DNA from: Candidatus Shapirobacteria bacterium
GTDB taxonomy: Bacteria; Patescibacteriota; Microgenomatia; UM-FILTER-40-11
Assembly (NCBI GenBank): GCA_020059745.1
Contig: JAGVBK010000002.1
Coordinates: 104,301 to 168,300, forward strand
Reading direction: 5' to 3'
Length of the DNA stretch: 64,000 bases
Shown: positions 1-64,000 of the stretch, piece after piece
Layout of the letters: every line of letters starts with the position of its first letter
How positions within the stretch are numbered: position 1 is the first letter of the stretch
Position numbers and translations under genes: made by a program
The notes under the pieces: generated by a model
Database searches by the model: none
What the model saw: only the letters and a program-made list of their open reading frames with translations
Told to the model about the DNA's origin: nothing

Positions 1-185
1 ATCGGATATCTTGATTCTGAGGAAATTAAAACTGAATTCATTGTAAGCTGTCAACTATAAAACTTTAGTAATAAAGTGTATCAACCATTTAATTCTTTCA
101 ATTTACAATTATCAATTTTCATTAAATGCTTCATTGAATCAATGTTACATTGAAAATTCATTGTGAATTGAAAATTATTCAATAG

Positions 186-629
186 TTATTGAAGCATTTC
201 TCTCACAATCCTGCCAACCTCGTTTCCTTCTGCCCTACCCTTTACTTTTGCCATTACCATCCCCATTACTTTTCCAAAGTTATTTTTTTCGTTTTCCGGT
301 AAGGTGGAAATTACTTCCTGAACCACATTTCTTAATTCATCTTCAGAAAGCTGTTGGGGCAAAAACTTACTCAAAACCTCAATTTCAGCCCTTTCTTTAC
401 TTGACAATTCCTCGCGTCCTGCTTTTTCGTAAATCTCTGCAGATTCTTTTCTTTGTTTGATTTGCCTCTGTACTACCGCGATAACATCTTCGTCAGTGGC
501 TTCTCTTTGTTTGGCGATTTCCTCGTTCTTAACTGCGGCAAGAAGCATCCTTAAAGCAGATAGCTCCTCTTTTTGTCCTGCTTTTAAGGATTGTTTTATG
601 TTTTCCTCAATTTGGGTTTTTAAAGACAT
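186..629 (-). CDS. yqeY: GatB/YqeY-domain protein
   Basis: 147-aa ORF. It is a helical Lys/Glu-rich protein with the LRMLLAAVKNEEI...QRQIKQRKES pattern typical of YqeY. It lies directly downstream of rpsU, a common arrangement. Confidence 0.75.
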   Translation of the reverse strand: MSLKTQIEENIKQSLKAGQKEELSALRMLLAAVKNEEIAKQREATDEDVIAVVQRQIKQRKESAEIYEKAGREELSSKERAEIEVLSKFLPQQLSEDELRNVVQEVISTLPENEKNNFGKVMGMVMAKVKGRAEGNEVGRIVREMLQ

Positions 630-824
630 TTACTTATTACCTTTCTTAAGCTTTTTCATCTTTTCGTATTTAGCTCTTGAAGGCTTTACGTAAAACTCTC
701 TTTTTTTAAGTTCGCCGATAATGTCATCAGCAAGGACTTTTTTCCTAAATTGGGCAATAAGTTGGTCATCAGTTTGACCTGGTTGTTTTTTGACAATGGT
801 TGCCATGAGTGATTCAAATAACAC
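630..824 (-). CDS. rpsU: 30S ribosomal protein S21
   Basis: Small basic ORF with a KREFYVKPSRAKYEKMKK C-terminus typical of S21. The start is ambiguous: GTG at 824 or ATG at 806. Confidence 0.8.
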   Translation of the reverse strand: MLFESLMATIVKKQPGQTDDQLIAQFRKKVLADDIIGELKKREFYVKPSRAKYEKMKKLKKGNK

Positions 825-830
825 CTCCCC

Positions 831-1835
831 TCAATCTTTTTTATTATTTTTATTTAATATATTTTCTGGCTGTTTCCAGAACCTTTTTTCAGCTTCTTCA
901 ATGGGCATTTCAAGAGAAAAACCGGCTGCTTGTTTGTGGCCGCCGCCTCCAAGTTCAACAGCTATTTGGGAAACATCAAAATCTTTCCTTGAGCGCAAAC
1001 TGCCACGCACCAAACAACCTCCCTCTTCATTAAGTATTATACCAAATTCTGTCCCCCCAACAACAGGGGCAAACAAACTGGCCGCCCCCTCAATTTCAGT
1101 CGGGTCAACTCCCAACTCTTCTCTTTCTTTGGCGCTTATTTTTGACCAAATAAACTTACCGCTTTCGTCTATCTGCATATTGTTCAATATTTTTCCCCAA
1201 TACTTCAAAGTTTTAAAACTGTATGAGCGCAAACTAAACAAAACCGACTCATCAAGGGAAGCGCCTTTTTCAATAAGCTCGGCAGCGGCTAAAAAAGTGC
1301 GGGATGAAGTCATCGGATACTGGAAACCGCCGGTATCGGTCATTATGCCCCTGAAGAGAAGGTCGGCCAGTTTTTCGTTAATCTTTATCCCCCAGTCTTT
1401 ATAAAGCCAAAAAAGAAGCTCTGCCGTTGAGCTAAAAGGATAAACCAGGTTAATGTCTCCATACTTATTATTTGTGATATGGTGGTCAATGTTTATTACT
1501 TTAAATTTATTCGGGAACTCTTTTGGATACGGGCTTCTGGTAATCATTCTTTCCTGGGCACTGTCAAGGGCAATAAAAAGGTCAAAGTCGGAAAAATTTA
1601 TCTTTGAAAAATCAGTAATTTCAATTTTGCTTTCTCCGGCAAAGTCAAGAAGCTTGGGTGGAATTTGGCTAAAAGAAATTATTTTTGTTTCCTTGCCCAT
1701 TGACCTTAAAACTTGATCCATGCTTAAAGTTGAAGTCAAGCTGTCAATATCAGGCGAAACATGCAAGGAAAGAAGGATTTTTTTAGCTTTTTTAATTTCA
1801 GAAAGAACTTTCCTTGACTCTTTTTTTAAAAACAC
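831..1835 (-). CDS. DHH/DHHA1 phosphoesterase (NrnA-like)
   Basis: 334 aa. Contains HVSPDIDS, DHHITN and a C-terminal GGGGH motif, characteristic of DHH-DHHA1 oligoribonuclease/pAp phosphatases. Confidence 0.8.
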   Translation of the reverse strand: MFLKKESRKVLSEIKKAKKILLSLHVSPDIDSLTSTLSMDQVLRSMGKETKIISFSQIPPKLLDFAGESKIEITDFSKINFSDFDLFIALDSAQERMITRSPYPKEFPNKFKVINIDHHITNNKYGDINLVYPFSSTAELLFWLYKDWGIKINEKLADLLFRGIMTDTGGFQYPMTSSRTFLAAAELIEKGASLDESVLFSLRSYSFKTLKYWGKILNNMQIDESGKFIWSKISAKEREELGVDPTEIEGAASLFAPVVGGTEFGIILNEEGGCLVRGSLRSRKDFDVSQIAVELGGGGHKQAAGFSLEMPIEEAEKRFWKQPENILNKNNKKD

Positions 1836-1856
1836 TTCTCTATTTTACTAAAATCT

Positions 1857-2942
1857 TTAGTTTCTTACCAGTCTGGCAACATCATTTATGGTGATAAGAA
1901 GCATCAAGGCTAGTAAAAGCGCCATGCCAATACTATTAGCCCAGACTTCAATTTTTGGATTAACTTTTTTCCTGAAAATTGCTTCATAACCTAAAAAGAC
2001 AAGTCTGCCGCCGTCTAAGGCCGGAAAAGGCAAAATGTTAATAATGGCAAGATTTACAGAAAGAATGCCCAAAAACTGAAGTAAAGCAAGGAAACCCGCT
2101 TCTTTTACCTGGCCGGTAATCTGGTAAATTCCAACAGGTCCTGCTAAATCTTTACTAGGCGCTTCACCCTTAACCAGCCTAAGAAGAACATTATCTTTTA
2201 GAGAAGTCAGTATCATTTTTCCCCAATTTATTGATTCTTTAAACCCTTCCCTCACACCTAAATAGGGCATTTGCCAGGCTGGATATTTTTTTAATTCCGT
2301 GTCTGAAATCGCTACACCTAAAGGCCCTTCGCCTTCTGGCGGCTCTTTTCTAGGCACTACCCGATAAACCTGGCTTTCATTTTCTCTGGCGACAGTAAGC
2401 TCGACCTCTTCCCCTGCTTTGGCAGTGGTATATTCAACAAAGCTGTCAATTTCGTTAAACTCCCTGCCGTCAACGGAAATGATTTTATCCTCTGGCATAA
2501 GCCCAATTTCGCTGGCCGGAGAACCAGATGATACTGCCAAGATTTTAATCTCTCCTGTTTTAGTCGGAATACCGTAAATAAAATAAAGGATAGAAAAAAC
2601 AACTATCGCCAATAAAACATTCATTGTTACTCCGCCGACAAGAACAGAAAATCTTTTAAAAAGCGACTTTTCAAAAAAGGCTCTACCTTTAGCTTTTTCA
2701 ATTTTCTCGGCTGTTTCTGCCTGCTCGCCATTCTCTCCAAAGAGTCTGACAAAACCGCCAATAGGAAGCGCGTTTATTGAGTAAATTGTTTCACCTACTT
2801 TTTTACCCCAAATTCTTGGAGGCAAGCCAAAACCAAATTCTTCAACTAAAATACCTGCTTTTTTGGCAGCAATAAAATGGCCGAGCTCGTGAATGAAGAC
2901 CAAAACCGACAGAATCAGAATAAAAATTATTAAAGTCATCAA
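1857..2942 (-). CDS. rseP: RseP-type site-2 metalloprotease (M50 with PDZ)
   Basis: 361 aa. It has an N-terminal HELGHF zinc motif in a TM helix, a central PDZ-like segment and a C-terminal NLAIINILPFPALDGG motif. Confidence 0.85.
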   Translation of the reverse strand: MMTLIIFILILSVLVFIHELGHFIAAKKAGILVEEFGFGLPPRIWGKKVGETIYSINALPIGGFVRLFGENGEQAETAEKIEKAKGRAFFEKSLFKRFSVLVGGVTMNVLLAIVVFSILYFIYGIPTKTGEIKILAVSSGSPASEIGLMPEDKIISVDGREFNEIDSFVEYTTAKAGEEVELTVARENESQVYRVVPRKEPPEGEGPLGVAISDTELKKYPAWQMPYLGVREGFKESINWGKMILTSLKDNVLLRLVKGEAPSKDLAGPVGIYQITGQVKEAGFLALLQFLGILSVNLAIINILPFPALDGGRLVFLGYEAIFRKKVNPKIEVWANSIGMALLLALMLLITINDVARLVRN

Positions 2943-2946
2943 GAAG

Positions 2947-5900
2947 TTAGTATACCCTAATTTTTTCCTGATTCAAAGCAACAATCGCGCTTATGGTTGC
3001 GAGCAGCAAGGTAAAACCAAAATATTGAAGATACTGGGGGATGAAAATCAGAACTACTCTGCTCTCGTTTTCCGAGCCAGGCAACACCCAACCGTTTTCC
3101 CAATTATTGACAAGAACATGATCATTAATCTCCCGGCCAACTAAAGGCAGTAGAAAAGCGGGTCTTTTAATTAAGCTTTCTCCTTCGAAGTAAGCTTTCC
3201 AGCCTTCATGATAAGACTGGGATAAGACAAGAAGGCTTTCCTGCCGTGGGGGGACATCGATTTTATAAAGGCTGGGGTTGGGGTGAGAACTTTCCGCCTT
3301 CATGTATTTAATTGGAGCCAAAGAAACATCTTTTTGGAAACGAATTCCAGAAAGAAAGTAGTATGGAATTGGGTTGATAGTAATCATCCCCAAATCATTG
3401 ACAGATTCATGCCTGCCAATAGAGATATTGTCAAAATGGAGCCGGTAGCCAATGCCTGATTTCTGCATCGGTGGTTGGATAATGAACTTCTCTCCTCCTT
3501 CTTTTTGAAGATAAAATTCCTGGTCTGCCCTTCTTGCACTTTGATTTTCCAGCCAAAAAAGCAGGCTTTTGCCTTTGACATTTTCATTCTCAACTTTAAT
3601 AAGATAGCCGAATTTATGAAGCAAATTCTCAAAACTAAAAGTGGCTGAGCAGTTGGTGGAATTAACGGCGCTAAGCCTTAGAAAGTTATTCCCCTGTTTA
3701 TTTGCAATTTCATTTTTGACTGTACCGAAACTGAATTGATTGCAGTTTTTAGCTTCTAAGCCTCCGGCAGTCGGATTAACTTCACCGCTGAAATAGCCCC
3801 CAACCTTAGGAACAATCACCTCGATATTCCTTCCCTGAACATTTACCTTTGGAATAAGATACTTAACATCGCTAAAGTCCCCGGGGTTTACCCAAATGAG
3901 TTCTCTGCCGTCAAAATCTGGAAGCCTTAGTTCATATGACAAAACCTCTTGAGGCACTTCCTTTGAAAAAATAAAGCTGTCTTTTGTTTCCTTAATATTA
4001 AAATCAAAACCTTCTGTCCCCCTGCCGGTAAAAATGGAACGGAACGGATAGTAGTAGTCCGCTTCTTTTTGCTCTGAATATATCCCCAAATCCAAAAAAG
4101 CCCGGTCATAACTTCCCCACCTGTAAGAAGAAGCCACTTTGGCAGTATCGGTAGAAATAAAGACATAATTTTCTATTGGATAGTCCAGATTAACTTTATA
4201 AAGCAGGATATTGCCAAAAGTTTTTTCAAGGCTGAATTTTGGCGAAGAAAACATCTCTTCAAGCTCGTCAAAACCCAGAGCTTTATAGTTGCCGGTATTG
4301 TAAATGTTTTTATCGACAAGCGCGTATTCTATTTGGTACTTATCAAATATCTTTTCAAATATTTCATTTTTCCTTGAAAAAAGAGCATACGACATTTCCC
4401 AGTAATAGTTCTCGTTTTGGCTGCTCCACATGTCAAAATTACGGTCTAGAATCGGCTGGTTAATACCATACCAAATAAAACCCGAGCCGGTATAATTCCA
4501 ACGGTAAAGACTCCAACCCCAAAAACTTGATTGGGGAAAATCGGCAATTCTCCCGTCTTTACCGCTTTTTTTAAGATAAGAAAAAAGCTCAAAATAGTTT
4601 TCGGGAATGCGGGCTTTTACCCTTGGGTAAAATAATTTACCCTGAAAAACCGGATACAAATAAAACACGGGCAAAAAAGCCAAAAGGACAATGATTAAGA
4701 GGCTCTTTTTTGAGTTTGCCTTTGAACTTAACCAAAAACAAAATGCACCAAAATACAAAGAAAGGCAAAAAGCAAGCAAAGCGGAAAACTTAGTAAAAGG
4801 AAATCTGAACATCTGAGAAAATAGCGGAAGCTTAAAGAAAGCTTTTGACAAAAGCGAAATAACCGGTGTTTCGTTGGCTAAAACTAAAAAAGACAAGAAG
4901 AAAACCGGCAAAAAAGAGATTAATTTTTTAAATTTTAAAAATGAAATTAAAGCGCCTGCCGTTCCTAAGAAAAAAAGCAAAAACCCAAAGAAAGAAATCA
5001 CCGGATTTTCGAGGTGTCCTGTCCAAGGCGCCATTAGATAATTCACTGTTCCGTTCTCACTTGTTTCCGTGGTATCAAACCAAAAACCTTTAAGAAGAAC
5101 GACATTTTTTAGATCCCCGTATTTTTTGTTTTTAAGTAAGTTGTCTTCGGTTGTCATCTGGCTAATTTTTGACTGGACCGTGATATTAACATCCGAAAAG
5201 ACAAAATAAAGATTTGGCAAAAGCCAAAAAGCGTTAGTGATAAAAATAAAAGCAAAAGAAAGCAAAACCCTCTTAAGACTGCCTTTGTTTTGCAAAAGAT
5301 AAACAAAAGAAGCCAAACCCCAAGCCATTAAATAGACCGCAAAAAAGGTGCCTACATATCCCTGTGGCACAGCCAGCAAATTCACCAAAAGAAGAAAAAT
5401 AAGGCTCTTTTTATCCCTTTTCTCCAGGAAATTAAGATTAACTAAAAACAACCAGGGCAAAGAAGCAAAGTGGTGAGAAAAAGCTTCAAAAGGAACATAA
5501 AAAAGCTGAATTGTGGCCAGGTTAAAAAGATAAAAGACAGAGCCGGCCAGAGCGGAAAGTTTTTTCTTACCTTTTCCTGCCAAGAGAAAAGAAAGTAAAA
5601 AGTAAATCCCCAAAGACCCCAGGTAAAGCATTAGAAAGTGGTAAAAATATCTGAGAAACGAACTTGGGAGAAACAAAGAAAAAATCCATAAAATTAGCTG
5701 CCTTGGCAAGTCTGCGGCATGGCCCATGCCACCCATTAAACCCAAGCCCTGATACTCCTGCCAGGAAGCAAAAAATGATCTTTTAAGATTAAGGCCAAAA
5801 TCAAACTCAGGATGAAGGTTATCCCAACCTGAAAGCCATGTTCCGGCATGAGAATTTGCAATGCTTATAGCCAAAAAGACGGCAGTTAAAATCAGCACCG

Positions 5901-5949
5901 GCCAAATGTCAATTACTTTAAGGAAAAATTGTTTAAAAAAGTTTTTCAT
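2947..5949 (-). CDS. Large polytopic membrane protein, GT-C-fold glycosyltransferase-like
   Basis: 1000 aa. The N-terminal half has many hydrophobic helices with an early GWDNLHPEFDF loop. The C-terminal roughly 450 aa is soluble. It neighbours GT1 and GT2 genes. The family assignment (AftD/DUF3367- or YfhO-like) is inference only. Confidence 0.45.
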   Translation of the reverse strand: MKNFFKQFFLKVIDIWPVLILTAVFLAISIANSHAGTWLSGWDNLHPEFDFGLNLKRSFFASWQEYQGLGLMGGMGHAADLPRQLILWIFSLFLPSSFLRYFYHFLMLYLGSLGIYFLLSFLLAGKGKKKLSALAGSVFYLFNLATIQLFYVPFEAFSHHFASLPWLFLVNLNFLEKRDKKSLIFLLLVNLLAVPQGYVGTFFAVYLMAWGLASFVYLLQNKGSLKRVLLSFAFIFITNAFWLLPNLYFVFSDVNITVQSKISQMTTEDNLLKNKKYGDLKNVVLLKGFWFDTTETSENGTVNYLMAPWTGHLENPVISFFGFLLFFLGTAGALISFLKFKKLISFLPVFFLSFLVLANETPVISLLSKAFFKLPLFSQMFRFPFTKFSALLAFCLSLYFGAFCFWLSSKANSKKSLLIIVLLAFLPVFYLYPVFQGKLFYPRVKARIPENYFELFSYLKKSGKDGRIADFPQSSFWGWSLYRWNYTGSGFIWYGINQPILDRNFDMWSSQNENYYWEMSYALFSRKNEIFEKIFDKYQIEYALVDKNIYNTGNYKALGFDELEEMFSSPKFSLEKTFGNILLYKVNLDYPIENYVFISTDTAKVASSYRWGSYDRAFLDLGIYSEQKEADYYYPFRSIFTGRGTEGFDFNIKETKDSFIFSKEVPQEVLSYELRLPDFDGRELIWVNPGDFSDVKYLIPKVNVQGRNIEVIVPKVGGYFSGEVNPTAGGLEAKNCNQFSFGTVKNEIANKQGNNFLRLSAVNSTNCSATFSFENLLHKFGYLIKVENENVKGKSLLFWLENQSARRADQEFYLQKEGGEKFIIQPPMQKSGIGYRLHFDNISIGRHESVNDLGMITINPIPYYFLSGIRFQKDVSLAPIKYMKAESSHPNPSLYKIDVPPRQESLLVLSQSYHEGWKAYFEGESLIKRPAFLLPLVGREINDHVLVNNWENGWVLPGSENESRVVLIFIPQYLQYFGFTLLLATISAIVALNQEKIRVY

Positions 5950-5959
5950 TTTGTTTAAC

Positions 5960-7240
5960 TTATCCGTTTAACAAATAAGCGTATTTTTCTCCGATTGCCG
6001 ACCAGCTTCTTTTTTCAGACATGATCTTGGAAAACTTTTTCATTTTCCCCTGCAAAACCTTGCTTTCCGACACTTCTTTTAATTTTTTAAACAAATCTTT
6101 TGAATCAAGACTAAAAATAATCTCTTCCATTTTAAGATTACTTTTTTCTAATGCCTCTTTTATGTCCAAAGAAAGGCAGTAAGCGCTTAAAGGCTCAGAA
6201 AACAAAACCGGCTTTTTATAGGAAAAGGCAATGGACAGTGGTCCGCTGCTGCTGACAAATATCCGGTAAGGAAGTATTACTACATCACTTAAGCTAAAAA
6301 AGTCGTTTATATTTTCTTCATTAATAAAGCCGGTTATTTCGATGTTTTTACCTGCTTTTTTAGCGCATTTGTAAATAGCGGCAATGAATTTTTTATAAAC
6401 CCTATCCTCTTCATGAGTTTTTGCCGGACCGCCGGCCATTATGAGTTTGATGTTTGTTTTTTTGTTCTTTGAAAAATAATGGCTTAAGGTTTTAACCAAC
6501 CAGTCCGAACCCTTATACCAAGTCAAAAAACCAAAACAAAGAACCACAAAATCACTCTCTTTAATTCTCATTTCTTTAAGTTTCACTCTTGAAAGAGCTT
6601 CTTTTCTTTTGGAAGTTCTTCCGTTTGGCTCAACTCCTAATGAAATAGTAACCACCTTTGAGCGGTCAGAGGTAAACTGAAGAGCATGGTTCCTTAGTAT
6701 TTCTTCAAAAGCCACTGTTTTATGACTTAGGTTAACTCCAAGAAAGTAAAGTGTTTTTAAAGCCAAGGTGTATGCTTTCGCCCGAAAACTGTCTTTTTTA
6801 ATTCCCAATTGTTCCACTGCTAAATTGGCATCAGTTAAAATGCCGTGAGAAACAAAATAAACTTTTTTTTGCATGAGCCTTAAAAATAAAAGCAGTGCCG
6901 GAACGCCGGCAAGAAGATAGCGTTTATTGCCGAATATCGCCCATTCAAAAGCAAAAAACACTTTTAAACAGTTTCTCTCCTTTAGTATCTCCCGCACAAT
7001 CTGCAAAAAAAGCTTTGGCTTGTTTCTATCCCAAACTCTTTTTACCTTGATTTTGTCTTCAAAGTATTCTTCTTTACCACCGTCAAGCTTGTCCGCCAAA
7101 ACCACAAACTTTAGTTTTTTCTCTTTTTCCATGCTGGAGAGCAGGGTTTTTTTGGAATAAGGAGCAACTGCCGAATAAGGGTGGTTGTGTAAACTTCCTT
7201 TAGGAGGATAAGTGGTAATAACTAGAATTTTTTCTTTCAT
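5960..7240 (-). CDS. Glycosyltransferase, GT1/GT4-like
   Basis: 426 aa with Rossmann-like halves. The C-terminal half shows GFINEE...SDVVILPY...SSGPL, resembling the GT-B retaining glycosyltransferase signature. Confidence 0.65.
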   Translation of the reverse strand: MKEKILVITTYPPKGSLHNHPYSAVAPYSKKTLLSSMEKEKKLKFVVLADKLDGGKEEYFEDKIKVKRVWDRNKPKLFLQIVREILKERNCLKVFFAFEWAIFGNKRYLLAGVPALLLFLRLMQKKVYFVSHGILTDANLAVEQLGIKKDSFRAKAYTLALKTLYFLGVNLSHKTVAFEEILRNHALQFTSDRSKVVTISLGVEPNGRTSKRKEALSRVKLKEMRIKESDFVVLCFGFLTWYKGSDWLVKTLSHYFSKNKKTNIKLIMAGGPAKTHEEDRVYKKFIAAIYKCAKKAGKNIEITGFINEENINDFFSLSDVVILPYRIFVSSSGPLSIAFSYKKPVLFSEPLSAYCLSLDIKEALEKSNLKMEEIIFSLDSKDLFKKLKEVSESKVLQGKMKKFSKIMSEKRSWSAIGEKYAYLLNG

Positions 7241-7255
7241 AGGGCAGAAAAGAAA

Positions 7256-8062
7256 TTAATATTCGAAAACTTTTTTAAAAGAAGAAACCACTACCTTTCT
7301 GAATTGTGGCCTTATCTGATAAATATTCTTTAGATCATTAACTTTAATGGCAAACATTTCTTTGAAAGCTCTCAAAATATCCCTTACCAGGTTAACTTTA
7401 CTTGACTTACTTATATGTTTCCAAGTAACAGGCAGCTCGACAATTCTGTAATTAAGCTTGTTGCTGACATAAATTACTTCCGGATCCAGCCCCCATCTTT
7501 CTTGAGTCAATCTGGGAAAAACATCGCGACAGACTTGGTAAGAAAAAACCTTAAAGCCGCCGGTAAAATCAGCAATTTTAATTCCTAAAACAGTTTGGAG
7601 AATTTTACTGTGAACCGTGCCGATTATTTCCCTAACCATACTTCTTTTAACCAAGGAAATAGTTTGGGGAAGCTTTTTGCTGCCTACTAAAACTTCATAA
7701 CCTTTATGCATAAAGAGAGAAAATTCTTTAAGGTTTTCAAGAGGAATTGACATGTCGCCGTCTAAAAACATGCCAAAATCAGTATTTACCTCTTTTACTC
7801 CCTGCATGACCGCATATCCCCGGCCTTTGTTTAAGGGATAGGAAATAAGGAAAATTTCCGTTTGGTCAATAATATTTCCGGAGTACTGTCTTTGGAAATT
7901 TTTCAGTAAAGAAAGAGTTTTGTCTTTACTGCCGTCATCAACAAAAATAAGTTTTTCAATCTTAATGCTTTTTGGGCTTTTGTAATTGACAAGATAACCC
8001 AAAGTTTTTTTAAGCCTTTTTTCTTCATTATAGAGAGGGACAATGACAGTTAATGTTTTCAT
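7256..8062 (-). CDS. GT2 glycosyltransferase (polyprenol-phosphate sugar transferase-like)
   Basis: 268 aa. Contains VIVPLYNEE, VDDGSKDKT and a DGD motif, typical of dolichyl/undecaprenyl-phosphate glycosyltransferases. Confidence 0.8.
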   Translation of the reverse strand: MKTLTVIVPLYNEEKRLKKTLGYLVNYKSPKSIKIEKLIFVDDGSKDKTLSLLKNFQRQYSGNIIDQTEIFLISYPLNKGRGYAVMQGVKEVNTDFGMFLDGDMSIPLENLKEFSLFMHKGYEVLVGSKKLPQTISLVKRSMVREIIGTVHSKILQTVLGIKIADFTGGFKVFSYQVCRDVFPRLTQERWGLDPEVIYVSNKLNYRIVELPVTWKHISKSSKVNLVRDILRAFKEMFAIKVNDLKNIYQIRPQFRKVVVSSFKKVFEY

Positions 8063-8063
8063 C

Positions 8064-8279
8064 TTAAAACCCCTTTTCTTTCATGCACCTTTGGTATGAG
8101 TCCCAATCAGGGACACGGGCGCTGCTGCCGCCCTCAGGGTTCTCATAAGTATTGACGCCCACTGTCATACACCCCTGAACAGCATTGTTTTTTATCATTC
8201 TTTCCGATTGCCTGTATCCCAAAACCACCGCTCCAATAAGGGCGGCGCCGATTAAGATAGTTCCGATATCTTTTCTCAT
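8064..8279 (-). CDS. Small single-pass membrane protein, unknown function
   Basis: The internal Met (MRKDIGTILIGAALIGAVVLGY...) gives a 71-aa protein with one TM helix and two Cys. The longer 94-aa version has an unlikely N-terminus. Confidence 0.45.
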   Translation of the reverse strand: MRKDIGTILIGAALIGAVVLGYRQSERMIKNNAVQGCMTVGVNTYENPEGGSSARVPDWDSYQRCMKEKGF

Positions 8280-8403
8280 TTTTTCACCGATAAAAGCATA
8301 AAATAAATTTTTATACTTTAGTCGATGCGTAACCCGAAGAGTGTTCATTTACCTTATGAAGGTAAACTACTAACCCTCCGGGTTACGCGATCGGCATGCA
8401 ATG

Positions 8404-9549
8404 CTACTTGACAAGTCCCAGATACTGCTCCCGCCAGAATGTGGCTGCAATAGCCATTCCTTCCCACCCTACGGGAATTCTGGCTTTGGGATAGCTTGGG
8501 ATCAATATCAAGTTTGGGTCGGTCGGCACCTCCAGACGCTCTCCGTCGAACGGAAATTCGAACGGATTCCTGATGAAAAACGCGTCTTGGGGAGGTGCCT
8601 GCCAGTTGCCGTTGCCCAGATCGACGAGCCTGACACTCGGTGCAAGGCCGAATGTTGAGCGGATCCACGCTTCGTTCACCTGTGAAGGCGAAAAAGCGGG
8701 GGTCGCACTGGGAACGACGGGCGTTGGGGCAGCTAGCGGAACTGGTGTCTGAGTTGGCACAACTTGGGCTACCAAAGTAGCTGTCGGCTGTACCAAACTT
8801 GAGACCTGACCGATTTGACCAACTGAGGTCACAGGGATCACGCCAGTGATCCTGTGATACTCGTCAATACTGAAAGGCCTGAACGTGATCCCCTGTACAG
8901 GACCACACCAACCAGCAGGAATTCCTGACCCAACTGCTTCTGGGGGAAAACCCTCTTCTAGGGTCCTCCCGTGCAACTCCCGCTGTCTGCGGTCCGCCAT
9001 CCAGCCATCTTGCCGGAAAGGAGTGAAGTTACAAACCTCAATGGAAACAATATTCCCAAAGAGGTCTTTCTCCTCCGGCACCTTCCAGCTCCATGGCTCA
9101 CCCCTAGCCCTGCTAACCTCGCTGGGCTCAATGGACGGCTGAGCCTGTCTCCTTGTTGCAAGGATAACAAACTCATCCACTGACCTTGGCCAATCCTCCA
9201 TGACCTCAAGGCCTAGAACCCTGATGTCGTCCAGAGTCTGACCGCCAGTCAGAGTAAGCCCGAAAGCCTGAACCCTAGGTGACGGTGCCATTGCAACCGT
9301 CGGTTCGGATTGAACAGCCTCCTGACCGGGAGTCGGAGTCACAAGGACCTCAACAACCCGAGTCACTTCGACCGGAACCTCCTTCTCGACAACGACGGTC
9401 TCCTTGACCACCTGAGGGACGACCCTGGTGACCTCGACCGGGACCGTCTCCTTGACGATCTCGGGCGTTGGTGTCAGAGCACTTTCCCTGAGCGCACAAC
9501 CCGTGATCATCACGATAGCCACCATTACAACCAGGAATATCATCTTCAT
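8404..9549 (-). CDS. Lipoprotein, unknown function (GC-rich island)
   Basis: 381 aa. It has a signal peptide with lipobox MITGC and an AGGAGG-type SD upstream. An N-terminal tandem KETV.VEVTRVV repeat and Pro/Thr linkers are present. I recognised no family. Confidence 0.6.
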   Translation of the reverse strand: MKMIFLVVMVAIVMITGCALRESALTPTPEIVKETVPVEVTRVVPQVVKETVVVEKEVPVEVTRVVEVLVTPTPGQEAVQSEPTVAMAPSPRVQAFGLTLTGGQTLDDIRVLGLEVMEDWPRSVDEFVILATRRQAQPSIEPSEVSRARGEPWSWKVPEEKDLFGNIVSIEVCNFTPFRQDGWMADRRQRELHGRTLEEGFPPEAVGSGIPAGWCGPVQGITFRPFSIDEYHRITGVIPVTSVGQIGQVSSLVQPTATLVAQVVPTQTPVPLAAPTPVVPSATPAFSPSQVNEAWIRSTFGLAPSVRLVDLGNGNWQAPPQDAFFIRNPFEFPFDGERLEVPTDPNLILIPSYPKARIPVGWEGMAIAATFWREQYLGLVK

Positions 9550-9559
9550 CTCAACCCTC

Positions 9560-10072
9560 CTAATCCCTCTGATGTCTCCGAAGAAACCCTGGAATGTCCA
9601 ACTCCGAACCGGGCGGATCCAGAGGATTTTCAGGCGTCTGCCTTTCCTCTTTCATCTCCGCCGCCCTGAAATTCAACCGTTCCAATTCCTCGATAAGCTC
9701 CTCCCTTTTCTCGTTCAGCTTCTTGATCTCATTTCTCGCCTGCTCGAGTTGAACTCTTTTTTCGCCAACGACACTAGTCAACTCTGCCACAGTCTTCTGT
9801 AGTTCGAGAACTTCTCCGTACAACTCATTTTTTCGACGCTGGCCTTCCTCAATCTTCTCGTCTGTTGTTGAGGCAACTTCCTCTTTCCTCCCTCTCACGT
9901 TCAAGATTATGGAAAGAACGAAAAGCAAAACCCCAACGACCAGGAGAATCCAGACCCAAGGCTCAAAAATCGCGAAAAAGTCGACGAGGACAAGCCCAAC
10001 AACAATATTTACCAGGCTCACCCCCAAAAACACAGTACCAACAATAAGTAAGACCAACACCAGGCGCTTCAT
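9560..10072 (-). CDS. Membrane-anchored coiled-coil protein (GC-rich island)
   Basis: The start is taken at MKRLVLVLLIVG, which has an AGGAGA SD 7 nt upstream. There are two or three TM helices, then a heptad-like Glu/Lys-rich segment (LQKTVAELTSVVGEKRVQLEQARNEIKKLNEKREELIEELERL). Confidence 0.55.
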   Translation of the reverse strand: MKRLVLVLLIVGTVFLGVSLVNIVVGLVLVDFFAIFEPWVWILLVVGVLLFVLSIILNVRGRKEEVASTTDEKIEEGQRRKNELYGEVLELQKTVAELTSVVGEKRVQLEQARNEIKKLNEKREELIEELERLNFRAAEMKEERQTPENPLDPPGSELDIPGFLRRHQRD

Positions 10073-10285
10073 GTCTTCTTCTCCTTTGCATGCCGATGTC
10101 AAAGAACTACTTTTGGCTCCTTCCAAGAACCGCAATTGGTCCTCTTTCTGGGCCAAAAGACCGATTTTTCAAAATCGGAATAATACCCACTATTAATGAA
10201 CATCTTTCCGACTTCAAAAGACAACCAGCCGGAGAGAGAAAGATACGCTTGCGCGTAAACAAACTCTCTCCGGCGAGATGCCATC

Positions 10286-11068
10286 CTACTCGAACCAAAC
10301 CACTGCGGTCCAGACCTTAACGTGCCCCGGCCCCTTGAATTTGTCTAGGTTTTCCCCAAGAATTGGGTTCCACCCGGTGACCAAGGCATTCTCGGGCACA
10401 GCGAGCATGACAGGGTTTCCACCACTGTTATAGTCAAAGCTGCACCCATCCTTCCGAAGGGCCCAGACACCACCAGTGACAACATTGGCTTGAAGCCAAT
10501 CGATGCTTGGGCAACCCTCGGGTTGGTCCGGAATCGGGAGCCTCGGCAAAGGCGGATTGAACACCACTGGGAGAAACAAAATACTTTCTCCAGGTGTCGG
10601 AACCACCGTTGGCTCGGCGGTTGCCATTGCAGTTGGTTCCGGCGTGGCGGTCGGCGTTGCCGTTACAGTTGGTACTGTAACCGTTGGCTCGGCCGTTGCC
10701 GTGGCGCTCTGTGGCTCAATCCACAGAACCCCGTCCCAAAATTCTCCCGAACCAGGTCCTTCCACCAGAAGGTCTTTTTGGCCCTCCGGCTCCGGCCGCG
10801 GATCCCAACCAGTCATCTTGGATCCACCCGCGGGGACAACGAGCAAGATCGGCTCCTCAAACGGGCCTCTTCCGCTCTCGAAAACAAAATCACAACCTTC
10901 GTCGGGCCCGACTTTCCACATCGAGAGTTCACCCCCGATGTTTTCCGCGACCCACTCGAGATCCGGGCACTCTTGCGGGGGTTCCGGAATGGCAACCTCC
11001 GCTGAGAGCTGGAACGGCAAAACTGCCGCCAGCGCGACCACAACCGCGAGTACAAGACTGCGCTTCAT
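10286..11068 (-). CDS. Secreted protein with internally duplicated 2-Cys domain (GC-rich island)
   Basis: The start is taken at MKRSLVLAVVVALAAV (signal peptide), with an AGGAGGGG SD. Two homologous ~85-aa domains (CPDLEW...GCDF...TGWDP and CPSIDW...GCSF...TGWNP) are joined by a Thr/Pro/Ala linker. Confidence 0.6.
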   Translation of the reverse strand: MKRSLVLAVVVALAAVLPFQLSAEVAIPEPPQECPDLEWVAENIGGELSMWKVGPDEGCDFVFESGRGPFEEPILLVVPAGGSKMTGWDPRPEPEGQKDLLVEGPGSGEFWDGVLWIEPQSATATAEPTVTVPTVTATPTATPEPTAMATAEPTVVPTPGESILFLPVVFNPPLPRLPIPDQPEGCPSIDWLQANVVTGGVWALRKDGCSFDYNSGGNPVMLAVPENALVTGWNPILGENLDKFKGPGHVKVWTAVVWFE

Positions 11069-11216
11069 TTCCCCTCCTGGGATCATAAGGATGGCAAATA
11101 CTCAATGTGCTTCTGGTCTCACCAGCCAGATTGGCGCTTACGCCTTTCTAGTTATTGAAACCAGAAAAGGAAATTGAACTCCTAGTTTCCTTTCCCGGCT
11201 TCAACCGGAAACTTCT

Positions 11217-11849
11217 TTATTTTTTAAGACGAAGCAGCATGTATCCGGCAAGACCGGCAATTGAGGTTAAAGGGGCAACGAAAAGCAAACTAGAACCTGT
11301 GGCAGGAGTTTCACCTAAAACTTTTTTAACTTTGGTAACACAAACTTTAGAAGTGTCTTCTCTTTCTTCACCGCCGAATTTAGCCCTGACAGTGTTTTTG
11401 ACATCACAGTCAAAATCTTTATCACTCGGAGTGGAAACAACAACTGTTTCAATCTGTTTCTCTTCTGATTCGCCAGGTCCTAAATCTAAAATATCAAAAG
11501 TAAGGCTTCCTGACTCAAGCTTTAACTCAGCCGGAAGAAAGTCTGTAACAGTCACTTTTTCAAAAGTGCTGTTGCTGTTGTTAATGATTTTTATTCTGAA
11601 AATAACTTTTTCGCCAATGCTGAATTTATAGCCTTCAGGAGTAATGTCGGCTAAATTGTCTTCGAACCTTTTGTCAATCGGGCTCCAAACCTTTTTATCT
11701 AAAACAAGCTCTTCAACTTCGGTACAGACTTCGCCGCCGCCGTATAAAGATTCGCAACGGATTGCTCCAAAAGCATTTTTAGGAGAAATAATAAAAGCCG
11801 CAATAAATAAAATTGCGGTTAACAAAGCATGTTTCCTGTCCATTTTCAT
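11217..11849 (-). CDS. Surface protein with DUF11-like repeat domain and C-terminal sorting signal
   Basis: It has a signal peptide and a V.F.I...N.....F..V.V.D.LP..L core shared with the 12846-13490 protein. The C-terminus reads GETPATG, then a hydrophobic helix and an RLKK tail, a variant of LPXTG. Confidence 0.65.
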   Translation of the reverse strand: MKMDRKHALLTAILFIAAFIISPKNAFGAIRCESLYGGGEVCTEVEELVLDKKVWSPIDKRFEDNLADITPEGYKFSIGEKVIFRIKIINNSNSTFEKVTVTDFLPAELKLESGSLTFDILDLGPGESEEKQIETVVVSTPSDKDFDCDVKNTVRAKFGGEEREDTSKVCVTKVKKVLGETPATGSSLLFVAPLTSIAGLAGYMLLRLKK

Positions 11850-11974
11850 TTTTATTAAGGCTAAATAATAAAGACATGGCGTATTATAGGGCATGTTTAT
11901 TGCTTTGTCAACTGCCGATTTCTTGATTTTAGTAAACTTTTAAGAGATAATATCGCCGTTTACTAGAGGATATT

Positions 11975-12730
11975 ATGGAAATAATTCTTTTTGATTCATC
12001 CTGGGAAAAGGAAAAAATAATACCGGTTGATATTCCGGTTCCTAAACCTGTGGAACCAAAAATTTCTTCTTCTTTCCCTTTCGCAAAATTTGCCAGAGGC
12101 CTTGCTTTGGGCTTAATCGGCATTTCTCTTTTTGTTTTTGGCGCAGCAGTTTTGCCAATAATCAAGCTGGAATTAAGCTACCGCCTTAATCCTAAAAATG
12201 AAGCTGAAGCAAGAGAATACTTTCCCAAAACTCCAAGTTATGAGGTTGCCTTAGAAAACAAAAAGCAGCTTGCCTCACAAGAAGCAGCCAAATACGGGGT
12301 TGATACAGATTTTTCTCTGGTCATCCCTAAAATTTCTGCTACCTCAAAAATCATTGCCAATGTGGACCCGGCAGACGAAAATAAATACAAAGCTGCTCTT
12401 AAAAATGGAGTTGCCCACGCCAGCGGCACCAAATTCCCTGGCAGCAAAGGCACTATTTATCTTTTTGCCCATTCCACCAACACTTTAGTTAATGTTTCCC
12501 GCTACAATGCTGTCTTTTATCTAGTTAAAGAGCTGGAACCCGGAGACCAGGTTATCATCTTTTTTGCCGGTCTAAAATATTCGTACCGGGTAACCGAAAA
12601 GGTCATCACTACTCCAGAAGATTTATCTTTGATAAAAGACAACCAATCAACTGAAAAGCTAATTCTTCAAACCTGTTGGCCGCCGGGAACAACCTTAAAA
12701 CGGCTCATGGTTGTAGCAGAAAGAATTTAA
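11975..12730 (+). CDS. Sortase-family transpeptidase (copy 1)
   Basis: 251 aa with an N-terminal TM helix. Contains IYLFAHST (catalytic His region) and LILQTCWPPGT (TLxTC-like Cys motif). Confidence 0.8.
   Translation: MEIILFDSSWEKEKIIPVDIPVPKPVEPKISSSFPFAKFARGLALGLIGISLFVFGAAVLPIIKLELSYRLNPKNEAEAREYFPKTPSYEVALENKKQLASQEAAKYGVDTDFSLVIPKISATSKIIANVDPADENKYKAALKNGVAHASGTKFPGSKGTIYLFAHSTNTLVNVSRYNAVFYLVKELEPGDQVIIFFAGLKYSYRVTEKVITTPEDLSLIKDNQSTEKLILQTCWPPGTTLKRLMVVAERI
12281..12392 (+). repeat. Near-identical 112-nt tract shared by the two sortase paralogs (copy 1)
   Basis: Differs at only 2 positions from 13871-13982, while the flanking coding sequence is clearly diverged. Shorter identical blocks lie at 12449-12482 = 14039-14072 and 12653-12687 = 14243-14277. 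Confidence 0.9.
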
Positions 12731-12845
12731 CTTTCCATTTAAAAGTTCCCGAAATTAGTTTTCAAAGAGCTTAAATTGAAAATAATGGTTGGGGTTTAGA
12801 GCAGTTTTAGAAGCATGTAACAACATGGTAATAACTTTGTTAAAG

Positions 12846-13490
12846 CTATCTTCTTTTACCAAAGAAGACCAAGGCCAGACCCAAGAGTCCGTTTACTAAA
12901 GAAAGACCCAAAGTTGCTGGCATGGCACCGCTTCCGGTTTTCGGTAAAACCGTTGGTTTCCTCTCAACAACTTCTCGTCTGCTTACGCAAATTCTTGAGG
13001 TATCTTTATCCTCAATTCCGTCAGCTTTAACCGCTACTTCGTTAAAATCACAGATAACATCCTTATCTTTTGGAAATCTGCCTTCACTTACTACCCTTAC
13101 CCTGATATCCCTTTCCTCCACTTCATTGCGGTCAAAATCTGTAATATCAAAATCCAAATCTCCAGAAACAAACTCTAAAAATGAAGGAAGAGTATCTCTT
13201 ACCTCAACCCTGTCAAAGTCTCTTTCTCCTGTATTTTCCACCCTAATCCTGAAAACAACTTCATCCCCGGAAAAAAACTCATGGTCAGTAAAATCAAGGT
13301 TGTCAACAAAACGGCCGTCTCTTGGGTCCTGCACTTTTTTGTCAACATCAATTTCAATCGGCGGGCAAACATCATACTGAGGCTCACAAATATCAGAAGC
13401 AGCCGCATCTTTCCTCAAAACAAAAAAAAATGAAGCGGATAAAAAGATTAAGCCAAGTTTTCTTAATGTCATTTTGCTTACAATTTCCAT
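12846..13490 (-). CDS. LPXTG-anchored surface protein with DUF11-like repeat domain
   Basis: 214 aa with a signal peptide. The canonical LPKTG is followed by a hydrophobic segment and a GKRR tail. It is a paralog of the 11217-11849 product. Confidence 0.75.
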   Translation of the reverse strand: MEIVSKMTLRKLGLIFLSASFFFVLRKDAAASDICEPQYDVCPPIEIDVDKKVQDPRDGRFVDNLDFTDHEFFSGDEVVFRIRVENTGERDFDRVEVRDTLPSFLEFVSGDLDFDITDFDRNEVEERDIRVRVVSEGRFPKDKDVICDFNEVAVKADGIEDKDTSRICVSRREVVERKPTVLPKTGSGAMPATLGLSLVNGLLGLALVFFGKRR

Positions 13491-13603
13491 TTCTATTTAT
13501 TATTCACAGGGTGCCAAATCGTGTCAAGCAGAAAGAAACATTTTTAGTTCAAATTTATTTTTTTAGCTTGAATTTCCTAGCTTTTTTTTAATATAAACAG
13601 AGT

Positions 13604-14320
13604 ATGGAAATAATTCTTTATGAGGCTAAAGATAAAAAAAGCCTTGTTTTAAAAGAGTTTACAAAACTTTCTTTCATAAACTCCAAAGCCGCAGCCGAAT
13701 ACCTGGGCTACAGCTTTCTTGCCGCCTCCTTAATGTTTCTATTGGTCGGCTTTGCCCCGATTATTAAAGAAGAAGCAAAATATCAACTAAAAAGACTTTT
13801 TACTTTCTCTGCTCCGGAGGCAAGCGTTGAAAGTGTTTTTTTTGAAAACTCAAAAAAAATTGTTGAAGAGGAAGCAGCCAAATACGGGGTTGATACAGAT
13901 TTTTCTCTGGTCATCCCCAAAATTTCTGCAACCTCAAAAATCATTGCCAATGTGGACCCGGCAGACGAAAATAAATACAAAGAACTTCTAAAAACCGGAG
14001 TGGCACACGCGACAGGCACAAAGTTTCCCGGAAACAATGGCACTATTTATCTTTTTGCCCATTCCACCAACAACCCGGAAAACATTGTCCGCTACAATGC
14101 GGTTTTTTACCTTTTAAAAGAACTTGAGCCTGAAGATGAAGTCATTGTTTTTTTTGCCGGCCAAAAATTTGTCTATAAAGTTACCAAAAACTTTATTGCC
14201 GAAGCCGGTGACCTAAAATGGCTCTCGGGAGATGAGAATGAAGAAAAGCTAATTCTTCAAACCTGTTGGCCGCCGGGGACAACTTTCAAACGGCTCATTG
14301 TTGAAGCTAAACCTTTATAA
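13604..14320 (+). CDS. Sortase-family transpeptidase (copy 2)
   Basis: 238 aa with the same IYLFAHST and LILQTCWPPGT motifs as copy 1. Confidence 0.8.
   Translation: MEIILYEAKDKKSLVLKEFTKLSFINSKAAAEYLGYSFLAASLMFLLVGFAPIIKEEAKYQLKRLFTFSAPEASVESVFFENSKKIVEEEAAKYGVDTDFSLVIPKISATSKIIANVDPADENKYKELLKTGVAHATGTKFPGNNGTIYLFAHSTNNPENIVRYNAVFYLLKELEPEDEVIVFFAGQKFVYKVTKNFIAEAGDLKWLSGDENEEKLILQTCWPPGTTFKRLIVEAKPL
13871..13982 (+). repeat. Near-identical 112-nt tract shared by the two sortase paralogs (copy 2)
   Basis: Partner of 12281-12392, with 2 mismatches by direct comparison. Confidence 0.9.
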
Positions 14321-14359
14321 AGGTCTTTCTTAAAGAAAGCTTCATTTTATGTTAAAATA

Positions 14360-16528
14360 TTGATGGACAGAAACCAAATGACTGGAGAAGAATTACCTTT
14401 CTCATTGATTGAGATCCGTTTACCTAAATCAAGCGAAAAAACCCCGGAAGCGGCGGCTCAGCTTTTTGCGGCCTTTTCCTCCCTTCCTAAAAAGTCTTTT
14501 TTGTCTTTTAAACCTCCAGTAAGCATTTGTTTTGAAATTGTTTGTGTTGACCAGGTCGTCCATTTTCTCATTTCCTGCCCTAAGGAAATGAAAGGTTATG
14601 TTGAAAGCCAGCTTTCTGCCCAATATCCGGAAAGCATCCTTCTGGAAATTCCCAAAGATTATCTTGCCGGCTACACCCAAAACTCAAACCCAAACCTGGG
14701 CCAGCTTACTTTATCAAACAGCTTTTATCTGCCTTTGCGAACCTATAAGGAAGTTAAAGACTCTGATCTTATTTCTTCTGTTTTGGGCGCTATGTCCAAA
14801 GCCGGGCCGGAAGATTTTATGGCTATCCAATTTATTATCGCCCAAGCCGGTAACTGGCAAGGCTATGCCCAGGGAATCATTGACAGAGGAATCCCCTCAG
14901 GAGAGGAAGGAAAAACTCTTCCCCACCCCCAGGCAAAACACATTGCTGAAAAAATAAGCAGCGGTGGCTTTTGGACCGCCATAAGAATCATTGCCAGTTC
15001 AGAAGAACTTCTAAGAAATATTTCCAATTCCTTTTCTTCCTACCAAAGCGATGTCAATGGCTTAAAACTTAAAAAAATAAGCCCGAGAAACAAAAAAAAG
15101 CTGCTTGAATCTTGTCTCAAAAGGTCTTTCGAAATGGCTCCTGCTAACCAGGTTCTTAACCTTGACGAGCTCGCTTCTCTTTGGCACCCTCCATCAAAGC
15201 ATTTGTCGGGCATTAAAAACATCATGTGGACACAAACCATTATGAGTGAGCCTCCCCTAAACCTGCCTACAGCAATCGACCTTAATGAAGCTGACAAAAA
15301 AGAAATCAATTTCATAGCCCGGACTGAGCATAAAAACAAGGTGGCAACCTTTGGCATTAAGAAAAAAGACCGTAGAAGGCATGTTTACATTATCGGGAAA
15401 AGCGGTACCGGAAAATCAACTTTAATTGCCAATATGGCCATAAACGACTTAAGGAACCGGGAAGGTCTGGCAGTTATTGATCCTCACGGCGATTTAACTG
15501 AAATTCTTTTGGATTATATTCCCTCTTTTAGGATAAACGAAACTTGCTATCTTGACCCGAGCGACACCGCCAACCCTTTTCATCTTAATCCCCTTGAGGT
15601 TAAAAACCCGGCCCATAGAGAACTTGTGGCCTCGAATATTGTCGCCATTTTTTATAAGCTCTACCACTATTCCTGGGGGCCAAGGCTTGAATACATTTTA
15701 AGAAATACAATCCTGACTTTACTGCAAACCCCGCAGCCAACACTTCTTCAGATTACGGAAATGCTTTCCAATAAAAACTTCAGGAAAAGAGTGGTTGATA
15801 ACCTCAATGACCCGGTCTTAAAAAGCTTCTGGGTTAATGAGTTTGAAAAAATGTCTGAAAAAATGATGAATGAAGCGGTTTCTCCGATTTTAAATAAAGT
15901 CGGCCAGTTTACTTCCTCTCCCACCATCAGACAAATTGTCGGCTCTTATCACTCAACAGTTGACCTTGAGGGTATCATGAATTCCGGCAAAGTTTTGCTT
16001 GTTAACCTTTCCCAAGGAAAAATTGGAGAAGACAATGCTGCGCTTTTAGGTGCCATGATTATTACCCAGCTTCAACTGGCGGCCATGAACAGGATTAATG
16101 TTGCTGAAGAACAAAGGAGAGATTTTTATCTTTATGTTGACGAGTTTCAAAACTTTGCCACCAGTGCCTTTGTTAAAATACTTTCTGAGGCAAGAAAATA
16201 CCGCTTAGACCTTTGTCTGGCAAATCAGTATGTCGGCCAGCTTGAAGAAGACCTGCAAAAAGCAATTTTCGGGAATGCGGGAACTTTAATTTCTTTTGTT
16301 GTCGGTGCCGGAGATGCAGGCTACATGGCCCAGGAATTCGGCCAGATTTATAAAGAAGAAGATTTAGTTAATCTGGGCATGTATCAGGTGGCAATGAAGC
16401 TTTGCATCGACAACTTAACATCTTCTCCGTTTTTGGCTACCACCATGCCTCTTCCAAGATGCAAAAACCAAAACAGGTCAAAAGTGCTTAAGGTCTCCAA
16501 GGAAAGACACACGGTCAAGCAAAAATAA
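14360..16528 (+). CDS. VirD4/TraD/TraG-like P-loop NTPase (type IV secretion coupling-protein family) with orphan N-terminal domain
   Basis: 722 aa. Walker A is IIGKSGTGKST, followed by VIDPHGD. Walker B-like is FYLYVDEFQNF, with a KYRLDLCLANQY region. The N-terminal ~330 aa have no obvious TM helices and no motif I recognise. Confidence 0.65.
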   Translation: MMDRNQMTGEELPFSLIEIRLPKSSEKTPEAAAQLFAAFSSLPKKSFLSFKPPVSICFEIVCVDQVVHFLISCPKEMKGYVESQLSAQYPESILLEIPKDYLAGYTQNSNPNLGQLTLSNSFYLPLRTYKEVKDSDLISSVLGAMSKAGPEDFMAIQFIIAQAGNWQGYAQGIIDRGIPSGEEGKTLPHPQAKHIAEKISSGGFWTAIRIIASSEELLRNISNSFSSYQSDVNGLKLKKISPRNKKKLLESCLKRSFEMAPANQVLNLDELASLWHPPSKHLSGIKNIMWTQTIMSEPPLNLPTAIDLNEADKKEINFIARTEHKNKVATFGIKKKDRRRHVYIIGKSGTGKSTLIANMAINDLRNREGLAVIDPHGDLTEILLDYIPSFRINETCYLDPSDTANPFHLNPLEVKNPAHRELVASNIVAIFYKLYHYSWGPRLEYILRNTILTLLQTPQPTLLQITEMLSNKNFRKRVVDNLNDPVLKSFWVNEFEKMSEKMMNEAVSPILNKVGQFTSSPTIRQIVGSYHSTVDLEGIMNSGKVLLVNLSQGKIGEDNAALLGAMIITQLQLAAMNRINVAEEQRRDFYLYVDEFQNFATSAFVKILSEARKYRLDLCLANQYVGQLEEDLQKAIFGNAGTLISFVVGAGDAGYMAQEFGQIYKEEDLVNLGMYQVAMKLCIDNLTSSPFLATTMPLPRCKNQNRSKVLKVSKERHTVKQK

Positions 16529-16531
16529 AAA

Positions 16532-16888
16532 CTAGGTTCTTCTTCTGGAAAAATTCAGAAACCGGCAACCATATCTTTTCCTGTGTTCCAAACCCTCCTT
16601 AACCTTACCGCTCATATGGGTGCAGGGCGCGCCCTTACCGGAAGTAATTACTTCAAACAACCTAGCTTTATCTTCTCCTGACAAAAACTCACTTTGCCTT
16701 AGCCTTTCAATTTCCGAAAGCGCTTCAGAAGATAAAGATATGTGGCTGCCAAATTGCTTTTCAATCCTTAAAAGTATTCCACCAAGCATGCCATTACCTC
16801 CCTCCTCAAAATAGCTTTTAACAAATTTTCCAAGCGGTCTAGCGGCAAGATCGCCAGATATTCTCTCAGGTCTCATAGTAATTTTCAT
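16532..16888 (-). CDS. Hypothetical protein
   Basis: 118-aa ORF with no recognised motif and no SD. A TATAAT overlaps the first ATG, so the true start may be Met5 (16876) on a short-leader mRNA. Confidence 0.4.
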   Translation of the reverse strand: MKITMRPERISGDLAARPLGKFVKSYFEEGGNGMLGGILLRIEKQFGSHISLSSEALSEIERLRQSEFLSGEDKARLFEVITSGKGAPCTHMSGKVKEGLEHRKRYGCRFLNFSRRRT

Positions 16889-16926
16889 TATAGCAGTTTA
16901 GCTGAGATTTTTTCCAACAAAAAATC

Positions 16927-16952
16927 CGCCTATTCGGCGGACTTCTTGAAAA
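16927..16952 (-). terminator. Intrinsic terminator of ncRNA candidate 2
   Basis: The minus strand reads UCCGCC-GAAUA-GGCGGA followed by UUUUUGUU. Confidence 0.7.
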
Positions 16953-17232
16953 CAATCGAGAGCCAGAGAGAGAATTTGGATTTGCGGGAAACGCTGGCTT
17001 AGCCAACGAATCTCATCCTCTTTCCTCTCTGGCTCTCACCTCCCCAAAGGGAGAAGATAAAGACATCGGACAAAACCTTCTTCTCATTCTCTCCTCTCCA
17101 GCAGCCATTGATGGAAAAGAAAGGTTTCCTGTGCCCCAGCTCACAGTTAGAGATTGGGTTTCTCCTAGTCTTTTTTTTAAAGGACTCCGCACAAAAAAAC
17201 ACTTTCTGCTTTCTTAGGAAGTGTTTGTGAGG
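16927..17232 (-). ncRNA. Structured ncRNA candidate 2 (unclassified)
   Basis: It is bracketed by a TTGACA-17-TATTAT promoter and an intrinsic terminator. It contains a 13-bp perfect helix (16968-16980 with 17025-17037) and further hairpins. There is no ORF with an SD. Confidence 0.5.
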
Positions 17233-17238
17233 AAGATA

Positions 17239-17267
17239 ATAATAACAAATGCTATTTTTCTTGTCAA
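17239..17267 (-). promoter_or_regulatory. Sigma-70-type promoter for ncRNA candidate 2
   Basis: The minus strand has TTGACA (17267-17262), a 17-nt spacer and TATTAT (17244-17239). Confidence 0.6.
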
Positions 17268-17272
17268 GCCCA

Positions 17273-17300
17273 ACAAAAAACCCGCCTATTCGGCGAGTTC
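17273..17300 (-). terminator. Intrinsic terminator of ncRNA candidate 1
   Basis: The minus strand reads CUCGCC-GAAUA-GGCGGG followed by UUUUUUGUU. The loop and 3' arm are almost identical to the terminator at 16927-16952. Confidence 0.7.
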
Positions 17301-17645
17301 TTTGAGAAAACAAGGGAAAACGGATGGGGTCGGGGGAAGGCAACAATACATCAAGTGGTTTTAAAAACCCACAAAATGTATCTTTACCTTCCCGGGTTCC
17401 CCTTACCCTCCCGTTTGACGGGACCGACAGTTGCTTCTCTTTGGTTTGGTAAAAATACACCTTGCCTGGAGAAGCTGGCCCGCTTTAAGCGGAGCCAAAG
17501 GAAGTAGTCCGAGGATATCTGCGAATAAAAGGCAAAATCCCTCCTTTCCTTCAATCACTGCAGTGGCGGATACAACGCCGGGTCGGGGTAACCAAGCTTT
17601 TGTCTTTTGGGTCAGCTTGGTTTTTTAATCCGTTTTCCCTTTTAA
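17273..17645 (-). ncRNA. Structured ncRNA candidate 1 (unclassified)
   Basis: A 14-bp perfect closing helix (17312-17325 AAGGGAAAACGGAT with 17628-17641 ATCCGTTTTCCCTT) encloses about 300 nt that is visibly GC-richer and has several internal hairpins. A terminator follows immediately on the minus strand. The 5' end and promoter are uncertain. Confidence 0.5.
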
Positions 17646-17744
17646 AAGAACAAAACATTCTTACCTTTGCTTATAAAGATAAGAAAAATGACACTAAATA
17701 AATGCTATATAATTTTTTATTTTCTGTCAATATACACCTTGTGC

Positions 17745-18068
17745 CTAAACCTTTGTCCAGCCGGTTTTTTCAAGCTGGCTTATAAGCTGGGGACAATCGC
17801 CTTCTGTAGTAAGCTGCATCACGAAAGCTCCGGTGTCGGTAACCACCTCGCAGATTTCACCTACTTTTCTGCCCTCTTTATAAAGACAAAGACCGCCTTT
17901 TCTTTCCGTAATCTGCTCAGTGCCATGCCCATTTTGCCGAGAAAATCTGACTTCATGATACTCGTTTCCCTTATCGTTCCAAAAGTTTCCATTGCAGTTT
18001 TCGCTAAAGATACAGTGGTTTATAATCCAAACTGAAGGTTGAAAGTGTCCATTTTCAGGACTTAGCAT
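17745..18068 (-). CDS. Hypothetical small Cys-containing protein
   Basis: 107-aa ORF with no recognised motif and no clear SD. Confidence 0.35.
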   Translation of the reverse strand: MLSPENGHFQPSVWIINHCIFSENCNGNFWNDKGNEYHEVRFSRQNGHGTEQITERKGGLCLYKEGRKVGEICEVVTDTGAFVMQLTTEGDCPQLISQLEKTGWTKV

Positions 18069-18201
18069 AATTAATTTTGATATTTTTCAACAAAAATTTC
18101 AATTATCAAATTAAGCCATAAAAATTGACATTATAGGATATTTATGATAAATTTCTGCCCATCCGTTCATTACGGTATGCACATTCACAACAGGAGGTAC
18201 A

Positions 18202-18729
18202 ATGTACATCCGGGAGTTGCCCGCAGTTGGAGAGCTAGCAAAAGTGCAGGCTCAAATCGTCCGGTATGTTCTGCTCACGATTTTTTTCGGATCTCTCCTT
18301 TTTCTCTCTGCCGCTCTTTTCGGCTCCGACATTGTTTGGAGCTGGGATGGCTTTGATCCCTTCTTGGGAGAAAGAGCCATCGAGGGCCTGGCAATCTCAT
18401 TTCTTACCTCTGGGCTGGAAATGCTCAGGGGCATATTGGTTGCAGGAGAAGTAGTAAAAAGGAAATCGCCCGAGTACTACCTTTTGTGCATCCTTGAAGC
18501 AGTTGCCTATGTAGTTGATATCATTACCAACTACTTGGGCATATCTGTACGGCGAGGAGAGTCGGCCTGGGGCTGGACGAGCGACAATGCTGTCGCCACT
18601 ATAGTCAAGGCAGGACTGGCCATCGTCGTCAGCTTCATGGAAATGTTTGTGTTCTGGTTTGCTGAGGCAACGGCTGTTTGCTCGAAATCTCTACAGGCTG
18701 CTGTAGAAACAAAAAAGCAACTGTCCTAG
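18202..18729 (+). CDS. Hypothetical integral membrane protein
   Basis: 175 aa. AGGAGG lies 4 nt upstream of the ATG. There are about 4 hydrophobic helices. It is followed by a long GC-rich hairpin around 18735-18775. Confidence 0.55.
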   Translation: MYIRELPAVGELAKVQAQIVRYVLLTIFFGSLLFLSAALFGSDIVWSWDGFDPFLGERAIEGLAISFLTSGLEMLRGILVAGEVVKRKSPEYYLLCILEAVAYVVDIITNYLGISVRRGESAWGWTSDNAVATIVKAGLAIVVSFMEMFVFWFAEATAVCSKSLQAAVETKKQLS

Positions 18730-18787
18730 CCTCATACCTAAGAGAGGGGGTCTCTTGTTTTTTTTGAGGGACCCTCTCTCGCCTTGC

Positions 18788-19348
18788 TTAAATAGAAGTA
18801 ATCTCTTCTTCTTTTCTCTTGCTTAATTCCTCTACTCTTCCTGTATATTCATCGGTTATTTTTTGCAAATCGTCCTCTGCTTTAAATTTCTCGTCTTCCG
18901 AAATTTCCTTTTCTTCAAAAGCCGTTTTTATTTCTCTTATCTTGTCCTGTCTTATGTTTCTAATCGCAATTCTTGCATTTTCTGTTTTCTGACTTAAAAG
19001 TTTGACGTATTCCTGTCTTCGTTCCGAAGTTAAAGGCGGCACTGAAATTCTTATGATGTTGTTATCAATTACCGGAGTCAATCCGACATTGGCAGCCAGA
19101 ATTCCCTGCCTTATCTCTCCAATCACTGAAGCATCCCAAGGCTGGATAAGAAGTGTTTGCGGGTCTGAAGCAGTAATCATACCCAAAGCCTGAACAGTCA
19201 TTTTTTGGGTTCCGCCGTAAGCGTTTACGGAGATATTTTCAACCAAAGCCGGCACGGCCCTGCCTGTTCTTATGGCAGAAATTTCCGTTTTAAAGTGGTC
19301 AACGGTTTTCTGCATATCAGCTTTAGTGTCTGAAAAATCAACCGCCAT
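18788..19348 (-). CDS. frr: Ribosome recycling factor
   Basis: RRF-like sequence (ISAIRTGRA...LLIQPWD...PPLTSERRQEYVK...IRNIRQD). The first ATG at 19348 gives 186 aa; the longer ORF starts at a TTG. Confidence 0.9.
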   Translation of the reverse strand: MAVDFSDTKADMQKTVDHFKTEISAIRTGRAVPALVENISVNAYGGTQKMTVQALGMITASDPQTLLIQPWDASVIGEIRQGILAANVGLTPVIDNNIIRISVPPLTSERRQEYVKLLSQKTENARIAIRNIRQDKIREIKTAFEEKEISEDEKFKAEDDLQKITDEYTGRVEELSKRKEEEITSI

Positions 19349-19395
19349 AGATAGTTGAAGCGTATCACAAAAGAAGGTTTGCTTCAAGGAATTTA

Positions 19396-19854
19396 TTAGG
19401 CACCAACTTCAAACCTGGCAATTTTGCCGATTTGGATATTTTCCCTGATTTTGCCAATTGCCTCGTTAACAAGGTCTTTAACTTTTTTTGAAGGATCTCT
19501 AATATAATCCTGTTCCAAAAGCTCTTCCTTGTCCTTGGGGCTCATAGCTGCCACCTGCATAGCAAGCTCATGGGCTAAGCTTTTAAATTCATCGTTTCTG
19601 GCCACAAAATCAGTTTCCGAAAGAAGTTCAACCACGCCCACCACTTTTCCCCCGGCATGAGAGTAAACTTCAATAATTCCGGCTTTTGTTTCCCTTTCTT
19701 TTTTTTCTTCGGCAATCTCCAAGCCCTTTTGTTTTATTGCCTCGTAGGCCTTTTCTTCATCGCCTTCAAATTCTTCCAAAGCACGACGGCATTCCATTAT
19801 CCCTGCTCCGCATTTTTCTCTTAATTTTTTAATCTGTTCTGCGGTTACTTTCAT
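19396..19854 (-). CDS. tsf: Elongation factor Ts (short form)
   Basis: It has an N-terminal UBA-like KVTAEQIKKLREKCGAGIMECRRAL motif. It is only 152 aa, so it lacks much of the usual C-terminal module. Confidence 0.8.
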   Translation of the reverse strand: MKVTAEQIKKLREKCGAGIMECRRALEEFEGDEEKAYEAIKQKGLEIAEEKKERETKAGIIEVYSHAGGKVVGVVELLSETDFVARNDEFKSLAHELAMQVAAMSPKDKEELLEQDYIRDPSKKVKDLVNEAIGKIRENIQIGKIARFEVGA

Positions 19855-19862
19855 ATTTCTCC

Positions 19863-20687
19863 TTATGCTGCTTTGACAACTTCTTTAACGCTTTCTTTTT
19901 TTACTTTACTGACTTTTTTTCCCTCTTTTTCTTCTTTTTCCGGAGCTTTTTCTACTTTCTTAGTCTCTTTTTTCGGCTCTGCTTCTTTTTCGCTTTTTGT
20001 GACCTGATTTTTAATTCCCTCTTCAATGGCCTTTCTTATTGTGTCCACAATTAGCTGAAGAGATTTTGATGCGTCATCATTGGCAGGAATCACATAATCA
20101 ACATTACCCGGATCAACATTAGTATCGACAATAGCAACAGTAGTAACTCCCCTGCCTTTGGCTTCTTTTAAAGCACCGTCATCTTTTCTGGCGTCGGTAA
20201 CAAAGATTGCCTCGGGAATGCCTTTAAGACCGGAAATGCCGCCAAAACTTCTCTCCAGCTTAACAATCTCTTTGTCAATTAAAATTCTCTCCTTTTTTGT
20301 TCTGTTTTTGAATCTTTCCTCGGTTTTGCCGGCTTTTAAATCAGCCAAACGGTCAATCCTTTTTTTAATCTGGTCCCAGTTTGTAATAAGTCCGCCAACC
20401 CATCTTTCCGTGATGTATGGCATCCCTACTTTTTCCGCTGCTTCTTTAACAATATCCTGAGCTTGTCTTTTGGTGCCAACAAAAATAATTTTGCCCCCTT
20501 TCGAAGCGATTTCCCTTAACTTTTCTGCCGCCTCTTCAAGGCCTTTTTTGGTTTTTACCAAATCAAAGATATGAATACCGTCCCTGGCTGTATAAATGTA
20601 TTCCTTCATTTTTGGATGCCAACGAGTGGTCTGATGACCAAAATGACATCCGGCTTCTAAGAGTTCTTTTAGTGAAACTTCTTCCAT
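19863..20687 (-). CDS. rpsB: 30S ribosomal protein S2
   Basis: Contains LLEAGCHFGHQTTRWHPKM and IVDTNVDP motifs. It has a Lys/Glu-rich C-terminal extension. Confidence 0.9.
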   Translation of the reverse strand: MEEVSLKELLEAGCHFGHQTTRWHPKMKEYIYTARDGIHIFDLVKTKKGLEEAAEKLREIASKGGKIIFVGTKRQAQDIVKEAAEKVGMPYITERWVGGLITNWDQIKKRIDRLADLKAGKTEERFKNRTKKERILIDKEIVKLERSFGGISGLKGIPEAIFVTDARKDDGALKEAKGRGVTTVAIVDTNVDPGNVDYVIPANDDASKSLQLIVDTIRKAIEEGIKNQVTKSEKEAEPKKETKKVEKAPEKEEKEGKKVSKVKKESVKEVVKAA

Positions 20688-20762
20688 ACTTCCTTTCTTT
20701 ATTAGGACTTAGCTCCTTTATTCCTCCACTTGGTTGAAGCGTTCAAGGAGCCAAACCAAGTG
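20688..20762 (-). promoter_or_regulatory. Candidate rpsB 5' leader pseudoknot
   Basis: On the minus strand, hairpin CUUGGUU (20760-20754) pairs with AACCAAG (20735-20729). Its loop sequence GGCUCCUU (20752-20745) is complementary to the downstream AAGGAGCU (20718-20711). Confidence 0.35.
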
Positions 20763-20813
20763 TGTGTTTTTATTAATTTATAAAATTCATTTTACCAAGT
20801 TCCCGAAAGGTTT

Positions 20814-21245
20814 TCAACTTTTGTTCATTTGTAGAACTTTCAACCCGGTTTCCGGGTCATAAGCTTTACTCAAATTGGTTTCAAGCTTGGTAAAAAGTAT
20901 TTCTCCCACTCCGGAAACCCTGGCATTGACTAAATGGCCTCCAACCATTTCTCCGTTAGGGCGGCTAAAAGAAGCATGGGCGTGAACTATTAATTTTCCC
21001 TCTTCGTCGGGAAAAACATTGCCGACAATGGAAACACCTTCTAATGGCTCTTCTAACATAAAACTGGTGTATTTTTGGGTGTCAACTGAGTAATGAGCCA
21101 ATTCTGCCCGGTCAACCGCCCCAATTCCGTAAAAAAAACCGTTTTTAATACCTTCCTTTTGGCAAAACTCAAAAATCTGACCTATAATTTCCTCCCTTCT
21201 GGTAAGATATATGACATACTTTTTTCCGTCACTATGATATTTCAT
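20814..21245 (-). CDS. PPC/DUF296-domain protein
   Basis: 143 aa. The pattern GAVDRAEL...SIVGNVF...LIVHAHASFS...GGHLV resembles the PPC (DUF296) fold family. Confidence 0.6.
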   Translation of the reverse strand: MKYHSDGKKYVIYLTRREEIIGQIFEFCQKEGIKNGFFYGIGAVDRAELAHYSVDTQKYTSFMLEEPLEGVSIVGNVFPDEEGKLIVHAHASFSRPNGEMVGGHLVNARVSGVGEILFTKLETNLSKAYDPETGLKVLQMNKS

Positions 21246-21299
21246 ATATATTCAAACTACCAGATTTTAAAACCAATCTCAAGGAATTAACTTACAAAA

Positions 21300-21770
21300 A
21301 TGACACCAGAAAATACGCCCCATAAGGAAAACGATCCTCTTCGGGGGAAAAGGGTTTTAATTGTTGACGATGATATCTGTAATGTTTTTTGCTTCGAAGA
21401 AACTCTAAAGCATCTAAGCAACCGCAACAACTTAAACCTGACCATTTTTACTGCCCATTCAGGAAAAGAAGCATTAAAATTACTAGAATCAGGAGAAACA
21501 ATTGACCTTCTTGTCACCGACTGCAACATGGGCGAAAAATCCGGCCCTCGGCTTATTGGCGACATTAAGGCATTGTCTTTAAAAAAAGGCTTTGAATATC
21601 TTGCCTCAATGGCAATCATTATGGCAAGTGCCAGATTTTATGCAGACAGCGCTGAAAAACAGGCGCAAGAATACGGAGCTGATACAGGTTTTGCCAAACC
21701 GGTAAATCCCAAAATAGTGTTTGAAAAAGCAAGAGAAATTTTCAGAAGCCGTCTACAGAAGGCAACTTAA
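21300..21770 (+). CDS. Response regulator, receiver domain only
   Basis: Contains KRVLIVDDD...LLVTDCNMGEKSG...AKP, a CheY-like pattern. There is no output domain. Confidence 0.75.
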   Translation: MTPENTPHKENDPLRGKRVLIVDDDICNVFCFEETLKHLSNRNNLNLTIFTAHSGKEALKLLESGETIDLLVTDCNMGEKSGPRLIGDIKALSLKKGFEYLASMAIIMASARFYADSAEKQAQEYGADTGFAKPVNPKIVFEKAREIFRSRLQKAT

Positions 21771-22506
21771 TAGTGACCCTTGTTCCCGAAGCTTCCTCGC
21801 CTAAATCTTTTCTGTTCCCTATCTCGATACTTCCTCCATGAGCTAAAACTACAGTTTTGGCAACAAAAAGACCGGTAGAAAGAACCTGAAGCCCGCCGTT
21901 TACTGTTTTGGTTGAGAACTTTAATCCAAACATGTCTTCTTTTGGCAATTTAACTCCCTCACCGTTATCAGTAATTTCCACAACAGTTTTTCCCTCTTCT
22001 TCTCTAACGCCCACTTCAACTTGAGAAGCACCTGCTTCTAAGCTGTTGGTAAAAAGACAGGCCAGAGCGTAAGAAAACTTTCTTTTGTCAGCCAAAAGCC
22101 TTTTTTCCCCCGAAAACTCAATCTTAAGCGAATCTTCCCCTTCCGGCATAAATTTCCCGGCAGCCTTGATAAGCTCATCTGTTTTCCCTCTCGAAAAGCT
22201 GTAATTATCAATCTGGCAAGCGTCATTAAGCTCTTTTAACTTTTTCATTATCCTGGTTATATCCTTGGCACTTTCAAGAGACAGCCTAAAATCTTTTTTT
22301 ACCTGATTTTCAGGAAGTTCTATCATGCCAAATTCCAGATAACCCTGAACTGTAACCATCTTGTTATTAATAAGATGAAGCAGTCCTGCTGAAAGCTGTT
22401 CTGCTGTCTCTACCGGACCGGTTGGAGAAAACCAGGCTTCGCCCTCGGGAGTAAGCTTGGGCATTTCTTTAACTAAGGTTTCTTTTCCAAATTGTTCTTC
22501 CATCAA
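21742..22506 (-). CDS. Cytoplasmic sensor histidine kinase
   Basis: 254 aa with no TM helix. It has an H-box-like LHLINNKM and HATPase_c motifs (NSLEAG, ITDNGEGV, GGLQVLSTGLFVAK, HGGSIEI). Its 3' end overlaps the convergent receiver gene by 29 nt. Confidence 0.7.
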   Translation of the reverse strand: MMEEQFGKETLVKEMPKLTPEGEAWFSPTGPVETAEQLSAGLLHLINNKMVTVQGYLEFGMIELPENQVKKDFRLSLESAKDITRIMKKLKELNDACQIDNYSFSRGKTDELIKAAGKFMPEGEDSLKIEFSGEKRLLADKRKFSYALACLFTNSLEAGASQVEVGVREEEGKTVVEITDNGEGVKLPKEDMFGLKFSTKTVNGGLQVLSTGLFVAKTVVLAHGGSIEIGNRKDLGEEASGTRVTIKLPSVDGF

Positions 22507-22522
22507 AAAAATTAAAACCTAA

Positions 22523-23389
22523 TTACAAGCATTTTTCAAGTAGATTTGCAAAAAGAGAGGCCACGGTCACTGGTCCGATGCCTCCGGGAACCGGGGTAAT
22601 AAAGCTTGCTTTTTCTTTTACTGACTCAAAATCAAGATCTCCTTTGGGCTCGCCTTTTTCAACTATCATTACCCCAAGATCAAAAGCTTTTACCCCGTTT
22701 TTTAAATAGTCACCCATTATTATCCCCGGGCTGCCGGTACAGGAAATAACCGTGTCAGCCTTTCTCAAGTCTTGTAGTTTTTCTTCTGTGCCTAGATCAA
22801 TTTCCAAAACTTCAGCCCCATTGTTTTTTAAAACCAAAGCCATCCTCTTACCCACCCAGCCCTTAGCACCAACAACAGCAAAAACCCCCTCGGTTGGCTT
22901 TATTTTATAGGTATCCATTACCTCAAGAACCGCCCTGGTTACCGCAGGCATAAACAGCGCTTTGTTTTCTTTGAGTAAGTCAAATGAGGCTGTAGTTAAA
23001 CCGTCAATGTCTTTTTTAAGAGCAATTGCGTCAAGAATCTCCTGGGTACCTTCTTTTAAACCTTCAGGTAAAGGAAGCTGAACTGTTATTCCGTCAATAA
23101 AAGCGTCTTCTGAAAACTTGGTTATTTTCTTTTTTATTTCCTCTTTTGTTTTGTTTTCTACTATCCTTTTAATTAAGACTTCTACGGAAAGCTCTTGGGC
23201 AAGCTTTTGTTTTTGTTTTACATAAAGCTCTGAAGAAGGGTTTTTGCCAACAAGAACAAAGGCAACTTTTGGCTTGCGCCGGTGCTCCGTTTGCCAGCGT
23301 TCGGATAAATCTTTAAGCTTTATTTTTTGCTCTTTAGTAAATTTTCTGCCGTCAAAAACTATCATTCTGGAATCGGAAATCTCTCGCAT
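22523..23389 (-). CDS. folD: Methylenetetrahydrofolate dehydrogenase/cyclohydrolase
   Basis: 288 aa with VLVGKNPSS..YV, a VVG....VGKRMA NAD(P) motif and TPVPGGIGPVTVA at the C-terminus. Confidence 0.9.
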   Translation of the reverse strand: MREISDSRMIVFDGRKFTKEQKIKLKDLSERWQTEHRRKPKVAFVLVGKNPSSELYVKQKQKLAQELSVEVLIKRIVENKTKEEIKKKITKFSEDAFIDGITVQLPLPEGLKEGTQEILDAIALKKDIDGLTTASFDLLKENKALFMPAVTRAVLEVMDTYKIKPTEGVFAVVGAKGWVGKRMALVLKNNGAEVLEIDLGTEEKLQDLRKADTVISCTGSPGIIMGDYLKNGVKAFDLGVMIVEKGEPKGDLDFESVKEKASFITPVPGGIGPVTVASLFANLLEKCL

Positions 23390-24585
23390 AAAGTTTCAAC
23401 TTCTTTTAAAACATTCTTTTTCCCCTTTAAAACCAAGTTAATTAAGCCGGCAATTTCTTTCATTTCTTCTTCTTTCATCCCCCTTACTGTTACTGCCGGA
23501 GTTCCCAGCCTTATCCCTGAAGGCCGAAAAGGAGGATTAGGGTCATTGGGAATAGTGTTGGCGTTTAAGATAATACCCGACTCTTCCAGCAAAACCGCTG
23601 CTTTTTTACCGTCAATCCCGATATTTCTTAAATCCAAAACCATTAAGTGGTTGTCTGTTCCTCCGGTTACCAAATCAAAATCCAAGCTTTTAAGCTCTTC
23701 TGCTAAAACAGCTGCGTTTTTAACCACCTGCCTTGCATAATCTCTAAAAGAGTTACTCCCTGCTTTTTTAAGAGCAATGGCAATCCCGGCAATACTGTGA
23801 AGGTGCGGCCCGCCCTGCAATCCCGGGAAAACCGCTTTGTTTATCTTTTCTCCTAAATCTTTATCCTTTTTTAAGCCTTTGTCAGTCACAAGAATTATGG
23901 CTCCCCTCGGACCCCTTAAGGTCTTGTGTGTGGTTGAGGTAATAATATGGGCATATGGAGCCGGTGAAGGATGAACCCCCCCCACTACCAATCCGGCAAT
24001 GTGGGAAATATCGGCCATTAAATATGCTCCAACTTCGTCAGCGATTTGGGCGAATTTCTCCCAATTTAAAGTCCTCGGAAAAGCGGTTGTTCCCACCACA
24101 ATAATCTTTGGCTTCTCTTTAAGGGCAAGTTCTCTTATTTTCTCAAAGTCAAAATATTTTTCTTTTTCCGGATCAAGGCCGTACCTTATGCTTTCAAAAT
24201 ACTTACCGGAAAAAGTAATTTTCGGGTGGCCGTGAGTCAGGTGCCCGCCGCTTGAAAGCTCAAGCCCCATAATGCCGTCGCCCGGGTTAAGCAAAGCAAA
24301 GTAAACCGCCGCATTGGCAGGAGAGCCAGAGTATGGCTGAACATTGGCAAAAGGAACCCCAAAAAGCTTTTTTGCCTCCTCTACGGCTAGGGTTTCCACC
24401 TGATCGGCAAACTCATTTCCCTGGTAATAGCGCTTGCCGGGGTAGCCCTCTGCGTATTTGTGTACTAAAAAGGAACCCAAAGCGCTTCTTACCTCGGAGT
24501 AAGTGTAGTTCTCCGAGGGAATAAGCATGAGGGTTCGGGCTTGCCGCTCCTCCTCCTTTTTAATAAGCTCAAAAACTTCTTCCAC
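23362..24585 (-). CDS. glyA: Serine hydroxymethyltransferase
   Basis: 407 aa with LIPSENY, the SHIAGLV...TSTTHKTLRGPRG PLP-lysine region and GLQGGPH. Confidence 0.95.
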   Translation of the reverse strand: MEEVFELIKKEEERQARTLMLIPSENYTYSEVRSALGSFLVHKYAEGYPGKRYYQGNEFADQVETLAVEEAKKLFGVPFANVQPYSGSPANAAVYFALLNPGDGIMGLELSSGGHLTHGHPKITFSGKYFESIRYGLDPEKEKYFDFEKIRELALKEKPKIIVVGTTAFPRTLNWEKFAQIADEVGAYLMADISHIAGLVVGGVHPSPAPYAHIITSTTHKTLRGPRGAIILVTDKGLKKDKDLGEKINKAVFPGLQGGPHLHSIAGIAIALKKAGSNSFRDYARQVVKNAAVLAEELKSLDFDLVTGGTDNHLMVLDLRNIGIDGKKAAVLLEESGIILNANTIPNDPNPPFRPSGIRLGTPAVTVRGMKEEEMKEIAGLINLVLKGKKNVLKEVETLCERFPIPE

Positions 24586-24595
24586 AGCCTCTATT

Positions 24596-25336
24596 TTACT
24601 CTCTCTCCCTACGAATTGAAACCCGAGGGTTAAGTTCTGCCTGCATTTCCCATATCAATTCCCTTTTTCCTTCAATTAACGGTCCAGTCTTCTCCCATAT
24701 TAATTCAGCTTGAGTTTCAATCGGCAGGGAGCCGTCAATCATAAAAATTCTGTCTTTAAACATGCAAGCAAAAAACAAATATCCATCTCTCACTCTTTTG
24801 TAATATTCAAGGCCATGCGAATCATAAACATTGTCTCTTTGCTCCCTTAACGCCACTCTTTGCGCTGACAACTCCGGAGAAATATCAGGGACAATAATTA
24901 AATCAGGACAAACCCCATCCAAACCTTTTTCATTCTCCTTCCAAACATTTTGCCATCCCAAATCCAAACCAAACCCCTGATAACAAAGACTGGAAAGAAC
25001 ACTGCGGTCAGAGACGACAATGGCTCCTCTTTCCAAAGCAGGCTTAATAAGGGTAGCAATTGTCTGCTCTCTTGAGGCGGCAAAAAGTTTGACCTCAACT
25101 CCGGGAAGCAGCTTTTCTCCGGTTTTTGACTGGGTAACAATCACCTCCCTTATCTGGCCGCTCTTTTCCGTTCCTCCAGGTTCTTTAGTAACTACCAGCT
25201 CTCTTCCCCGATATTCCCTTTTTATTCTTTCCCCCAAAAGCCGTGTTTGGGTTGATTTGCCGCAACCGCGGATTCCTTCCAGGGCAATATATACTCCGGG
25301 CAGACTGTTTCCAAGATAATGATTATTTCCGTTCAT
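24596..25336 (-). CDS. tmk: Thymidylate kinase
   Basis: Contains the IALEGIRGCGKSTQ P-loop and a DRSVLSS motif. Confidence 0.85.
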   Translation of the reverse strand: MNGNNHYLGNSLPGVYIALEGIRGCGKSTQTRLLGERIKREYRGRELVVTKEPGGTEKSGQIREVIVTQSKTGEKLLPGVEVKLFAASREQTIATLIKPALERGAIVVSDRSVLSSLCYQGFGLDLGWQNVWKENEKGLDGVCPDLIIVPDISPELSAQRVALREQRDNVYDSHGLEYYKRVRDGYLFFACMFKDRIFMIDGSLPIETQAELIWEKTGPLIEGKRELIWEMQAELNPRVSIRRERE

Positions 25337-25339
25337 TTT

Positions 25340-26251
25340 TTATTTCATTCCAAATATTAAATGGTCATGTGGGTAAATCTCGTCATTCGCGTGAGCCACT
25401 ATCCCATCCTTAACCGGATTACCGCAACTTCTTTTCCCCTCCAAACATTTATCTCTGGAGCACTCCGGCCCTGCAGACTCAAAAATGGAAGGAGCTTCTT
25501 TGTAAGCCAAAAGAACCATTTGAGTTGCTACCATATCAAACTCCCATTGGGCTAGAGCGCAAGTTCTCTTGGAAGCAAATTCCAAAAGGGCTCTTGGATT
25601 CATCGAAACGGTAACGTTTGTAGCCGCGGCATTCGGCAAAAACATGCGCGCATCCTCTTCGGCATGGCCTTCTTTTATTGCTTTTATGTAAAACCTTAAG
25701 TCTCCCTTTATTTTGTCGACATAGTCTCTAAAATCAGACTCTGAATACCTGAAAGACGGAGGAACAACAAAGTTAAAAAACGGTCTTTTCAGCTTTTCGG
25801 CTACCGGGTTAGTATATCTTTGGCTTTGTTGAGAATAGGAGGCGTGACGATGGCGCACTAGCTGATGACTACAGGCACGGGAAATTCCTTCAATACTAAA
25901 TGTAAAAATTCCATGCTCCGCCACTGAATAATGTCTTGACGGTATTATCCTCTCTCCTAAAAATTCCCTGCTTTGATCGGTCGTAAGATTAGGGTAAACT
26001 TCAGAGGCCGGGAAACGGCTATAACAGCTTTTTCCGGCAGCTGCCATAACATTTTCCATGTTTGGCGAACTGGCAATCAACACAACACGGCCAGTTGTGG
26101 GAACTAACTGGATTTCCCTGTTGTCAATTTCTAAAACAAGAGCTTCCTCTTCAATATTAAATCTAACCACATCCATCTGGGGATTTCTGGCTTTCACCTC
26201 CAAATTTCCGTCGGAATTAAAGGAATAAGTTCTGGGCAATTCTTTGCGCAT
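25340..26251 (-). CDS. thyX: Flavin-dependent thymidylate synthase
   Basis: Contains the ThyX signature RHRHASYSQQSQRY. Confidence 0.9.
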   Translation of the reverse strand: MRKELPRTYSFNSDGNLEVKARNPQMDVVRFNIEEEALVLEIDNREIQLVPTTGRVVLIASSPNMENVMAAAGKSCYSRFPASEVYPNLTTDQSREFLGERIIPSRHYSVAEHGIFTFSIEGISRACSHQLVRHRHASYSQQSQRYTNPVAEKLKRPFFNFVVPPSFRYSESDFRDYVDKIKGDLRFYIKAIKEGHAEEDARMFLPNAAATNVTVSMNPRALLEFASKRTCALAQWEFDMVATQMVLLAYKEAPSIFESAGPECSRDKCLEGKRSCGNPVKDGIVAHANDEIYPHDHLIFGMK

Positions 26252-26293
26252 ATTAAACTCCCTGGGCAGGGATATAAAATTAATAACTGAAGT

Positions 26294-26716
26294 TTACCTT
26301 CCAGTGCTGCCAAAACCGCCTGTCCCTCTTTCGGTTTCGGAAAGATTATCTGCCTCTTCTATCTCGGCTTGTTCGATTTTTTGCAATAAAGCCTGGCATA
26401 CTTTGTCGCCTTTTTTAAAGCTTTTTACCTCTTCCCCGTGGTTTATAAGCGCCACAATCCACTCTCCTCGATAGCCATTGTCAATTACCCCCGCCAAAAG
26501 ATCTATTCCACTTTTAACCGCCAGTCCGCTCTTGGGAGCAAACCTAATAAAATAGCCGGGGGGCAACTCAGAGGCAATACCGGTCAAAAATCCATGTCTT
26601 TCTCCTGGTTTTAAGTCATAATCCTCCAGAGTATAAACATCCATAGCCGCATCTCCAGGCAATGCATAAGCAGGAAGTATTGCTTCTTTGTTTATTTTTT
26701 TAAATCTTATTAACAT
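26294..26716 (-). CDS. dut: dUTP diphosphatase
   Basis: Contains AGVIDNGYRGE and a C-terminal RGTGGFGSTG motif. Confidence 0.9.
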   Translation of the reverse strand: MLIRFKKINKEAILPAYALPGDAAMDVYTLEDYDLKPGERHGFLTGIASELPPGYFIRFAPKSGLAVKSGIDLLAGVIDNGYRGEWIVALINHGEEVKSFKKGDKVCQALLQKIEQAEIEEADNLSETERGTGGFGSTGR

Positions 26717-26730
26717 ATTTCTCCCTTCTT

Positions 26731-28572
26731 TTAAATCCTCTGATTGGAGAATTGGCTTTGAACTTCTCCTTTTCCTTCTTCTTTTTTTTCTTTGGATATT
26801 TCAAAGGTTTTTCTTTCCGCAAATTCCCGTGCTTTTCCTTGATTCCAGCGTTTAACCGGTCTTAGGTAACCCACTATTCTTGAATAAACCTCGGTTTCTT
26901 TGCCGCATTTTGGACATATTTCAACCGCTCCTTTTAATCTGCCACAGCTTGAACAAACCGAAAAGGTCGGGGTAATAGTAAAGTAAGGAATCCTTGTTGT
27001 TTCCGCAATCTTTTTAACCAAAGCTTTAGCCGAGCGCCAATCATCCATTTCTTCACCTAAAAAGGTATGGAAAATAGTGCCGCCTGTATAAATGGACTGA
27101 AGCTCATCCTGAAGGCCTAAAGCTTCCCAGAGGTCATTGGTATAATCAACCGGAAGCTGGGTTGAGTTTGTCAGATAAGGATTTTGCTTTGTGCCGGCAG
27201 TTTTTATTCCCGGACAATATTTTTGGTCTAGAATGGCAAAACGATACGAAGTTGATTCAGCCGGAGTAGCCTCAAGGTTATACAGGTGTTTTGTTTCTTT
27301 TTGGAACTTAACCAGCTCATCTTTAATAAAGTTTAAGGTTTCGACCATCAACTTCTGCCCTTCTTTCGTGGTTAAAGACTTGCCAATAAGATTAAGGCAG
27401 GCTTCATTTCCGCCGCAAACGCCAATCGTAGAAAAATGATTTCTTACTGTTCCCAGATAATGCTTAGAGTACGGCATTAACCCTTCTTTCATGCTTTTTT
27501 CAACAATTCTCCTTTTTACTTCCAAGGCTTCCTTGGCAATTTCGAGATATTTTCTAATAAGTTTTTTAAATTCTTTTTGCTCACCCTTGGCCTCATAGGC
27601 TAGCCTATTTAGGTTAATTGTTACCACTCCTACCGAGCCGGTTGAATCTCCTTTAGCCCAAAGATTACCAGGCTGCTTAATAAGCTGGTTTAGGTCCATA
27701 TTAAGCCGGCAGCACATAGCCCTGATTGAACCCGGATCTAAGTTGCTGCCCAAATAGTTTTGGAAATAAGGCAACCCGTATTTGGCAGTTACTTTAAATA
27801 AAAGTTCCTGGTTTTCGCCGTTGGTTTCGAAAAATTCCTTGGTAATGTTGTAGGTGGGAATCGGAAAAGTAAACGGCCGGCCGTTTTTATCACCTTTAAG
27901 CATTACTTGCAAAAAAGCTTTGTTTATCATGTCAGCTTCTTTTTGAAACTGCTTGTATTTCTCTTTTCTTGGCTTGCCGCCGACAACTACATTTTGCTCA
28001 GCCAGGTCTTTTGAGATAATCCAGTCAAAAGTCAGGTTTGAAAAAGGCATCTCAAAACCCCATCTTGAAGGCAGGTTAAGAGAATAAACCAGCTTTTGAA
28101 TTTCCTGATAAACTTGACCATAACTTAGATTATCGTAATGTATAAAAGGGGCAAGCAGTGTATCAAAAGAAGAAAAAGCCTGAGCTCCAGCCCATTCCTG
28201 GTACATGATTTTAATAAAATAAACCACATGCTGGACTGCGGTGGCAAAGTGATGAGCAGGCTTGGTTTCTACCTGGCCTGCTACTCCGCCAAACCCGTCC
28301 ATCAGTAACTTCTGAAGCGACCAGCCGGCACAATAACCAACCAGCGAGTGAGCCAGATCGTGAATATGGATTTCTCCCCTGTCGTGGGCTTTTCTGGCTT
28401 TTGCAGAGTAAAGATTAAACAAAGCATACTTGCCTAAAACTGAAGCTGAAGTATGGGAAATTAAACCTGAAAGTGAATAGTTGGAATTGGAAGTTGCCTT
28501 TGCTTTCCAACCGTCCTGTTTAATATATTCGTCCACTAAAGAGGTAAAATCAAGCATCCCTTTCCTGGCCAT
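26731..28572 (-). CDS. nrdD: Anaerobic ribonucleoside-triphosphate reductase (class III)
   Basis: 613 aa. It has a C-terminal Zn-ribbon (CSSCG...CPKCG) followed by the glycyl-radical motif SRIVGYLRPV. Confidence 0.85.
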   Translation of the reverse strand: MARKGMLDFTSLVDEYIKQDGWKAKATSNSNYSLSGLISHTSASVLGKYALFNLYSAKARKAHDRGEIHIHDLAHSLVGYCAGWSLQKLLMDGFGGVAGQVETKPAHHFATAVQHVVYFIKIMYQEWAGAQAFSSFDTLLAPFIHYDNLSYGQVYQEIQKLVYSLNLPSRWGFEMPFSNLTFDWIISKDLAEQNVVVGGKPRKEKYKQFQKEADMINKAFLQVMLKGDKNGRPFTFPIPTYNITKEFFETNGENQELLFKVTAKYGLPYFQNYLGSNLDPGSIRAMCCRLNMDLNQLIKQPGNLWAKGDSTGSVGVVTINLNRLAYEAKGEQKEFKKLIRKYLEIAKEALEVKRRIVEKSMKEGLMPYSKHYLGTVRNHFSTIGVCGGNEACLNLIGKSLTTKEGQKLMVETLNFIKDELVKFQKETKHLYNLEATPAESTSYRFAILDQKYCPGIKTAGTKQNPYLTNSTQLPVDYTNDLWEALGLQDELQSIYTGGTIFHTFLGEEMDDWRSAKALVKKIAETTRIPYFTITPTFSVCSSCGRLKGAVEICPKCGKETEVYSRIVGYLRPVKRWNQGKAREFAERKTFEISKEKKEEGKGEVQSQFSNQRI

Positions 28573-28683
28573 GGTGAAAATAATTTATGATAAAAATCGC
28601 CTTTTGTAAAGATAGCAATTTAGGCCTTTAAATGGGGAAACTTTTTTTCAAAGAAAAAAATTGAGGCTGTTTTTTCAAAGAAA

Positions 28684-30654
28684 TTACTGTTTTGGCGGCT
28701 TTCTCCAAGAAGCAAAGTCGCACTTAGGATAATTTGAACAACCGTAAAAACCTTTGCCCTTTTTAGTCTTTTTGTAAATTACTTCTCCCCCGCACTTCGG
28801 ACATTTAATGCCTTCCACTTTTTGAATGTAAGGAGCGCGCCAGTCGCAGTCCGGAAAACGGCTGCAGGATAAAAACTTTCCAAACCGGCCAACCCTGATT
28901 ACAACCGCGCCTTCTTTGCATTTAGGACAGGCTTCCCCGGTTGCTTCAGTCTGAATAGCCACTCTTTGAGCCACTTTTTTAACGCCCTCAAGTTTTTCTT
29001 CAAACGGCAGGTAAAATTCAGTTAAAACCGGCACTCTTTTTTTCTTTCCTCCGGCAATTTCGTCAAGGTCGTCCTCCATTTTGGCAGTAAACTGATAATC
29101 CAAAACATTGGGAAAGTACTCTGTCAAAAAATCATTTACCGCAATCCCTAAAGGAGTGGGAGAAAACTGGCGTTCCTTTTTTTCAACATAATTCCTGTCT
29201 TGAATAGTGGAAATAATCGGCGCATAAGTTGAAGGCCGGCCAATCCCAAGCTCTTCCAGGGTTTTAATAAGCGAGGCCTCATTATAGCGAGGCGGCGGCT
29301 GGGTAAACTTTTGCTCAGGTATAACCTCAAGAAGTTTAAGCTCATCTTTTTCGTTAAGCTTAGGCAGAGGCTCAATTTTGCCCTCCTCGTCTGTTTCTTC
29401 AGTAAGACCATAAACTTTTCTCCAGCCGTCAAATTTTTCCAATGCCCCTTTTGTTTCCAGGCTGTAAAGATTCTGGCCTCCTTCAGCCTGAACTGTCAGG
29501 GTAGTAATTTCTGTAATAGACTGCTCCATCTGGCAAGCAGCAAACCTTTTCCAGATTAAATCATAAAGTTTGGCTTGGTCTCCGTGTAGGCCTGCACCTT
29601 TTTCTCCAACATCAGTCGGCCTGATTGCCTCATGGGCCTCCTGGGCAGACTTACTTTTAGTGGCAAAAAACCTGGCTTTTTCCGGCAGATACTGGTCACC
29701 AAAATTAACCTTAATATAGTCTCTTAACCTTAGAACCGCTTCTGATGCTAAATTTGTGGAGTCGGTCCGATGGTAAGTAATTAAGCCCTGTTCATAAAGA
29801 TCCTGAGCAACATTCATGGTTTTTTTAGAACTCCAACCCAACCGGCTTGAAGCTGTCTGCTGAAGGGTCGAGGTGGTAAAAGGCGGCGGCGGGTTTCTAC
29901 GCGAGTCTTTTTTCTCCACCCCCGCCACTTCATAACCGGCAGATTCAAGCTCTTTGACAACATCCTGTGCTTCCGCGCCATTTTTAATCTCTATTTTTTC
30001 ACCGTTTTTTTTAACTAATTTTGACAAAAACTTTGGAGAATCAGGAAGGTCGCTGCCAGCCATTCTTTGCAGCAAGGTTTCAATTTCCCAGTATTCAACC
30101 GGAACAAACTTTTCAATCTCTCTTTCTCTTTCTACAATCAGTCTTACCGCCACAGATTGCACCCGGCCGGCAGAAAGACCTCTTCTCACTTTTTGCCATA
30201 GTAAAGGTGAGAGTTTATAGCCAACCAAACGGTCTAGAATCCTTCTGGCTGCCTGCGCTTCAACCAAATCAACATTTATACTTCCTGAATGTTTTAGAGC
30301 CTCATCAAGGGCTGAACGGGTAATTTCATGGAAGGTAATCCTGGCAATTTCTGCTTTTTTGGGAAGCATTTCCTTAACATGCCAGGCAATAGCTTCTCCC
30401 TCCCGGTCAGGGTCTGTAGCCAGATAAATCTTATCAGCAGTTTTGGCGATTTTTTTAAGCTTATCAATGGTTTCTTTCTTTTTAGAAGAAAGAACATATT
30501 CAGGCTCAAACTTTTCTTTTACATTTACTCCAAGCTTTTTTTCCGGCAAATCCCTAATATGACCCATAGTTGCCTCAACCCTGAATTTTTTGTCATCAAG
30601 AAACCTTCCTAAAGTCCTTGCTTTGGTTGGCGATTCAACAATAATTAAATCCAT
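28684..30654 (-). CDS. topA: DNA topoisomerase I
   Basis: It has the Toprim start MDLIIVESPTKA, an ATDPDREGE motif, the active-site region ITYHRTDS and C-terminal CPKC zinc ribbons. The first ATG is at 30654. Confidence 0.95.
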   Translation of the reverse strand: MDLIIVESPTKARTLGRFLDDKKFRVEATMGHIRDLPEKKLGVNVKEKFEPEYVLSSKKKETIDKLKKIAKTADKIYLATDPDREGEAIAWHVKEMLPKKAEIARITFHEITRSALDEALKHSGSINVDLVEAQAARRILDRLVGYKLSPLLWQKVRRGLSAGRVQSVAVRLIVEREREIEKFVPVEYWEIETLLQRMAGSDLPDSPKFLSKLVKKNGEKIEIKNGAEAQDVVKELESAGYEVAGVEKKDSRRNPPPPFTTSTLQQTASSRLGWSSKKTMNVAQDLYEQGLITYHRTDSTNLASEAVLRLRDYIKVNFGDQYLPEKARFFATKSKSAQEAHEAIRPTDVGEKGAGLHGDQAKLYDLIWKRFAACQMEQSITEITTLTVQAEGGQNLYSLETKGALEKFDGWRKVYGLTEETDEEGKIEPLPKLNEKDELKLLEVIPEQKFTQPPPRYNEASLIKTLEELGIGRPSTYAPIISTIQDRNYVEKKERQFSPTPLGIAVNDFLTEYFPNVLDYQFTAKMEDDLDEIAGGKKKRVPVLTEFYLPFEEKLEGVKKVAQRVAIQTEATGEACPKCKEGAVVIRVGRFGKFLSCSRFPDCDWRAPYIQKVEGIKCPKCGGEVIYKKTKKGKGFYGCSNYPKCDFASWRKPPKQ

Positions 30655-30901
30655 AATAAACAAATACTACACTGGAAAATTTCAAATTCCAAGCTCCAAT
30701 TTCCAAATGGTTCGACCTTGCTCACCATCTTACAAACCCCAACTAAATTTTAAAATCCAAATTTTAAATTTTAATTCAAATTAAAATGATTAAATAATTA
30801 AGCATTAAAACATTTAAACATTCATTTAAAACTTTAAATTTAAAACTTAAAATTGCATTTTACTGCTTTGTTTCTTGTTTTTTGGAACTTGGCTGTTTGA
30901 T

Positions 30902-31789
30902 TTAATCTAGTTCTTCAAGTATATCCTCAACCCGTGTAACCAATTTGGCTCCCTTTTTAATTAAGCTCGCTGTTCCTTCAGACAAAGGAGAATTTACCGG
31001 TCCCGGCACGGCAAAAACTTCTCTTCCCTGTTCTGCTGCCAAAGAAGCGGTAATTAAAGACCCTGAATCAAGGGCTGCTTCTGTAACCAAAACTCCCCGG
31101 CAAAGCCCGCTAATTATTCTGTTTCTGGCGGGAAAGTTTGCCGGTGAAAGCTTTGTCCCAAAAGGAAACTCCGACAAAATTGCCCCTTTGTTTTTAACAA
31201 TTCTTTCTGCAAGCAATTTGTGCTCAGGCGGATAAACCCGGTCAAGCCCGCTGCCGATAACTGCAACGGTAATTCCACTGTTCTCGAGAGCTACCTCGTG
31301 GGCCACTCGGTCAACCCCGCGCGCCAATCCCGAAACAATCACCCAATTTTTTAAAACAAGTTCTTTAACAAGAGCCCGGGTTACCCTGTCGCCATAAGGG
31401 GTCATTTTCCTGCTGCCGACAACAGCTATCGTTTTCTTTCTAAAAATTTCCTTCAGGCTGGTTCTCTCTGACAATTTTACATATAAAACTGACGGTGCTG
31501 AATCAATTTCTTTTAACAAATCTGGGTAATTTTCTTCTCCGCTGAAAACTGCTTTTACCCCTTCATCGGAAAACCGAACAAAATCCGAACCAAAGTTATA
31601 TTTTTTCCTGAAGATTAAAAATTTATCGACTGTTTTTTGCGGCAAACCTATTTCTCTTAACTGTCTTTCTCCGGCATTAAAGGCTTTCTCTGCAGAACCA
31701 AAATAGTCTAAAAGAAGCTTAAAACGGACCGGGCCAATGCCCTCAAAAAGCGAAAAAGCAAGCCAGTATTTTTTTTCCCCTTCTTCCAT
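30902..31789 (-). CDS. dprA: DNA processing protein DprA
   Basis: Contains AVVGSRKMTPYG...SGLARGVD...GSGLDRVYP motifs. Confidence 0.9.
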   Translation of the reverse strand: MEEGEKKYWLAFSLFEGIGPVRFKLLLDYFGSAEKAFNAGERQLREIGLPQKTVDKFLIFRKKYNFGSDFVRFSDEGVKAVFSGEENYPDLLKEIDSAPSVLYVKLSERTSLKEIFRKKTIAVVGSRKMTPYGDRVTRALVKELVLKNWVIVSGLARGVDRVAHEVALENSGITVAVIGSGLDRVYPPEHKLLAERIVKNKGAILSEFPFGTKLSPANFPARNRIISGLCRGVLVTEAALDSGSLITASLAAEQGREVFAVPGPVNSPLSEGTASLIKKGAKLVTRVEDILEELD

Positions 31790-31836
31790 GATTCTATTAT
31801 CAGCTAATCTATCATTAAAAACAAAAGTGCAAAGTA

Positions 31837-33453
31837 TTATTTGTTTTCAAAATACTTCTTGAGAATTTCTTTTGCGATTGGACCAGCGACCGAAGAACCC
31901 TCTCCTCCTTTTTCAACCAAAACCGTCAGCACTATTTCAGGATTCTCGAGAGGGGCAAAAACTGTAAACCAGGCATGGGTTGTTTTTCCGTCTCCTGTTT
32001 CCGCTGTGCCTGTTTTACAAGCCACTTGGGGTTGAAAACCAAAAAAAGGCCAAGCAGTACCACCTTCCTGGCAAGCTAAAAACATTCCTTTTTTAACAAC
32101 CTGAAGATACTGCCTTTTAATGCCAATTTCCCGGCAATCAGCTTGATAAGGAGTGTTTTCCGCCTCGATTTTAAGCATTCTTGGAGTACAAATTTTGCCG
32201 CCACTGGCCACAACCGCGGTCATAAGGTTAACCCCCAAAGGGGTTAAATCTATATCTCCCTGACCGATTGACATGTGATAGGTATTACCCAAAAACCAAG
32301 ATTCGCCCTTTGCCTTCATCTTCCATTCAGGCGTGGCAATGAAACCTGCAAGCTCCCCCGGCATGTCAATGCCAAAAGCTTTATCAAGATTAAACTTTTC
32401 TGCCCAATAATTAAGTTTCTCAATACCTATCATTTCACCGAGCTTATAAAAGTAAGTGTCTGTTGATCTGGCCAGCGCTTTCTCAACATTTATGTCCCCT
32501 TCTTTACCGCCATAACTCGTGTAATACCAATTGGAATAACTGAAAGAGCCAATATAAATTACACCCGGATCGTTTATAAGGGTTTGGGGGGTAATTTTTC
32601 CTTCTTCAAGCCCGGCAATTGAGGTAACAATCTTAAAAGTTGAGCCTGGCTGGTAAAGCCCGCCGATTACCCGGTTTAAAAGAGGCCGGTTTTTTTCATC
32701 GCCAATGATTTGACCAAGTTCTTGCCTTTCATCGTTTAAAAAAAGATTGGGATCATAGGACGGCGAGGAAAAAAAGACAAGTATTTCGCCGTTTTGGGGG
32801 TTAGAAGCAATTACTGCTCCTTTTTTGCCAGCCATTTCTTTGGCCGCAACCTCCTGAAGATTTTTATCCAAAGCAGTAGTGAGGACTTTTCCCGGCAAAG
32901 GCAAAACCCTACCCATTCGCCTGATAATTCTTCCCTGGGTATCAACTTCAACAAGCTCGCTACCGTCTTTCCCTTTTAGAAGCTCCTCATATTGTGCTTC
33001 AAGCCCCACCCTGCCAATAAGGCTACCTAAACCATAACCTTTTAACTCAAGTTTTTTTTCAGTAAATTCTTCTTCCGTCACCTCGCTTAAATAACCAACA
33101 GCATGAGCAAAGAGCTCTTTATGGGGGTAATTTCTTTTTAAGCTTATTTTTAAGTTTTTATCTTCTGCCCTCGACTGAAGACTCAGCGCCTCCTCCCGGG
33201 AAACGGTTTCTTTTTTGTCAACCTCTTTTTCAAGAAGATAAACCGGCTGGTTTTCGGCAATTACTTCATTGTTTCTGTCTAAGATAAGGCCTCTGGGTGC
33301 CTCAATCCTTTTCCTTTGAATTCGGTTGTTATCAGCCAAAAACCTGTTGTCTTTTCCGTTTATAACTTGAAGCTGATAAAGCCTTGACAAAAGAACGGCA
33401 AAAAAGGCAAAGACTAAAAAAACCATTAGTCTCAGGCTAAATGTTTTGTTCAT
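31837..33453 (-). CDS. mrdA: Penicillin-binding protein 2 (elongasome transpeptidase)
   Basis: 538 aa with an N-terminal TM helix and the PGSTFK (SxxK) active-site motif. It lies upstream of mreDCB. Confidence 0.85.
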   Translation of the reverse strand: MNKTFSLRLMVFLVFAFFAVLLSRLYQLQVINGKDNRFLADNNRIQRKRIEAPRGLILDRNNEVIAENQPVYLLEKEVDKKETVSREEALSLQSRAEDKNLKISLKRNYPHKELFAHAVGYLSEVTEEEFTEKKLELKGYGLGSLIGRVGLEAQYEELLKGKDGSELVEVDTQGRIIRRMGRVLPLPGKVLTTALDKNLQEVAAKEMAGKKGAVIASNPQNGEILVFFSSPSYDPNLFLNDERQELGQIIGDEKNRPLLNRVIGGLYQPGSTFKIVTSIAGLEEGKITPQTLINDPGVIYIGSFSYSNWYYTSYGGKEGDINVEKALARSTDTYFYKLGEMIGIEKLNYWAEKFNLDKAFGIDMPGELAGFIATPEWKMKAKGESWFLGNTYHMSIGQGDIDLTPLGVNLMTAVVASGGKICTPRMLKIEAENTPYQADCREIGIKRQYLQVVKKGMFLACQEGGTAWPFFGFQPQVACKTGTAETGDGKTTHAWFTVFAPLENPEIVLTVLVEKGGEGSSVAGPIAKEILKKYFENK

Positions 33454-33460
33454 ATTTTTT

Positions 33461-33667
33461 TTAAATCTTTAAACGGTGGTTATCCTGTCTTAGCCGCCAG
33501 AAAAAGAAATACAAAATAAGGTAAAAAAGAAGAATAAGTATTCCGCTTTGGCCAACCGGCCTTAAACTCCAAAAATCAAAAAAAATGCTTATAAGTAAAA
33601 CCCCCGCTAAAAGCGGAGTTTTTTCTGAACGAAAAATTAAAAAAGTGATAAGAAAAAGAAAAAGCAT
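33461..33667 (-). CDS. mreD: MreD-like small membrane protein
   Basis: 68-aa hydrophobic ORF abutting the mreC stop. It is much shorter than typical MreD, so the call rests mainly on position. Confidence 0.45.
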   Translation of the reverse strand: MLFLFLITFLIFRSEKTPLLAGVLLISIFFDFWSLRPVGQSGILILLFYLILYFFFWRLRQDNHRLKI

Positions 33668-34425
33668 TAAAGTCTGCCTCTTACTAAAAATATGGTGTTT
33701 AGCTCTTCAGGGTTATAAAACCTTTTGACTGAGACATTTTTAAAAACTTCACCCTGATTTTGAAAAATTTCTTCTACTTCGCCCACAAACAATTCCCCTC
33801 CTTCAACACTGGTAAAAATTAGATTCCCTTTTTCGGCTTTTTCTGACGAAAGAATCTGCTCAACCTTCATTTTCCCCTCTCCCTTGCCCACCAAAAGGCC
33901 TTTACCAAAAATTTCTTTGTCTTTCGAGGTAATATTAACTACCGCCTTTTCTTCAAAAAAAGAAGCAAGCCTGACTATGGCAATTTTTTCGCTGACTTTC
34001 TCCACTTTACCTAAATAAGTTTCTCCGAACACAGCTATCATGCCTTCACTGACGCCGTCCCTAATACCGCTGCTTATAGTTAGCTCTTCTCCTTCTGAGC
34101 CAATCACTTTGACTGTCATAAACTGCCAATTCTTTGGTAAAGGAGAAGAAAGAAGCCTCTTTTGGGAAAGATTTTCCTCTTCCAAAACAGCAATTCTTGC
34201 CTTAAGCTCTTTAACCTCTTTCTCGTTAATAAGGCCACAACCGTCTAAGTCTTTTTTAAATCTCCTTTGCCAGGTATAAATTTTTTCTTTTAAGGGAACA
34301 ACTAAGGTTGACTCAGCCAAAAATCTTAAACCCTTAAAAGCGCCTAAAAAGTTTAAAAAGTACAACAAAAGAAAAAGAGCAAGAAGACAGTAGAAAAAAG
34401 AAGATAATCTTTTTTTGTTAAACAT
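33667..34425 (-). CDS. mreC: Rod shape-determining protein MreC
   Basis: 252 aa with an N-terminal TM helix, a coiled coil (LKARIAVLEEENLSQKRLL) and a beta-rich C-terminal domain. It sits between mreB and mreD. Confidence 0.8.
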   Translation of the reverse strand: MFNKKRLSSFFYCLLALFLLLYFLNFLGAFKGLRFLAESTLVVPLKEKIYTWQRRFKKDLDGCGLINEKEVKELKARIAVLEEENLSQKRLLSSPLPKNWQFMTVKVIGSEGEELTISSGIRDGVSEGMIAVFGETYLGKVEKVSEKIAIVRLASFFEEKAVVNITSKDKEIFGKGLLVGKGEGKMKVEQILSSEKAEKGNLIFTSVEGGELFVGEVEEIFQNQGEVFKNVSVKRFYNPEELNTIFLVRGRL

Positions 34426-34462
34426 TGACCCAATAATAACAGTTTATGAAGCTAAAAAAAAG

Positions 34463-35515
34463 TTATCTTACCCCGCCCCTGACCATAACCTTATTAAGAA
34501 GCTCGTTGTCCTCAAGCACCTTTGAACAACCCCTGACTACCGCAGAGGTAGGGTCCTCGACTACCATGCAAGGAATTTTTGCAATTTCTGTAACCAGGCT
34601 TTCCAAACCAGGCAGCTGGGAAACGCCTCCGGAAAGATAAACTCCTTTTTGGGTAATGTCTCCTAAAAGCTCAGGCGGAGTTTCTTCAACGATGTCAGTA
34701 ATGCCGGAAAGAATCTGATTTAAAATCGGGGCCAAAGCCTCCCTTATCTCAGCCGCACTCACCCTTAATGATTTTGGCAAGCCGTTAGAAAGGTCTCTGC
34801 CTCTGACCACCATCATTTTTTCATTTTTGCCGCTGTCGCTGGCTGAACCAATTTGCACCTTTAAAGCCTCTGCTGTCGGCAGGCCGATTAAAACCGAATA
34901 TTTAAGCCTGAGATAATTTATTATTGCCTCGTCCATTTCTGTTCCTGCAATTTTAAGGGATTTATTTATCACAATACCGCCAAGGGAAATAACTGCCAGT
35001 TCTGTGGTTCCGCCGCCAATGTCAACCAAAAGAATTCCGGCTGCTTCAAAAATTGGCAAATTACTGCCAACTGCAATTGCTAAAGGATGTTCAATTAAAA
35101 AAGCTTCCCTGGCACCGGCAGCCAAAGCAGCATCACGAACCGCTTTTTTCTCAACATCAGTCACACTGGTAGGAATGCCAACCGCCACTCTTGGCCTGGG
35201 AACTTTTATCCTAAAACCATGGCTTTCATGAAGCTTCTTAAAATAGTAAGAGAGCATCCCAACTGTGGCATCAAAATCGGAAATTACACTATTTTGAAGC
35301 GGTAAAACCGTTTCCAGCTGACCGGGGGTCCGGCCAATCATTTTTTTTGCCTCTGAGCCAACCGCCACAATTTCTTTGGTTTTTTTATTTCTGGCAACCA
35401 CAGTTGGTTCCCTAACGGCAATACCCTTTCCTAATACCTGAATTAAGATATTTGAAGAACCTAGATCTATTCCCAAATCATAACTAACCAGCTGAAAAAG
35501 TTTATTAAACATCAA
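34463..35515 (-). CDS. mreB: Rod shape-determining protein MreB (copy 1)
   Basis: Actin-fold motifs DLGSSN, VDIGGGTTE and GGVSQLPGL. Confidence 0.9.
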   Translation of the reverse strand: MMFNKLFQLVSYDLGIDLGSSNILIQVLGKGIAVREPTVVARNKKTKEIVAVGSEAKKMIGRTPGQLETVLPLQNSVISDFDATVGMLSYYFKKLHESHGFRIKVPRPRVAVGIPTSVTDVEKKAVRDAALAAGAREAFLIEHPLAIAVGSNLPIFEAAGILLVDIGGGTTELAVISLGGIVINKSLKIAGTEMDEAIINYLRLKYSVLIGLPTAEALKVQIGSASDSGKNEKMMVVRGRDLSNGLPKSLRVSAAEIREALAPILNQILSGITDIVEETPPELLGDITQKGVYLSGGVSQLPGLESLVTEIAKIPCMVVEDPTSAVVRGCSKVLEDNELLNKVMVRGGVR

Positions 35516-35600
35516 AATTAATTTTAACAGGAAGAAAGATGAAAGTTAAGAATACCGGGGAAGCCGAAAATAAAAAGCCTATCGGCTTCCCCTAGAGAAA

Positions 35601-35828
35601 CTACCAACCAACCGGCAAAACCTCAAGAACTCCATCTCGACACCCCAGCAAGTCAAAATCTCCGACCCGTCCGTTTCCGAAATGAAACCGGTAAATCGAC
35701 TCCAAACTTTCCTTGAGGGTCCCGCCTTTGGGTTCTACCAAAAAGTCAGGTTCATGCCCAACAAAGCGGACACGAACTTTGCCCAAAAACGGCTCGTTCA
35801 GCGTCAAGGGAAGTAACATGGTAACCAT
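35601..35828 (-). CDS. Hypothetical protein (GC-richer two-gene cassette, distal gene)
   Basis: 75 aa. AAGGAG lies 5 nt upstream of the ATG. It is followed by an 11-bp hairpin (35563-35597). No family recognised. Confidence 0.5.
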   Translation of the reverse strand: MVTMLLPLTLNEPFLGKVRVRFVGHEPDFLVEPKGGTLKESLESIYRFHFGNGRVGDFDLLGCRDGVLEVLPVGW

Positions 35829-35837
35829 GAATTCTCC

Positions 35838-36125
35838 TTAATTGCTGGCCAGTTCTGCAACCACCTCGGCAATGTCGCCATTCAGTGTAAGTTCCACATT
35901 TTTGAAACTATCAACAGTAGCCCGAAACGATCCTCGATCGCTATACTGAATAAGCACAATAGTGATTAACTCCAAGATTGTCTGGCCAACTCCCCTGATT
36001 ATCTTCCCGTTAATTCCTTCTTCACCTACAATCGTGACAGAAAGCCTTCCGCGGCATCGGCACAAAAGTAACCTCCTGTCTTCCTTCCTTCTTCGGCGTT
36101 CTCTTAGAAAAGCAAGAAGCCCCAT
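35838..36125 (-). CDS. Hypothetical protein (GC-richer two-gene cassette, proximal gene)
   Basis: The start is taken at MGLLAFLRERRRRKEDRR, which has AAGGAG 4 nt upstream and a TATAAT further upstream. This gives 95 aa. No family recognised. Confidence 0.5.
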   Translation of the reverse strand: MGLLAFLRERRRRKEDRRLLLCRCRGRLSVTIVGEEGINGKIIRGVGQTILELITIVLIQYSDRGSFRATVDSFKNVELTLNGDIAEVVAELASN

Positions 36126-36270
36126 TTCACTCCTTTCTTCCGGTTGGTTTTCAATGTGCATTTCCAAGCGCTTGAGCTTGGCTTGCCAATTTGAGGCAAT
36201 TATAGCACTTTAGGTCCATTTGCCAGTGTTCTTTTTTATTAAAGAAAGATTCTGATATACTTTTAAAATA

Positions 36271-38373
36271 ATGAAACTTGATAACTTCTTTAAAAAAGCG
36301 ATTTTTTTTCTTTTTTCGGCGCTGTTTTTTACGGTTCCTCTTTTTTTTACTCCCTATAATTCTGAACTTTTTGAATTTAACAAAATTCTTCTTGTTTACA
36401 GCTTTACCGTCCTGATTCTTGGCTTTTGGCTTGCCAGGATGTTCCTTTTAAAAAAGATTGTTTTCAGAAAAACTCCGCTTGATATTCCTCTTTTTATGTT
36501 TTTTATTTCTCAGGTTGTAAGCACCATCTTTTCAATTGACCCCCATACCAGTATTTTTGGCTATTACTCCCGTTTTAACGGCGGACTGCTTTCAACCACC
36601 TCCTTTTTATGTCTTTATTGGGCCTTAGTTTCAAACTCAAAAAAGATAGATATTTTTAGGTATATTAAAGTCTCTTTTGTCTCGGCTTTGTTGGTTTCTT
36701 TTTACGGCATTTTGGAGCATTTTGGTCATTCATTTAGTTGCCTTTTTTTTGAAGGCAAGTTCGATGTCTCCTGCTGGATTCAGGATGTTAAAACCAGGGT
36801 TTTTGCCACCGTCGGCCAGCCAAACTGGCTGGCTTCTTATCTTGCTGTTTTCATTCCCGTTACTTCTGCTTTTTTTCTAAGAGCAAACTCGATAAAGACC
36901 AAAATCTACTACACACTACTTACTACTAGCTACTTTCTGTGCCTTCTGTTTACCGGTTCGCGCTCTGGCTTTTTAGGTTTTGTAGTCTCTTTAGTTTTTT
37001 TCTGGGCTTCTTTTGTTTTCTCAAGGCTAAAATACCCAAGTAAGCTAAACTCGATTATCAAGCCCTCCGTTTTCTTTGCCCTATTTTTACTTTTCATCTT
37101 ATCCTTGTTCGGCTCCCCTTTTGCTCAGATAAATCGCTATCTTCAGATTAAAAACTGGTTTCCCAAAAATGAGGCTCCGGTTCAAGCCGAAGCAGCAAAC
37201 TTAGTTGTCGAACCCCAGCTTGAGTCAGGCGGCACAGAATCAGGCATAATAAGAAAAATTGTCTGGAATGGCGCTTTGGATATTTTTAAAGCCAATCCTC
37301 TTTTAGGAACCGGTCCGGAAACCTTTGCCTATTCCTACTATAATTTCCGGCCTATGGAACACAATTTAGTTTCTGAATGGGATTTTCTCTATAACAAGGC
37401 ACATAATGAGTACCTTAACTTCCTTGCCACCACCGGCCTTGTCGGTACCGGCACTTATCTTCTTTTTATCGGGTTTTTCTTAGTATGGGGAACAAAAAAA
37501 GCCCTGAAAAGTACTGCAGATAATTTTTTGCTTTCGGTCTCTATCCTTGCTGGTTTTACCTCAATCCTGGTTGCCAATTTCTTTGGCTTCTCCGTAGTTT
37601 TGGTATCCCTTTATTTTTACCTTCTTCCCGGGTTTTTCTTTATCCTTTCAGCCGAAGAACAAGAAAATCTTAAAGTGTCAAAAATTTCCACATTTCAAAC
37701 CTTATCTTTCCTAGCCTTAGCCCTATCCTCGGTTTATCTTCTCTCTGCCGTTATTAATCTCTGGCGCGCTGATTATTATTATTCCCTAGGTCAAAAGCTT
37801 AACAAAGGCAGCGACTATGTAAACGGTTATCAAATGCTTGCCAAAGCCGTGGAAATTTCCCCTAACGAGCCTGTTTTCTTAAATGAGCTTTCCACTGTCA
37901 CTGCAAGTACTGCTCTTCTTTCATACCTTCAGAAAGATGAAAGCGCCGCTCCCCTGGCTGAGGCAGCGTTATATTATTCCGACCTTGCTCTTGAAAAAAG
38001 CCCCAAAAACTTAAATATTTATAAAAGCAGAGTCAGGGTTCTTTACACTCTTTCTCAGATTAATGAAATATATCTTGATAAAGCTATTGAAACGATTAAT
38101 AAAGCCATTAGCCTGGCTCCAACTGATCCAAAACTTGTTTACAATCTCGGCCTTCTTTACGGTCGCAAGGGCATGGTTCAGGAAGCGCTTGATACCATCA
38201 AAAAGTCAATTGAAATGAAACCAAATTATGAAGAAGCTAGAAACGCTTTGGCAATTTTTTATGAAGATTTGGGCATGAATAAAGAAGCCCTAGAGCAGCT
38301 TGAGATTATCTATAAAAACAAAAAAGACGACCCGTCACTGCTCCAAAGAATTGAAAAACTAAAAAATCTTTAA
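36271..38373 (+). CDS. O-antigen ligase-like (Wzy_C) membrane protein with C-terminal TPR repeats
   Basis: 700 aa with about 12 TM helices. It has a periplasmic loop reading AHNEYLNFLATTG and C-terminal TPR-like repeats (AIS..P....YNLG..Y...G....A). Confidence 0.7.
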   Translation: MKLDNFFKKAIFFLFSALFFTVPLFFTPYNSELFEFNKILLVYSFTVLILGFWLARMFLLKKIVFRKTPLDIPLFMFFISQVVSTIFSIDPHTSIFGYYSRFNGGLLSTTSFLCLYWALVSNSKKIDIFRYIKVSFVSALLVSFYGILEHFGHSFSCLFFEGKFDVSCWIQDVKTRVFATVGQPNWLASYLAVFIPVTSAFFLRANSIKTKIYYTLLTTSYFLCLLFTGSRSGFLGFVVSLVFFWASFVFSRLKYPSKLNSIIKPSVFFALFLLFILSLFGSPFAQINRYLQIKNWFPKNEAPVQAEAANLVVEPQLESGGTESGIIRKIVWNGALDIFKANPLLGTGPETFAYSYYNFRPMEHNLVSEWDFLYNKAHNEYLNFLATTGLVGTGTYLLFIGFFLVWGTKKALKSTADNFLLSVSILAGFTSILVANFFGFSVVLVSLYFYLLPGFFFILSAEEQENLKVSKISTFQTLSFLALALSSVYLLSAVINLWRADYYYSLGQKLNKGSDYVNGYQMLAKAVEISPNEPVFLNELSTVTASTALLSYLQKDESAAPLAEAALYYSDLALEKSPKNLNIYKSRVRVLYTLSQINEIYLDKAIETINKAISLAPTDPKLVYNLGLLYGRKGMVQEALDTIKKSIEMKPNYEEARNALAIFYEDLGMNKEALEQLEIIYKNKKDDPSLLQRIEKLKNL

Positions 38374-38419
38374 GAGACTTTTCCTTTTCCATCGTCCTGG
38401 GTTGGGGTATAATTAAACT

Positions 38420-38950
38420 ATGGCAAAAATCATCACTGTTCCTGATCCGGTTTTAAGGGAAAAATCAAAAGAAGTCTCTGTCGATAAAAAAACTCTTGAC
38501 TTGGTAAAAACCCTTAAGCAAACCATTAAAGAAAGCAAAGACATTAAAGGCGTTGGCCTGGCAGCTGTCCAGGTCGGTATTCCTAAAAGAGTCTTTATTG
38601 CTTATTCTGATGCAAGCAAAAAATTTTTAACCTTTATTAACCCGGAAATTACCTGGGTTTCCAAAAGACTGACTAACCAAAAAGAGCAAAAATTTGAAGG
38701 CTGCCTTTCCATACCTAATAAATGGGTTTTAATTAAAAGGCCAAAAGAAGTTAAGGTTAAATACCAAACCGAATCTGGCCAGACGCAAATAAGAAAGTTT
38801 TCCGGCCAAATGGCTACCGTTGTCCAGCACGAATATGACCACTTAAACGGTGTTTTGATTGTCGACCGGGCTTTGGAACAAAAAGAAAAAATTTATGAGC
38901 TGGAAAAAGACGAAAAAGGTGAAGAATATTTAAAAGAAGTGGCACTTTAA
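38420..38950 (+). CDS. def: Peptide deformylase
   Basis: Contains GVGLAAVQVG, EGCLSIP and QHEYDHLNG motifs. Confidence 0.95.
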   Translation: MAKIITVPDPVLREKSKEVSVDKKTLDLVKTLKQTIKESKDIKGVGLAAVQVGIPKRVFIAYSDASKKFLTFINPEITWVSKRLTNQKEQKFEGCLSIPNKWVLIKRPKEVKVKYQTESGQTQIRKFSGQMATVVQHEYDHLNGVLIVDRALEQKEKIYELEKDEKGEEYLKEVAL

Positions 38951-38961
38951 AGAATAAAAAT

Positions 38962-39804
38962 ATGTTTGTTTTTTTTGGCTCTTCGATTCATTCTGCTTAT
39001 TTTTTAGAATTGGGCGTAAAAAACGGCCTTAAAATTGACCTTGTGGTCTCAAACCCTCCCAAACTGCTTGGAAGAAAAAAAATCCTTACTGAAAACCCTA
39101 CTGTTTCTGCTGCCAAAAAACTTGGTATTCCCTATCTTTTAGACCTTAGGGGGTTAGAAAAATTCCAAAACCTGAAGCTGGGCTTGATTCTTGATTATAA
39201 TAAAATTATTCCCGGCGCTTTTATAGACCTTTTTGAAAAAGGCATTATAAATGTTCATTTTTCAAAGCTTCCTGAGTATCGCGGGCCTTCTCCGGTCCAG
39301 CAAACCATTCTTGACGCGAAAACCAAAGCCCATATTTCCTACTTCCTGATTTCAGAAAAGCTTGACCAGGGAAACATTCTTTTCCAATCAGAAGAAGATA
39401 TCAGTCAAAATGAAAATACAGGCTCGCTTTACCTCAAATTAACAGAAAAAGCCTCGAAAGAGATTAAAAAGATGGTTTCTAATTATCTTTCCGGCAAACT
39501 TGTCCCTCAACCCCAAAAAGGGAAAGCCTCTTATACCAAAAAATTTACTGCTGAAGACTGCAAAATCGACTGGCAAAAACCTGATGAATATTCAGAAAGG
39601 CTAGTAAGGGCTTGCTCCCCTGAGCCCGGTACCTGGACTCAAGTACGCATCGGTCCCCAAGTAAAAAGGCTTAAAATCCTTTCTGCCCAGCTTGAGCAAG
39701 GAAAATTTGTGCCTTTAGTTGTCCAACTTGAAGGAAAAAATCCGGTAATGTGGAAGCAATTCTGGCAAGGTTATCCCAATGCGGAGATTATAAAAGAAGC
39801 TTAA
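38962..39804 (+). CDS. fmt: Methionyl-tRNA formyltransferase (short)
   Basis: Contains an INVHFSKLPEYRGPSPVQ motif. It sits after def. Confidence 0.8.
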   Translation: MFVFFGSSIHSAYFLELGVKNGLKIDLVVSNPPKLLGRKKILTENPTVSAAKKLGIPYLLDLRGLEKFQNLKLGLILDYNKIIPGAFIDLFEKGIINVHFSKLPEYRGPSPVQQTILDAKTKAHISYFLISEKLDQGNILFQSEEDISQNENTGSLYLKLTEKASKEIKKMVSNYLSGKLVPQPQKGKASYTKKFTAEDCKIDWQKPDEYSERLVRACSPEPGTWTQVRIGPQVKRLKILSAQLEQGKFVPLVVQLEGKNPVMWKQFWQGYPNAEIIKEA

Positions 39805-40040
39805 GCAGTTACCGCTTTTTTTTCTTCTAAATCAGCCTGTTCTTTTTTAATTCTTTTAAGGCACTTCATACAAAGAAGCATCTGCACACCATTAATGGTA
39901 GCCGGGTGCAGGTTTGGTTTAAACACTTTGACTGTTTTTTGTGCTCTTTTTGCCCACTGTTTACCTGCCACCCCTCTTTTGTGGCGTGATTGCCTTCCTA
40001 TTTGTCTGGCTTTGGCGCAAATGAAACACTGTTGAGACAT
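39801..40040 (-). CDS. rpmB: 50S ribosomal protein L28
   Basis: 79-aa basic protein with C.IC....G......H, a KVFKPNL pattern and a second CxxC. Confidence 0.75.
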   Translation of the reverse strand: MSQQCFICAKARQIGRQSRHKRGVAGKQWAKRAQKTVKVFKPNLHPATINGVQMLLCMKCLKRIKKEQADLEEKKAVTA

Positions 40041-40121
40041 ATTTGTTTGCTTGACCTAAATTTAAGCTAAAGGTTATAATAACACAATCTTGGCTTGGAG
40101 ACAATAACTTTTTAAGGATTT

Positions 40122-40766
40122 ATGAGTGTAATTTTAACCTTACTTGGATTTATTTTTTTTATCTACTCTGTTATCGTCCACGAAATTTCCCATGGCTTTA
40201 TAGCGGAAAAACTGGGAGACCCGACAGCTAGGCTTTCCGGCCGGCTGACCTTAAACCCGCTCCCCCATATTGACCCGGTTACCAGCCTTCTTTTACCCTT
40301 ACTGCTTTTAACAACCGGCTCGCCAATAATAATCGGCGCTGCCAAACCTGTCCCCATTGATCCTTTTAATCTAAGAAATCCAAGAAAAGAAATGGGGCTT
40401 ATTGGCCTGGCGGGCCCAGCTTCAAACCTGCTTTTAGCCATTGCCTTTGGTTTGGTGGCCAGATTAATTTCTCCGGCAACCCCTTCACCCGAAATTTTCG
40501 CTTTCTTGGCCAGGCTTTCACTCATTAATATTGTTTTAGCAGTCTTTAACCTGATCCCCATTCCCCCTTTAGACGGAGGCAGGATCCTGGCGGCAATTTT
40601 ACCCAAAAACGCAGCTCAATCCCTTATGGGCCTGGAACGCATTGGCATCTTTATTGTTATTTTCCTGCTTTTATTCCCCAACCCAATCTTTTCCCTTCAG
40701 AACATAATCTTTAGTATTACCTCTACAATTTTCGGGATTATTTTTCCTTCTTTACCTGTAATTTAA
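40122..40766 (+). CDS. M50-family membrane metalloprotease (no PDZ)
   Basis: Contains HEISHG in TM1 and NLIPIPPLDGGRIL in a later helix. Confidence 0.8.
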   Translation: MSVILTLLGFIFFIYSVIVHEISHGFIAEKLGDPTARLSGRLTLNPLPHIDPVTSLLLPLLLLTTGSPIIIGAAKPVPIDPFNLRNPRKEMGLIGLAGPASNLLLAIAFGLVARLISPATPSPEIFAFLARLSLINIVLAVFNLIPIPPLDGGRILAAILPKNAAQSLMGLERIGIFIVIFLLLFPNPIFSLQNIIFSITSTIFGIIFPSLPVI

Positions 40767-41055
40767 TGCTGCTCCCCATGGCCGGAAATTAAGGTTTTTC
40801 CCTCTATGTCGCAGCATTTAATTGCTTGATTTTTGTGCCTGGGTAGGCTAGACTTTAAATAGTCCTGCCAGCAAGGCAAAGGTTTTGAAAACGCTTTTCT
40901 CTACAATTTCAATGCGTAAGGGAAAGCGAAGTTCTAAAAGAGCGTGCTTTTTTAGACAGCTTACCCACCTGGTTTTCCAGGGAAATGCGCTCAAAACCAC
41001 CTATATTGGCGGGACTTTCCACATCCAAAACCACTCTTTTCCACCCACAAAACCA

Positions 41056-41084
41056 TTTACCCTTGAGGCTTTTTAAGGTAAAAT
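41056..41084 (+). promoter_or_regulatory. Promoter of the tRNA cluster
   Basis: TTTACC (41056-41061), a 17-nt spacer, then TAAAAT (41079-41084). It lies about 20 nt upstream of the tRNA-like 5' end at 41104. Confidence 0.5.
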
Positions 41085-41103
41085 ATACATGTAAATATTT
41101 TTT

Positions 41104-41355
41104 GCCGAAGTAACTCAGCGGCCCGCCCGCCACGCAAGCCAGCTTGCTGGTGTTGCGGGCAGGTAGAGCAAATGTTTTGCCTACCCGCAGTGCTACAGCG
41201 TTGCAGGCGGGCCTGCCCACAGAAGCCTAGCCCTTCTAGCTCAACGGCAGAGCGACGGTTTTGTAAACCGTTGATCAGGGTTCAATTCCCTGGAAGGGCT
41301 CCAGTTTAGGTAGGCGGGTAAACATAGGTCGTCAGTTCAATCCTGACCGTCGGCT
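41104..41355 (+). other. Interrupted tRNA-Thr(UGU)-like gene enclosing an intact tRNA-Thr
   Basis: The 5' part (41104-41179) supplies the acceptor, D-arm and anticodon-stem 5' strand. The 3' part (41318-41355) supplies the anticodon-stem 3' strand, variable loop, T-arm GUCAG-UUCAAUC-CUGAC and acceptor. The acceptor pairs 6/7. There is a 42-nt GC-rich hairpin in the D-loop. See findings. Confidence 0.55.
41230..41303 (+). tRNA. tRNA-Thr (anticodon UGU)
   Basis: Manual cloverleaf: acceptor GCCCUUC/GAAGGGC, D-stem GCUC/GAGC, anticodon arm ACGGU-UUUGUAA-ACCGU, T-arm CAGGG-UUCAAUU-CCCUG, with an encoded CCA. Confidence 0.85.
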
Positions 41356-41403
41356 CTTGATAGTCGGTTAGTTTATTAGTATGTTAGAATTTAGTATTAA
41401 TTT

Positions 41404-41488
41404 GCCGAGATGGCGGAGCGGTCAAACGCAATGGTCTGTAAAACCATCGCTCGAAAGGGCTACGTAGGTTCGAATCCTGCTCTCGGCA
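41404..41488 (+). tRNA. tRNA-Tyr (anticodon GUA)
   Basis: Acceptor GCCGAGA/UCUCGGC, anticodon arm AUGGU-CUGUAAA-ACCAU, a long variable arm and T-arm GUAGG-UUCGAAU-CCUGC. CCA is not encoded. Confidence 0.85.
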
Positions 41489-41495
41489 CTTAACC

Positions 41496-42122
41496 TTAGA
41501 ACTTAAGAATTGAAAACTTCAGGTTCTCCCCTTCAAGCTCAAAAAGAAACCAGACCGAGTAGTCTTTGTTGTTTCTAATATACAAATTTTGCTTTTGGGA
41601 ATTAAGGCCTCCTGAAGGTACAAACTTGATTGAAGTGCCGTATTTTGAGTCAATGCCGGGAATGGCGGCAAAATCATGGTCAACCTCAGCTCTCACTTCC
41701 AAACCTGCTTCCTGGGCGGTCCAATTCATAAGAGAAGCCAGGTGACAAACTCCGTTTCCGCCTAAACCTGCCACTACTTTATAGCCATCATTAACCATAA
41801 ATCCGCTTTCTTGGGTAATTATCTTTTGCCCTTCGTATTCCGGAAGAATGTTTTTATGAAAGCTGAAAACCTCGCCAGGGTTTAGGATAATTACTCCGCT
41901 ACCTACCTTGTTTAAATAGTCTGTGGCAATAAGAATATTTTCTTTAAACCCATTACTGATGGCAGGCTCTGGATAACGGTAAGAAAGGTCAATAGATTTG
42001 GAAGCAATAGTTTCCCATTTAAAGAGATCTTTTTTCTCTTTTTGGGCCGAAACTGTGGCGTTTGCCTCACCTCTAAGTATTAAAGAGGCGACAAGTAGGG
42101 CAGAAATTATTTGATTGAGCAT
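41496..42122 (-). CDS. VanW-like domain protein
   Basis: 208 aa with a signal/TM start. The GLGGNGVCHLASLMNWTAQEAGLEV region resembles the VanW GGGVCQ motif. Confidence 0.55.
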   Translation of the reverse strand: MLNQIISALLVASLILRGEANATVSAQKEKKDLFKWETIASKSIDLSYRYPEPAISNGFKENILIATDYLNKVGSGVIILNPGEVFSFHKNILPEYEGQKIITQESGFMVNDGYKVVAGLGGNGVCHLASLMNWTAQEAGLEVRAEVDHDFAAIPGIDSKYGTSIKFVPSGGLNSQKQNLYIRNNKDYSVWFLFELEGENLKFSILKF

Positions 42123-42134
42123 TATTTATACAAC

Positions 42135-42165
42135 AAAAAAAGTGTTCTCAAAGAGAACACTTTTT
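42135..42165. terminator. Bidirectional intrinsic terminator
   Basis: AAAAAAGUGUUCUC-AAA-GAGAACACUUUUU is a perfect hairpin flanked by A-runs and U-runs. Confidence 0.7.
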
Positions 42166-42499
42166 CGCCTTACCTCAACTAAGTAAGCTGATTTTACCAA
42201 GCGCTTATAGGACAAGTCAAGGGCTTGTTTGAGGCTAATTTTGTCTAGTTTTAAAACAATTTTCTTTTCGTCTCCTCGCGAATATGAATGCTGGCTTTTG
42301 ATGCCTTTTATTTTAGTCTTCTATGTAAACAAAAATTTACTTTTATTTTGTTACTATGAGATACTTTACAAATATTTTCTTTAATTTGTTTGAGTAAAAT
42401 ATTTGCTCTATACCATACTAAAGAATAAATTTTCACCTCTCTTCTTTTTTGTATTTACTTGTTCCCAAAAATGCTGAAGTTTGCTAAAATTACTAGACT

Positions 42500-42573
42500 C
42501 GCCTAAGTAGCTCAGTCGGTAGAGCATTCCCTTGGTAAGGGAAAGGTCTCGGGTTCGATTCCCGACTTAGGCT
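42500..42573 (+). tRNA. tRNA-Thr (anticodon GGU)
   Basis: Acceptor GCCUAAG/CUUAGGC, D-arm GCUC-AGUCGGUA-GAGC, anticodon loop UUGGUAA and T-arm with UUCGAUU. Confidence 0.85.
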
Positions 42574-42654
42574 CAAGGCTAAAAACCGCTAGAAAGCTTT
42601 TAAAAGGCTTTTTAGTTTTAAATTTGATATAATTCCATCTAGAAAGGAAGAAAA

Positions 42655-42825
42655 ATGGCTAAAGGACAAAGAATGATGCTTGGTTTTGCTTGCTCTGTTT
42701 GCAAGAAACTGAACTACTTAACAGAAAAAAACAGGACTAACACTCCTGATAAATTGGTATTGAAAAAATTCTGCAACACCTGCAAAAAAGTAACTGACCA
42801 TAAAGAAAGCACCAAATTTAAGTAA
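42655..42825 (+). CDS. rpmG: 50S ribosomal protein L33
   Basis: 56-aa ORF, below the ORF-track cutoff: MAKGQRMMLGFACSVCKKLNYLTEKNRTNTPDKLVLKKFCNTCKKVTDHKESTKFK. It has two CxxC pairs and the usual position upstream of secE-nusG. Confidence 0.85.
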   Translation: MAKGQRMMLGFACSVCKKLNYLTEKNRTNTPDKLVLKKFCNTCKKVTDHKESTKFK

Positions 42826-42839
42826 ACCGAAAAACTAAA

Positions 42840-43301
42840 TTATTTCTTCTCCGGAGGTTCTGGATATTTTAAAAATTTTGTTTTCTCCCTGTTAACCTTT
42901 AATGTTCTGGCGTGTCTTCGCCCATCAACAGGGCACCTAAGCTCAGAAAGCACTATTGCCATTGCCGGAAGTTTTTCCCCTCTCTTTATAATTTCCCTGG
43001 GCAGTTCAACCCCCTTTTCTGTTTCAAAGCCAATGATAAAATTATTGTAATAAAGAGGGCCTTGACAGCGTCTGCATCTTTTAGGTTCTCCCGAAGTCTC
43101 TCTTGCCGGGATGTCGCGGCCAAGGACAAACACATCGCTGTGCCACTCTTCAATTTCATTTTTACGGGCTTTTGGGGAATTTTCAGGGTGTCTTGGGTGA
43201 GGCTTAGGGAGGATCGGTGAAGAATATTGGACCTCAAAACCAGGCATAGTCATCTGCCCAAAAGAAGAATGTCCTTCAAGTATTAATTCCTTTACAGACA
43301 T
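42840..43301 (-). CDS. Hypothetical protein with CxxC...C.VDG Zn-ribbon-like element
   Basis: 153-aa ORF with no recognised family. Confidence 0.4.
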   Translation of the reverse strand: MSVKELILEGHSSFGQMTMPGFEVQYSSPILPKPHPRHPENSPKARKNEIEEWHSDVFVLGRDIPARETSGEPKRCRRCQGPLYYNNFIIGFETEKGVELPREIIKRGEKLPAMAIVLSELRCPVDGRRHARTLKVNREKTKFLKYPEPPEKK

Positions 43302-43416
43302 ATCCTATATTATACACGAAAGTATCAAGTTTTACCTTAAAACGGCAATCTTTGAATATCTTTTGTGATATATAGCAATCTTACTGTAACAGTTTGCTTT
43401 TGCTAAAGTCAAGAAT

Positions 43417-44208
43417 TTAAAAAATAAAGTGGCCGGCATCAAAAAATACAAATCGGTTAGCCAGATAAAGATGTGAGTTGAGCATGCTTTCCACCACTTC
43501 CCTGTCTCTTTCGCTGCTGCCAATGTAATAAGTAATGTCCGGACCTACTTTTTCTATCATTCCGGCCAAGTCCTCACCTGCCGAACCTATAGGTTTATTG
43601 GGAACCACCAAGAGCTTGTCTTTCCCCAGCCTTTCCAGCCTTCTTACTGTATCATCGTCTATAAAAGGAAAATAGCTAATTGGCCCCCGAAAAGGCTCAG
43701 CCAGTTTTCTTAGTGGTCCTACTTTTTGCAAGGTCTCGTCAGAAAGATAAAAACGGCTGCTCCAAAAAATTGTGAGATCAGAAGCTTTTATTATCCTGGC
43801 AAAAGCCAAGGCTGTTTTTTGGCTTATCTTGCCTCTTTCTTTTGCCTCTCCAAAAGCTTTTTTAATAGCAATTTCACCGTTAAAAACACCGTTTACCACC
43901 TCGTGTAGGGTGTGGGCCGGACTGACAAAAACACCGTCAAAATCAGTAATTGTCAGCACCTTACATTCTCCGCCCTGTCCCAGTACTCCTGACAGCATTC
44001 TTTCCGAAGAGGTGAACTCGTTTAGGTTAACTCTTCTTCCCAACCTTAATCCAAGAAGGCTTCTGTCAAGAACGCTATTAAGATTGGGAACACCATTGCC
44101 GTCATAAATAATCCTGCTCTCCGCCCCTATCCTTCTAATTACCCTTCTGCATTCTTCTGCCCGGCCAAAACAAGGGACAGTTGGGTTAATAAATGTTTCA
44201 ACAGACAT
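43417..44208 (-). CDS. HAD-superfamily hydrolase-like protein
   Basis: The ITDFDGVF motif (HAD motif I, DxDxV) lies mid-protein. The start is taken at MSVETF, immediately after the galU stop. Confidence 0.45.
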   Translation of the reverse strand: MSVETFINPTVPCFGRAEECRRVIRRIGAESRIIYDGNGVPNLNSVLDRSLLGLRLGRRVNLNEFTSSERMLSGVLGQGGECKVLTITDFDGVFVSPAHTLHEVVNGVFNGEIAIKKAFGEAKERGKISQKTALAFARIIKASDLTIFWSSRFYLSDETLQKVGPLRKLAEPFRGPISYFPFIDDDTVRRLERLGKDKLLVVPNKPIGSAGEDLAGMIEKVGPDITYYIGSSERDREVVESMLNSHLYLANRFVFFDAGHFIF

Positions 44209-44210
44209 TG

Positions 44211-45110
44211 TTAGTCTTGAAGTTTTTGCTTCAACCAAATTTTAAAGTCTTCTCCAAACTTAGGGTTTTCTATGCCCAGTTCGACTAAGGTCTTAAGATA
44301 ACCATACCTATCTCCTGTATCAAAAAAGCGGTAGTTTTGATATTCAACCGCATAAACTTTTCTGCCGCCGGCAAGCTGGCCTTTTATACCGTCAATATAA
44401 TAAAGCTCTCTTTGTTCTTCAATTTCTTTGTCTGCTTTTTTAAGATATTCAAAAATGTCCGGAGTAAAAATCTGGCCAGACATGGTTGCCAGGTCAGAAG
44501 GAGCCTGGCCTACACCTGGTTTTTCAATCACATCGCTGACTTCTATAACTCTTTCTTTTACTTCTTCTCCAACTGCAAATCCAAACCTGGCTCCATCTTC
44601 GGGGTTTCCGGTTCTGATACAGCCTAAAACCGTTCCTCCGTATTCATTGTAGACCTCCAAAAGCTGAGTAACCCTGCCAGGGCTGGCTTTATAAAACTCA
44701 TCGGCAAACAAAAGCAAAAAAGGCTCGTCGCCAACAAGTTCCTGGGCAGAAAGAATGGCCACACCGGTTCCCCTTCTTTTTCCTTCTTTTTGCAAACAAA
44801 AAGAAAACTTAGCCATTTGCTCAATTTCCTTAAGCTCATTTAAATAGTCTTCCTTACCTCCTTCTGCAAGCACCTTGTTTAATTCCTCAAAGGGCTCAAA
44901 ATGCCTTCTAATTTCCTGGGTAAAAGGAGAAAGCACAAAAATCACTTCTTTTATGCCTGCTTCAACCGCTTCCTCGGTCACATACTGAATAATCGGCCTG
45001 TCAATAACCGGAAACATGATTTTTGGAACCGCTTTGGAAGCAGGAAGAAAACGGGTACCAAACCCTGCCGCCAAGATAACAGCTTTGTTAACTTTTTTAA
45101 TTTCTGACAT
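44211..45110 (-). CDS. galU: UTP--glucose-1-phosphate uridylyltransferase
   Basis: Contains the KAVILAAGFGTRFLPASKAVPKIMFPV N-terminal signature. The start is taken at MSEIKK, avoiding overlap with the upstream gene. Confidence 0.8.
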   Translation of the reverse strand: MSEIKKVNKAVILAAGFGTRFLPASKAVPKIMFPVIDRPIIQYVTEEAVEAGIKEVIFVLSPFTQEIRRHFEPFEELNKVLAEGGKEDYLNELKEIEQMAKFSFCLQKEGKRRGTGVAILSAQELVGDEPFLLLFADEFYKASPGRVTQLLEVYNEYGGTVLGCIRTGNPEDGARFGFAVGEEVKERVIEVSDVIEKPGVGQAPSDLATMSGQIFTPDIFEYLKKADKEIEEQRELYYIDGIKGQLAGGRKVYAVEYQNYRFFDTGDRYGYLKTLVELGIENPKFGEDFKIWLKQKLQD

Positions 45111-45117
45111 TTTTCCT

Positions 45118-45753
45118 TTACTTGGGTTGACTATCGGGTTTAACTCTTTGAGCATAGTTTTCACTGTCTTCTTTAAGGCAAACAAAGACATATTGAGCCT
45201 TGTCAACCTCAAGATAATCGCCGGGTTTATCCGGCCTGGCAAGAGGATTGCTGTCCATATCAGTAAGTAAAACTGCCCCCCAATCCCACTGGCCTTTCTC
45301 TGTTCTGTAGCTAACTACAAACCGAACCTTAAACTCATCTTTAAAAGAAAGCGCCTTCCCGGTATCTGTTTCTTCATTAACTCTGGGAAATCTTCTGACT
45401 TTTAGCCCGATTGGGCTGCCAACTTTGTAAATTGCTGTCTTTTCAGAATATTCATCAACCGGAGTGACACTAAGCTCTCCAATTTTCTGGCCGGAAAACT
45501 TATTTGCAATTTCTTCTTTAAGCAAGGCTGTTTTTTGGCTTACCAATTTCTTTTCAGCTTCTTTTTCCAAAAGAGGGTTTTCGGGAGTCGGGAATTTAGG
45601 GGCTTCAGGGACACCTTGAGAAGCAGCTTCAAGAAATGCTTTATCTCTCTTGCCAAGCCATCTGTTTACAAATAATGCGGCTGCCCCCACGGCTCCGGCT
45701 TTTATAAGCGTTCTCCTGCCGGGGTCTTTTGGCCCTTCTCCTGTCTCGGACAT
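45118..45753 (-). CDS. Exported protein with twin-arginine signal
   Basis: The N-terminus GRRTLIKAGAVGAAALF fits the Tat motif. No other family recognised. Confidence 0.5.
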   Translation of the reverse strand: MSETGEGPKDPGRRTLIKAGAVGAAALFVNRWLGKRDKAFLEAASQGVPEAPKFPTPENPLLEKEAEKKLVSQKTALLKEEIANKFSGQKIGELSVTPVDEYSEKTAIYKVGSPIGLKVRRFPRVNEETDTGKALSFKDEFKVRFVVSYRTEKGQWDWGAVLLTDMDSNPLARPDKPGDYLEVDKAQYVFVCLKEDSENYAQRVKPDSQPK

Positions 45754-45835
45754 AAACTGATTATATTATATGGCATATTTTACATACAAGAGTCTAAATT
45801 GACTCTCTTTTTAGATTCCGTTAACATGACAAGGT

Positions 45836-46648
45836 ATGATTGATACTCATGCCCACCTTCAGTTTCCCGAGCTTTTGAGAAAAATCGAGGAGATTATCTC
45901 TCAAAGCAAAAAAGCCGGAGTTTCCGGGGTGGTTATTGCCAGCAGCAATGTCTCAGATTCCAAAAAAGCTGTCGAGCTTGCAGAAAAATATTCGGGTTTT
46001 TTATTTGCTTCAATAGGTATTCACCCGCAGAAAACAGATCCCTACAATAAATCATCAATTACCGAGCAAATTGCCAGCTTAAAGGCACTTTTAACTAAGT
46101 CTCAAGATAGCATTTTTGCCATTGGTGAAACCGGACTTGACTTTGCCCCTGCCCCGCCGGTTGAAGAAGACCGTTTGCTTAAAGATCAGGAAAAGCTTTT
46201 TATAGAACAAGTAAAACTGGCCCAAGAATTTAAGCTTCCTCTTATCCTTCATGCCAGGCAAGCCAACGACCAGCTAATTGAAATGCTTAAGCAAATTAGT
46301 GATCCTAATCTTAAAGGAGTTTTCCATTGCTATTCCGGCGGCAAAAAAAAAATTTCAAAAATTCTTGAGATTCCGGGCGAGTGGTATTTTGGCTTTGACG
46401 GCAACCTTACTTATGATCAGGGGCTTCAGACTACCATACGCTTTATTCCTGAACAAAGAATTTTAGTGGAAACAGATTCCCCCTACCTTAGCCCTGAACC
46501 TTACCGGGGTAAAGTTAATACCCCGGCTACAATTCCGATTATCGTTAAAAAAATAAACGAAATTCTCGGTAAAGATACTTCTGAGAATATTTTTGAGAAT
46601 TCAATAAAGCTTTTTAATCTTAAAAAGTTATCTAGCCATAACCCTTAG
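45836..46648 (+). CDS. tatD: TatD-family metal-dependent hydrolase
   Basis: Contains IDTHAHL, GETGLDF, ILHAR, FHCYSG and ETDSPYL motifs. Confidence 0.9.
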   Translation: MIDTHAHLQFPELLRKIEEIISQSKKAGVSGVVIASSNVSDSKKAVELAEKYSGFLFASIGIHPQKTDPYNKSSITEQIASLKALLTKSQDSIFAIGETGLDFAPAPPVEEDRLLKDQEKLFIEQVKLAQEFKLPLILHARQANDQLIEMLKQISDPNLKGVFHCYSGGKKKISKILEIPGEWYFGFDGNLTYDQGLQTTIRFIPEQRILVETDSPYLSPEPYRGKVNTPATIPIIVKKINEILGKDTSENIFENSIKLFNLKKLSSHNP

Positions 46649-46695
46649 CTCTTTTTGCTAAATACTGATTGAAACCTTTATAGTATTTTGTTAAA

Positions 46696-46896
46696 ATGTC
46701 CTTTATGCCGCAAACAAACCCGGCTAAATTTTTGAGTGAGGTTAAAAGCGAACTAACCAAAGTCACCTGGCCTTCCAGGCCTGAAGTTGTCCGCTTAACC
46801 ATGGTGGTAGTAATAATCTCCCTTATTGTCGGACTTTTTGTTGGAGGGCTTGATTTAATTTTTACCAAAATCATACAGCTAATTTTAGGAAGGTAA
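46696..46896 (+). CDS. secE: Preprotein translocase subunit SecE
   Basis: 66 aa with FLSEVKSELTKVTWPSR and a single TM helix. It lies directly upstream of nusG. Confidence 0.85.
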   Translation: MSFMPQTNPAKFLSEVKSELTKVTWPSRPEVVRLTMVVVIISLIVGLFVGGLDLIFTKIIQLILGR

Positions 46897-46898
46897 GT

Positions 46899-47537
46899 AT
46901 GGCCAAGAAAAAACAAGAAGAAATTAAAGAAGAAAAAGTTAGTGAAAAAGAAACCCTAAAAAAAGAGAAAAAAGGGTTTCCTAACCACTTGGTAATTACC
47001 AAATCTGATGACCCAAGAGCTAAGTGGTTTGTTGTCCATACCTACTCTGGCCATGAAGCCAGAGTAATGGCTTCTTTGCAGCAAAGAGTGGAAACCATGA
47101 AGCTTGCAGACAGGATTTTAGAAGTCTTAATCCCTACACAAGAACAAATTCAAATAAGGTCAGGCAAAAAGCACCAGGTTACGGAAAAGATTTTTCCCGG
47201 CTATATCTTGGTTAGAATGATTCTGGATGACAACTCCTGGCTGGCAGTAAGAACTACCCAAGGAGTAACCGGCTTTGTCGGTGTTGGCAACAAACCAACC
47301 CCAATCTCAGACGAAGAAGTTAATACCATCCAAAAGTTCATGAGCATGGAAGCTCCTAAATACAGGGCCAAGTTTTCTGCTGGTGAAGCGGTTAAAATTA
47401 TTGACGGCCCTTTTAATGAGTTTTTAGGCTCAATTGAATCAATTGACGAGGAAAGAGGCAAACTTAAAGTGCTTGTTTCCATTTTCGGAAGAGAAACTCC
47501 GGTAGAACTGGACTTTCTTCAAGTTAAAAAGCTATAA
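46899..47537 (+). CDS. nusG: Transcription termination/antitermination factor NusG
   Basis: Contains WFVVHTYSGHE, FPGYILV and a KOW region (GEAVKIIDGPF...G). Confidence 0.9.
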   Translation: MAKKKQEEIKEEKVSEKETLKKEKKGFPNHLVITKSDDPRAKWFVVHTYSGHEARVMASLQQRVETMKLADRILEVLIPTQEQIQIRSGKKHQVTEKIFPGYILVRMILDDNSWLAVRTTQGVTGFVGVGNKPTPISDEEVNTIQKFMSMEAPKYRAKFSAGEAVKIIDGPFNEFLGSIESIDEERGKLKVLVSIFGRETPVELDFLQVKKL

Positions 47538-47579
47538 TTCAACTTTGTTTAGAGTTTAAAATTTTAAATTTTTAAATAT

Positions 47580-48005
47580 ATGGCAGCAAAAAAAGTTAAA
47601 ACAGTTATCAAGCTAAATTTACCGGCCGGAGAAGCCAATCCTGCTCCTCCTGTTGGTCCGGCCTTAGGACAGCACGGCCTTCCAATCATGGACTTTATTA
47701 AGGCTTACAACGAAAGAACTGCCCAGCTTAAAGGCAATGTTATTCCGGCAGTTATTACCGTTTATGAGGACAGAACTTTTTCCTTTGTTACCAAGCTTCC
47801 TCCGGTAGCAGCCATGATTAAAAAGACCTTGAGCTTGTCGAAGGGTTCGGGAAAAGCAGGCCGGGAAACAGCTGCCACTTTAAGCAAGTCTCAAGTTGAA
47901 CAAATTGCTAAAGAAAAAATGGAAGACTTAAACACTAAAGATTTGGAGGCTGCAAAAAGAACGGTTGAGGGAACAGCAAGAAGCATGGGAATCAAAATAA
48001 AGTAA
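47580..48005 (+). CDS. rplK: 50S ribosomal protein L11
   Basis: Contains the signature PAGEANPAPPVGPALGQHG. Confidence 0.95.
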   Translation: MAAKKVKTVIKLNLPAGEANPAPPVGPALGQHGLPIMDFIKAYNERTAQLKGNVIPAVITVYEDRTFSFVTKLPPVAAMIKKTLSLSKGSGKAGRETAATLSKSQVEQIAKEKMEDLNTKDLEAAKRTVEGTARSMGIKIK

Positions 48006-48047
48006 ATATAACAATTACAACGGTTATAAAATTTATAAATATTATAC

Positions 48048-48788
48048 ATGGCCAAAGATAAAGATAAAAAAGACGAAAAAGAAAAGAAAGTAAAATCTTC
48101 CGGTAAGGGCGAGCGGTTTGTGGATATGTCAGCCGATGCTGTAGTTGTCGACGAAAATGTTCTTGAAGAACAACTTAACGAGGAAAAAGAAGAGAAAGAA
48201 CCTAAAGTCAGAGGTAAAAAATACCAGGAAGCAAGAAAAAAAGTTGATACCACCAAAGCCTATTCGCCTAAAGAGGCCTTTGAGCTTCTTAAAGAAGTTT
48301 CAGTTTCTAAGAAAAACGGCACTGTTGAAGCCCATTTCAATGTCACTGAAAAAGGCTTAAGCGGAGACACCAACCTTCCCCATTCAACCGGAAAAGCAAG
48401 GAAAGTGGCCATATTTAGCGACGAACTGGCAGAACAAATCAAGGCCGGAAAAATTGACTTTGATGTTCTTTTGGCCACTGCTGCTGACATGCCGAAAATT
48501 CTGCCTCTAGCAAAAGCTTTAGGACCCAAAGGTCTGATGCCAAACCCAAAAAGCGGCACTCTTGTTCCTGATCCCAAAAAAGCTTTAGAAAACTTTTCGG
48601 GAAATAGCCTTCACTATAAAACTGAAAAAGATTTCCCTCTTATCCATACTGTCATTGGCAAAGTTGACCAGCCGGTTGAAGAATTAACAGAAAACCTTAA
48701 AGCCCTGGTAAAAGCAGTAAACCCCAAAAACATCAAAAAAGTCACGGTCAAATCCACCATGAGCCCGGGAATAAGAGTAAACTTCTGA
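48048..48788 (+). CDS. rplA: 50S ribosomal protein L1 (with Lys/Glu-rich N-terminal extension)
   Basis: Contains GTVEAHFNV, GLMPNPKSGT and IHTVIGK motifs. Confidence 0.9.
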   Translation: MAKDKDKKDEKEKKVKSSGKGERFVDMSADAVVVDENVLEEQLNEEKEEKEPKVRGKKYQEARKKVDTTKAYSPKEAFELLKEVSVSKKNGTVEAHFNVTEKGLSGDTNLPHSTGKARKVAIFSDELAEQIKAGKIDFDVLLATAADMPKILPLAKALGPKGLMPNPKSGTLVPDPKKALENFSGNSLHYKTEKDFPLIHTVIGKVDQPVEELTENLKALVKAVNPKNIKKVTVKSTMSPGIRVNF

Positions 48789-48792
48789 AAAA

Positions 48793-50100
48793 TTAGCTTG
48801 TCTTGTTTCTTAATTGCCTGAATTTGTCTTGAACTTCAATTGGTAAATCCTCTGTGGCTTTCCCCTTCTCACTGACCATGATTCCGTAGATAGTGTCAAG
48901 CACTTCCTCTGGCCTTAACTCACGACCCCCGGTTTCAAAAGATGAACGCCTTAAAATTGCGTATTCAAGTTCCAAAAGATTTTGAGCATTTTCTAAAGTA
49001 GGATTTCCTCCCCTTTTTACTGCTCTTGCCCTTAATTCAACTACTTTATCCCTCAGTCTTTCTCCATTGGTAATATAGTTTTTATCTAGCTCTCCGCTTA
49101 GATAACCTTTTATTCTATTAACCAAATCCTCTGTTTTATAAGTAAAATTATGGCTGCCCATAATTGTCCTTCCTTTAAGTGCTTCTAAAAGTTCAGAAAA
49201 AAGCTGTGAAGAAGCAATGCTTGGTTTTTCCCGAGATTTTTCTTCAGGCTTTAAAGCCGGCTCAGCCCGATATCCTGTCACTTCGGTGGCAACAACAGTA
49301 ATGTCATCTTTTTTTGCCCTGAAATGGCGGCTTTGCGCTCTTTCCAGAGCTTTTTCCACCAACCTTTTTGCCACTTGTTTTGAATTCCCAAAAAGAGCTT
49401 CTTTAATTTCCTCATCAGTCAAGTTATCGGAAACTCCGTCAGTTACCCCGATAATCCTGTCTCCGGGTTTAAGAGCCAAGACAAAAATATCAGGAAGTTC
49501 TTCTTCGTCGCTGCCAAGATAGCGAACCAGCTTATTTCTGTGCTTGTAAAAAAGACCCACCTCCGGTCTAAGATTTTTAAGTTCCGACTCATTTTTTGCC
49601 TGGTCAACCGCCTTAGCTTCGCTTGGAGTTATTTTCCCGGCATCAACCATTTCATTTAAAGGATTGTGGTCTTTGGTTATTTGTTCAAGCCTTCCGTCCC
49701 GGTAAAGGTAAACCCGGCTGTCTCCAATATTCCCAATTACTACTTTTTTTCCTCCTTCCACAAAAAGAGCAGCAACCGCAGTTGTTCCAGACTCAGGAAC
49801 TCCATTTCTAACACCTCTTCCTGCTTCAATAAAAGCTTCCTCTAAAGTCCTTCTTGCCTCAAACTCATTGCTGTTAGAAGAAAAACCTTTTAGTTTTCTG
49901 GAAAAGACCAAATTCGCCCTTGAGGCAGCCTCTTTCCCTCCTGACATGCCTCCCATACCATCAAAAACAGCAAAATTGCTTCCTTCGGTCCAAAAAGAGT
50001 CTTCGCCCTTTTCCGCCCTGTTTTCAACAGCCAAAGTAGCAGAAAGCCTTTGGCTGGTTTCCGGAGGTCGGGCAAATTCCTGAAAAGATTGGTCGCTCAT
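48793..50100 (-). CDS. PP2C-family Ser/Thr phosphatase with ~150-aa C-terminal extension
   Basis: Contains FAVFDGMGG, GDSRVYL and TDGVSDNL motifs in the N-terminal ~270 aa. The C-terminal part is unassigned. Confidence 0.8.
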   Translation of the reverse strand: MSDQSFQEFARPPETSQRLSATLAVENRAEKGEDSFWTEGSNFAVFDGMGGMSGGKEAASRANLVFSRKLKGFSSNSNEFEARRTLEEAFIEAGRGVRNGVPESGTTAVAALFVEGGKKVVIGNIGDSRVYLYRDGRLEQITKDHNPLNEMVDAGKITPSEAKAVDQAKNESELKNLRPEVGLFYKHRNKLVRYLGSDEEELPDIFVLALKPGDRIIGVTDGVSDNLTDEEIKEALFGNSKQVAKRLVEKALERAQSRHFRAKKDDITVVATEVTGYRAEPALKPEEKSREKPSIASSQLFSELLEALKGRTIMGSHNFTYKTEDLVNRIKGYLSGELDKNYITNGERLRDKVVELRARAVKRGGNPTLENAQNLLELEYAILRRSSFETGGRELRPEEVLDTIYGIMVSEKGKATEDLPIEVQDKFRQLRNKTS

Positions 50101-50146
50101 CTTAGACCATGATATTTTGTTTTTTCTTTCAATGCAACCAATACCA

Positions 50147-50176
50147 TTGCCAAGAAATAAATATAAATGCTATAAT
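50147..50176 (+). promoter_or_regulatory. Strong sigma-70-type promoter (extended -10)
   Basis: TTGCCA (50147-50152), an 18-nt spacer, then TGcTATAAT (50168-50176). Confidence 0.6.
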
Positions 50177-50248
50177 ATTAATAGCTTATAGTATTCATTG
50201 TCTGATAGCCGTTGCCGTCGTCTTCTTCCCCCAGGAAAAGGAGGCATC

Positions 50249-50434
50249 GTGGCAAAGCCGGCAAGAAAGGGCAATGGATCAAAGCCTCGGGGTGAAAAGG
50301 GTCAAGCCAGGCACAGAAGCGCCAGGCCAGTCATTCCTGATCCTTCTCCACTCGTGGCAGGCGGAGACTACAGTGACGAGAATTTGTTGGCAAGAGCCGA
50401 AAGGGGCCTGCTACATTCTCTGCACATCACCTGA
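50249..50434 (+). CDS. Candidate 61-aa basic protein in a GC-rich patch (or part of an ncRNA)
   Basis: AAGGAGG (50238-50244) lies 4 nt upstream of GTG 50249. The product is MAKPARKGNGSKPRGEKGQARHRSARPV.... The unit has its own promoter and terminator. No family recognised. Confidence 0.35.
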   Translation: MAKPARKGNGSKPRGEKGQARHRSARPVIPDPSPLVAGGDYSDENLLARAERGLLHSLHIT

Positions 50435-50451
50435 AGTCCCCCCTCCCCACC

Positions 50452-50505
50452 GGTCCGGTGTTGAAGCGCTGCTTGCAGCCCTTCTTTTTTTCACCGGACC
50501 TTTTT
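50452..50505 (+). terminator. Terminator-like hairpin
   Basis: GGUCCGGUG (50452-50460) pairs with CACCGGACC (50492-50500) and is followed by UUUUU. The loop is unusually long. Confidence 0.45.
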
Positions 50506-50559
50506 CTGGCTTTCTTCTACTCCCTTGCTTTTAAAACACTTTCATGCTATTATTTTTTA

Positions 50560-50668
50560 AGCCTTAAGACAGTAAGTGTCTGGTGAAACCGGACTTAATT
50601 TCTTACCGAGGGGACAAATTAATCTTTTGTTTTTGCCTCGGTAAAGCCGGGGTTTTTATTTTTTAAGG
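50560..50668 (+). promoter_or_regulatory. rplJ (L10) leader with terminator/antiterminator alternative
   Basis: UACCGAGG (50604-50611) can pair with CCUCGGUA (50636-50643). Alternatively, CCUCGG (50636-50641) pairs with CCGGGG (50647-50652), which is followed by a U-run just before the rplJ SD. Confidence 0.5.
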
Positions 50669-50674
50669 AGTAAA

Positions 50675-51193
50675 ATGAAAAAACAAGATAAATTTTTTGA
50701 AGTTGACAACTTAAATGCAAAAATTAAGGACGCCAAATCAGTGGCCCTGGTTGACTACCGCGGCATTACCGTCTCTCAGGCTACTGCTTTAAGAGAAAAA
50801 GTAAAAGAGGCCGGCGGTGAGCTTCAGGTTGTAAAAAATAACCTTTTCTTTAGGGCCTTAAGACAAAACGACTACGAAGTTGAAAAAGAAAAACTTGAAG
50901 GCCCTTCCCTTGCCCTTTTTGCCAACGCTGATGAGATTACTCCCCTTAAAGCTTTAGTTTCATTTGCCAAAACATCAGGACTTCTACCTTTTAAAATTGG
51001 TTTTATGGAAGGAAGAGTTCTTTCTGAGGCTGAACTTAACCGCTTTGCCAATCTTCCCAGCAAACAGGAACTGCAAGCCAAACTCGTCGGCATGTTGGCA
51101 AGTCAGCCCGGCCGTTTGGTTTATGCTTTAAACTACAACTTACAAAGACTGGCTTTAGTATTAAATGCTGTAAAAGAGAAAAAACAGCAATAA
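50675..51193 (+). CDS. rplJ: 50S ribosomal protein L10
   Basis: 172 aa with a [18 protein letters not shown] motif. It is followed by rplL. Confidence 0.9.
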
Positions 51194-51230
51194 TTGTTTA
51201 AAATTTAAAATTTTTGTAAGGAGGTGTAAA

Positions 51231-51641
51231 ATGGCAGACGAAGCTCAAGTATCCAAAAATGTTGAAGGCTTAATTTCAGAAATCGAAAAACTGTCTGTTT
51301 TAGAACTGGCAGATCTAGTCAAGGCTTTAGAGGATAAATTCGGTGTTAGTGCCGCTCCTGTAGCCATGGCTGCTCCTGCGGGCGCTGCTCCCGCTGCTGG
51401 CGGCGAAGCTGCTCCAGCCGAGGAACAAACCACTTTCAATGTGGTTATTGCCAACGCAGGCGCCAACAAAATTTCGGTTATTAAGGCTGTAAGAGAAATC
51501 AACCAAAACCTGGGTTTAAAAGAAGCTAAGGATTTAGTTGAAGCAGCCCCGAAAGAAGTCTTAACCGGGGTTAACAAGAGTACCGCTGAAGAAGCCAAGA
51601 AAAAACTCGAGGCAGCAGGCGCTACTGTTGAATTAAAATAA
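51231..51641 (+). CDS. rplL: 50S ribosomal protein L7/L12
   Basis: It has an Ala-rich hinge and the C-terminal domain [20 protein letters not shown]... Confidence 0.95.
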
Positions 51642-51656
51642 GGCTAAGCACACCTT

Positions 51657-51685
51657 AAAAATCCCCTCTTTCTGAGGGGATTTTT
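51657..51685 (+). terminator. rplL intrinsic terminator
   Basis: AAAAUCCCCUC-UUUCU-GAGGGGAUUUUU. Confidence 0.8.
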
Positions 51686-51799
51686 AGTGGAAAAACTACA
51701 AAAATTGTAATTGCTTGACAAGCGGTTGTAGAATACATCTATAGAAAAAAGCTAAAAAGAGGCTAAAGCGCTTCTTAACAGCTTATTTTTTGTTCTTTG

Positions 51800-52617
51800 A
51801 AAAGGGAGACAGAGTTGAAGACCGAAAGGCGAAGGCACAAAACCTTCGGCTTTCGGTCTTCAGCATTCAAGATAGCCAAAAATGGCAGAAAGGAGAACTT
51901 GGCTACGGATTAGTCGATCCGCCTTACTCACCCCCAGGAGAAAAAAGTGAGAGTAGTTACGGTCGGTTCGGCAAAGGTAGTTCCAACTATCGGGGAAGAG
52001 ATGTTCCCAATGGTCGGCTTCGGACTGGGAGTCCAAACGTCAATGGGAGGCTGTTTCGGACTTAGGTCTGACCACGATGAGTCGGTTCTTGTCTGGAACA
52101 GCCAAAAGAAGCTTCCCGAGCTGCTTGAAGAAGCAGGTATTCCCTTCGTGCAGACGGGGAAAGAGTTCACAACTACTGTTCCCGGCTGCAGGGAGACTGT
52201 AATCAAATCTGGAGAAAGATTGTCTTGGAGCTTCCCGATGCCCACCCTGACAAGCGGACACCCAAAGTTCGCATTCCTTCCCCAACCCCGGTTCGCACGC
52301 ATTGGAGAAGGAAGAAGACAATACTACCTGATCAAGCTTCTCGGCGCACTGGTCGGCACCCAAGAGGCCATTGTATGCCTCGAGTTCGGACAGTTCAGCT
52401 CAAGTTACAAGAACTTGTGCTACAAGTTCGAGCTCAAGGGGGTGGTGGCAATCGGACCAAAAGAACATCTTTTCTGGCAGTTTGAACTACCCCCAGAAGA
52501 AAGCTTTGATTCTCTTCTCAAGAGAATCAAGCTTTACTAGATCCTGGCTCGCGTGCCAATTTTCCCCCAGCCTTGCGGCACGCGAGCCTTCCGTTTGGCA
52601 CTCTCTGTCTCCCTTTT
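51800..52617 (+). other. Inverted-repeat-bounded GC-rich cassette carrying one orphan gene
   Basis: A 15-bp perfect IR: AAAAGGGAGACAGAG (51800-51814) with CTCTGTCTCCCTTTT (52603-52617). Inside are a ~20-bp hairpin (51816-51862), the CDS, and a 12-bp hairpin (52546-52588). Confidence 0.6.
51947..52540 (+). CDS. Hypothetical 197-aa protein (orphan)
   Basis: GTG start with AGGAG 6 nt upstream. The amino-acid composition is balanced. No motif I recognise. Confidence 0.55.
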   Translation: MRVVTVGSAKVVPTIGEEMFPMVGFGLGVQTSMGGCFGLRSDHDESVLVWNSQKKLPELLEEAGIPFVQTGKEFTTTVPGCRETVIKSGERLSWSFPMPTLTSGHPKFAFLPQPRFARIGEGRRQYYLIKLLGALVGTQEAIVCLEFGQFSSSYKNLCYKFELKGVVAIGPKEHLFWQFELPPEESFDSLLKRIKLY

Positions 52618-52799
52618 GTAATTCTTCTATTTTCTTTCTCTTTTTTTTACTATAAAAACATCAATATATTTCAAAATGTCTAAAAGTATTTCACCCCTTT
52701 TATATCCTATTGACAACTTTTTAACTACTGTGATACTCTTTTGATTAGAAAAACATATTCTAAAGTTTAGTATTTTGAATTTCTCCCGAAAGGAGCTAT

Positions 52800-53015
52800 A
52801 TGCCTGATAAAAAGAATCTTAACCTGGATAATCTTCCCGACTTGCTTACTGTCCGCGAGGTAGCTGAAATTCTAAGAGTTTCTCCCCTAACCATTAAAAG
52901 ATGGGGCAAAAGAGGCAAGCTGCCGGCAATCAGAATCAATTCCAGAGGCGACAGAAGGTATAAAAAAGAAGCGGTCCTTTGGATGCTAGGTATTCAACCG
53001 AAAGACCAAATCTAA
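52800..53015 (+). CDS. Excisionase/MerR-type helix-turn-helix DNA-binding protein
   Basis: 71 aa. LLTVREVAEILRVSPLTIKRWGKRGKLPAIRI matches the excisionase-family HTH pattern. Confidence 0.65.
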   Translation: MPDKKNLNLDNLPDLLTVREVAEILRVSPLTIKRWGKRGKLPAIRINSRGDRRYKKEAVLWMLGIQPKDQI

Positions 53016-53089
53016 TTTTTAAAAAATTTGTTTCTTTTTAAAATCGAATAAACAGAGTTTGAAAGTTGTTTTTGCACAGTTTATAAAAA

Positions 53090-53872
53090 TTAAGAATTTA
53101 TTTTAAATTTTTCTCGAAATATTAACCAAGGAAACACAACTGTTGCCGTCCACACCCTTTTTAAGTGCCCCGGCTTTGTTAAACCTCGCCAAAGCCACTC
53201 TAAACCAATCTTCCGCATCAAAAAAGGCGCCCTCTTACTAAAACCCGTTAAAAAGTCAAGAGAGCCACCTATGCCGATAAACACTTTGGCGTTTATTTTT
53301 TCTTTATTGCCAATAATCCACTCTTCTTGCTTAACCATGCCGTGGCAAGCGAAAACAATTTTAAGCCCGCCTGCCGGATGGGCAGGTTTTAAATCTTGCC
53401 TGTCGGCAGACAGGTTTTCTATTTTAAATTCTAAGTTATCGAGGTTAACAAATTTGACCCGAGGGTACTTTTCAGATAACTTTTTAAAAAGAAACTCAGC
53501 TTCCCCTCTATCTCCTCTTCTGGCTCCGGCAATACCCACAGACCAGCCTTTACTATTAGCTGTTTCAAGTAAGCAGGAAACAAGATCAGCACCGCTTACT
53601 CTTTCTTTAACTTCCTTCCTAAATACTCTTGAAAAAAGAACCAAACCAAAACCGTCAGGAATGTTGATATCAGCCACTTTAAGGATTTCTTTGAATTTTA
53701 GGTTTTTTTGAGCTTCAACTAGAAATTCAGGATTAGGAGTAAAAATAATCAGGGGGGGCTTAGCCTCAAAACCTGGCTTTTCTTCAATTAACCCCTCAAT
53801 TTGGTCTAGCAAACTTGGCAGCTGAGTGCTATTTATGGGTACACCTAGAATATTAGCTATATTTCGGCTCAT
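53090..53872 (-). CDS. WecB/TagA/CpsF-family glycosyltransferase
   Basis: Contains PDGFGLV, GIGGSLDFLTG...RAP and GLEWLWR motifs. Confidence 0.8.
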   Translation of the reverse strand: MSRNIANILGVPINSTQLPSLLDQIEGLIEEKPGFEAKPPLIIFTPNPEFLVEAQKNLKFKEILKVADINIPDGFGLVLFSRVFRKEVKERVSGADLVSCLLETANSKGWSVGIAGARRGDRGEAEFLFKKLSEKYPRVKFVNLDNLEFKIENLSADRQDLKPAHPAGGLKIVFACHGMVKQEEWIIGNKEKINAKVFIGIGGSLDFLTGFSKRAPFLMRKIGLEWLWRGLTKPGHLKRVWTATVVFPWLIFREKFKINS

Positions 53873-54228
53873 TTTTTACATCCCCTTTGGCTTTTATGGC
53901 TGTTTTTTTTGATTTTTTCCTGCCCTGTTTTTTGCCCGCTTCAAATTTTTTTTATTTTTTTGCTAATTTTTTTGTATTTTTGTTAAAAAAAACAGGTTTT
54001 TGGCAAAAAAGACATAGGGTTTTTTTATTTTTTTCTCTTTTAATCTTACAGGATATTTTTAAAAAATAGTGTTTGTTTACTTTTTTCAGTTTTTGGGCAA
54101 ATGTTTTACTCTGGCTTTTAAACTTAATTTTTTGTTTTTCAAAGGATTTTTGCTAAAAAAATCAACTTAAAAGCTATAAGATTTATTGCTCTATTTCTAC
54201 AAGCTTATTTTTTAACACAAATTTGCTC

Positions 54229-55233
54229 CTATTTTCTAGTGACTGATCGCTTGTAAAGTTCAATGTTTTCCAAAGCAATTCCCGTTCCTTTAACAACGCA
54301 AAAAAGCGGGTCTTCGGCCACATGGCAGGAAACTCCCAACTCCTTAGTTAGCATCTTGTCAAAACCTCTAAGCAAACTTGTTCCTCCGGTCATCACAATT
54401 CCCTTGTCAATAATATCTGAGCTTAACTCAGGTGCGGTTTCTTCTAAAACCTCCTTAAGCATGTTCACAATCATGTTTAAAACCGGCTTTATTGCCTCGG
54501 TAACTTCATTTGAAGAAATAGTGATAATCTTAGGAAGACCAAGCAGAGAATCCCGGCCCTTGACTTCAAGGCTTTCTTCTTTTACCAAAGGCAAAGCAGA
54601 GCCGATTTTAATTTTAATCTCCTCAGAGGTTTGCTCGCCAATAACAATATTGTGCTTTCTCCTTAAATAAGAAGCAATTGCTTCATCAATCCTATTACCA
54701 GCCACTCTCACGCTTTTATGGACCACAACTCCGCCCAAAGAAATTACCGCTGCCTCAGAAGCACCGCCGCCCATATCTAAAACCATGTTACCCGAAGCCT
54801 GGGCAATCGGAATTTTGGCACCTATGGCCGCAGCTAAAGGCTCGTCAATAAGATAAGCGTTTCTGGCACCGGCAGAAAGAGTGGCATCCAAAACTGCCCT
54901 TCTTTCCACCTGGGTTACTCCAGCCGGAGTGCAAATCATTACCTCGGGCTTAAAAAGCCAAATCTTGCCGCAAACTTTCTGGACAAAATAGCGAAGCATT
55001 GCCTCGGTTACTTCGTAGTCAGCGATCACGCCTTCCCGAAGCGGTCTTAAAGCGGCAATATTACCGGGAGTTCTTCCCAGCATTGTCTTTGCCTCACCGC
55101 CAACTGCTAAAACCCGGTTATCTTCAACTGAAACCGCCACCACGGTTGGCTCATTAAGAACAATGCCCTTCCCAACCTCCCAAACCACAGTGTTTGCTGT
55201 CCCTAAATCAATGGCAATCTGCTTAGAAATCAC
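54229..55233 (-). CDS. mreB: MreB (copy 2)
   Basis: Contains IDLGTANT, LDMGGGASE and GGTSLLRG motifs. It is closer to canonical MreB than copy 1. Confidence 0.9.
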   Translation of the reverse strand: MISKQIAIDLGTANTVVWEVGKGIVLNEPTVVAVSVEDNRVLAVGGEAKTMLGRTPGNIAALRPLREGVIADYEVTEAMLRYFVQKVCGKIWLFKPEVMICTPAGVTQVERRAVLDATLSAGARNAYLIDEPLAAAIGAKIPIAQASGNMVLDMGGGASEAAVISLGGVVVHKSVRVAGNRIDEAIASYLRRKHNIVIGEQTSEEIKIKIGSALPLVKEESLEVKGRDSLLGLPKIITISSNEVTEAIKPVLNMIVNMLKEVLEETAPELSSDIIDKGIVMTGGTSLLRGFDKMLTKELGVSCHVAEDPLFCVVKGTGIALENIELYKRSVTRK

Positions 55234-55347
55234 TTGATATCTTCTGATATTAAATGCATATAGATAGAGACAGTTTTTAGACTATCTCTAAACTTTATTA
55301 TACAGACCTTCAAGGCTTTAGCAAGAATATTTGTAAGCTTTGCTTGG

Positions 55348-56688
55348 TTGTCTAAAATAAAGAAAAAAGATATAATTGCTAAAATGTTAAACCTTTCCAA
55401 ATACCGGGTACCCTTCTTTTTTTTAATCGTTGCTTTTGTAATCATTGGCACCTATGTTGCCATTAAATTCACTCAAGGTTATAGATTTGACTTTTCCAGT
55501 AAGTCGGTAATGCCCACCGGCATGCTGGTAGTTAACTCTTCTCCCCATGGCGCTCAAGTTTTTATTGACGGCAAGCTTAAAGGAGCCACAAACAGCACTC
55601 TTTCCCTTCCTCCGGGCGAATATCTGGTTGAAATTAAAAAACCTGGTACTTTCCCCTGGCAAAAAAAATTACTGATTGAAAAAGAGTTGGTTACCCAGGC
55701 TAACGCCTTGCTTTTCCCCCAGGTTCCTGATCTTAAACCCCTAACCTTTACCGGTGTGGAAAACCCAAAAATTTCACCTGACGGAGGAAAGATTGTTTAC
55801 AGCATTTCCTCACCTAGTCCCCAAGCCGGGCTTTGGGTTCTAGACTTGGGTGGTTTTCTTTTTAGCTCTAATCGAGAACCAAGGCAGATTGCAAAAGATA
55901 GGGCCGGTTATAACTTCTCTGAACTTAACTACTACTGGACTCCCGACTCAAGACAAATTCTTGTTGAAACCCAAAAAGAAAAATATCTGCTTGATCCCAG
56001 CCAGCTAAACCCGTCTGCAAGCTTTGTTGATGTTTCCAAAAGCCTTGAACAAATGGCTTTAACTTGGACTAAAGAAGAAAAAATCAGAAATGAAGCCAGG
56101 TTTAAGAAAGTTCCAGAAAAGTTAAAAGAAATTCTGGCTAGTTCTGCCACAGATATAAGCTTTAGCCCCGACGGCACTAAAATCCTTTACACAGCTACCG
56201 CTTCGGCTGAAATTCCGGAAAAGTTGATTCCGCCGGTTCCCGCTTCCTCAAACCAGCCTGAATCAAGAAAAATCGAGGCAGGTAGGCTTTATGTTTACGA
56301 CATAAAAGAGGATAGAAACTTTACAATTCCCTTTAATCTGCCTGAACCTACCCCCACCCCAACACAAGCCAAAAGCGTAAAAACAAAAGATAAAACCATA
56401 ACTCCCACTCCAACCCCCACCCCGGTTAAGATTGAAACGGAAAACTGGCTAACTAAACCCAATTGGTTTCCTTCAAGCAACCACTTAATCTGGCTTGAGG
56501 CGGGAGAGAACGGAGACAAGGTCATTATCTGCGAGTATGACGGCACCAACTCCACTGCTGTTTACTCTGGCCCAATGGTAAGTCCATTTGCCTTTGTTTC
56601 TCCAGGCGGAGAAAGGCTGGTTATTCTTACTCAGATTAGTTTTGACCCTGAATCAAAACCAAACCTCTACTCTGTTTCCTTGAAGTAA
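55348..56688 (+). CDS. PEGA-domain protein with beta-propeller-like C-terminal region
   Basis: It has an N-terminal TM helix and a PEGA-like SSPHGAQVFIDGKLKG...PGEYLVEIKKPG motif. Repeated SPDG.KI.Y segments and a Thr/Pro linker follow. Confidence 0.6.
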   Translation: MSKIKKKDIIAKMLNLSKYRVPFFFLIVAFVIIGTYVAIKFTQGYRFDFSSKSVMPTGMLVVNSSPHGAQVFIDGKLKGATNSTLSLPPGEYLVEIKKPGTFPWQKKLLIEKELVTQANALLFPQVPDLKPLTFTGVENPKISPDGGKIVYSISSPSPQAGLWVLDLGGFLFSSNREPRQIAKDRAGYNFSELNYYWTPDSRQILVETQKEKYLLDPSQLNPSASFVDVSKSLEQMALTWTKEEKIRNEARFKKVPEKLKEILASSATDISFSPDGTKILYTATASAEIPEKLIPPVPASSNQPESRKIEAGRLYVYDIKEDRNFTIPFNLPEPTPTPTQAKSVKTKDKTITPTPTPTPVKIETENWLTKPNWFPSSNHLIWLEAGENGDKVIICEYDGTNSTAVYSGPMVSPFAFVSPGGERLVILTQISFDPESKPNLYSVSLK

Positions 56689-56755
56689 CTTCTCTGAACT
56701 AAACAAATTGTCCCGCCCTTAGCGGGACAATCGTTCTCACATATCCTAATTTTTT

Positions 56756-57535
56756 TTATTCACTTTCCCCTACCGGAGCAATTGACCAGTCTTTAATCAG
56801 CCTGGTTTCTTCTACCTGGTTTAAGGAAGAATCCCAAGTTCCGCTTACCCTGACACGGTGGCCCTCTTTAAGCTCGGAAAAGGGAATCTCCTTGTGAGCC
56901 CTATTAACAATTTTAGTGCTCTCTTTAACAAGTACGGCTTGATCCTCTCTTTTTGCCGTCTCAATAACCAGCTTGCCCTCGCTTAGGCTTTTTATCTTGC
57001 CCCAAAAAGTGGCAAACCTCTTTTGTAAGGAAAGATCTCTCAAAATCCTTAATTCAAGTACCGCGTTGTCGCTGTCCTGCCAGGTTCCCCGGGCAGAAAC
57101 AAGATGGCCGACTTTAAGATCAGAAACCAAAGCCTTTCCTCCATATTTTTTAAGAATGACTGTTTTCTCAGTTACCAAAAGCTTAACTTCTTTACTTTCA
57201 TGGGTAACAGTAATTTCGTTTCCGGAAATTACTTTTATTTCTGCTTGGTTAAGTCCGGCCGGAAGAAGCTTTGGGTAAAGTTTTCTTATTCTTTCAAGAA
57301 TTCTTGAACGGATGTTTTGACCTGCCTGGCCTGAAGGCGTTGCCAATCTTTTTTCTTCCGTTATCTCGTTTCTTGCTTCTTCTTTTATCCCTTTAATGCT
57401 TTCCCTTACCTCCTCCTTAATTTCTTTTCTTATTGCATTTTGCATTTGGGGAGCATTGCCCTGGCCAAAAACCTGGGTATTAAAAAGAAAAAGAAAGATG
57501 ACAAAAAAAACAGCAGTTTTCTTCAATGGTCTCAC
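56756..57535 (-). CDS. Secreted protein with two DUF5666-like repeats
   Basis: It has a signal peptide and the repeated pattern S.LK.GH.V...GTW. Confidence 0.45.
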   Translation of the reverse strand: MRPLKKTAVFFVIFLFLFNTQVFGQGNAPQMQNAIRKEIKEEVRESIKGIKEEARNEITEEKRLATPSGQAGQNIRSRILERIRKLYPKLLPAGLNQAEIKVISGNEITVTHESKEVKLLVTEKTVILKKYGGKALVSDLKVGHLVSARGTWQDSDNAVLELRILRDLSLQKRFATFWGKIKSLSEGKLVIETAKREDQAVLVKESTKIVNRAHKEIPFSELKEGHRVRVSGTWDSSLNQVEETRLIKDWSIAPVGESE

Positions 57536-57599
57536 CCCCTTTCTTTTTATTAATACCCCAAAAGAAGCAAAAAAGTTTCAAACTGCTAAAGGTTTGGGA

Positions 57600-58016
57600 T
57601 TATTCAATTTCGTAGTAAACCACTAGCTCTTCTTCCGCATCTCCAATTTCATTTCCGGCTACTACCAAAATATAGTTTTCCCCTTCCTCAAGTTCAAGGG
57701 AAACATTGAAACTCCCGTCTTTGTCGGCAACAGTCTCTTTATCATTCACAAACACTTCAGCTTGAGCCAATGTTTTACCCCTAACTTCAACTATGGCTTG
57801 GCCTAGCGTGGTCTTGTTTTTAGGGCTCTCTATTTCAAGAAAGAATCGCTCTTTTTTTAATAAAGAATCTTCTTCCTTGTTTACCGCTGTTTGGCTTTCC
57901 TCGGTTAATTCCTTCAGGCTCTCCGGCTTTTGGGTGAAAACAAGGTACCCCCCCAAAAAAAGAAGAATAATAAACCCGGCAAGTAAATAAATTGTGGCTG
58001 CTCCTTTATTTTTCAT
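57600..58016 (-). CDS. Membrane-anchored extracytoplasmic protein
   Basis: The start is taken at MKNKGAATIYLLAGFIILLF. It has a single TM helix and a beta-rich C-terminal domain. Confidence 0.45.
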   Translation of the reverse strand: MKNKGAATIYLLAGFIILLFLGGYLVFTQKPESLKELTEESQTAVNKEEDSLLKKERFFLEIESPKNKTTLGQAIVEVRGKTLAQAEVFVNDKETVADKDGSFNVSLELEEGENYILVVAGNEIGDAEEELVVYYEIE

Positions 58017-58389
58017 TTTCTTTAAAGAGAATATATAAAGAAAAAGCAAAAGTTGTCACTAAGAAGAAAAGCAGGAAAAGCTCTTTTAATGGGTTTGCCT
58101 CAAGCATGGCTTGAAAAACTGCCCTAGGTTCTGTGGCTAGCCAGCTTTTATCCCAAAAAAGAAGCTGCCAGAACCCAAGGCTGTTAAGTGTTTTTGATAC
58201 CTGGAAAGCTTGCCTGACTGTAAAGAAAGCCAAAAGCACGGAAAGAAAAAGAAGCAAAAAAGAAAGCCTTCTTTCCCAAAGCTTTATTGCCTCCATTTTA
58301 ATTATTTCCCAAATGATTTTTTCAACCGGCCTTTTAGGCTCTACCTTAGGCAAGTTTTCAATTAGTTTTTTTAATTTGTCTTCTTTCAT
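58006..58389 (-). CDS. Putative anti-sigma factor (membrane protein)
   Basis: 127 aa with several TM helices. It lies immediately downstream of, and is probably translationally coupled to, the ECF sigma gene. The call is by position only. Confidence 0.4.
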   Translation of the reverse strand: MKEDKLKKLIENLPKVEPKRPVEKIIWEIIKMEAIKLWERRLSFLLLFLSVLLAFFTVRQAFQVSKTLNSLGFWQLLFWDKSWLATEPRAVFQAMLEANPLKELFLLFFLVTTFAFSLYILFKENEK

Positions 58390-58390
58390 T

Positions 58391-58945
58391 TTAAATTAAA
58401 TCGCTAAGTTCTGATTCAAGCTTTTCCTTGCCCCTTTTGATGTGGGTTCTTATGGTATTAACCGGCATACCCAGGCTTTCGGCAATCTCATTATATTTCA
58501 AGTCTTCAAAATAGTATAAAAAAAGTGCTAAACGGTACTTTTCAGGCAGTTTTTGCAAGGCTTTCTGCACTCTTTCCGCTATCTCATTCCCGCAAACTTC
58601 ATCTAAAAGGTTAGTTTTCTCATCTACCACTTCCTTTTCCTGCCATTCTCCGTTTTCGTTTTTAATTTTAGGAAAAAGAAAGGTTGTTTTTGCTTTCCTA
58701 AAGCTTAAACAGGTGTTTGTGGCTACCTTGTAAGCCCATGGTTTAAACCGTGAGCCCTTGTCAAAAGTTTTAAGATATTTATAAATTCTTAAAAATATTT
58801 CGCTGGTCAGGTCTTCAGCTAAAAAGTGGTCGCCAAGAAAACGGTAAGAAAGATTAAAAAAAGGTTTGTGATAACGCCTAAAAAGCTCTCCTAAAGCTTC
58901 TTTATCGGAATTCAAAACCCTTTCTACTAATTCTTCGTCTGTCAT
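58391..58945 (-). CDS. ECF-type RNA polymerase sigma factor
   Basis: 184 aa with region 2 (FLRIYKYLKTFD....F.PWAYKVATN) and the region 4 HTH (YNEIAESLGMPVNTIRTHIKRGKEKL). Confidence 0.85.
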   Translation of the reverse strand: MTDEELVERVLNSDKEALGELFRRYHKPFFNLSYRFLGDHFLAEDLTSEIFLRIYKYLKTFDKGSRFKPWAYKVATNTCLSFRKAKTTFLFPKIKNENGEWQEKEVVDEKTNLLDEVCGNEIAERVQKALQKLPEKYRLALFLYYFEDLKYNEIAESLGMPVNTIRTHIKRGKEKLESELSDLI

Positions 58946-58976
58946 TAATAAAAATTAATTAAAAGGGCAGAATTTG

Positions 58977-59049
58977 TGCCGCTGGAGGGAATCGAACCCC
59001 CAACCTTTCCCTTAGGACGGGACTGCTCTATCCGTTGAGCTACAACGGC
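58977..59049 (-). tRNA. tRNA-Arg (anticodon CCU)
   Basis: The reverse complement folds as acceptor GCCGUUG/CAGCGGC, D-arm GCUC-AACGGAUA-GAGC, anticodon loop GUCCUAA and T-arm GGGGG-UUCGAUU-CCCUC. Confidence 0.8.
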
Positions 59050-59115
59050 ATTTTGTCATAAATTTACGACATATGTATTTTACCTTAAATAGCCTCGGGA
59101 AACAAACCGAAAAAG

Positions 59116-59562
59116 CTAATAGCTAACCCTATCTCCTATTTCAATGCCATTTGCTTCGCACCAGCCTGAATTAACCTCAATTACTTTGTCTGCCGGTTCG
59201 CGGCTGGTATAGGTTTTCCTTGGGCTCTCAAACTCATGAGGTCCTGGCCTAGAAACGCTTTTGGCAATATCGACAATGGTTTCTCCTCTTACCCAAATAA
59301 TATCAATATCAAAATGCATCTTCCTCATCCAAAAGCCATAAAATCCAGGTTCTGGAAACAAAAAAAGCATACCGCAATCTGGGCACAAACTTTTTCTCTC
59401 CGACAAACCCTGCTGCCTTAGGCTGGACGTATCAGCAATTTCAACTTCAATTTTTTTTCCATTAATGCTTATATAGTTTTTGCCTTCAGTTTTATGATTA
59501 AAAAAAATCAGGCCAATGATCAGAAAGACAAGACCAAAAATTATAATGCGAAGCTTAGCCAT
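59116..59562 (-). CDS. DUF192-family protein
   Basis: It has a signal anchor and the pattern GL......L....GMLF.F......FWM....F.IDIIW typical of DUF192. Confidence 0.65.
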   Translation of the reverse strand: MAKLRIIIFGLVFLIIGLIFFNHKTEGKNYISINGKKIEVEIADTSSLRQQGLSERKSLCPDCGMLFLFPEPGFYGFWMRKMHFDIDIIWVRGETIVDIAKSVSRPGPHEFESPRKTYTSREPADKVIEVNSGWCEANGIEIGDRVSY

Positions 59563-59599
59563 GCTTTAATTTTAGCATCTCGGGTGTTAAGATTTAGGT

Positions 59600-61366
59600 A
59601 TGAAGAAAATTTTTTTTGCCTTCTTGTCTTTACTACTTTTTTTCTCAAAACCCGCTTTTGCCCAAAAATACGGCTCACACCCTTACATTATAAACAACTT
59701 TGAAGCAGAAATTGACCTTAACAAAGACACTTCTTTAACTGTAACGGAAAAGATAAATACCCAGTTTAATATCCCCTCGCACGGCATTTTCAGAGTAATT
59801 CCTGTTACCTATACTGCCGGAGCCAAAACAATTAATGCAGACTTTGAAATACTTTCCCTTACTGACGAAAGCGATAATCCTGTTCCTTATGAAACAAGCC
59901 GGCTCAAGCAAAGCGTGAATATCAAAATCGGTAATCCTGACAGAGAGATAACCGGCGAAAAAACTTACCTTCTAAAATACAGAATTAAAGGCATTGTTTT
60001 AAGGTATGAGAACCACGATGAGATTTACTGGAACGTTACCGGCTGGGAATGGGACACCTGGATTGTCAAAGCCTCGGCTACCATAAATTCTCCCTATGCT
60101 GAGATTGCAAACCATCACTGTTTTGTCGGCAGTTTCGGCGAAAAAGAAACCGACTGCAGTGTTCAGAGTAGTAAAAATAAAATTGTTTTCTCCGCTAACA
60201 CCCCACTTGAGCCGGGAGAAAACCTAACTGTTGTTACCGGTCTTAACAAAAATAACCAACTTGCCTTCCCTGGCTTTTTTGAAAGGACTTTAAAAATAAT
60301 TATTGATAACTCCGGCTATTTACTGGCTTTACTGCCTTTGGCAGTTATCCTTATTGCCTGGTATAAAAAAGGCAGAGATTTAAAGTATCAATCTGATAAT
60401 GTCTATATAAAACAAGATCCGAAAACAGCTAAGGCAAAGCCTCTTTTTGCCAGAGAACACCTACCCACGGTTTACTCACCAATTGAAGGACTTACCCCTG
60501 CTGAAATCGGCACCATTCTTGACGAAAAAATGGATATGAACGATTTAATTGCTGAAATTGTGGAACTGGCCAGACTTGGGTTTTTAGAAATAAAAAAGAC
60601 AGAAGAAAAAGGGTTTTTGGTCAATAAAACCAATTATTTGTTTACTAAAAAAGGCAAATCTCCTTCAAACCTAAAGGAACACCAGAAATTGCTTCTTGAG
60701 AAGCTTTTTAATAATAAAGAAGAGGTAACCCTGGAAAGCTTAAAAAACCGTTTTTACAAACATATTCCCGCTTTTAAAGACAAAGTTTATGTTTCACTTA
60801 CTAAAGAAGAAGTTTTCGATAAAGACCCCCAAAAGGTAATTAAAAAGTGGTATTTAGTCATATTTCTTATTGGCCTTGCGGTAAGTGTGGCAATATTTTC
60901 ATTATTCCCGACACAAGGTAACCCCTTTGTGTTTGTTGTCTTGGTCTTTTCGCTGGTTGCCTCTTTTTTGGTGGTCAGACACATGCCCAGAAAAACAGGC
61001 TGGGGATACTCCCTTTATAGGCAAATAAAAGGACTAAAATATTATCTTGACAAGGGAAAGTGGCGGGAAGAAATTGCTGAAAAAAATTTGTTCTTTCAGG
61101 AAATTTTGCCTCTAAGCATTAGCCTGGGTCTGGTTCACAAGCTTTCGCGCGAAATGGCTGATTTGGGTGTTGAGCCGCCAAGTTACCTAAACGGCTTTAC
61201 CGCTGCCAGCTTTTCTTCAGACTTTAGCAGCTTTTCAAGCAGTGTTTCCGGCAACTTAGGCTCCTCTCCCAGTGGCAGATCTGGTTTTTCGGGAAGTTCT
61301 GGGTTTTCCGGAGGCGGAGGCTTCTCAGGCGGAGGTTTTGGTGGTGGTGGCGGCGGAAGATGGTAA
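59600..61366 (+). CDS. DUF2207-like membrane protein with Gly/Ser-rich tail
   Basis: 588 aa with a signal peptide and an extracytoplasmic N-terminal domain. TM helices follow, and the C-terminus ends SGGGGFSGGGFGGGGGGRW. Confidence 0.65.
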   Translation: MKKIFFAFLSLLLFFSKPAFAQKYGSHPYIINNFEAEIDLNKDTSLTVTEKINTQFNIPSHGIFRVIPVTYTAGAKTINADFEILSLTDESDNPVPYETSRLKQSVNIKIGNPDREITGEKTYLLKYRIKGIVLRYENHDEIYWNVTGWEWDTWIVKASATINSPYAEIANHHCFVGSFGEKETDCSVQSSKNKIVFSANTPLEPGENLTVVTGLNKNNQLAFPGFFERTLKIIIDNSGYLLALLPLAVILIAWYKKGRDLKYQSDNVYIKQDPKTAKAKPLFAREHLPTVYSPIEGLTPAEIGTILDEKMDMNDLIAEIVELARLGFLEIKKTEEKGFLVNKTNYLFTKKGKSPSNLKEHQKLLLEKLFNNKEEVTLESLKNRFYKHIPAFKDKVYVSLTKEEVFDKDPQKVIKKWYLVIFLIGLAVSVAIFSLFPTQGNPFVFVVLVFSLVASFLVVRHMPRKTGWGYSLYRQIKGLKYYLDKGKWREEIAEKNLFFQEILPLSISLGLVHKLSREMADLGVEPPSYLNGFTAASFSSDFSSFSSSVSGNLGSSPSGRSGFSGSSGFSGGGGFSGGGFGGGGGGRW

Positions 61367-61662
61367 ATAAACGAACGAGGGGTAGCAAAACCACAAGGCA
61401 AGAAACTGCTTTGCCACCCCTCCGGCCACTACCAACCTGATACCATGGAGAGAAATGCTCCTCCCCATTCTCTCAGTAGCGGCAGAATGCCGGTAAAAAA
61501 GGTCCAAAAAAAGATTACCTCGAAAACCGCGACCCCCATCCATGCCAAGGCGCACAGCGGATCGAATCCCAGCTTTCTCATTTTGCCCCTTTTGCCAGCT
61601 AGGCACTTGAGCCTGAACGACGCTTAAGTCTGACCAGACTCTTAAACCTCTTAAAAGTGCTA
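61366..61662 (-). ncRNA. Structured ncRNA candidate (unclassified), strand tentative
   Basis: This is a GC-richer, ORF-poor patch. On the minus strand, an extended -10 TGGTATAAT (61678-61670) lies upstream. A long hairpin (61378-61422) with a U-rich tail lies at the far end. Several perfect local hairpins lie inside. Confidence 0.4.
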
Positions 61663-61701
61663 TATAGTAATTATACCAAAAGGTATCAAATTATTGCGGT
61701 T

Positions 61702-61935
61702 TCAGGAAGTTTTCTGAGGATCGGAAGTCTTTTGAAAAGAAACATCGACCCCTGTTCCGTTGATAGGAAGATGAAGCTTAACTATATCCCCTACCTGGGA
61801 AATCCCGATTTTGCCACCATTTTTATGGACTATGATTTTTAACGCACCCATAAAAGCATCCGCTGCCTCGGGACCAAGAATTTTTTTAAAAGCTTCTATA
61901 GATTTTGCTACTCGGTCATCTTCTCTTTCCGACAT
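61702..61935 (-). CDS. Hypothetical small protein
   Basis: The start is taken at MSEREDDRVAKSIEAFKK, giving 77 aa. No SD and no recognised motif. Confidence 0.35.
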   Translation of the reverse strand: MSEREDDRVAKSIEAFKKILGPEAADAFMGALKIIVHKNGGKIGISQVGDIVKLHLPINGTGVDVSFQKTSDPQKTS

Positions 61936-61960
61936 ATTGCTAAAATATATCCAAAAGAGC

Positions 61961-61989
61961 TTTAAAATCAACCCCCAAAATGCTAAAAT
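61961..61989 (+). promoter_or_regulatory. Promoter upstream of the tRNA-half-like leader and tRNA-Pro
   Basis: TTTAAA (61961-61966), a 17-nt spacer, then TGcTAAAAT (61981-61989). Confidence 0.5.
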
Positions 61990-61999
61990 TCTATTGATA

Positions 62000-62084
62000 G
62001 CGAGCGTAGTTCACCCGCCTGCAAAAGCTGACGCTTTAGCGTCTGCGGGCAGGTCGGTAGAATGCACGGTTCAGCCTGCCCGCC
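62000..62084 (+). other. tRNA 5'-half-like leader with GC-rich D-loop hairpin
   Basis: GCGAGCG-UA-GUUC-A[40-nt hairpin 62014-62053]UCGGUA-GAAU-G-CACGG-UUC..., then GCCUGCCCGCC. The D-arm is near-identical to that of the downstream tRNA-Pro. No matching 3' half lies nearby. Confidence 0.5.
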
Positions 62085-62095
62085 AACAACAACGC

Positions 62096-62170
62096 CGGAA
62101 TGTAGTTCATCGGTAGAACGCTCGGTTCGGGACCGAGAGGTAGAGGGTTCAATTCCCTCCATTCCGACCA
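62096..62170 (+). tRNA. tRNA-Pro (anticodon CGG)
   Basis: Acceptor CGGAAUG/CAUUCCG, D-arm GUUC-AUCGGUA-GAAC, anticodon arm CUCGG-UUCGGGA-CCGAG, T-arm GAGGG-UUCAAUU-CCCUC, with an encoded ACCA. Confidence 0.85.
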
Positions 62171-62194
62171 GCTTCTAAATGCTAAAATAAATAA

Positions 62195-63097
62195 ATGCCT
62201 AAAACTGTTGTAACAACTGGTAAGCGATTTTGCGATATTGACGGTCTTGCTTGTGTTGTTGCCTACAGTGAAATTCCCCAAGTTCGCCCTATTCCGGTAA
62301 TTGTTTCCACCTTAAACCACAGTATCAGTAAAGAAATAAGGCAATGGCCGCTTAACTTTTTAAAACATTATGAAGACGAGCCTGACACCAGCTATGTAAT
62401 TGTCGATGTTTCTGAGCCCGACCAATTCCCCCCCTTTGTCAAAGACGAAAGGATTATTGAAATAATTGACCATCATGTTGGTTTTGAAAATCATTGGCAA
62501 GAAAAAATCGGGGAAAAAGCAAAAATTGAAGAAATCGGTGCTTGCGCCACACAAATTTGGGAAGAATTTAAGCTTCGAAAGCCGGGAGCCAAAATGAGCA
62601 GTCTAAGCGCCAATCTTTTATATACTGCCATTTTGTCAAATACCTTAAATTTTCAGTCTTTCTGGACCACTGAGAGGGACAAGAAGGCCTTCGAAGAGCT
62701 TAAGGCATATGTTAACCTACCTCCAAACTGGATTTCCATTTATTACCTTGATCAGGAAAGAGAAATTTACCAAAAACCTGAGGTTGTTCTTAAAAACGAC
62801 ACTAAAATTCAGACCATAAAGGGAATGAAGTGTACTTTCGGCCAGATTGAGCTTTACAACAGCAGGGACTTTTTAAAACAATTCAGCGGGTTGGTGGAAT
62901 CTGTTTTAAAAGAATACGGCAGCGAAGCTTGGATTTTGTCCTCCCCCTGCATTAGCGAAGGAAGAAACTATCTCTTCACTAAAAATAAAACTTTAAAAGA
63001 CTTAATAAGCAGGGTTTTACAAGTCTCTTTCGAGGGTAATGTGGGAGTAACCAGGAAGATTTGGACCAGGAAAGAAATTCTTCAAAAAATTCAGTAA
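62195..63097 (+). CDS. DHH-family phosphoesterase (family II pyrophosphatase-like)
   Basis: 300 aa with CDIDGLACVVAYSE and IIDHHVG (DHH) motifs. Confidence 0.6.
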   Translation: MPKTVVTTGKRFCDIDGLACVVAYSEIPQVRPIPVIVSTLNHSISKEIRQWPLNFLKHYEDEPDTSYVIVDVSEPDQFPPFVKDERIIEIIDHHVGFENHWQEKIGEKAKIEEIGACATQIWEEFKLRKPGAKMSSLSANLLYTAILSNTLNFQSFWTTERDKKAFEELKAYVNLPPNWISIYYLDQEREIYQKPEVVLKNDTKIQTIKGMKCTFGQIELYNSRDFLKQFSGLVESVLKEYGSEAWILSSPCISEGRNYLFTKNKTLKDLISRVLQVSFEGNVGVTRKIWTRKEILQKIQ

Positions 63098-63141
63098 AAA
63101 GTGCTTGATAAATTTTTTTCTTCTTGGTAAGGTTATAGAGA

Positions 63142-63477
63142 ATGAAGCTGTTGCTTGATCTTTTAGTAAAAACTGCGGCAATCTTTATTTCTGCCTACAT
63201 TCTTGAGGGTGTAGTGGTCAGGGATTTTTTAACTGCTTTTATAGTTGCCATAGTTTTGGGCTTGATAAATCTTGTTATCAAACCAATCCTCATTCTGCTA
63301 ACACTACCAATAAATGTCCTTACATTGGGACTTTTTACACTTGTTATTAATGCTTTCCTTATCCTCCTTGTCGGTAGAATTGTCCCCGGTTTTACTGTGG
63401 CCAGTTTTGGCTGGGCTCTTGCCTTTGGTATTATTTTAGCTCTGGTAAACTGGTTCCTCAGCCGTATAATTAAGTAG
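63142..63477 (+). CDS. DUF360 / phage-holin-4-like membrane protein
   Basis: 111 aa with four hydrophobic helices. The pattern LGLINL.IKPIL..LTLP...LTLGLF is typical of the YvlD/DUF360 family. Confidence 0.6.
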   Translation: MKLLLDLLVKTAAIFISAYILEGVVVRDFLTAFIVAIVLGLINLVIKPILILLTLPINVLTLGLFTLVINAFLILLVGRIVPGFTVASFGWALAFGIILALVNWFLSRIIK

Positions 63478-63630
63478 CTTTCTCCTCTTCTATTTCCATT
63501 TAGAGAAAGTTGTGTTATAATTTCTGCTCAGATACCCTGACTTTGTCTAAGTTTCACCGTCTCTGGTTAACCTAGAGCACTAGGAAAACTCACAGAGCTC
63601 TAGGGGCCCGAGAGGAGGTGAAATTTTTAA

Positions 63631-63909
63631 ATGGCATATCAGGATCAAGTTCTTAAATGTAAAGAATGCGGTAACGAGTTTACTTGGACCGCTTCTGAGC
63701 AGGAATTCTACGCCCAAAAAGGCTTTCAGAATGCTCCCCAAAGATGTCCTTCCTGCCGTCAGGCAAGAAAACAGCAATTAAGGGGTAACCGGCAAATGCA
63801 CACTGCTGTCTGCGCTCAATGTGGTAAAGAGTGTGAAGTTCCTTTTGAACCAAGAGGTGACAAACCGGTTTACTGCAACGAGTGTTACCAACAGCATAAA
63901 AACGGTTAA
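63631..63909 (+). CDS. Zinc-ribbon protein (CxxC-x17-CxxC type, duplicated)
   Basis: 92 aa. CKECG...F.W...EQ.FY..KGF...P.RCP.CR is followed by a second CAQCG...CNEC unit. Confidence 0.65.
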   Translation: MAYQDQVLKCKECGNEFTWTASEQEFYAQKGFQNAPQRCPSCRQARKQQLRGNRQMHTAVCAQCGKECEVPFEPRGDKPVYCNECYQQHKNG

Positions 63910-63927
63910 CACTTTATTGAAACAATA

Positions 63928-63955
63928 AACCCCGCCGACTCGGCGGGGTTTTTGG
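63928..63955 (+). terminator. Intrinsic terminator
   Basis: AACCCCGCCG-ACU-CGGCGGGGUUUUU. Confidence 0.8.
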
Positions 63956-64000
63956 TTGGCAAAAAAGGATTGAGGAGCGTTTTTCGCGGATAAGTTTTTT

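Follow-up and report, generated by a model that had tools for sequence, protein, structure and literature searches.

A gap of ~300-335 nt between two genes of an uncultured groundwater Microgenomates bacterium (Patescibacteria), left empty by standard annotation, may well hold a self-contained, lineage-specific small gene, located at 61366-61678 on the minus strand of the window (the whole 64-kb stretch of DNA analysed here). The reading that we tentatively prefer, from analysis of its sequence and predicted folding, is that this unit is a folded mRNA encoding a small membrane peptide, organized like a type I toxin mRNA. We infer both its transcription and its translation. An extended -10 element would start a transcript of ~295 nt, with initiation predicted at ~61660-61664, and an intrinsic terminator beside the stop codon of a DUF2207 gene would end it. 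Two hairpins and an SD-like AAAGGGG would occupy a leader of ~80 nt, after which 50 codons would specify a hydrophobic peptide with a single membrane pass; these codons would themselves form two further hairpins, H2 and H3, and the terminator would begin 7 nt past the stop codon. The SD-like sequence would pair with a U-tract inside the coding region, and translation would be kept low by this occlusion. The elements, in their order on the minus strand, are as follows.

61670..61678, minus strand: predicted extended -10 promoter, TGGTATAAT, recognized in the sequence
61609-61641, minus strand: hairpin H1a of the 5′ leader, GAGUCUGG/UCAGGCUC, a minimum-free-energy helix
61593-61605, minus strand: hairpin H1b of the 5′ leader, UGCC/GGCA, a minimum-free-energy helix
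61586..61592, minus strand: SD-like AAAGGGG, 4 nt 5′ of the AUG, from the anti-SD duplex
61429..61581, minus strand: 50-codon ORF with its UAG stop, from the ORF list, encoding MRKLGFDPLCALAWMGVAVFEVIFFWTFFTGILPLLREWGGAFLSMVSGW
61522..61577, minus strand: hairpin H2 of the fold, 22 pairs, many of them G·U, formed by codons 2-20 of the ORF
61495..61514, minus strand: U-rich segment, UCUUUUUUUGGACCUUUUUU, from the helix table, predicted pairing only
61423..61492, minus strand: hairpin H3 of the fold, 24 pairs in four helices, formed by codons 31-50 and the stop codon
61366..61422, minus strand: intrinsic terminator, from the fold and helix table, a 15-pair stem at 61377-61422 followed by GUUCGUUUAUU

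The initial annotation had reported an extended -10 on the minus strand and, at the far end, a hairpin with a U-rich tail, and both are present. The first is TGGTATAAT at 61678-61670; the motif TGNTATAAT occurs eight times in the window where 1.3 +/- 1.1 occurrences are expected (0 of 100 shuffles reach 8), so this type of promoter is in use in this genome. The terminator hairpin (61377-61423, originally placed at 61378-61422), with the arms GAGGGGU.GCAAA.../...UUUGCCACCCCUC, has a predicted energy of -19.6 kcal/mol as plus strand and -24.5 kcal/mol as minus strand (z -3.6 and -3.9, respectively, relative to shuffles), and a U-rich tail follows it on the minus strand only (GUUCGUUUAUUU), the plus strand having CGGCCACUACC instead. 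With a loop of 16 nt, this terminator was for that reason absent from a simple terminator scan. The DUF2207 gene is convergent with the unit and its stop codon adjoins the terminator.

The patch had also been described as structured on the basis of perfect local hairpins, and the three further hairpins listed are present, namely GAGAGAA.../...UUCUCUC at about 61446-61473, CGGCAGAAUGCCG at 61480-61492 and AGUCUGACCAGACU at 61628-61641. That the patch is structured beyond chance holds, as the 300 nt of the minus strand fold with -117.4 kcal/mol versus -96.2 +/- 5.1 kcal/mol for 200 dinucleotide shuffles (z -4.14; 0 of 200 as good), but its best helices form on the minus strand, with the help of G·U pairs, and are not these perfect plus-strand hairpins. 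The fold is strand-specific, the plus strand reaching only -75.5 kcal/mol with 3 G·U pairs versus 22. The same asymmetry is seen in the individual hairpins: on the minus strand H3 has -33.0 kcal/mol (z -3.4; equalled by 0 of 200 shuffles) versus -18.9 kcal/mol (z -1.7) on the plus strand, H2 has -24.9 kcal/mol (z -2.75) versus -8.0 kcal/mol (z +0.59), and the leader hairpins (61593..61641) have -19.3 versus -12.9 kcal/mol, with a z of just -1.75. In a scan of the whole window by 150-nt tiles, the 3′ half of the unit (61366-61515, minus strand; z -5.6) ranks fifth of 426, and the 5′ half (61516-61665) reaches a z of only -1.45; the significance of the fold thus resides in the 3′ half. Both minimum-free-energy and centroid predictions are branched, and the G+U-rich transcript would have few single-stranded stretches available as a seed. 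The 5′ domain is predicted to be closed by the U-rich segment (61495..61514), whose partners would be the SD (61586-61592) and the 5′ end (61642-61652); the helices concerned contain many A-U and G·U pairs, are weak, and are predicted only.

The initial annotation of the patch as ORF-poor must be abandoned, as the SD-led ORF takes up the stretch from the 5′ leader to the terminator. Its 50-residue product has a predicted single membrane span, with a maximum 19-residue hydropathy of 1.96, and its AUG is the only ATG with a strong SD-like context, with an anti-SD duplex of -7.6 kcal/mol that places it in the top 3.6% when all ATGs of the window are compared. Two long ORFs, with starts at 53872 and 8062, are likewise preceded by AAAGGGG, there with a spacing of 8-9 nt, relative to which the 4 nt in the unit is short; most genes in this genome seemingly have neither an SD nor a leader. 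In the predicted fold, AAAGGGG pairs with the U-tract at 61508-61514, and in the ensemble it is paired with a probability of 80% (unpaired, 0.2). An ATG-initiated ORF of >=45 codons was present in 13.8% of 3000 dinucleotide shuffles; requiring also an SD of this strength lowers this to 1.9%, requiring this hydropathy to 0.3%, and requiring the two jointly to 0.07%, a last figure that overstates the evidence because the hydrophobic character was noticed after the fact. The codon usage looks non-coding and counts against translation. The ORF scores 0.009 per codon, versus 0.28 +/- 0.125 for 50-codon pieces of real genes (first percentile -0.01) and -0.085 +/- 0.14 for spurious ORFs; scores of 0.18-0.20 are still reached by those real genes of the window that are GC-rich, and the GC3 of the ORF is 0.58 versus 0.39 +/- 0.06 for genes. 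The 50-aa ORF is called as a gene in one JGI annotation, and two more frames are open at the unit, one of 93 aa on the minus strand, picked by another gene caller, and one of 60 aa on the plus strand.

Type I toxin mRNAs (hok, tisB, fst, txpA, aapA1) have their own promoters, are ~200-400 nt long and heavily folded with the SD occluded intramolecularly, and carry an ORF of 20-60 codons, the hydrophobic product of which crosses the membrane once, with a strong terminator right after the stop codon. They are confined to lineages, located in variable regions and usually not annotated. The unit, known from its sequence and predicted fold, resembles them in promoter, folding, predicted SD occlusion, ORF, terminator, lineage confinement and location in a variable region. 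In silico only, the unit has what characterizes a type I toxin, namely a small hydrophobic ORF on a folded mRNA to which ribosomes would have limited access (hydropathy 1.96, SD unpaired probability 0.2, fold z -4.1); that SD occlusion acts as a control step, and any toxicity of the peptide, we likewise infer. Unlike members of the known type I families, the unit has no sequence similarity to any of them and a codon usage that speaks against translation, and unlike hok, in which the 5′ end pairs with the 3′ end, its 5′ end pairs inside the ORF. A further difference is that there is no identifiable gene for an antisense or complementary antitoxin RNA. The promoter scan found no plus-strand promoter inside the unit and no antisense promoter-terminator pair, the sole candidate recognized by eye being a weak TGATACCAT at 61438-61446 (plus strand) that lacks a terminator, and the window has no repeat or complementary copy of the unit. 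No toxin-antitoxin module is claimed, because no antitoxin RNA was found. Like the dual-function RNAs SgrS/SgrT, RNAIII/hld and SR1/SR1P, the unit combines a short ORF with a folded small RNA that has a promoter and a terminator of its own, but here the ORF makes up half of the RNA and neither a target-pairing seed nor a target can be named.

Homologues were sought for both the peptide and the RNA. The 50-aa peptide has none in 5.8 billion word-indexed protein clusters, none in back-translated scans of viral and metagenome contigs and none in Pfam, PHROGs, PADLOC or NCBIfam, and phmmer against 1.84 billion representatives returned one spurious repetitive match only. The covariance models R1 and R2 match only the unit itself in 340 kb of related DNA, and neither blastn nor these models revealed a paralogue within the window; a phage or plasmid origin found no blastn match. 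Anchored on the tRNA-Pro gene, a metagenome scan (38 loci, 212 kb) contained no R1 or R2 match and no protein of the unit's neighbourhood, and a DUF2207-anchored scan of genome contigs led to three loci (L001-L003) with <=45% identity. The best DUF2207 protein homologues are 53% identical, and their contigs (L005-L008) have other neighbours and no similar RNA. As no homologue was found in the collections searched, there is no covariation for the unit RNA, and the comparative analysis that had been proposed lends no support to a functional RNA, the one strain variant showing an excess of SNPs.

This strain is 99.6% identical and has 5 of its 9 SNPs inside the unit, 5 in 300 nt versus 4 in 2114 nt elsewhere (binomial p about 0.002), with 3 of the 5 on the 3′ arm of H2. 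All three of the SNPs inside the 50-codon ORF are non-synonymous (A13T, M15V, V17I), which counts against the coding reading, and so, with this excess, constraint on the unit is weak. Neither the frame nor any helix is disrupted in either strain, G133A changes U·G to U-A, U238C can change G·U to G-C, and the predicted energy of the variant is unchanged (-117.6 versus -117.4 kcal/mol). Exact look-ups of the neighbouring proteins for further strain variants gave only one locus (L009) that extends to the RNA.

It is possible, although we consider it doubtful, that the unit is instead a lineage-specific, non-coding small RNA of ~295 nt, a riboregulator or a protein-binding RNA, with the ORF a by-product of G+U-rich, stop-poor sequence. 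Structured RNAs are enriched in the long GC-rich intergenic regions of AT-rich genomes (PMC6429828, PMC8723152, PMC11109978), a pattern with which this patch is consistent. The initial annotation of a GC-rich patch stands, with a GC content of 0.52-0.55 versus 0.41 for the whole window and comparable to that of the tRNAs in the window (0.53-0.59); a part of the GC-rich stretch, 61121-61365, is no more than the Gly-rich tail of the DUF2207 gene. The strand-specific, G·U-rich fold, the non-coding appearance of the codon statistics and the three open frames, as expected of stop-poor sequence, are also in accord with a small RNA, as are G133A and U238C, both compatible with pairing at unchanged fold energy. 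The SNP set as a whole is, however, no more structure-neutral than 25-28% of random transition sets (not significant, with one variant and 5 SNPs), and the SNP density speaks against strong constraint. Also at odds with a small RNA are the lack of any homologue, and hence of covariation, the R1 and R2 models finding only the unit, the scarcity of single-stranded stretches for a seed and the rarity by chance of the joint SD, ORF and hydropathy. The ORF list has no minus-strand gene downstream of the unit, which is therefore neither a leader nor a riboswitch.

The unit lies within a 3-kb block between a tRNA-Arg and a tRNA-Pro gene that are adjacent to each other in relatives. The distance from tRNA-Arg(CCT) to tRNA-Pro(CGG) is 80-130 nt in four of these (L038, L046, L043, L016), and two others (L028, L052) have different, selfish-looking genes in between; given these differing contents, the site turns over. 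Accessory modules are typical residents of blocks inserted between tRNA genes. Adjoining the unit is a 77-aa gene, searched as a synteny anchor, that is an orphan matching only itself, and its structure model (pLDDT 70) has no meaningful PDB match. This setting would also suit a decaying or non-functional remnant, spacer DNA brought in by a rearrangement or insertion between the two tRNA genes, in which only the terminator hairpin, used by the convergent genes, would still matter. The turnover of the site and the orphan neighbour fit such a remnant, as do a SNP excess at or above the neutral rate in one strain variant and a 5′ half that is not significantly stabler than its shuffles. We regard it as rather unlikely, since decay would hardly leave a promoter, leader, SD-ATG, unbroken frame and terminator in the right order on one strand, since neither strain has lost the frame or any helix, and since the 3′ half ranks within the top five tiles of the 64 kb for stability.

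Beyond the structured mRNA that we prefer, the unit might be a dual-purpose RNA of a kind new to Patescibacteria, in which the folded ~295-nt transcript would have a function of its own as RNA besides coding for a membrane-active peptide of 50 residues, together a type I-toxin-like addiction or defence module acquired by an ultra-small symbiont in the turnover-prone tRNA-Arg/tRNA-Pro spacer; this extended reading we hold to be quite improbable. Patescibacteria have tiny, gene-dense genomes, the non-coding RNAs and small proteins of which are almost unstudied. If expressed, the unit would demonstrate that these genomes have lineage-specific small genes unseen by Rfam and by gene callers, and that a GC-rich patch with the look of an RNA gene in an AT-rich genome can turn out to be a small-protein mRNA and not a housekeeping RNA. 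GC-rich patches that fold well should be inspected for a short, SD-led ORF before a non-coding RNA is called. The wider biological weight of the unit is probably small, because it is an orphan and varies between strains.

The unit belongs to no known RNA family. Rfam at the gathering threshold, applied to the whole window, gave no match to it, and Rfam 15 to E = 10 with permissive filters gave nothing at 61200-62200; tmRNA, 6S, SRP RNA and RNase P RNA were found by Rfam nowhere in the 64-kb window. ARAGORN found nothing by default or with -ps, and its sole call, at 80% thresholds, was a nonsensical permuted one on the plus strand. The covariance-model and ARAGORN check, permuted mode included, was thus negative, and the assignment to a housekeeping RNA that had been named as the refutation of an orphan unit is therefore absent.

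The tmRNA-like string noted originally is present (GGGGGTCGCGGTTTTCGAGG at 61537-61518 on the minus strand), with GGGGGUCGCGGUUUUC inside H2, and GGGGGUCGCGGUUUUCGAGG resembles a tmRNA 5′ end. As described at the time, the likeness is limited to the string. The 20 nt GGGG...GGUUUUCGA resemble the 5′ acceptor and D-loop-like region of tmRNA (RF00023 and the permuted families), and unlike tmRNA the unit has no acceptor partner, T-arm, CCA end, tag frame ending in a stop, pseudoknots or Rfam or ARAGORN match. A T-arm and an ACCA end are lacking, a GACCCCC partner for GGGGGUC is absent nearby on the minus strand, and the sole frame 3′ of the GGGG string is the 50-codon ORF, ending ...SMVSGW*, with no ARAGORN tag peptide at normal thresholds. 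A tmRNA was rejected with the Rfam tmRNA-clan models (E <= 10) and ARAGORN (default, -m and -ps) all negative. 6S RNA was rejected with no Rfam match at E <= 10, a branched fold that is not a rod with a central bubble and a length of ~295 nt versus ~180-200 nt, and SRP RNA and RNase P RNA with no match at the gathering threshold or E <= 10 and with the SRP domain IV and CR-I/CR-V motifs absent by eye. Rfam models are often blind to 6S/Ms1-type RNA polymerase-binding RNAs in deep lineages. The unit resembles these in being a gene for a small, highly paired RNA of the abundant type, the promoter and terminator of which (predicted here) are strong, and differs in its multi-branched fold with no long rod or central bubble, its lack of a covariance-model match and its high strain variability. 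That the unit is a very divergent tmRNA, 6S, SRP or RNase P RNA of this deep-branching lineage, missed by standard models, is highly improbable: the resemblance of GGGGGUCGCGGUUUUCGAGG and the absence of all four RNAs elsewhere in the window would fit, but the permissive searches, the missing motifs, the branched fold and a SNP density ill-fitting for an essential RNA all stand against it.

The initial annotation had flagged two other GC-rich patches, at 16927-17645 and 50147-50505, and these are likewise without Rfam matches. Its view that such patches are more than the housekeeping RNAs would explain is correct, with the simpler reading being that they are several small independent genes and not a set of housekeeping RNAs new to science. 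The patch at 50147-50505 also holds an SD-led ORF, of 61 codons. Its layout is the same as that of the unit, with an extended -10 at 50168, the SD AAGGAGG, the ORF at 50249-50434 and a hairpin.

The unit at 61366-61678 on the minus strand is located in a 335-nt gap with two convergent genes on either side, and is probably a genuine small gene, an orphan that annotation has passed over, of a general kind already known. The features of this region are:

59600-61366, plus strand: DUF2207 membrane-protein gene (Pfam PF09972 and PF20990)
61377-61422, minus strand: terminator hairpin, -24.5 kcal/mol (z -3.9) versus -19.6 kcal/mol for the plus strand
61423-61492, minus strand: hairpin H3, -33.0 kcal/mol (z -3.4) versus -18.9 kcal/mol for the plus strand
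61522-61577, minus strand: hairpin H2, -24.9 kcal/mol (z -2.75) versus -8.0 kcal/mol (z +0.59) for the plus strand
AUG 61581, stop 61429-61431, minus strand: 50-codon ORF, predicted product MRKLGFDPLCALAWMGVAVFEVIFFWTFFTGILPLLREWGGAFLSMVSGW
61592-61586, minus strand: Shine-Dalgarno (SD)-like AAAGGGG, 4 nt before the AUG at 61581
61702-61935, minus strand: 77-codon gene with gene-like codon usage (0.244 per codon)

Inspection of the sequence confirmed every hairpin listed in the initial annotation, together with the extended -10 box TGGTATAAT, the U-tailed minus-strand hairpin and the tmRNA-like string GGGGGUCGCGGUUUUCGAGG. With 8 copies of TGNTATAAT in the window, where 1.3 would be expected, a genuine promoter is the probable identity of the box at 61678-61670. 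A U-rich tail follows the terminator hairpin on the minus strand only, and a minus-strand transcription unit of ~295 nt is likely. The minus strand of the 300-nt region is predicted to fold at -117.4 kcal/mol (z -4.14; equalled by 0 of 200 shuffles) and the plus strand at -75.5 kcal/mol (z -2.57), with G·U pairs accounting for 22 of 95 pairs in the minus-strand fold versus 3 of 80 in the plus-strand fold; the predicted structure is thus a property of the minus strand, whose RNA has a G+U content of 61%. The minus-strand tile 61366-61515 (z -5.6) ranks 5th of 426 window tiles, and the 5′ tile, 61516-61665, is unexceptional (z -1.45).

The description of this stretch as ORF-poor was mistaken, as the RNA strand carries an SD-led frame of 50 codons that ends 7 nt from the terminator stem. 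Only 3.6% of the window's ATGs have an SD-like context as strong or stronger, and AAAGGGG is also present upstream of two long ORFs. When the unit RNA was shuffled 3000 times with dinucleotides preserved, 13.8% of the shuffles had an ATG-initiated ORF of ≥45 codons, 1.9% such an ORF with an SD as strong, 0.3% one with hydropathy as high and 0.07% one with both, the last value requiring a several-fold discount because the hydrophobic character was noticed post hoc. The SD has a predicted ensemble pairing of 80%, its partner being a U-tract inside the ORF (61508-61514). One JGI annotation calls the ORF as a gene; an overlapping 93-aa frame is called instead in a Logan annotation. The ordered layout and the rare ORF features favour a small-protein mRNA, and a structured mRNA encoding a small hydrophobic peptide, in which the GC and G·U richness would stem from RNA structure, is tentatively the best explanation, reconciling most of the observations. 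Orphan status and variability, as seen here, are typical of type I toxins; no toxin-antitoxin module is claimed because a promoter scan and reading of the sequence found no antitoxin RNA gene.

Alternatively, the unit might act purely as a small RNA, a somewhat doubtful reading that stands beside peptide coding; a decaying remnant is less likely still. A non-coding RNA, or weak constraint, is favoured by the composition, the codon usage, the open alternative frames and the non-synonymous SNPs. On a codon log-odds scale for which 32 long ORFs from the window served as the training set, the 50-codon ORF scores 0.009 per codon, compared with 0.28 ± 0.125 for 50-codon pieces of real genes (1st percentile -0.01) and -0.085 ± 0.14 for spurious ORFs. 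Its GC3 is 0.58 versus 0.39 ± 0.06, in a window with a GC of 0.41; two GC-rich, real-looking genes of the window nonetheless score 0.18-0.20. Searches for relatives of the peptide found none among 5.8 billion clusters, with phmmer on 1.84 billion representatives, or in Pfam, PHROGs, PADLOC and NCBIfam, and scanning metagenome and viral contigs with the back-translated peptide was likewise negative.

The sole variant of the unit is Logan contig SRR10812145_54034 (L009; 2414 nt, 99.6% identical), with 9 SNPs, all transitions, of which 5 (61583, 61545, 61539, 61533 and 61428) are within the RNA. Given this excess (5 in 300 nt versus 4 in 2114 nt; binomial p ~0.002, our own calculation), the stretch is evolving no more slowly than neutral sites. 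All three SNPs in the ORF are at first codon positions and make conservative changes (A13T, M15V, V17I). At -117.6 kcal/mol, the predicted fold of the variant RNA is no less stable than that of the reference, with U100·G133 converted to U-A and G186·U238 able to become G-C. As 25-28% of random transition sets do as well, this is no evidence for structural selection. The SNPs at 61533, 61539 and 61545 are spaced exactly 6 nt apart in one arm of H2, and 61428, 117 nt away, is in the same codon phase, a pattern that may be chance (the odds of the shared phase are ~1 in 27).

A divergent housekeeping RNA is very improbable, as neither Rfam 15 (whole window at gathering scores; a 1-kb search with permissive filters up to E = 10) nor ARAGORN (default and -ps thresholds, permuted tmRNA mode included), the checks proposed in the initial annotation, assigned the unit to a family or gave a credible tmRNA. 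At 80% thresholds ARAGORN made a single 'permuted' call, a nonsensical one on the plus strand, and neither a partner strand for the GGGGGUC string nor a T-arm or CCA end is present. With no minus-strand gene downstream, the unit is not a leader or riboswitch.

Within the window the unit has no repeats or paralogues, and no similarity to phage or plasmid was found. Two covariance models, R1 for its 5′ domain and R2 for H3 together with the terminator, matched only the unit's own sequence in 128 kb; they had no match in 38 metagenome loci (212 kb) for which the adjacent tRNA-Pro gene was the anchor. JGI 3300007351 Ga0104751_1004117 is identical to the source contig, which belongs to a Patescibacteria/Microgenomates bacterium. 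The 77-aa neighbour, listed at NCBI as 'hypothetical protein C4578_01350 [Candidatus Microgenomates bacterium]', is itself an orphan, with no relatives in the search. The DUF2207 relatives reach an identity of at most 53% and are not syntenic. The word-indexed search with the DUF2207 protein (59600-61363) missed the query's own cluster, and exact look-up finds the protein on several contigs; its Gly-rich tail may have filled up the list of candidates, so that close relatives could have been missed.

The genes for tRNA-Arg(CCT) and tRNA-Pro(CGG) are a conserved adjacent pair in related Patescibacteria (contigs L016, L028, L031, L037, L038, L043, L046 and L052), divergent and 80-130 nt apart in L038, L046, L043 and L016, and in tandem in L031 and L037. 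Read by eye, the spacer holds a 208-aa ORF with a LAGLIDADG-like motif in L028 and a 188-aa helical ORF in L052. In the window the pair (within 58976-62170) is 3046 nt apart, separated by a DUF192 gene, the DUF2207 gene, the unit and the 77-aa orphan. Given these varied contents, the site is a hot spot with turnover, as would suit an accessory element specific to the lineage.

The initial annotation held that the GC-rich patches exceed what housekeeping RNAs would explain. The other flagged patches do lack Rfam matches, but look like small independent genes rather than housekeeping RNAs:

50168-50545, plus strand: region of the flagged patch (50183-50500), with extended -10 box TGCTATAAT at 50168, canonical SD AAGGAGG and GTG at 50249
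50249-50434, plus strand: basic 61-codon ORF (GC 0.56; codon score 0.08) with a hairpin after it
16915-17640, minus strand: ORF-poor patch of ~700 nt, two tandem units

The 61-codon ORF has no Pfam or NCBIfam match, and its patch lies just upstream of the L10 leader. The tandem units end in near-identical terminators, CCGCCGAAUAGGCGG then U6GUUGG (~17270-17300 and 16915-16950), at which Rfam gives only sub-threshold 'Trp_leader' matches; minus-strand tile 17266-17415 has a z of -5.5. Block 8085-11265 has a GC of 0.56-0.64 in a 0.41 genome. Its minus-strand fold scores are very strong, with z reaching -8.5 at 8266-8415, and codon scores are positive for the two long GC-rich ORFs it contains, 8404-9549 and 10286-11086; the DNA may have been acquired, or the genes may be unusually structured.

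At many genes the ATG lacks an SD and is preceded, at a distance of only ~7-15 nt, by a TATAAT-like box (for example, starts at 38420, 43301 (-), 45753 (-), 55384 and 61935 (-)), a strong SD being present in only a minority; mRNAs that are leaderless, or have a very short leader, may thus be widespread. At 61999-62095 (+), directly upstream of tRNA-Pro(CGG), a leader resembles the 5′ half of tRNA-Pro (acceptor 5′ strand, D-arm, anticodon-stem 5′ strand, and UUCGG with the CGG anticodon), followed by a near-invariant GC-rich CCUGCCCGCC, a short spacer and the intact tRNA. It has no Rfam match and is kept, just 3′ of a TATAAT-type box, in 11 or more of the 39 loci compared, among them:

L046, 3729-3780
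L049, ~783-842
L043, ~11275-11331
L028, ~3421-3477
L038, 8012-8095, minus strand
also L024, L025, L027, L045 and L020

The D-stem varies by compensatory pairs (GCUC/GAGC, GUGA/UCAC, GCGC/GCGC, GUUC/GAAC), and additional hairpin inserts are present in L020, L038 and the window. The arrangement of a half-tRNA and then a GC-rich tail is reminiscent of the split-tRNA halves of Nanoarchaeum, whereas here an intact tRNA comes after the leader.

Follow-up and report, generated by a model that had tools for sequence, protein, structure and literature searches.

A probable tRNA-in-tRNA insertion remnant upstream of tRNA-Pro(CGG) in a Candidatus Shapirobacteria contig, and related nested tRNA cassettes in Patescibacteria

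The 96 nucleotides at positions 62000-62095 of a 64,000-nucleotide stretch of Candidatus Shapirobacteria DNA (contig JAGVBK010000002.1, hereafter the window) are very likely the left-hand remnant of a tRNA-in-tRNA insertion, made up of a decaying outer 5′ shell, the left arm of a cassette and a spacer. No present function is evident for the segment, which is in decay; it is nonetheless a genuine, if truncated, representative of the nested tRNA cassettes, a class of short units bounded by imperfect inverted repeats (CCTGCCCGCC ... GGCAGGCGGG) that place an intact tRNA inside the anticodon loop of another tRNA gene. The class is apparently widespread in the ultra-small CPR/Patescibacteria and undescribed. 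No description of nested tRNA cassettes was found in Rfam or the searchable literature, by motif sequence or by concept, in searches of incomplete coverage that leave an earlier description possible.

By sequence reading, positions 62000-62074 (+ strand) are the 5′ half of a former tRNA-Pro(CGG), with a 40-nucleotide palindromic insert in the D loop and a break inside the anticodon loop. The half begins with GCGAGCG-TA-GTTC-A (62000-62013), is interrupted after A14 by the insert (CCCGCCTGC...GCGGGCAGG, 62014-62053), and resumes with TCGGTA-GAAT-G-CACGG (62054-62069) and TTCAG (62070-62074). With the insert removed it reads GTAGTTCA/TCGGTAGAAYGCWCGGTTC and agrees with the downstream tRNA-Pro, and a repeat search aligned 62054-62072 with 62110-62128 at 89 % identity over 19 nucleotides of the D arm and anticodon-stem strand, which bears out the preliminary description of this site as a tRNA 5′ half with a break in its anticodon loop. 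The half had been taken to end at UUC, and in fact extends two nucleotides further, to UUCAG, in the manner of the TTCGG/CCTGCCCG junction of relatives; these loop nucleotides are UUCGG with a G35 to A change. The shell has a type-B D arm and a CACGG stem as in the tRNA-Pro of relatives, and its acceptor and anticodon-stem strands are unlike those of the inner tRNA. Bacterial tRNA-Pro usually begins C1-G72 and the acceptor GCGAGCG of the shell is not Pro-like, so the shell may in part be scrambled beyond what simple decay would produce.

Beyond the break, 62070-62096 reads TTCAG, CCTGCCCGCC, AACAACAACGC and the start of tRNA-Pro(CGG), which is the left-hand arrangement of a nested tRNA cassette. 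The arm (CCTGCCCGCC, 62075-62084, + strand) is the same as the left arm of most of 65 distinct metagenome cassettes and agrees with the related locus L003 over CCTGCCCG. It is followed by spacer s1 (AACAACAACGC, 62085-62095, + strand), which reaches the inner tRNA and has counterparts of 4-19 nucleotides in other cassettes. The sequence GCCUGCCCGCC, read previously as a leader that would pair with that of a distant 3′ half, belongs instead to an inserted unit, as its conserved left arm (CCTGCCCGCC). Arm and spacer, just 21 nucleotides, separate the fragment from an intact tRNA-Pro(CGG) with encoded CCA at 62096-62170 (+ strand), which is called by ARAGORN and Rfam (68 bits), is a functional gene, and has as near relatives the cassette-borne tRNA-Pro of L221/L226 and L172/L260. 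A promoter-like site with an extended -10 element (TTTAAA-17 nt-TG-TAAAAT, 61961-61989, + strand) lies upstream, and the same TGCTAAAAT box stands upstream of the outer tRNA of L003; this site presumably belonged to the former resident tRNA-Pro gene and would now drive the leader and the inner tRNA-Pro.

The right-hand side of the Pro locus is missing. From 62171 onwards neither the right arm GYAGGCGGG nor a matching 3′ tRNA half is present, which makes the locus a truncated member of the class, and a T arm plus CGCTCGC acceptor 3′ strand occurs nowhere in the 64 kb, so that the 3′ half not seen downstream in the preliminary description is absent from the whole window. Comparison of the DHH flank with that of L003 places the apparent deletion junction, marked by the absence of right spacer, right arm (GCAGGCGGG) and 3′ shell, at 62171-62194 (+ strand). 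There the inner tRNA-Pro, ending ...CCGACCA, runs directly into GCTTCTAAATGCTAAAAT, which is the DHH promoter region; in L003 the matching flank (CGACCA GCTCTAAAATGCTA) comes after the outer tRNA and an element that has integrated at the 3′ end of this tRNA. Forms with a left arm alone are rare, amounting to 2 of 151 tRNAs in a biased sample, one of them the Pro locus.

A complete tRNA-in-tRNA example, of tRNA-Thr(UGU), is found in the same window at 41104-41355. Its outer 5′ shell (41104-41179, + strand) has its ortholog in the plain tRNA-Thr of L138 and holds in its D loop a reverse-oriented 42-nucleotide palindromic insert (41122-41163). The anticodon loop of the shell contains an empty 32-nucleotide palindrome in forward orientation (CCTACCCGC AGTGCTACAGCGTT GCAGGCGGG, 41180-41211, + strand), the loop sequence of which matches IMG/VR copies such as L095, followed by a complete loaded cassette (41212-41318, + strand) with left arm CCTGCCCAC, spacer, intact tRNA-Thr(UGU) at 41230-41303, spacer GTTTAG and right arm GTAGGCGGG. 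The outer 3′ shell (TAA, ACATA, GGTC, T arm, CGTCGGC, T; 41319-41355, + strand) closes the locus, right arm and 3′ half together occupying 41310-41355. The A/T change between the two arms is compensatory, the spacers are homologous to those of the L218/L235 Thr cassettes, and the two shell halves, read together, show one mismatch each in the acceptor, D and anticodon stems. The D-loop inserts of the Pro and Thr loci are the same palindrome, reverse-oriented in both: the reverse complements begin CCTGCCCGC and end G(C/G)(A/C)GGCGGG, that of the empty Pro element (62014-62053, - strand) being CCTGCCCGC-N22-GCAGGCGGG. Half, arm and intact tRNA are found at both loci, and the common design that had been proposed for them stands. 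The window holds five palindrome copies or arm pairs, all at the two tRNA loci, to which exact arm motifs are also limited. By its neighbouring proteins the window belongs with Patescibacteria/CPR and is Microgenomates-like.

Metagenomes were scanned with the pattern CCTGCCCR-N84-102-GYAGGCGGG-N13-19-GTTCRA, which returned at least 120 loci. Among the matches listed, 71 of 79 low-GC loci (GC 0.32-0.55) had an intact inner tRNA 4-19 nucleotides past the left arm and nested between the arms; the 41 GC-rich hits listed were chance matches, none with a tRNA nested between the arms and one with a coincidental overlapping tRNA-Ser call. The listed matches comprise at least 65 distinct units with at least 17 anticodons (Pro, Thr, Arg, Val, Gln, Cys, Asn, Glu, Met and Ala), and their hosts, by source names, are Kazan-3B-28, Magasanikbacteria, Portnoybacteria and other Patescibacteria. 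Every nest listed holds an intact inner tRNA, and the units are 105-141 nucleotides long, of which the tRNA takes 71-77. Excision of the unit gives exact boundaries and a 7-nucleotide anticodon loop. Outer and inner anticodons were the same in 63 of 70 listed nests by loop reconstruction, and ARAGORN recovered an outer tRNA of the same anticodon after unit excision in 43 of 71, the failures among these matches being mostly shells with further inserts. Among the listed matches the insertion points range from loop position 33/34 to 38/39, with each tRNA type largely keeping to its own; the spacers, too, are typical of each type (...GCCTAA for Thr, that of the window included, and CCGTACTT/GGCAAG for Arg(UCG)). 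The arrangement at the Pro locus cannot be put down to chance, since exact arm motifs in the window are restricted to its tRNA loci and the architecture is found again in 71 independent metagenome loci among the matches listed; the earlier view that the design is no one-off accident gains the support of these loci. In complete examples the 3′ half always lies in cis, with the right arm GCAGGCGGG before it and the inner tRNA 6-20 nucleotides upstream, the two halves being about 110-140 nucleotides apart.

The extended arm consensus is CCTGCCCGCCAT-GCC ... GGC-RATGGCAGGCGGG. In predicted folds the arms pair as a continuous helix of 9-12 bp with conserved T.G and C.A pairs; in an alternative register, slipped by 4 nucleotides, a CCTG head precedes a perfect 5-6-bp CCCGCC/GGCGGG stem, and in either register the inner tRNA is at the helix apex. 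Empty elements of the same family as the insert at 62014-62053, 29-42 nucleotides long, were found in CPR loci (8 copies in 528 kb) and in IMG/VR contigs, in which they are common, with several copies per contig and some nested in the loops of others. Pattern scans of IMG/VR gave no tRNA-loaded unit, the matches being by chance (five hits to the loaded-unit pattern) or with non-tRNA cargo; units with non-tRNA cargo are L196, L202 and L268. A phage origin was rejected on these scans, common as the empty elements are in IMG/VR. In shells, empty elements stand in the D-, T- and anticodon-loop regions in either orientation, and the outermost tRNA-Pro shell of L260 carries an insert at the point of its D loop where the Pro shell of the window carries 62014-62053. 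None was found in inner or plain tRNAs, and 0 of 81 interrupts an otherwise callable tRNA. Rfam searches of the whole window (gathering thresholds) and of both loci (E<=10) returned tRNAs and the L10 leader alone, with no intron or ribozyme, and gave no match on 16 element-bearing viral loci.

Related sites, filled and empty, were compared for both loci. In L003/L004 (GCA_018830165.1) the DHH neighbour is 83 % identical to that of the window and the orthologous Pro site is a complete nest. Behind the same promoter, L003 has a 5′ half with a D-loop insert, TTCGG/CCTGCCCG, tRNA-Pro(CGG), GCAGGCGGG/GACCGTG... and the 3′ half. Deletion in silico of the 111-nucleotide unit (L003 1838-1948) left 56 nucleotides identical to the uninterrupted tRNA-Pro of L002, an 88 % relative in which this gene lies just upstream of DHH; the excision gives an exact empty site, with no target duplication at the L003 site compared with L002. 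The Pro gene is uninterrupted in L006 (69 %) too, and in L007, L011, L013 and L015 (59-67 %) the promoter leads straight into a plain tRNA-Pro. A scan of genome contigs for the DHH neighbour yielded a single relative, from the same genome as L007. The TTCGG/CCTGCCCG junction was found in L003, L172, L221 and L260. At the Thr locus, L138, from the same JGI sample and with a VanW neighbour 79 % identical, has a plain tRNA-Thr(UGU) with acceptor and D arm equal to those of the outer shell in the window, and the tRNA-Thr of L140 is likewise plain. These plain and uninterrupted genes indicate that at both window loci the outer halves are former resident genes and the inner tRNAs newcomers. The Pro shell of the window has a type-B D arm and the L003/L002 shell a type-A arm, from which it follows that the two lineages record different invasion histories.

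The comparison also bears on two expectations of the preliminary description. The leader, absent from L007, L011, L013 and L015 and different in sequence in L003, behaves as the decaying remnant that was considered there, derived from a former resident gene and not from a local duplicate. The 3′ half had been thought either lost or encoded elsewhere: L003, with a 3′ half directly after the inner tRNA, favours loss, and the window showed no sign of a half elsewhere, or of one in trans behind a GGCGGGCAGGC-type leader, a motif that proves to be a terminal inverted repeat in a family whose complete examples are all in cis.

The history that best explains 62000-62095 would start from a resident tRNA-Pro(CGG) with its own promoter, invaded by a short cassette after anticodon-loop position 36. 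The cassette would have brought a complete tRNA-Pro(CGG) at the apex of a hairpin, and this inner tRNA would have taken the function over, the outer gene turning into a dead shell with the G35 to A change and a second, empty palindrome copy in its D loop. Right spacer, right arm and 3′ shell would have been lost, the simplest route being recombination of the two tRNA 3′ ends (...CCGACCA), which are direct repeats; deletion of the right arm and 3′ shell is the most likely course, their former presence in the lineage being suggested by the relatives. RNase P removes 5′ leaders of tRNA precursors. The remaining 96 nucleotides would be such a leader, transcribed with tRNA-Pro from the old promoter, and the present-day segment is most likely just this 5′ leader, its transcription and removal by RNase P being predicted.

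Decay is general among the shells. Among the matches listed, mismatches in the anticodon and T stems averaged 0.63 per shell and 0.07 per inner tRNA (anticodon stem, 0.50 versus 0.03; T stem, 0.13 versus 0.04), and 25 of 70 shells had at least 8 extra nucleotides in the 5′ half. The raw count of at least 2 mismatches was reached by 31 of 70 listed shells and 8 of 70 listed inner tRNAs, the shell figure reflecting in part D-stem scoring around inserts and ARAGORN boundary artefacts and the inner cases all being artefacts; the inner tRNAs are essentially free of stem mismatches, the few counted arising at ARAGORN boundaries. As judged from this distribution the shells are dispensable and the inner tRNAs functional. 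A perfect cloverleaf is kept in 31 of the 70 listed shells, which is attributed to recent insertion or gene conversion, and selection on some shells could also play a part. Gene conversion could explain the shells of L153 and L160, which are identical to their inner tRNA. In L198, a triple nest, stepwise removal of two 106-nucleotide units and then of D- and T-loop hairpins uncovered three layers of tRNA-Arg(UCG), and L260, by reading, seems triple-nested too. Nesting to three deep, together with shell decay, points to repeated invasion of the copy that was functional at the time. Direct repeats within nests evidently recombine, as L160 and L167 have extra repeats of 3′ half, spacer and right arm, and L152, L165 and L194 have lost the segment from D loop to left arm.

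The alternative that survives best, although improbable, is a module acting at the RNA level, in which hairpin-bounded units are excised from the transcript and the shells ligated, or in which the leader is a processing or regulatory scaffold for the inner tRNA. The exact unit boundaries with a restored 7-nucleotide anticodon loop, the intact cloverleaf of the 31 of 70 shells among the matches listed, and a long arm helix that puts the inner tRNA at its apex would all suit such a module, as would the predicted fold of the window leader, which pairs GCGGGCAGG with CCUGCCCGC (z = -2.3). This pairing between D insert and arm was ruled out as a functional structure, since the D-loop insert of L003 does not keep it, and it arises because two copies of one palindromic family stand in opposite orientation. 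Against the RNA module, mismatches, inserts and deletions pile up in the shells and not in the inner tRNAs, and the Pro 3′ shell is wholly gone. Relative to the tRNA, empty elements are found in either orientation, which an RNA signal would not tolerate, the 81 empty elements include none within an otherwise callable tRNA, and no Rfam ribozyme or intron matched. A specific form, in which protein-dependent excision and ligation at the base of the CCUGCCCGCC/GGCAGGCGGG helix frees the inner tRNA and rejoins the shell, is judged quite improbable. If it were true, one gene would give two tRNAs, in a bacterial counterpart of archaeal tRNA splicing, and relics such as 62000-62095 would be leftovers of that system.

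Plain local duplication, in which the tRNA-Pro 5′ half was copied in tandem by slippage and now decays with no mobile element involved, would account for a D arm near-identical to that of the downstream tRNA and for the restriction of the leader to one lineage. It is very unlikely, as the acceptor and anticodon-stem strands differ from those of the inner tRNA, a conserved CCTGCCCGCC arm stands exactly at the loop break, the orthologous L003 site is a complete nest with a shell equal to the L002 resident gene, and the architecture is common to 71 independent loci among the matches listed.

Equally poor is the prospect that the half is att-site debris, a displaced tRNA fragment of an integrative element like the 3-kb large-serine-recombinase element beside the L003 locus. 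A 519-aa gene with Resolvase, Recombinase and Zn-ribbon domains lies just past the outer 3′ shell of L003, and genomic islands are well known to integrate into tRNA genes and restore their target (PMC4383910). The L003 element, however, is outside the nest, at the tRNA 3′ end and with its own junctions; no recombinase is near the Pro locus of the window, the gap between fragment and tRNA is 21 nucleotides, and the downstream tRNA is complete and not a hybrid. Anticodon-loop integrases do not usually leave 5′ fragments.

Least tenable of all is a Nanoarchaeum-type split tRNA, a functional 5′ half joined to a distant 3′ half through GC-rich complementary leaders, for although the half stops in the anticodon loop before a GC-rich stretch and both halves are present at 41104-41355, the 3′ half is in cis right behind the right arm in all complete cases, the window has no matching 3′ half and an intact cognate tRNA only 21 nucleotides downstream, the Pro shell bears the 40-nucleotide D-loop insert and A at position 35 in a family whose shells decay, and by sequence reading no BHB-like motif with 3-nucleotide bulges can be drawn at the junctions.

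The insertion reading is preferred, and cassettes behave as transferable units. L151 and L266 share a 100 % identical cassette in unrelated flanks, L221 and L226 share one that is 100 % identical behind a different 5′ shell, and the cassettes of L172 and L260 are 92 % identical with shells at 66 %. Pro(CGG) cassettes occur at loop positions 35/36 and 36/37, which suggests that de novo insertion took place more than once. The preferred mode of spread is that of a REP/MITE-like, non-autonomous DNA element on which a putative structure-specific enzyme acts in trans; both orientations, loop-in-loop copies in viral contigs, non-tRNA cargo and exact junctions without duplication favour an element acting at the DNA level. 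Nests would then be cognate-only because, where the target is an essential tRNA gene present in one copy, only insertions that bring a replacement survive. The main alternative to an enzyme-moved element is 'homing', or spread by homologous recombination through the tRNA halves, and such recombination and gene conversion probably contribute as well. Tandem duplication or integration of a circular intermediate was rejected by reasoning, as it predicts the order tRNA-arm-arm-tRNA and the order observed is half-arm-tRNA-arm-half. The serine recombinase of L003 was rejected as the inserting enzyme, being outside the nest and absent from the window. No transposase family stood out as enriched near the 79 low-GC loci; weak neighbourhood leads among these are a protein with HTH and LYWAEGSK in 4 loci, the C-terminal domain of which gave no identification in PDB or NCBIfam searches, and small GIY-YIG proteins in 4 loci.

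Among known systems, the cassettes are nearest in logic to tRNA-targeting islands and nearest in form to REP/MITE-like palindromes. Islands and prophages in tRNA or tmRNA genes bring a replacement segment (Islander/TIGER literature, PMC4383910). They resemble the cassettes as self-compensating insertions in an essential tRNA gene, with displaced fragments marking past events and repeats giving fragment arrays. Islands, however, are kilobases long, encode an integrase and replace part of the gene, usually the 3′ part, with the fragment at the far end, whereas the cassette unit is about 105-115 bp, holds no gene beyond the whole tRNA that it carries, and is flanked by both halves; at the Pro locus no integrase element lies between tRNA and fragment.

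REP/BIME sequences (RAYT transposases; IS1397 and ISKpn1 insert into REP loops) are likewise GC-rich imperfect palindromes of ~30-40 nucleotides with a conserved terminal tetranucleotide, and are multi-copy, in both orientations, nested in loops and associated with insertion into hairpin loops. The empty element is such a multi-copy, 20-40-nucleotide imperfect GC-rich palindrome in both orientations, and the likeness extends in one folding register to CCTG followed by a CCCGC/GCGGG hairpin. The cassettes differ from REP in a head of CCTG and not GTAG, in a position inside tRNA gene loops and not between genes, and in the tRNA carried at the apex. MITEs and Rickettsia palindromic elements (RPEs) are also short, non-coding and bounded by inverted repeats, RPEs being tolerated within genes, RNA genes included. 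The cassettes have the terminal inverted repeats of MITEs and lack target-site duplication, and depart from both MITEs and RPEs in this lack, in a functional tRNA cargo, in a cognate anticodon-loop target and in serial nesting.

Group I introns in Patescibacteria tRNA genes, the subject of the nearest paper in the literature searched, occupy anticodon-loop positions 35/36 and 36/37 (PMC13011429), and share with the cassettes the phylum, the target region and the mis-annotation of tRNAs; they differ in having canonical length, matching group-I covariance models and self-splicing (PMC13011429). Neither window locus gave a hit at E<=10 to an RF00028-type core, which is roughly >=200 nucleotides, and in the cassettes the Rfam match is to tRNA alone, which makes up most of the unit length. 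Archaeal split and intron-containing tRNA genes (Nanoarchaeum equitans, Caldivirga, BHB introns, and the proposed intron transposition in Thermoproteales) are also interrupted in anticodon, D and T loops, with GC-rich complementary sequences at the break and several interruptions per gene. In contrast to them, the cassettes have a bacterial host, cis halves around a complete tRNA of the same anticodon and no BHB, and the outer gene decays unspliced; Nanoarchaeum-type genes have no intact isoacceptor gene, whereas an intact tRNA-Pro(CGG) lies 21 nucleotides downstream of the Pro half.

For annotation, 62000-62095 is best recorded as a tRNA-Pro pseudogene fragment plus cassette arm, and not as a functional RNA. 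If the insertion reading is true, essential CPR tRNA genes would be overwritten repeatedly from within, by a cassette that destroys and replaces in a single event, and in this mode tRNA genes would turn over and tRNAs be replaced horizontally. It would explain the pseudo-tRNA halves of CPR genomes, the unusual leader sequences that precede some tRNAs, and MAG contig breaks at tRNA genes, as in L002 and L006, the contigs of which both begin inside the tRNA. It would also point to an activity that targets the hairpin loops of tRNA genes, and would provide a bacterial, DNA-level precedent for a late origin of split and interrupted tRNA genes through mobile elements.

The serine-recombinase element and the nests (hairpin-bounded cassettes carrying an intact tRNA inside the anticodon loop of an outer tRNA shell) occur together at tRNA-Pro in two relatives with a complete nest, L003 and L004, where an element of approximately 3 kb (L003, 1997-4975) has integrated at the outer tRNA-Pro's 3' end. 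In L003 it encodes a 519-aa large serine recombinase (Resolvase, Recombinase and Zn ribbon domains) and a 276-aa protein, and its junctions read CCCCGAC/TGAAAG and TCTCGAC/CAGCTC. The element is missing from the window and from L002, in which tRNA-Pro is uninterrupted.

A possible homing or mobilising enzyme is a protein family of approximately 220 aa with a transposase/resolvase-type HTH at the N-terminus and an LYWAEGSK motif in the C-terminal domain (L167, 1716-2423; L236, 2652-3311; L249, 7419-8090; L266, approximately 3974-4723). Its gene lies no more than about 1 kb from a nested unit in four of the 79 low-GC metagenome loci matching the arm pattern, and the tRNA types differ among the four. 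Searches of Pfam, NCBIfam and PDB gave no identification of the C-terminal domain, which is perhaps LAGLIDADG-like. Small stand-alone GIY-YIG nuclease-domain proteins of 82-100 aa are present in four nest-bearing loci (L165, 2844-3107; L192, 5433-5735; L219, 12694-12945; L242, 5982-6227), one of them immediately adjoining a tRNA.

Contig ends of close relatives fall in or beside these tRNA genes (nt 1 of both L002 and L006), and the short contigs L001, L005, L138 and L139 likewise start or stop within or beside them, which suggests that metagenome assemblies are broken by nests, or by strain polymorphism at nests. At the plain tRNA-Thr(UGU) locus of L140 (reverse strand), a stray GCCTGCCCAC arm occurs approximately 150 nt upstream of the tRNA, and the 10-mer AGAAGCCTAG, identical to the spacer-tRNA junction at window 41221-41230, directly follows the tRNA 3' end; both are possible remnants of a nest that has been erased.

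U55 is near-universal in the tRNA T loop. The tRNA-Pro(CGG) of L003 (1906-1922), L011, L013 and L015 has the T loop TGCGAxx, with G at position 55, whereas that of the window is TTCAATT. Separately, window 8001-12000 has a GC content of 0.47-0.52, against approximately 0.40 elsewhere, and its genes include those for a sortase, a DUF11 protein and a holin-like protein.

IMG/VR viral contigs (GC 0.48-0.61) each carry several 33-36-nt copies of the GC-rich palindrome of the cassette-arm family, e.g. CCTGCCCGCAATGCTTCGCAACGCGAGGCAGGCGGG (L033, L034, L045, L054, L064, L067, L089, L095, L136 and others), with no tRNA involvement at these copies. In the contigs examined, such as L034, they are intergenic and often within CACAGAG/CTCTGTG repeat regions, and in L040, L060, L065 and L068 copies lie inside other copies. 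At window 53366-53415, within a mechanically listed 260-aa ORF (53090-53872, minus strand), lie two neighbouring GC hairpins, both with a T run behind them; the first, CCCGCCTGCCGGATGGGCAGG, resembles a miniature palindrome copy in reverse orientation, and the second, GCCTGTCGGCAGACAGGT, has an 18-nt identity to viral contig L040.

Arms also bracket non-tRNA cargo of approximately 75-110 nt in L196 (4746-4849), L268 and L202, the last with three related units on one contig (approximately 5993-6108 and 9620-9731 on the plus strand, and one copy on the minus strand), two of the three being flanked by TTCGA and TAT. This may be a small RNA of another kind, or no more than what members of this element family carry outside CPR (Patescibacteria).
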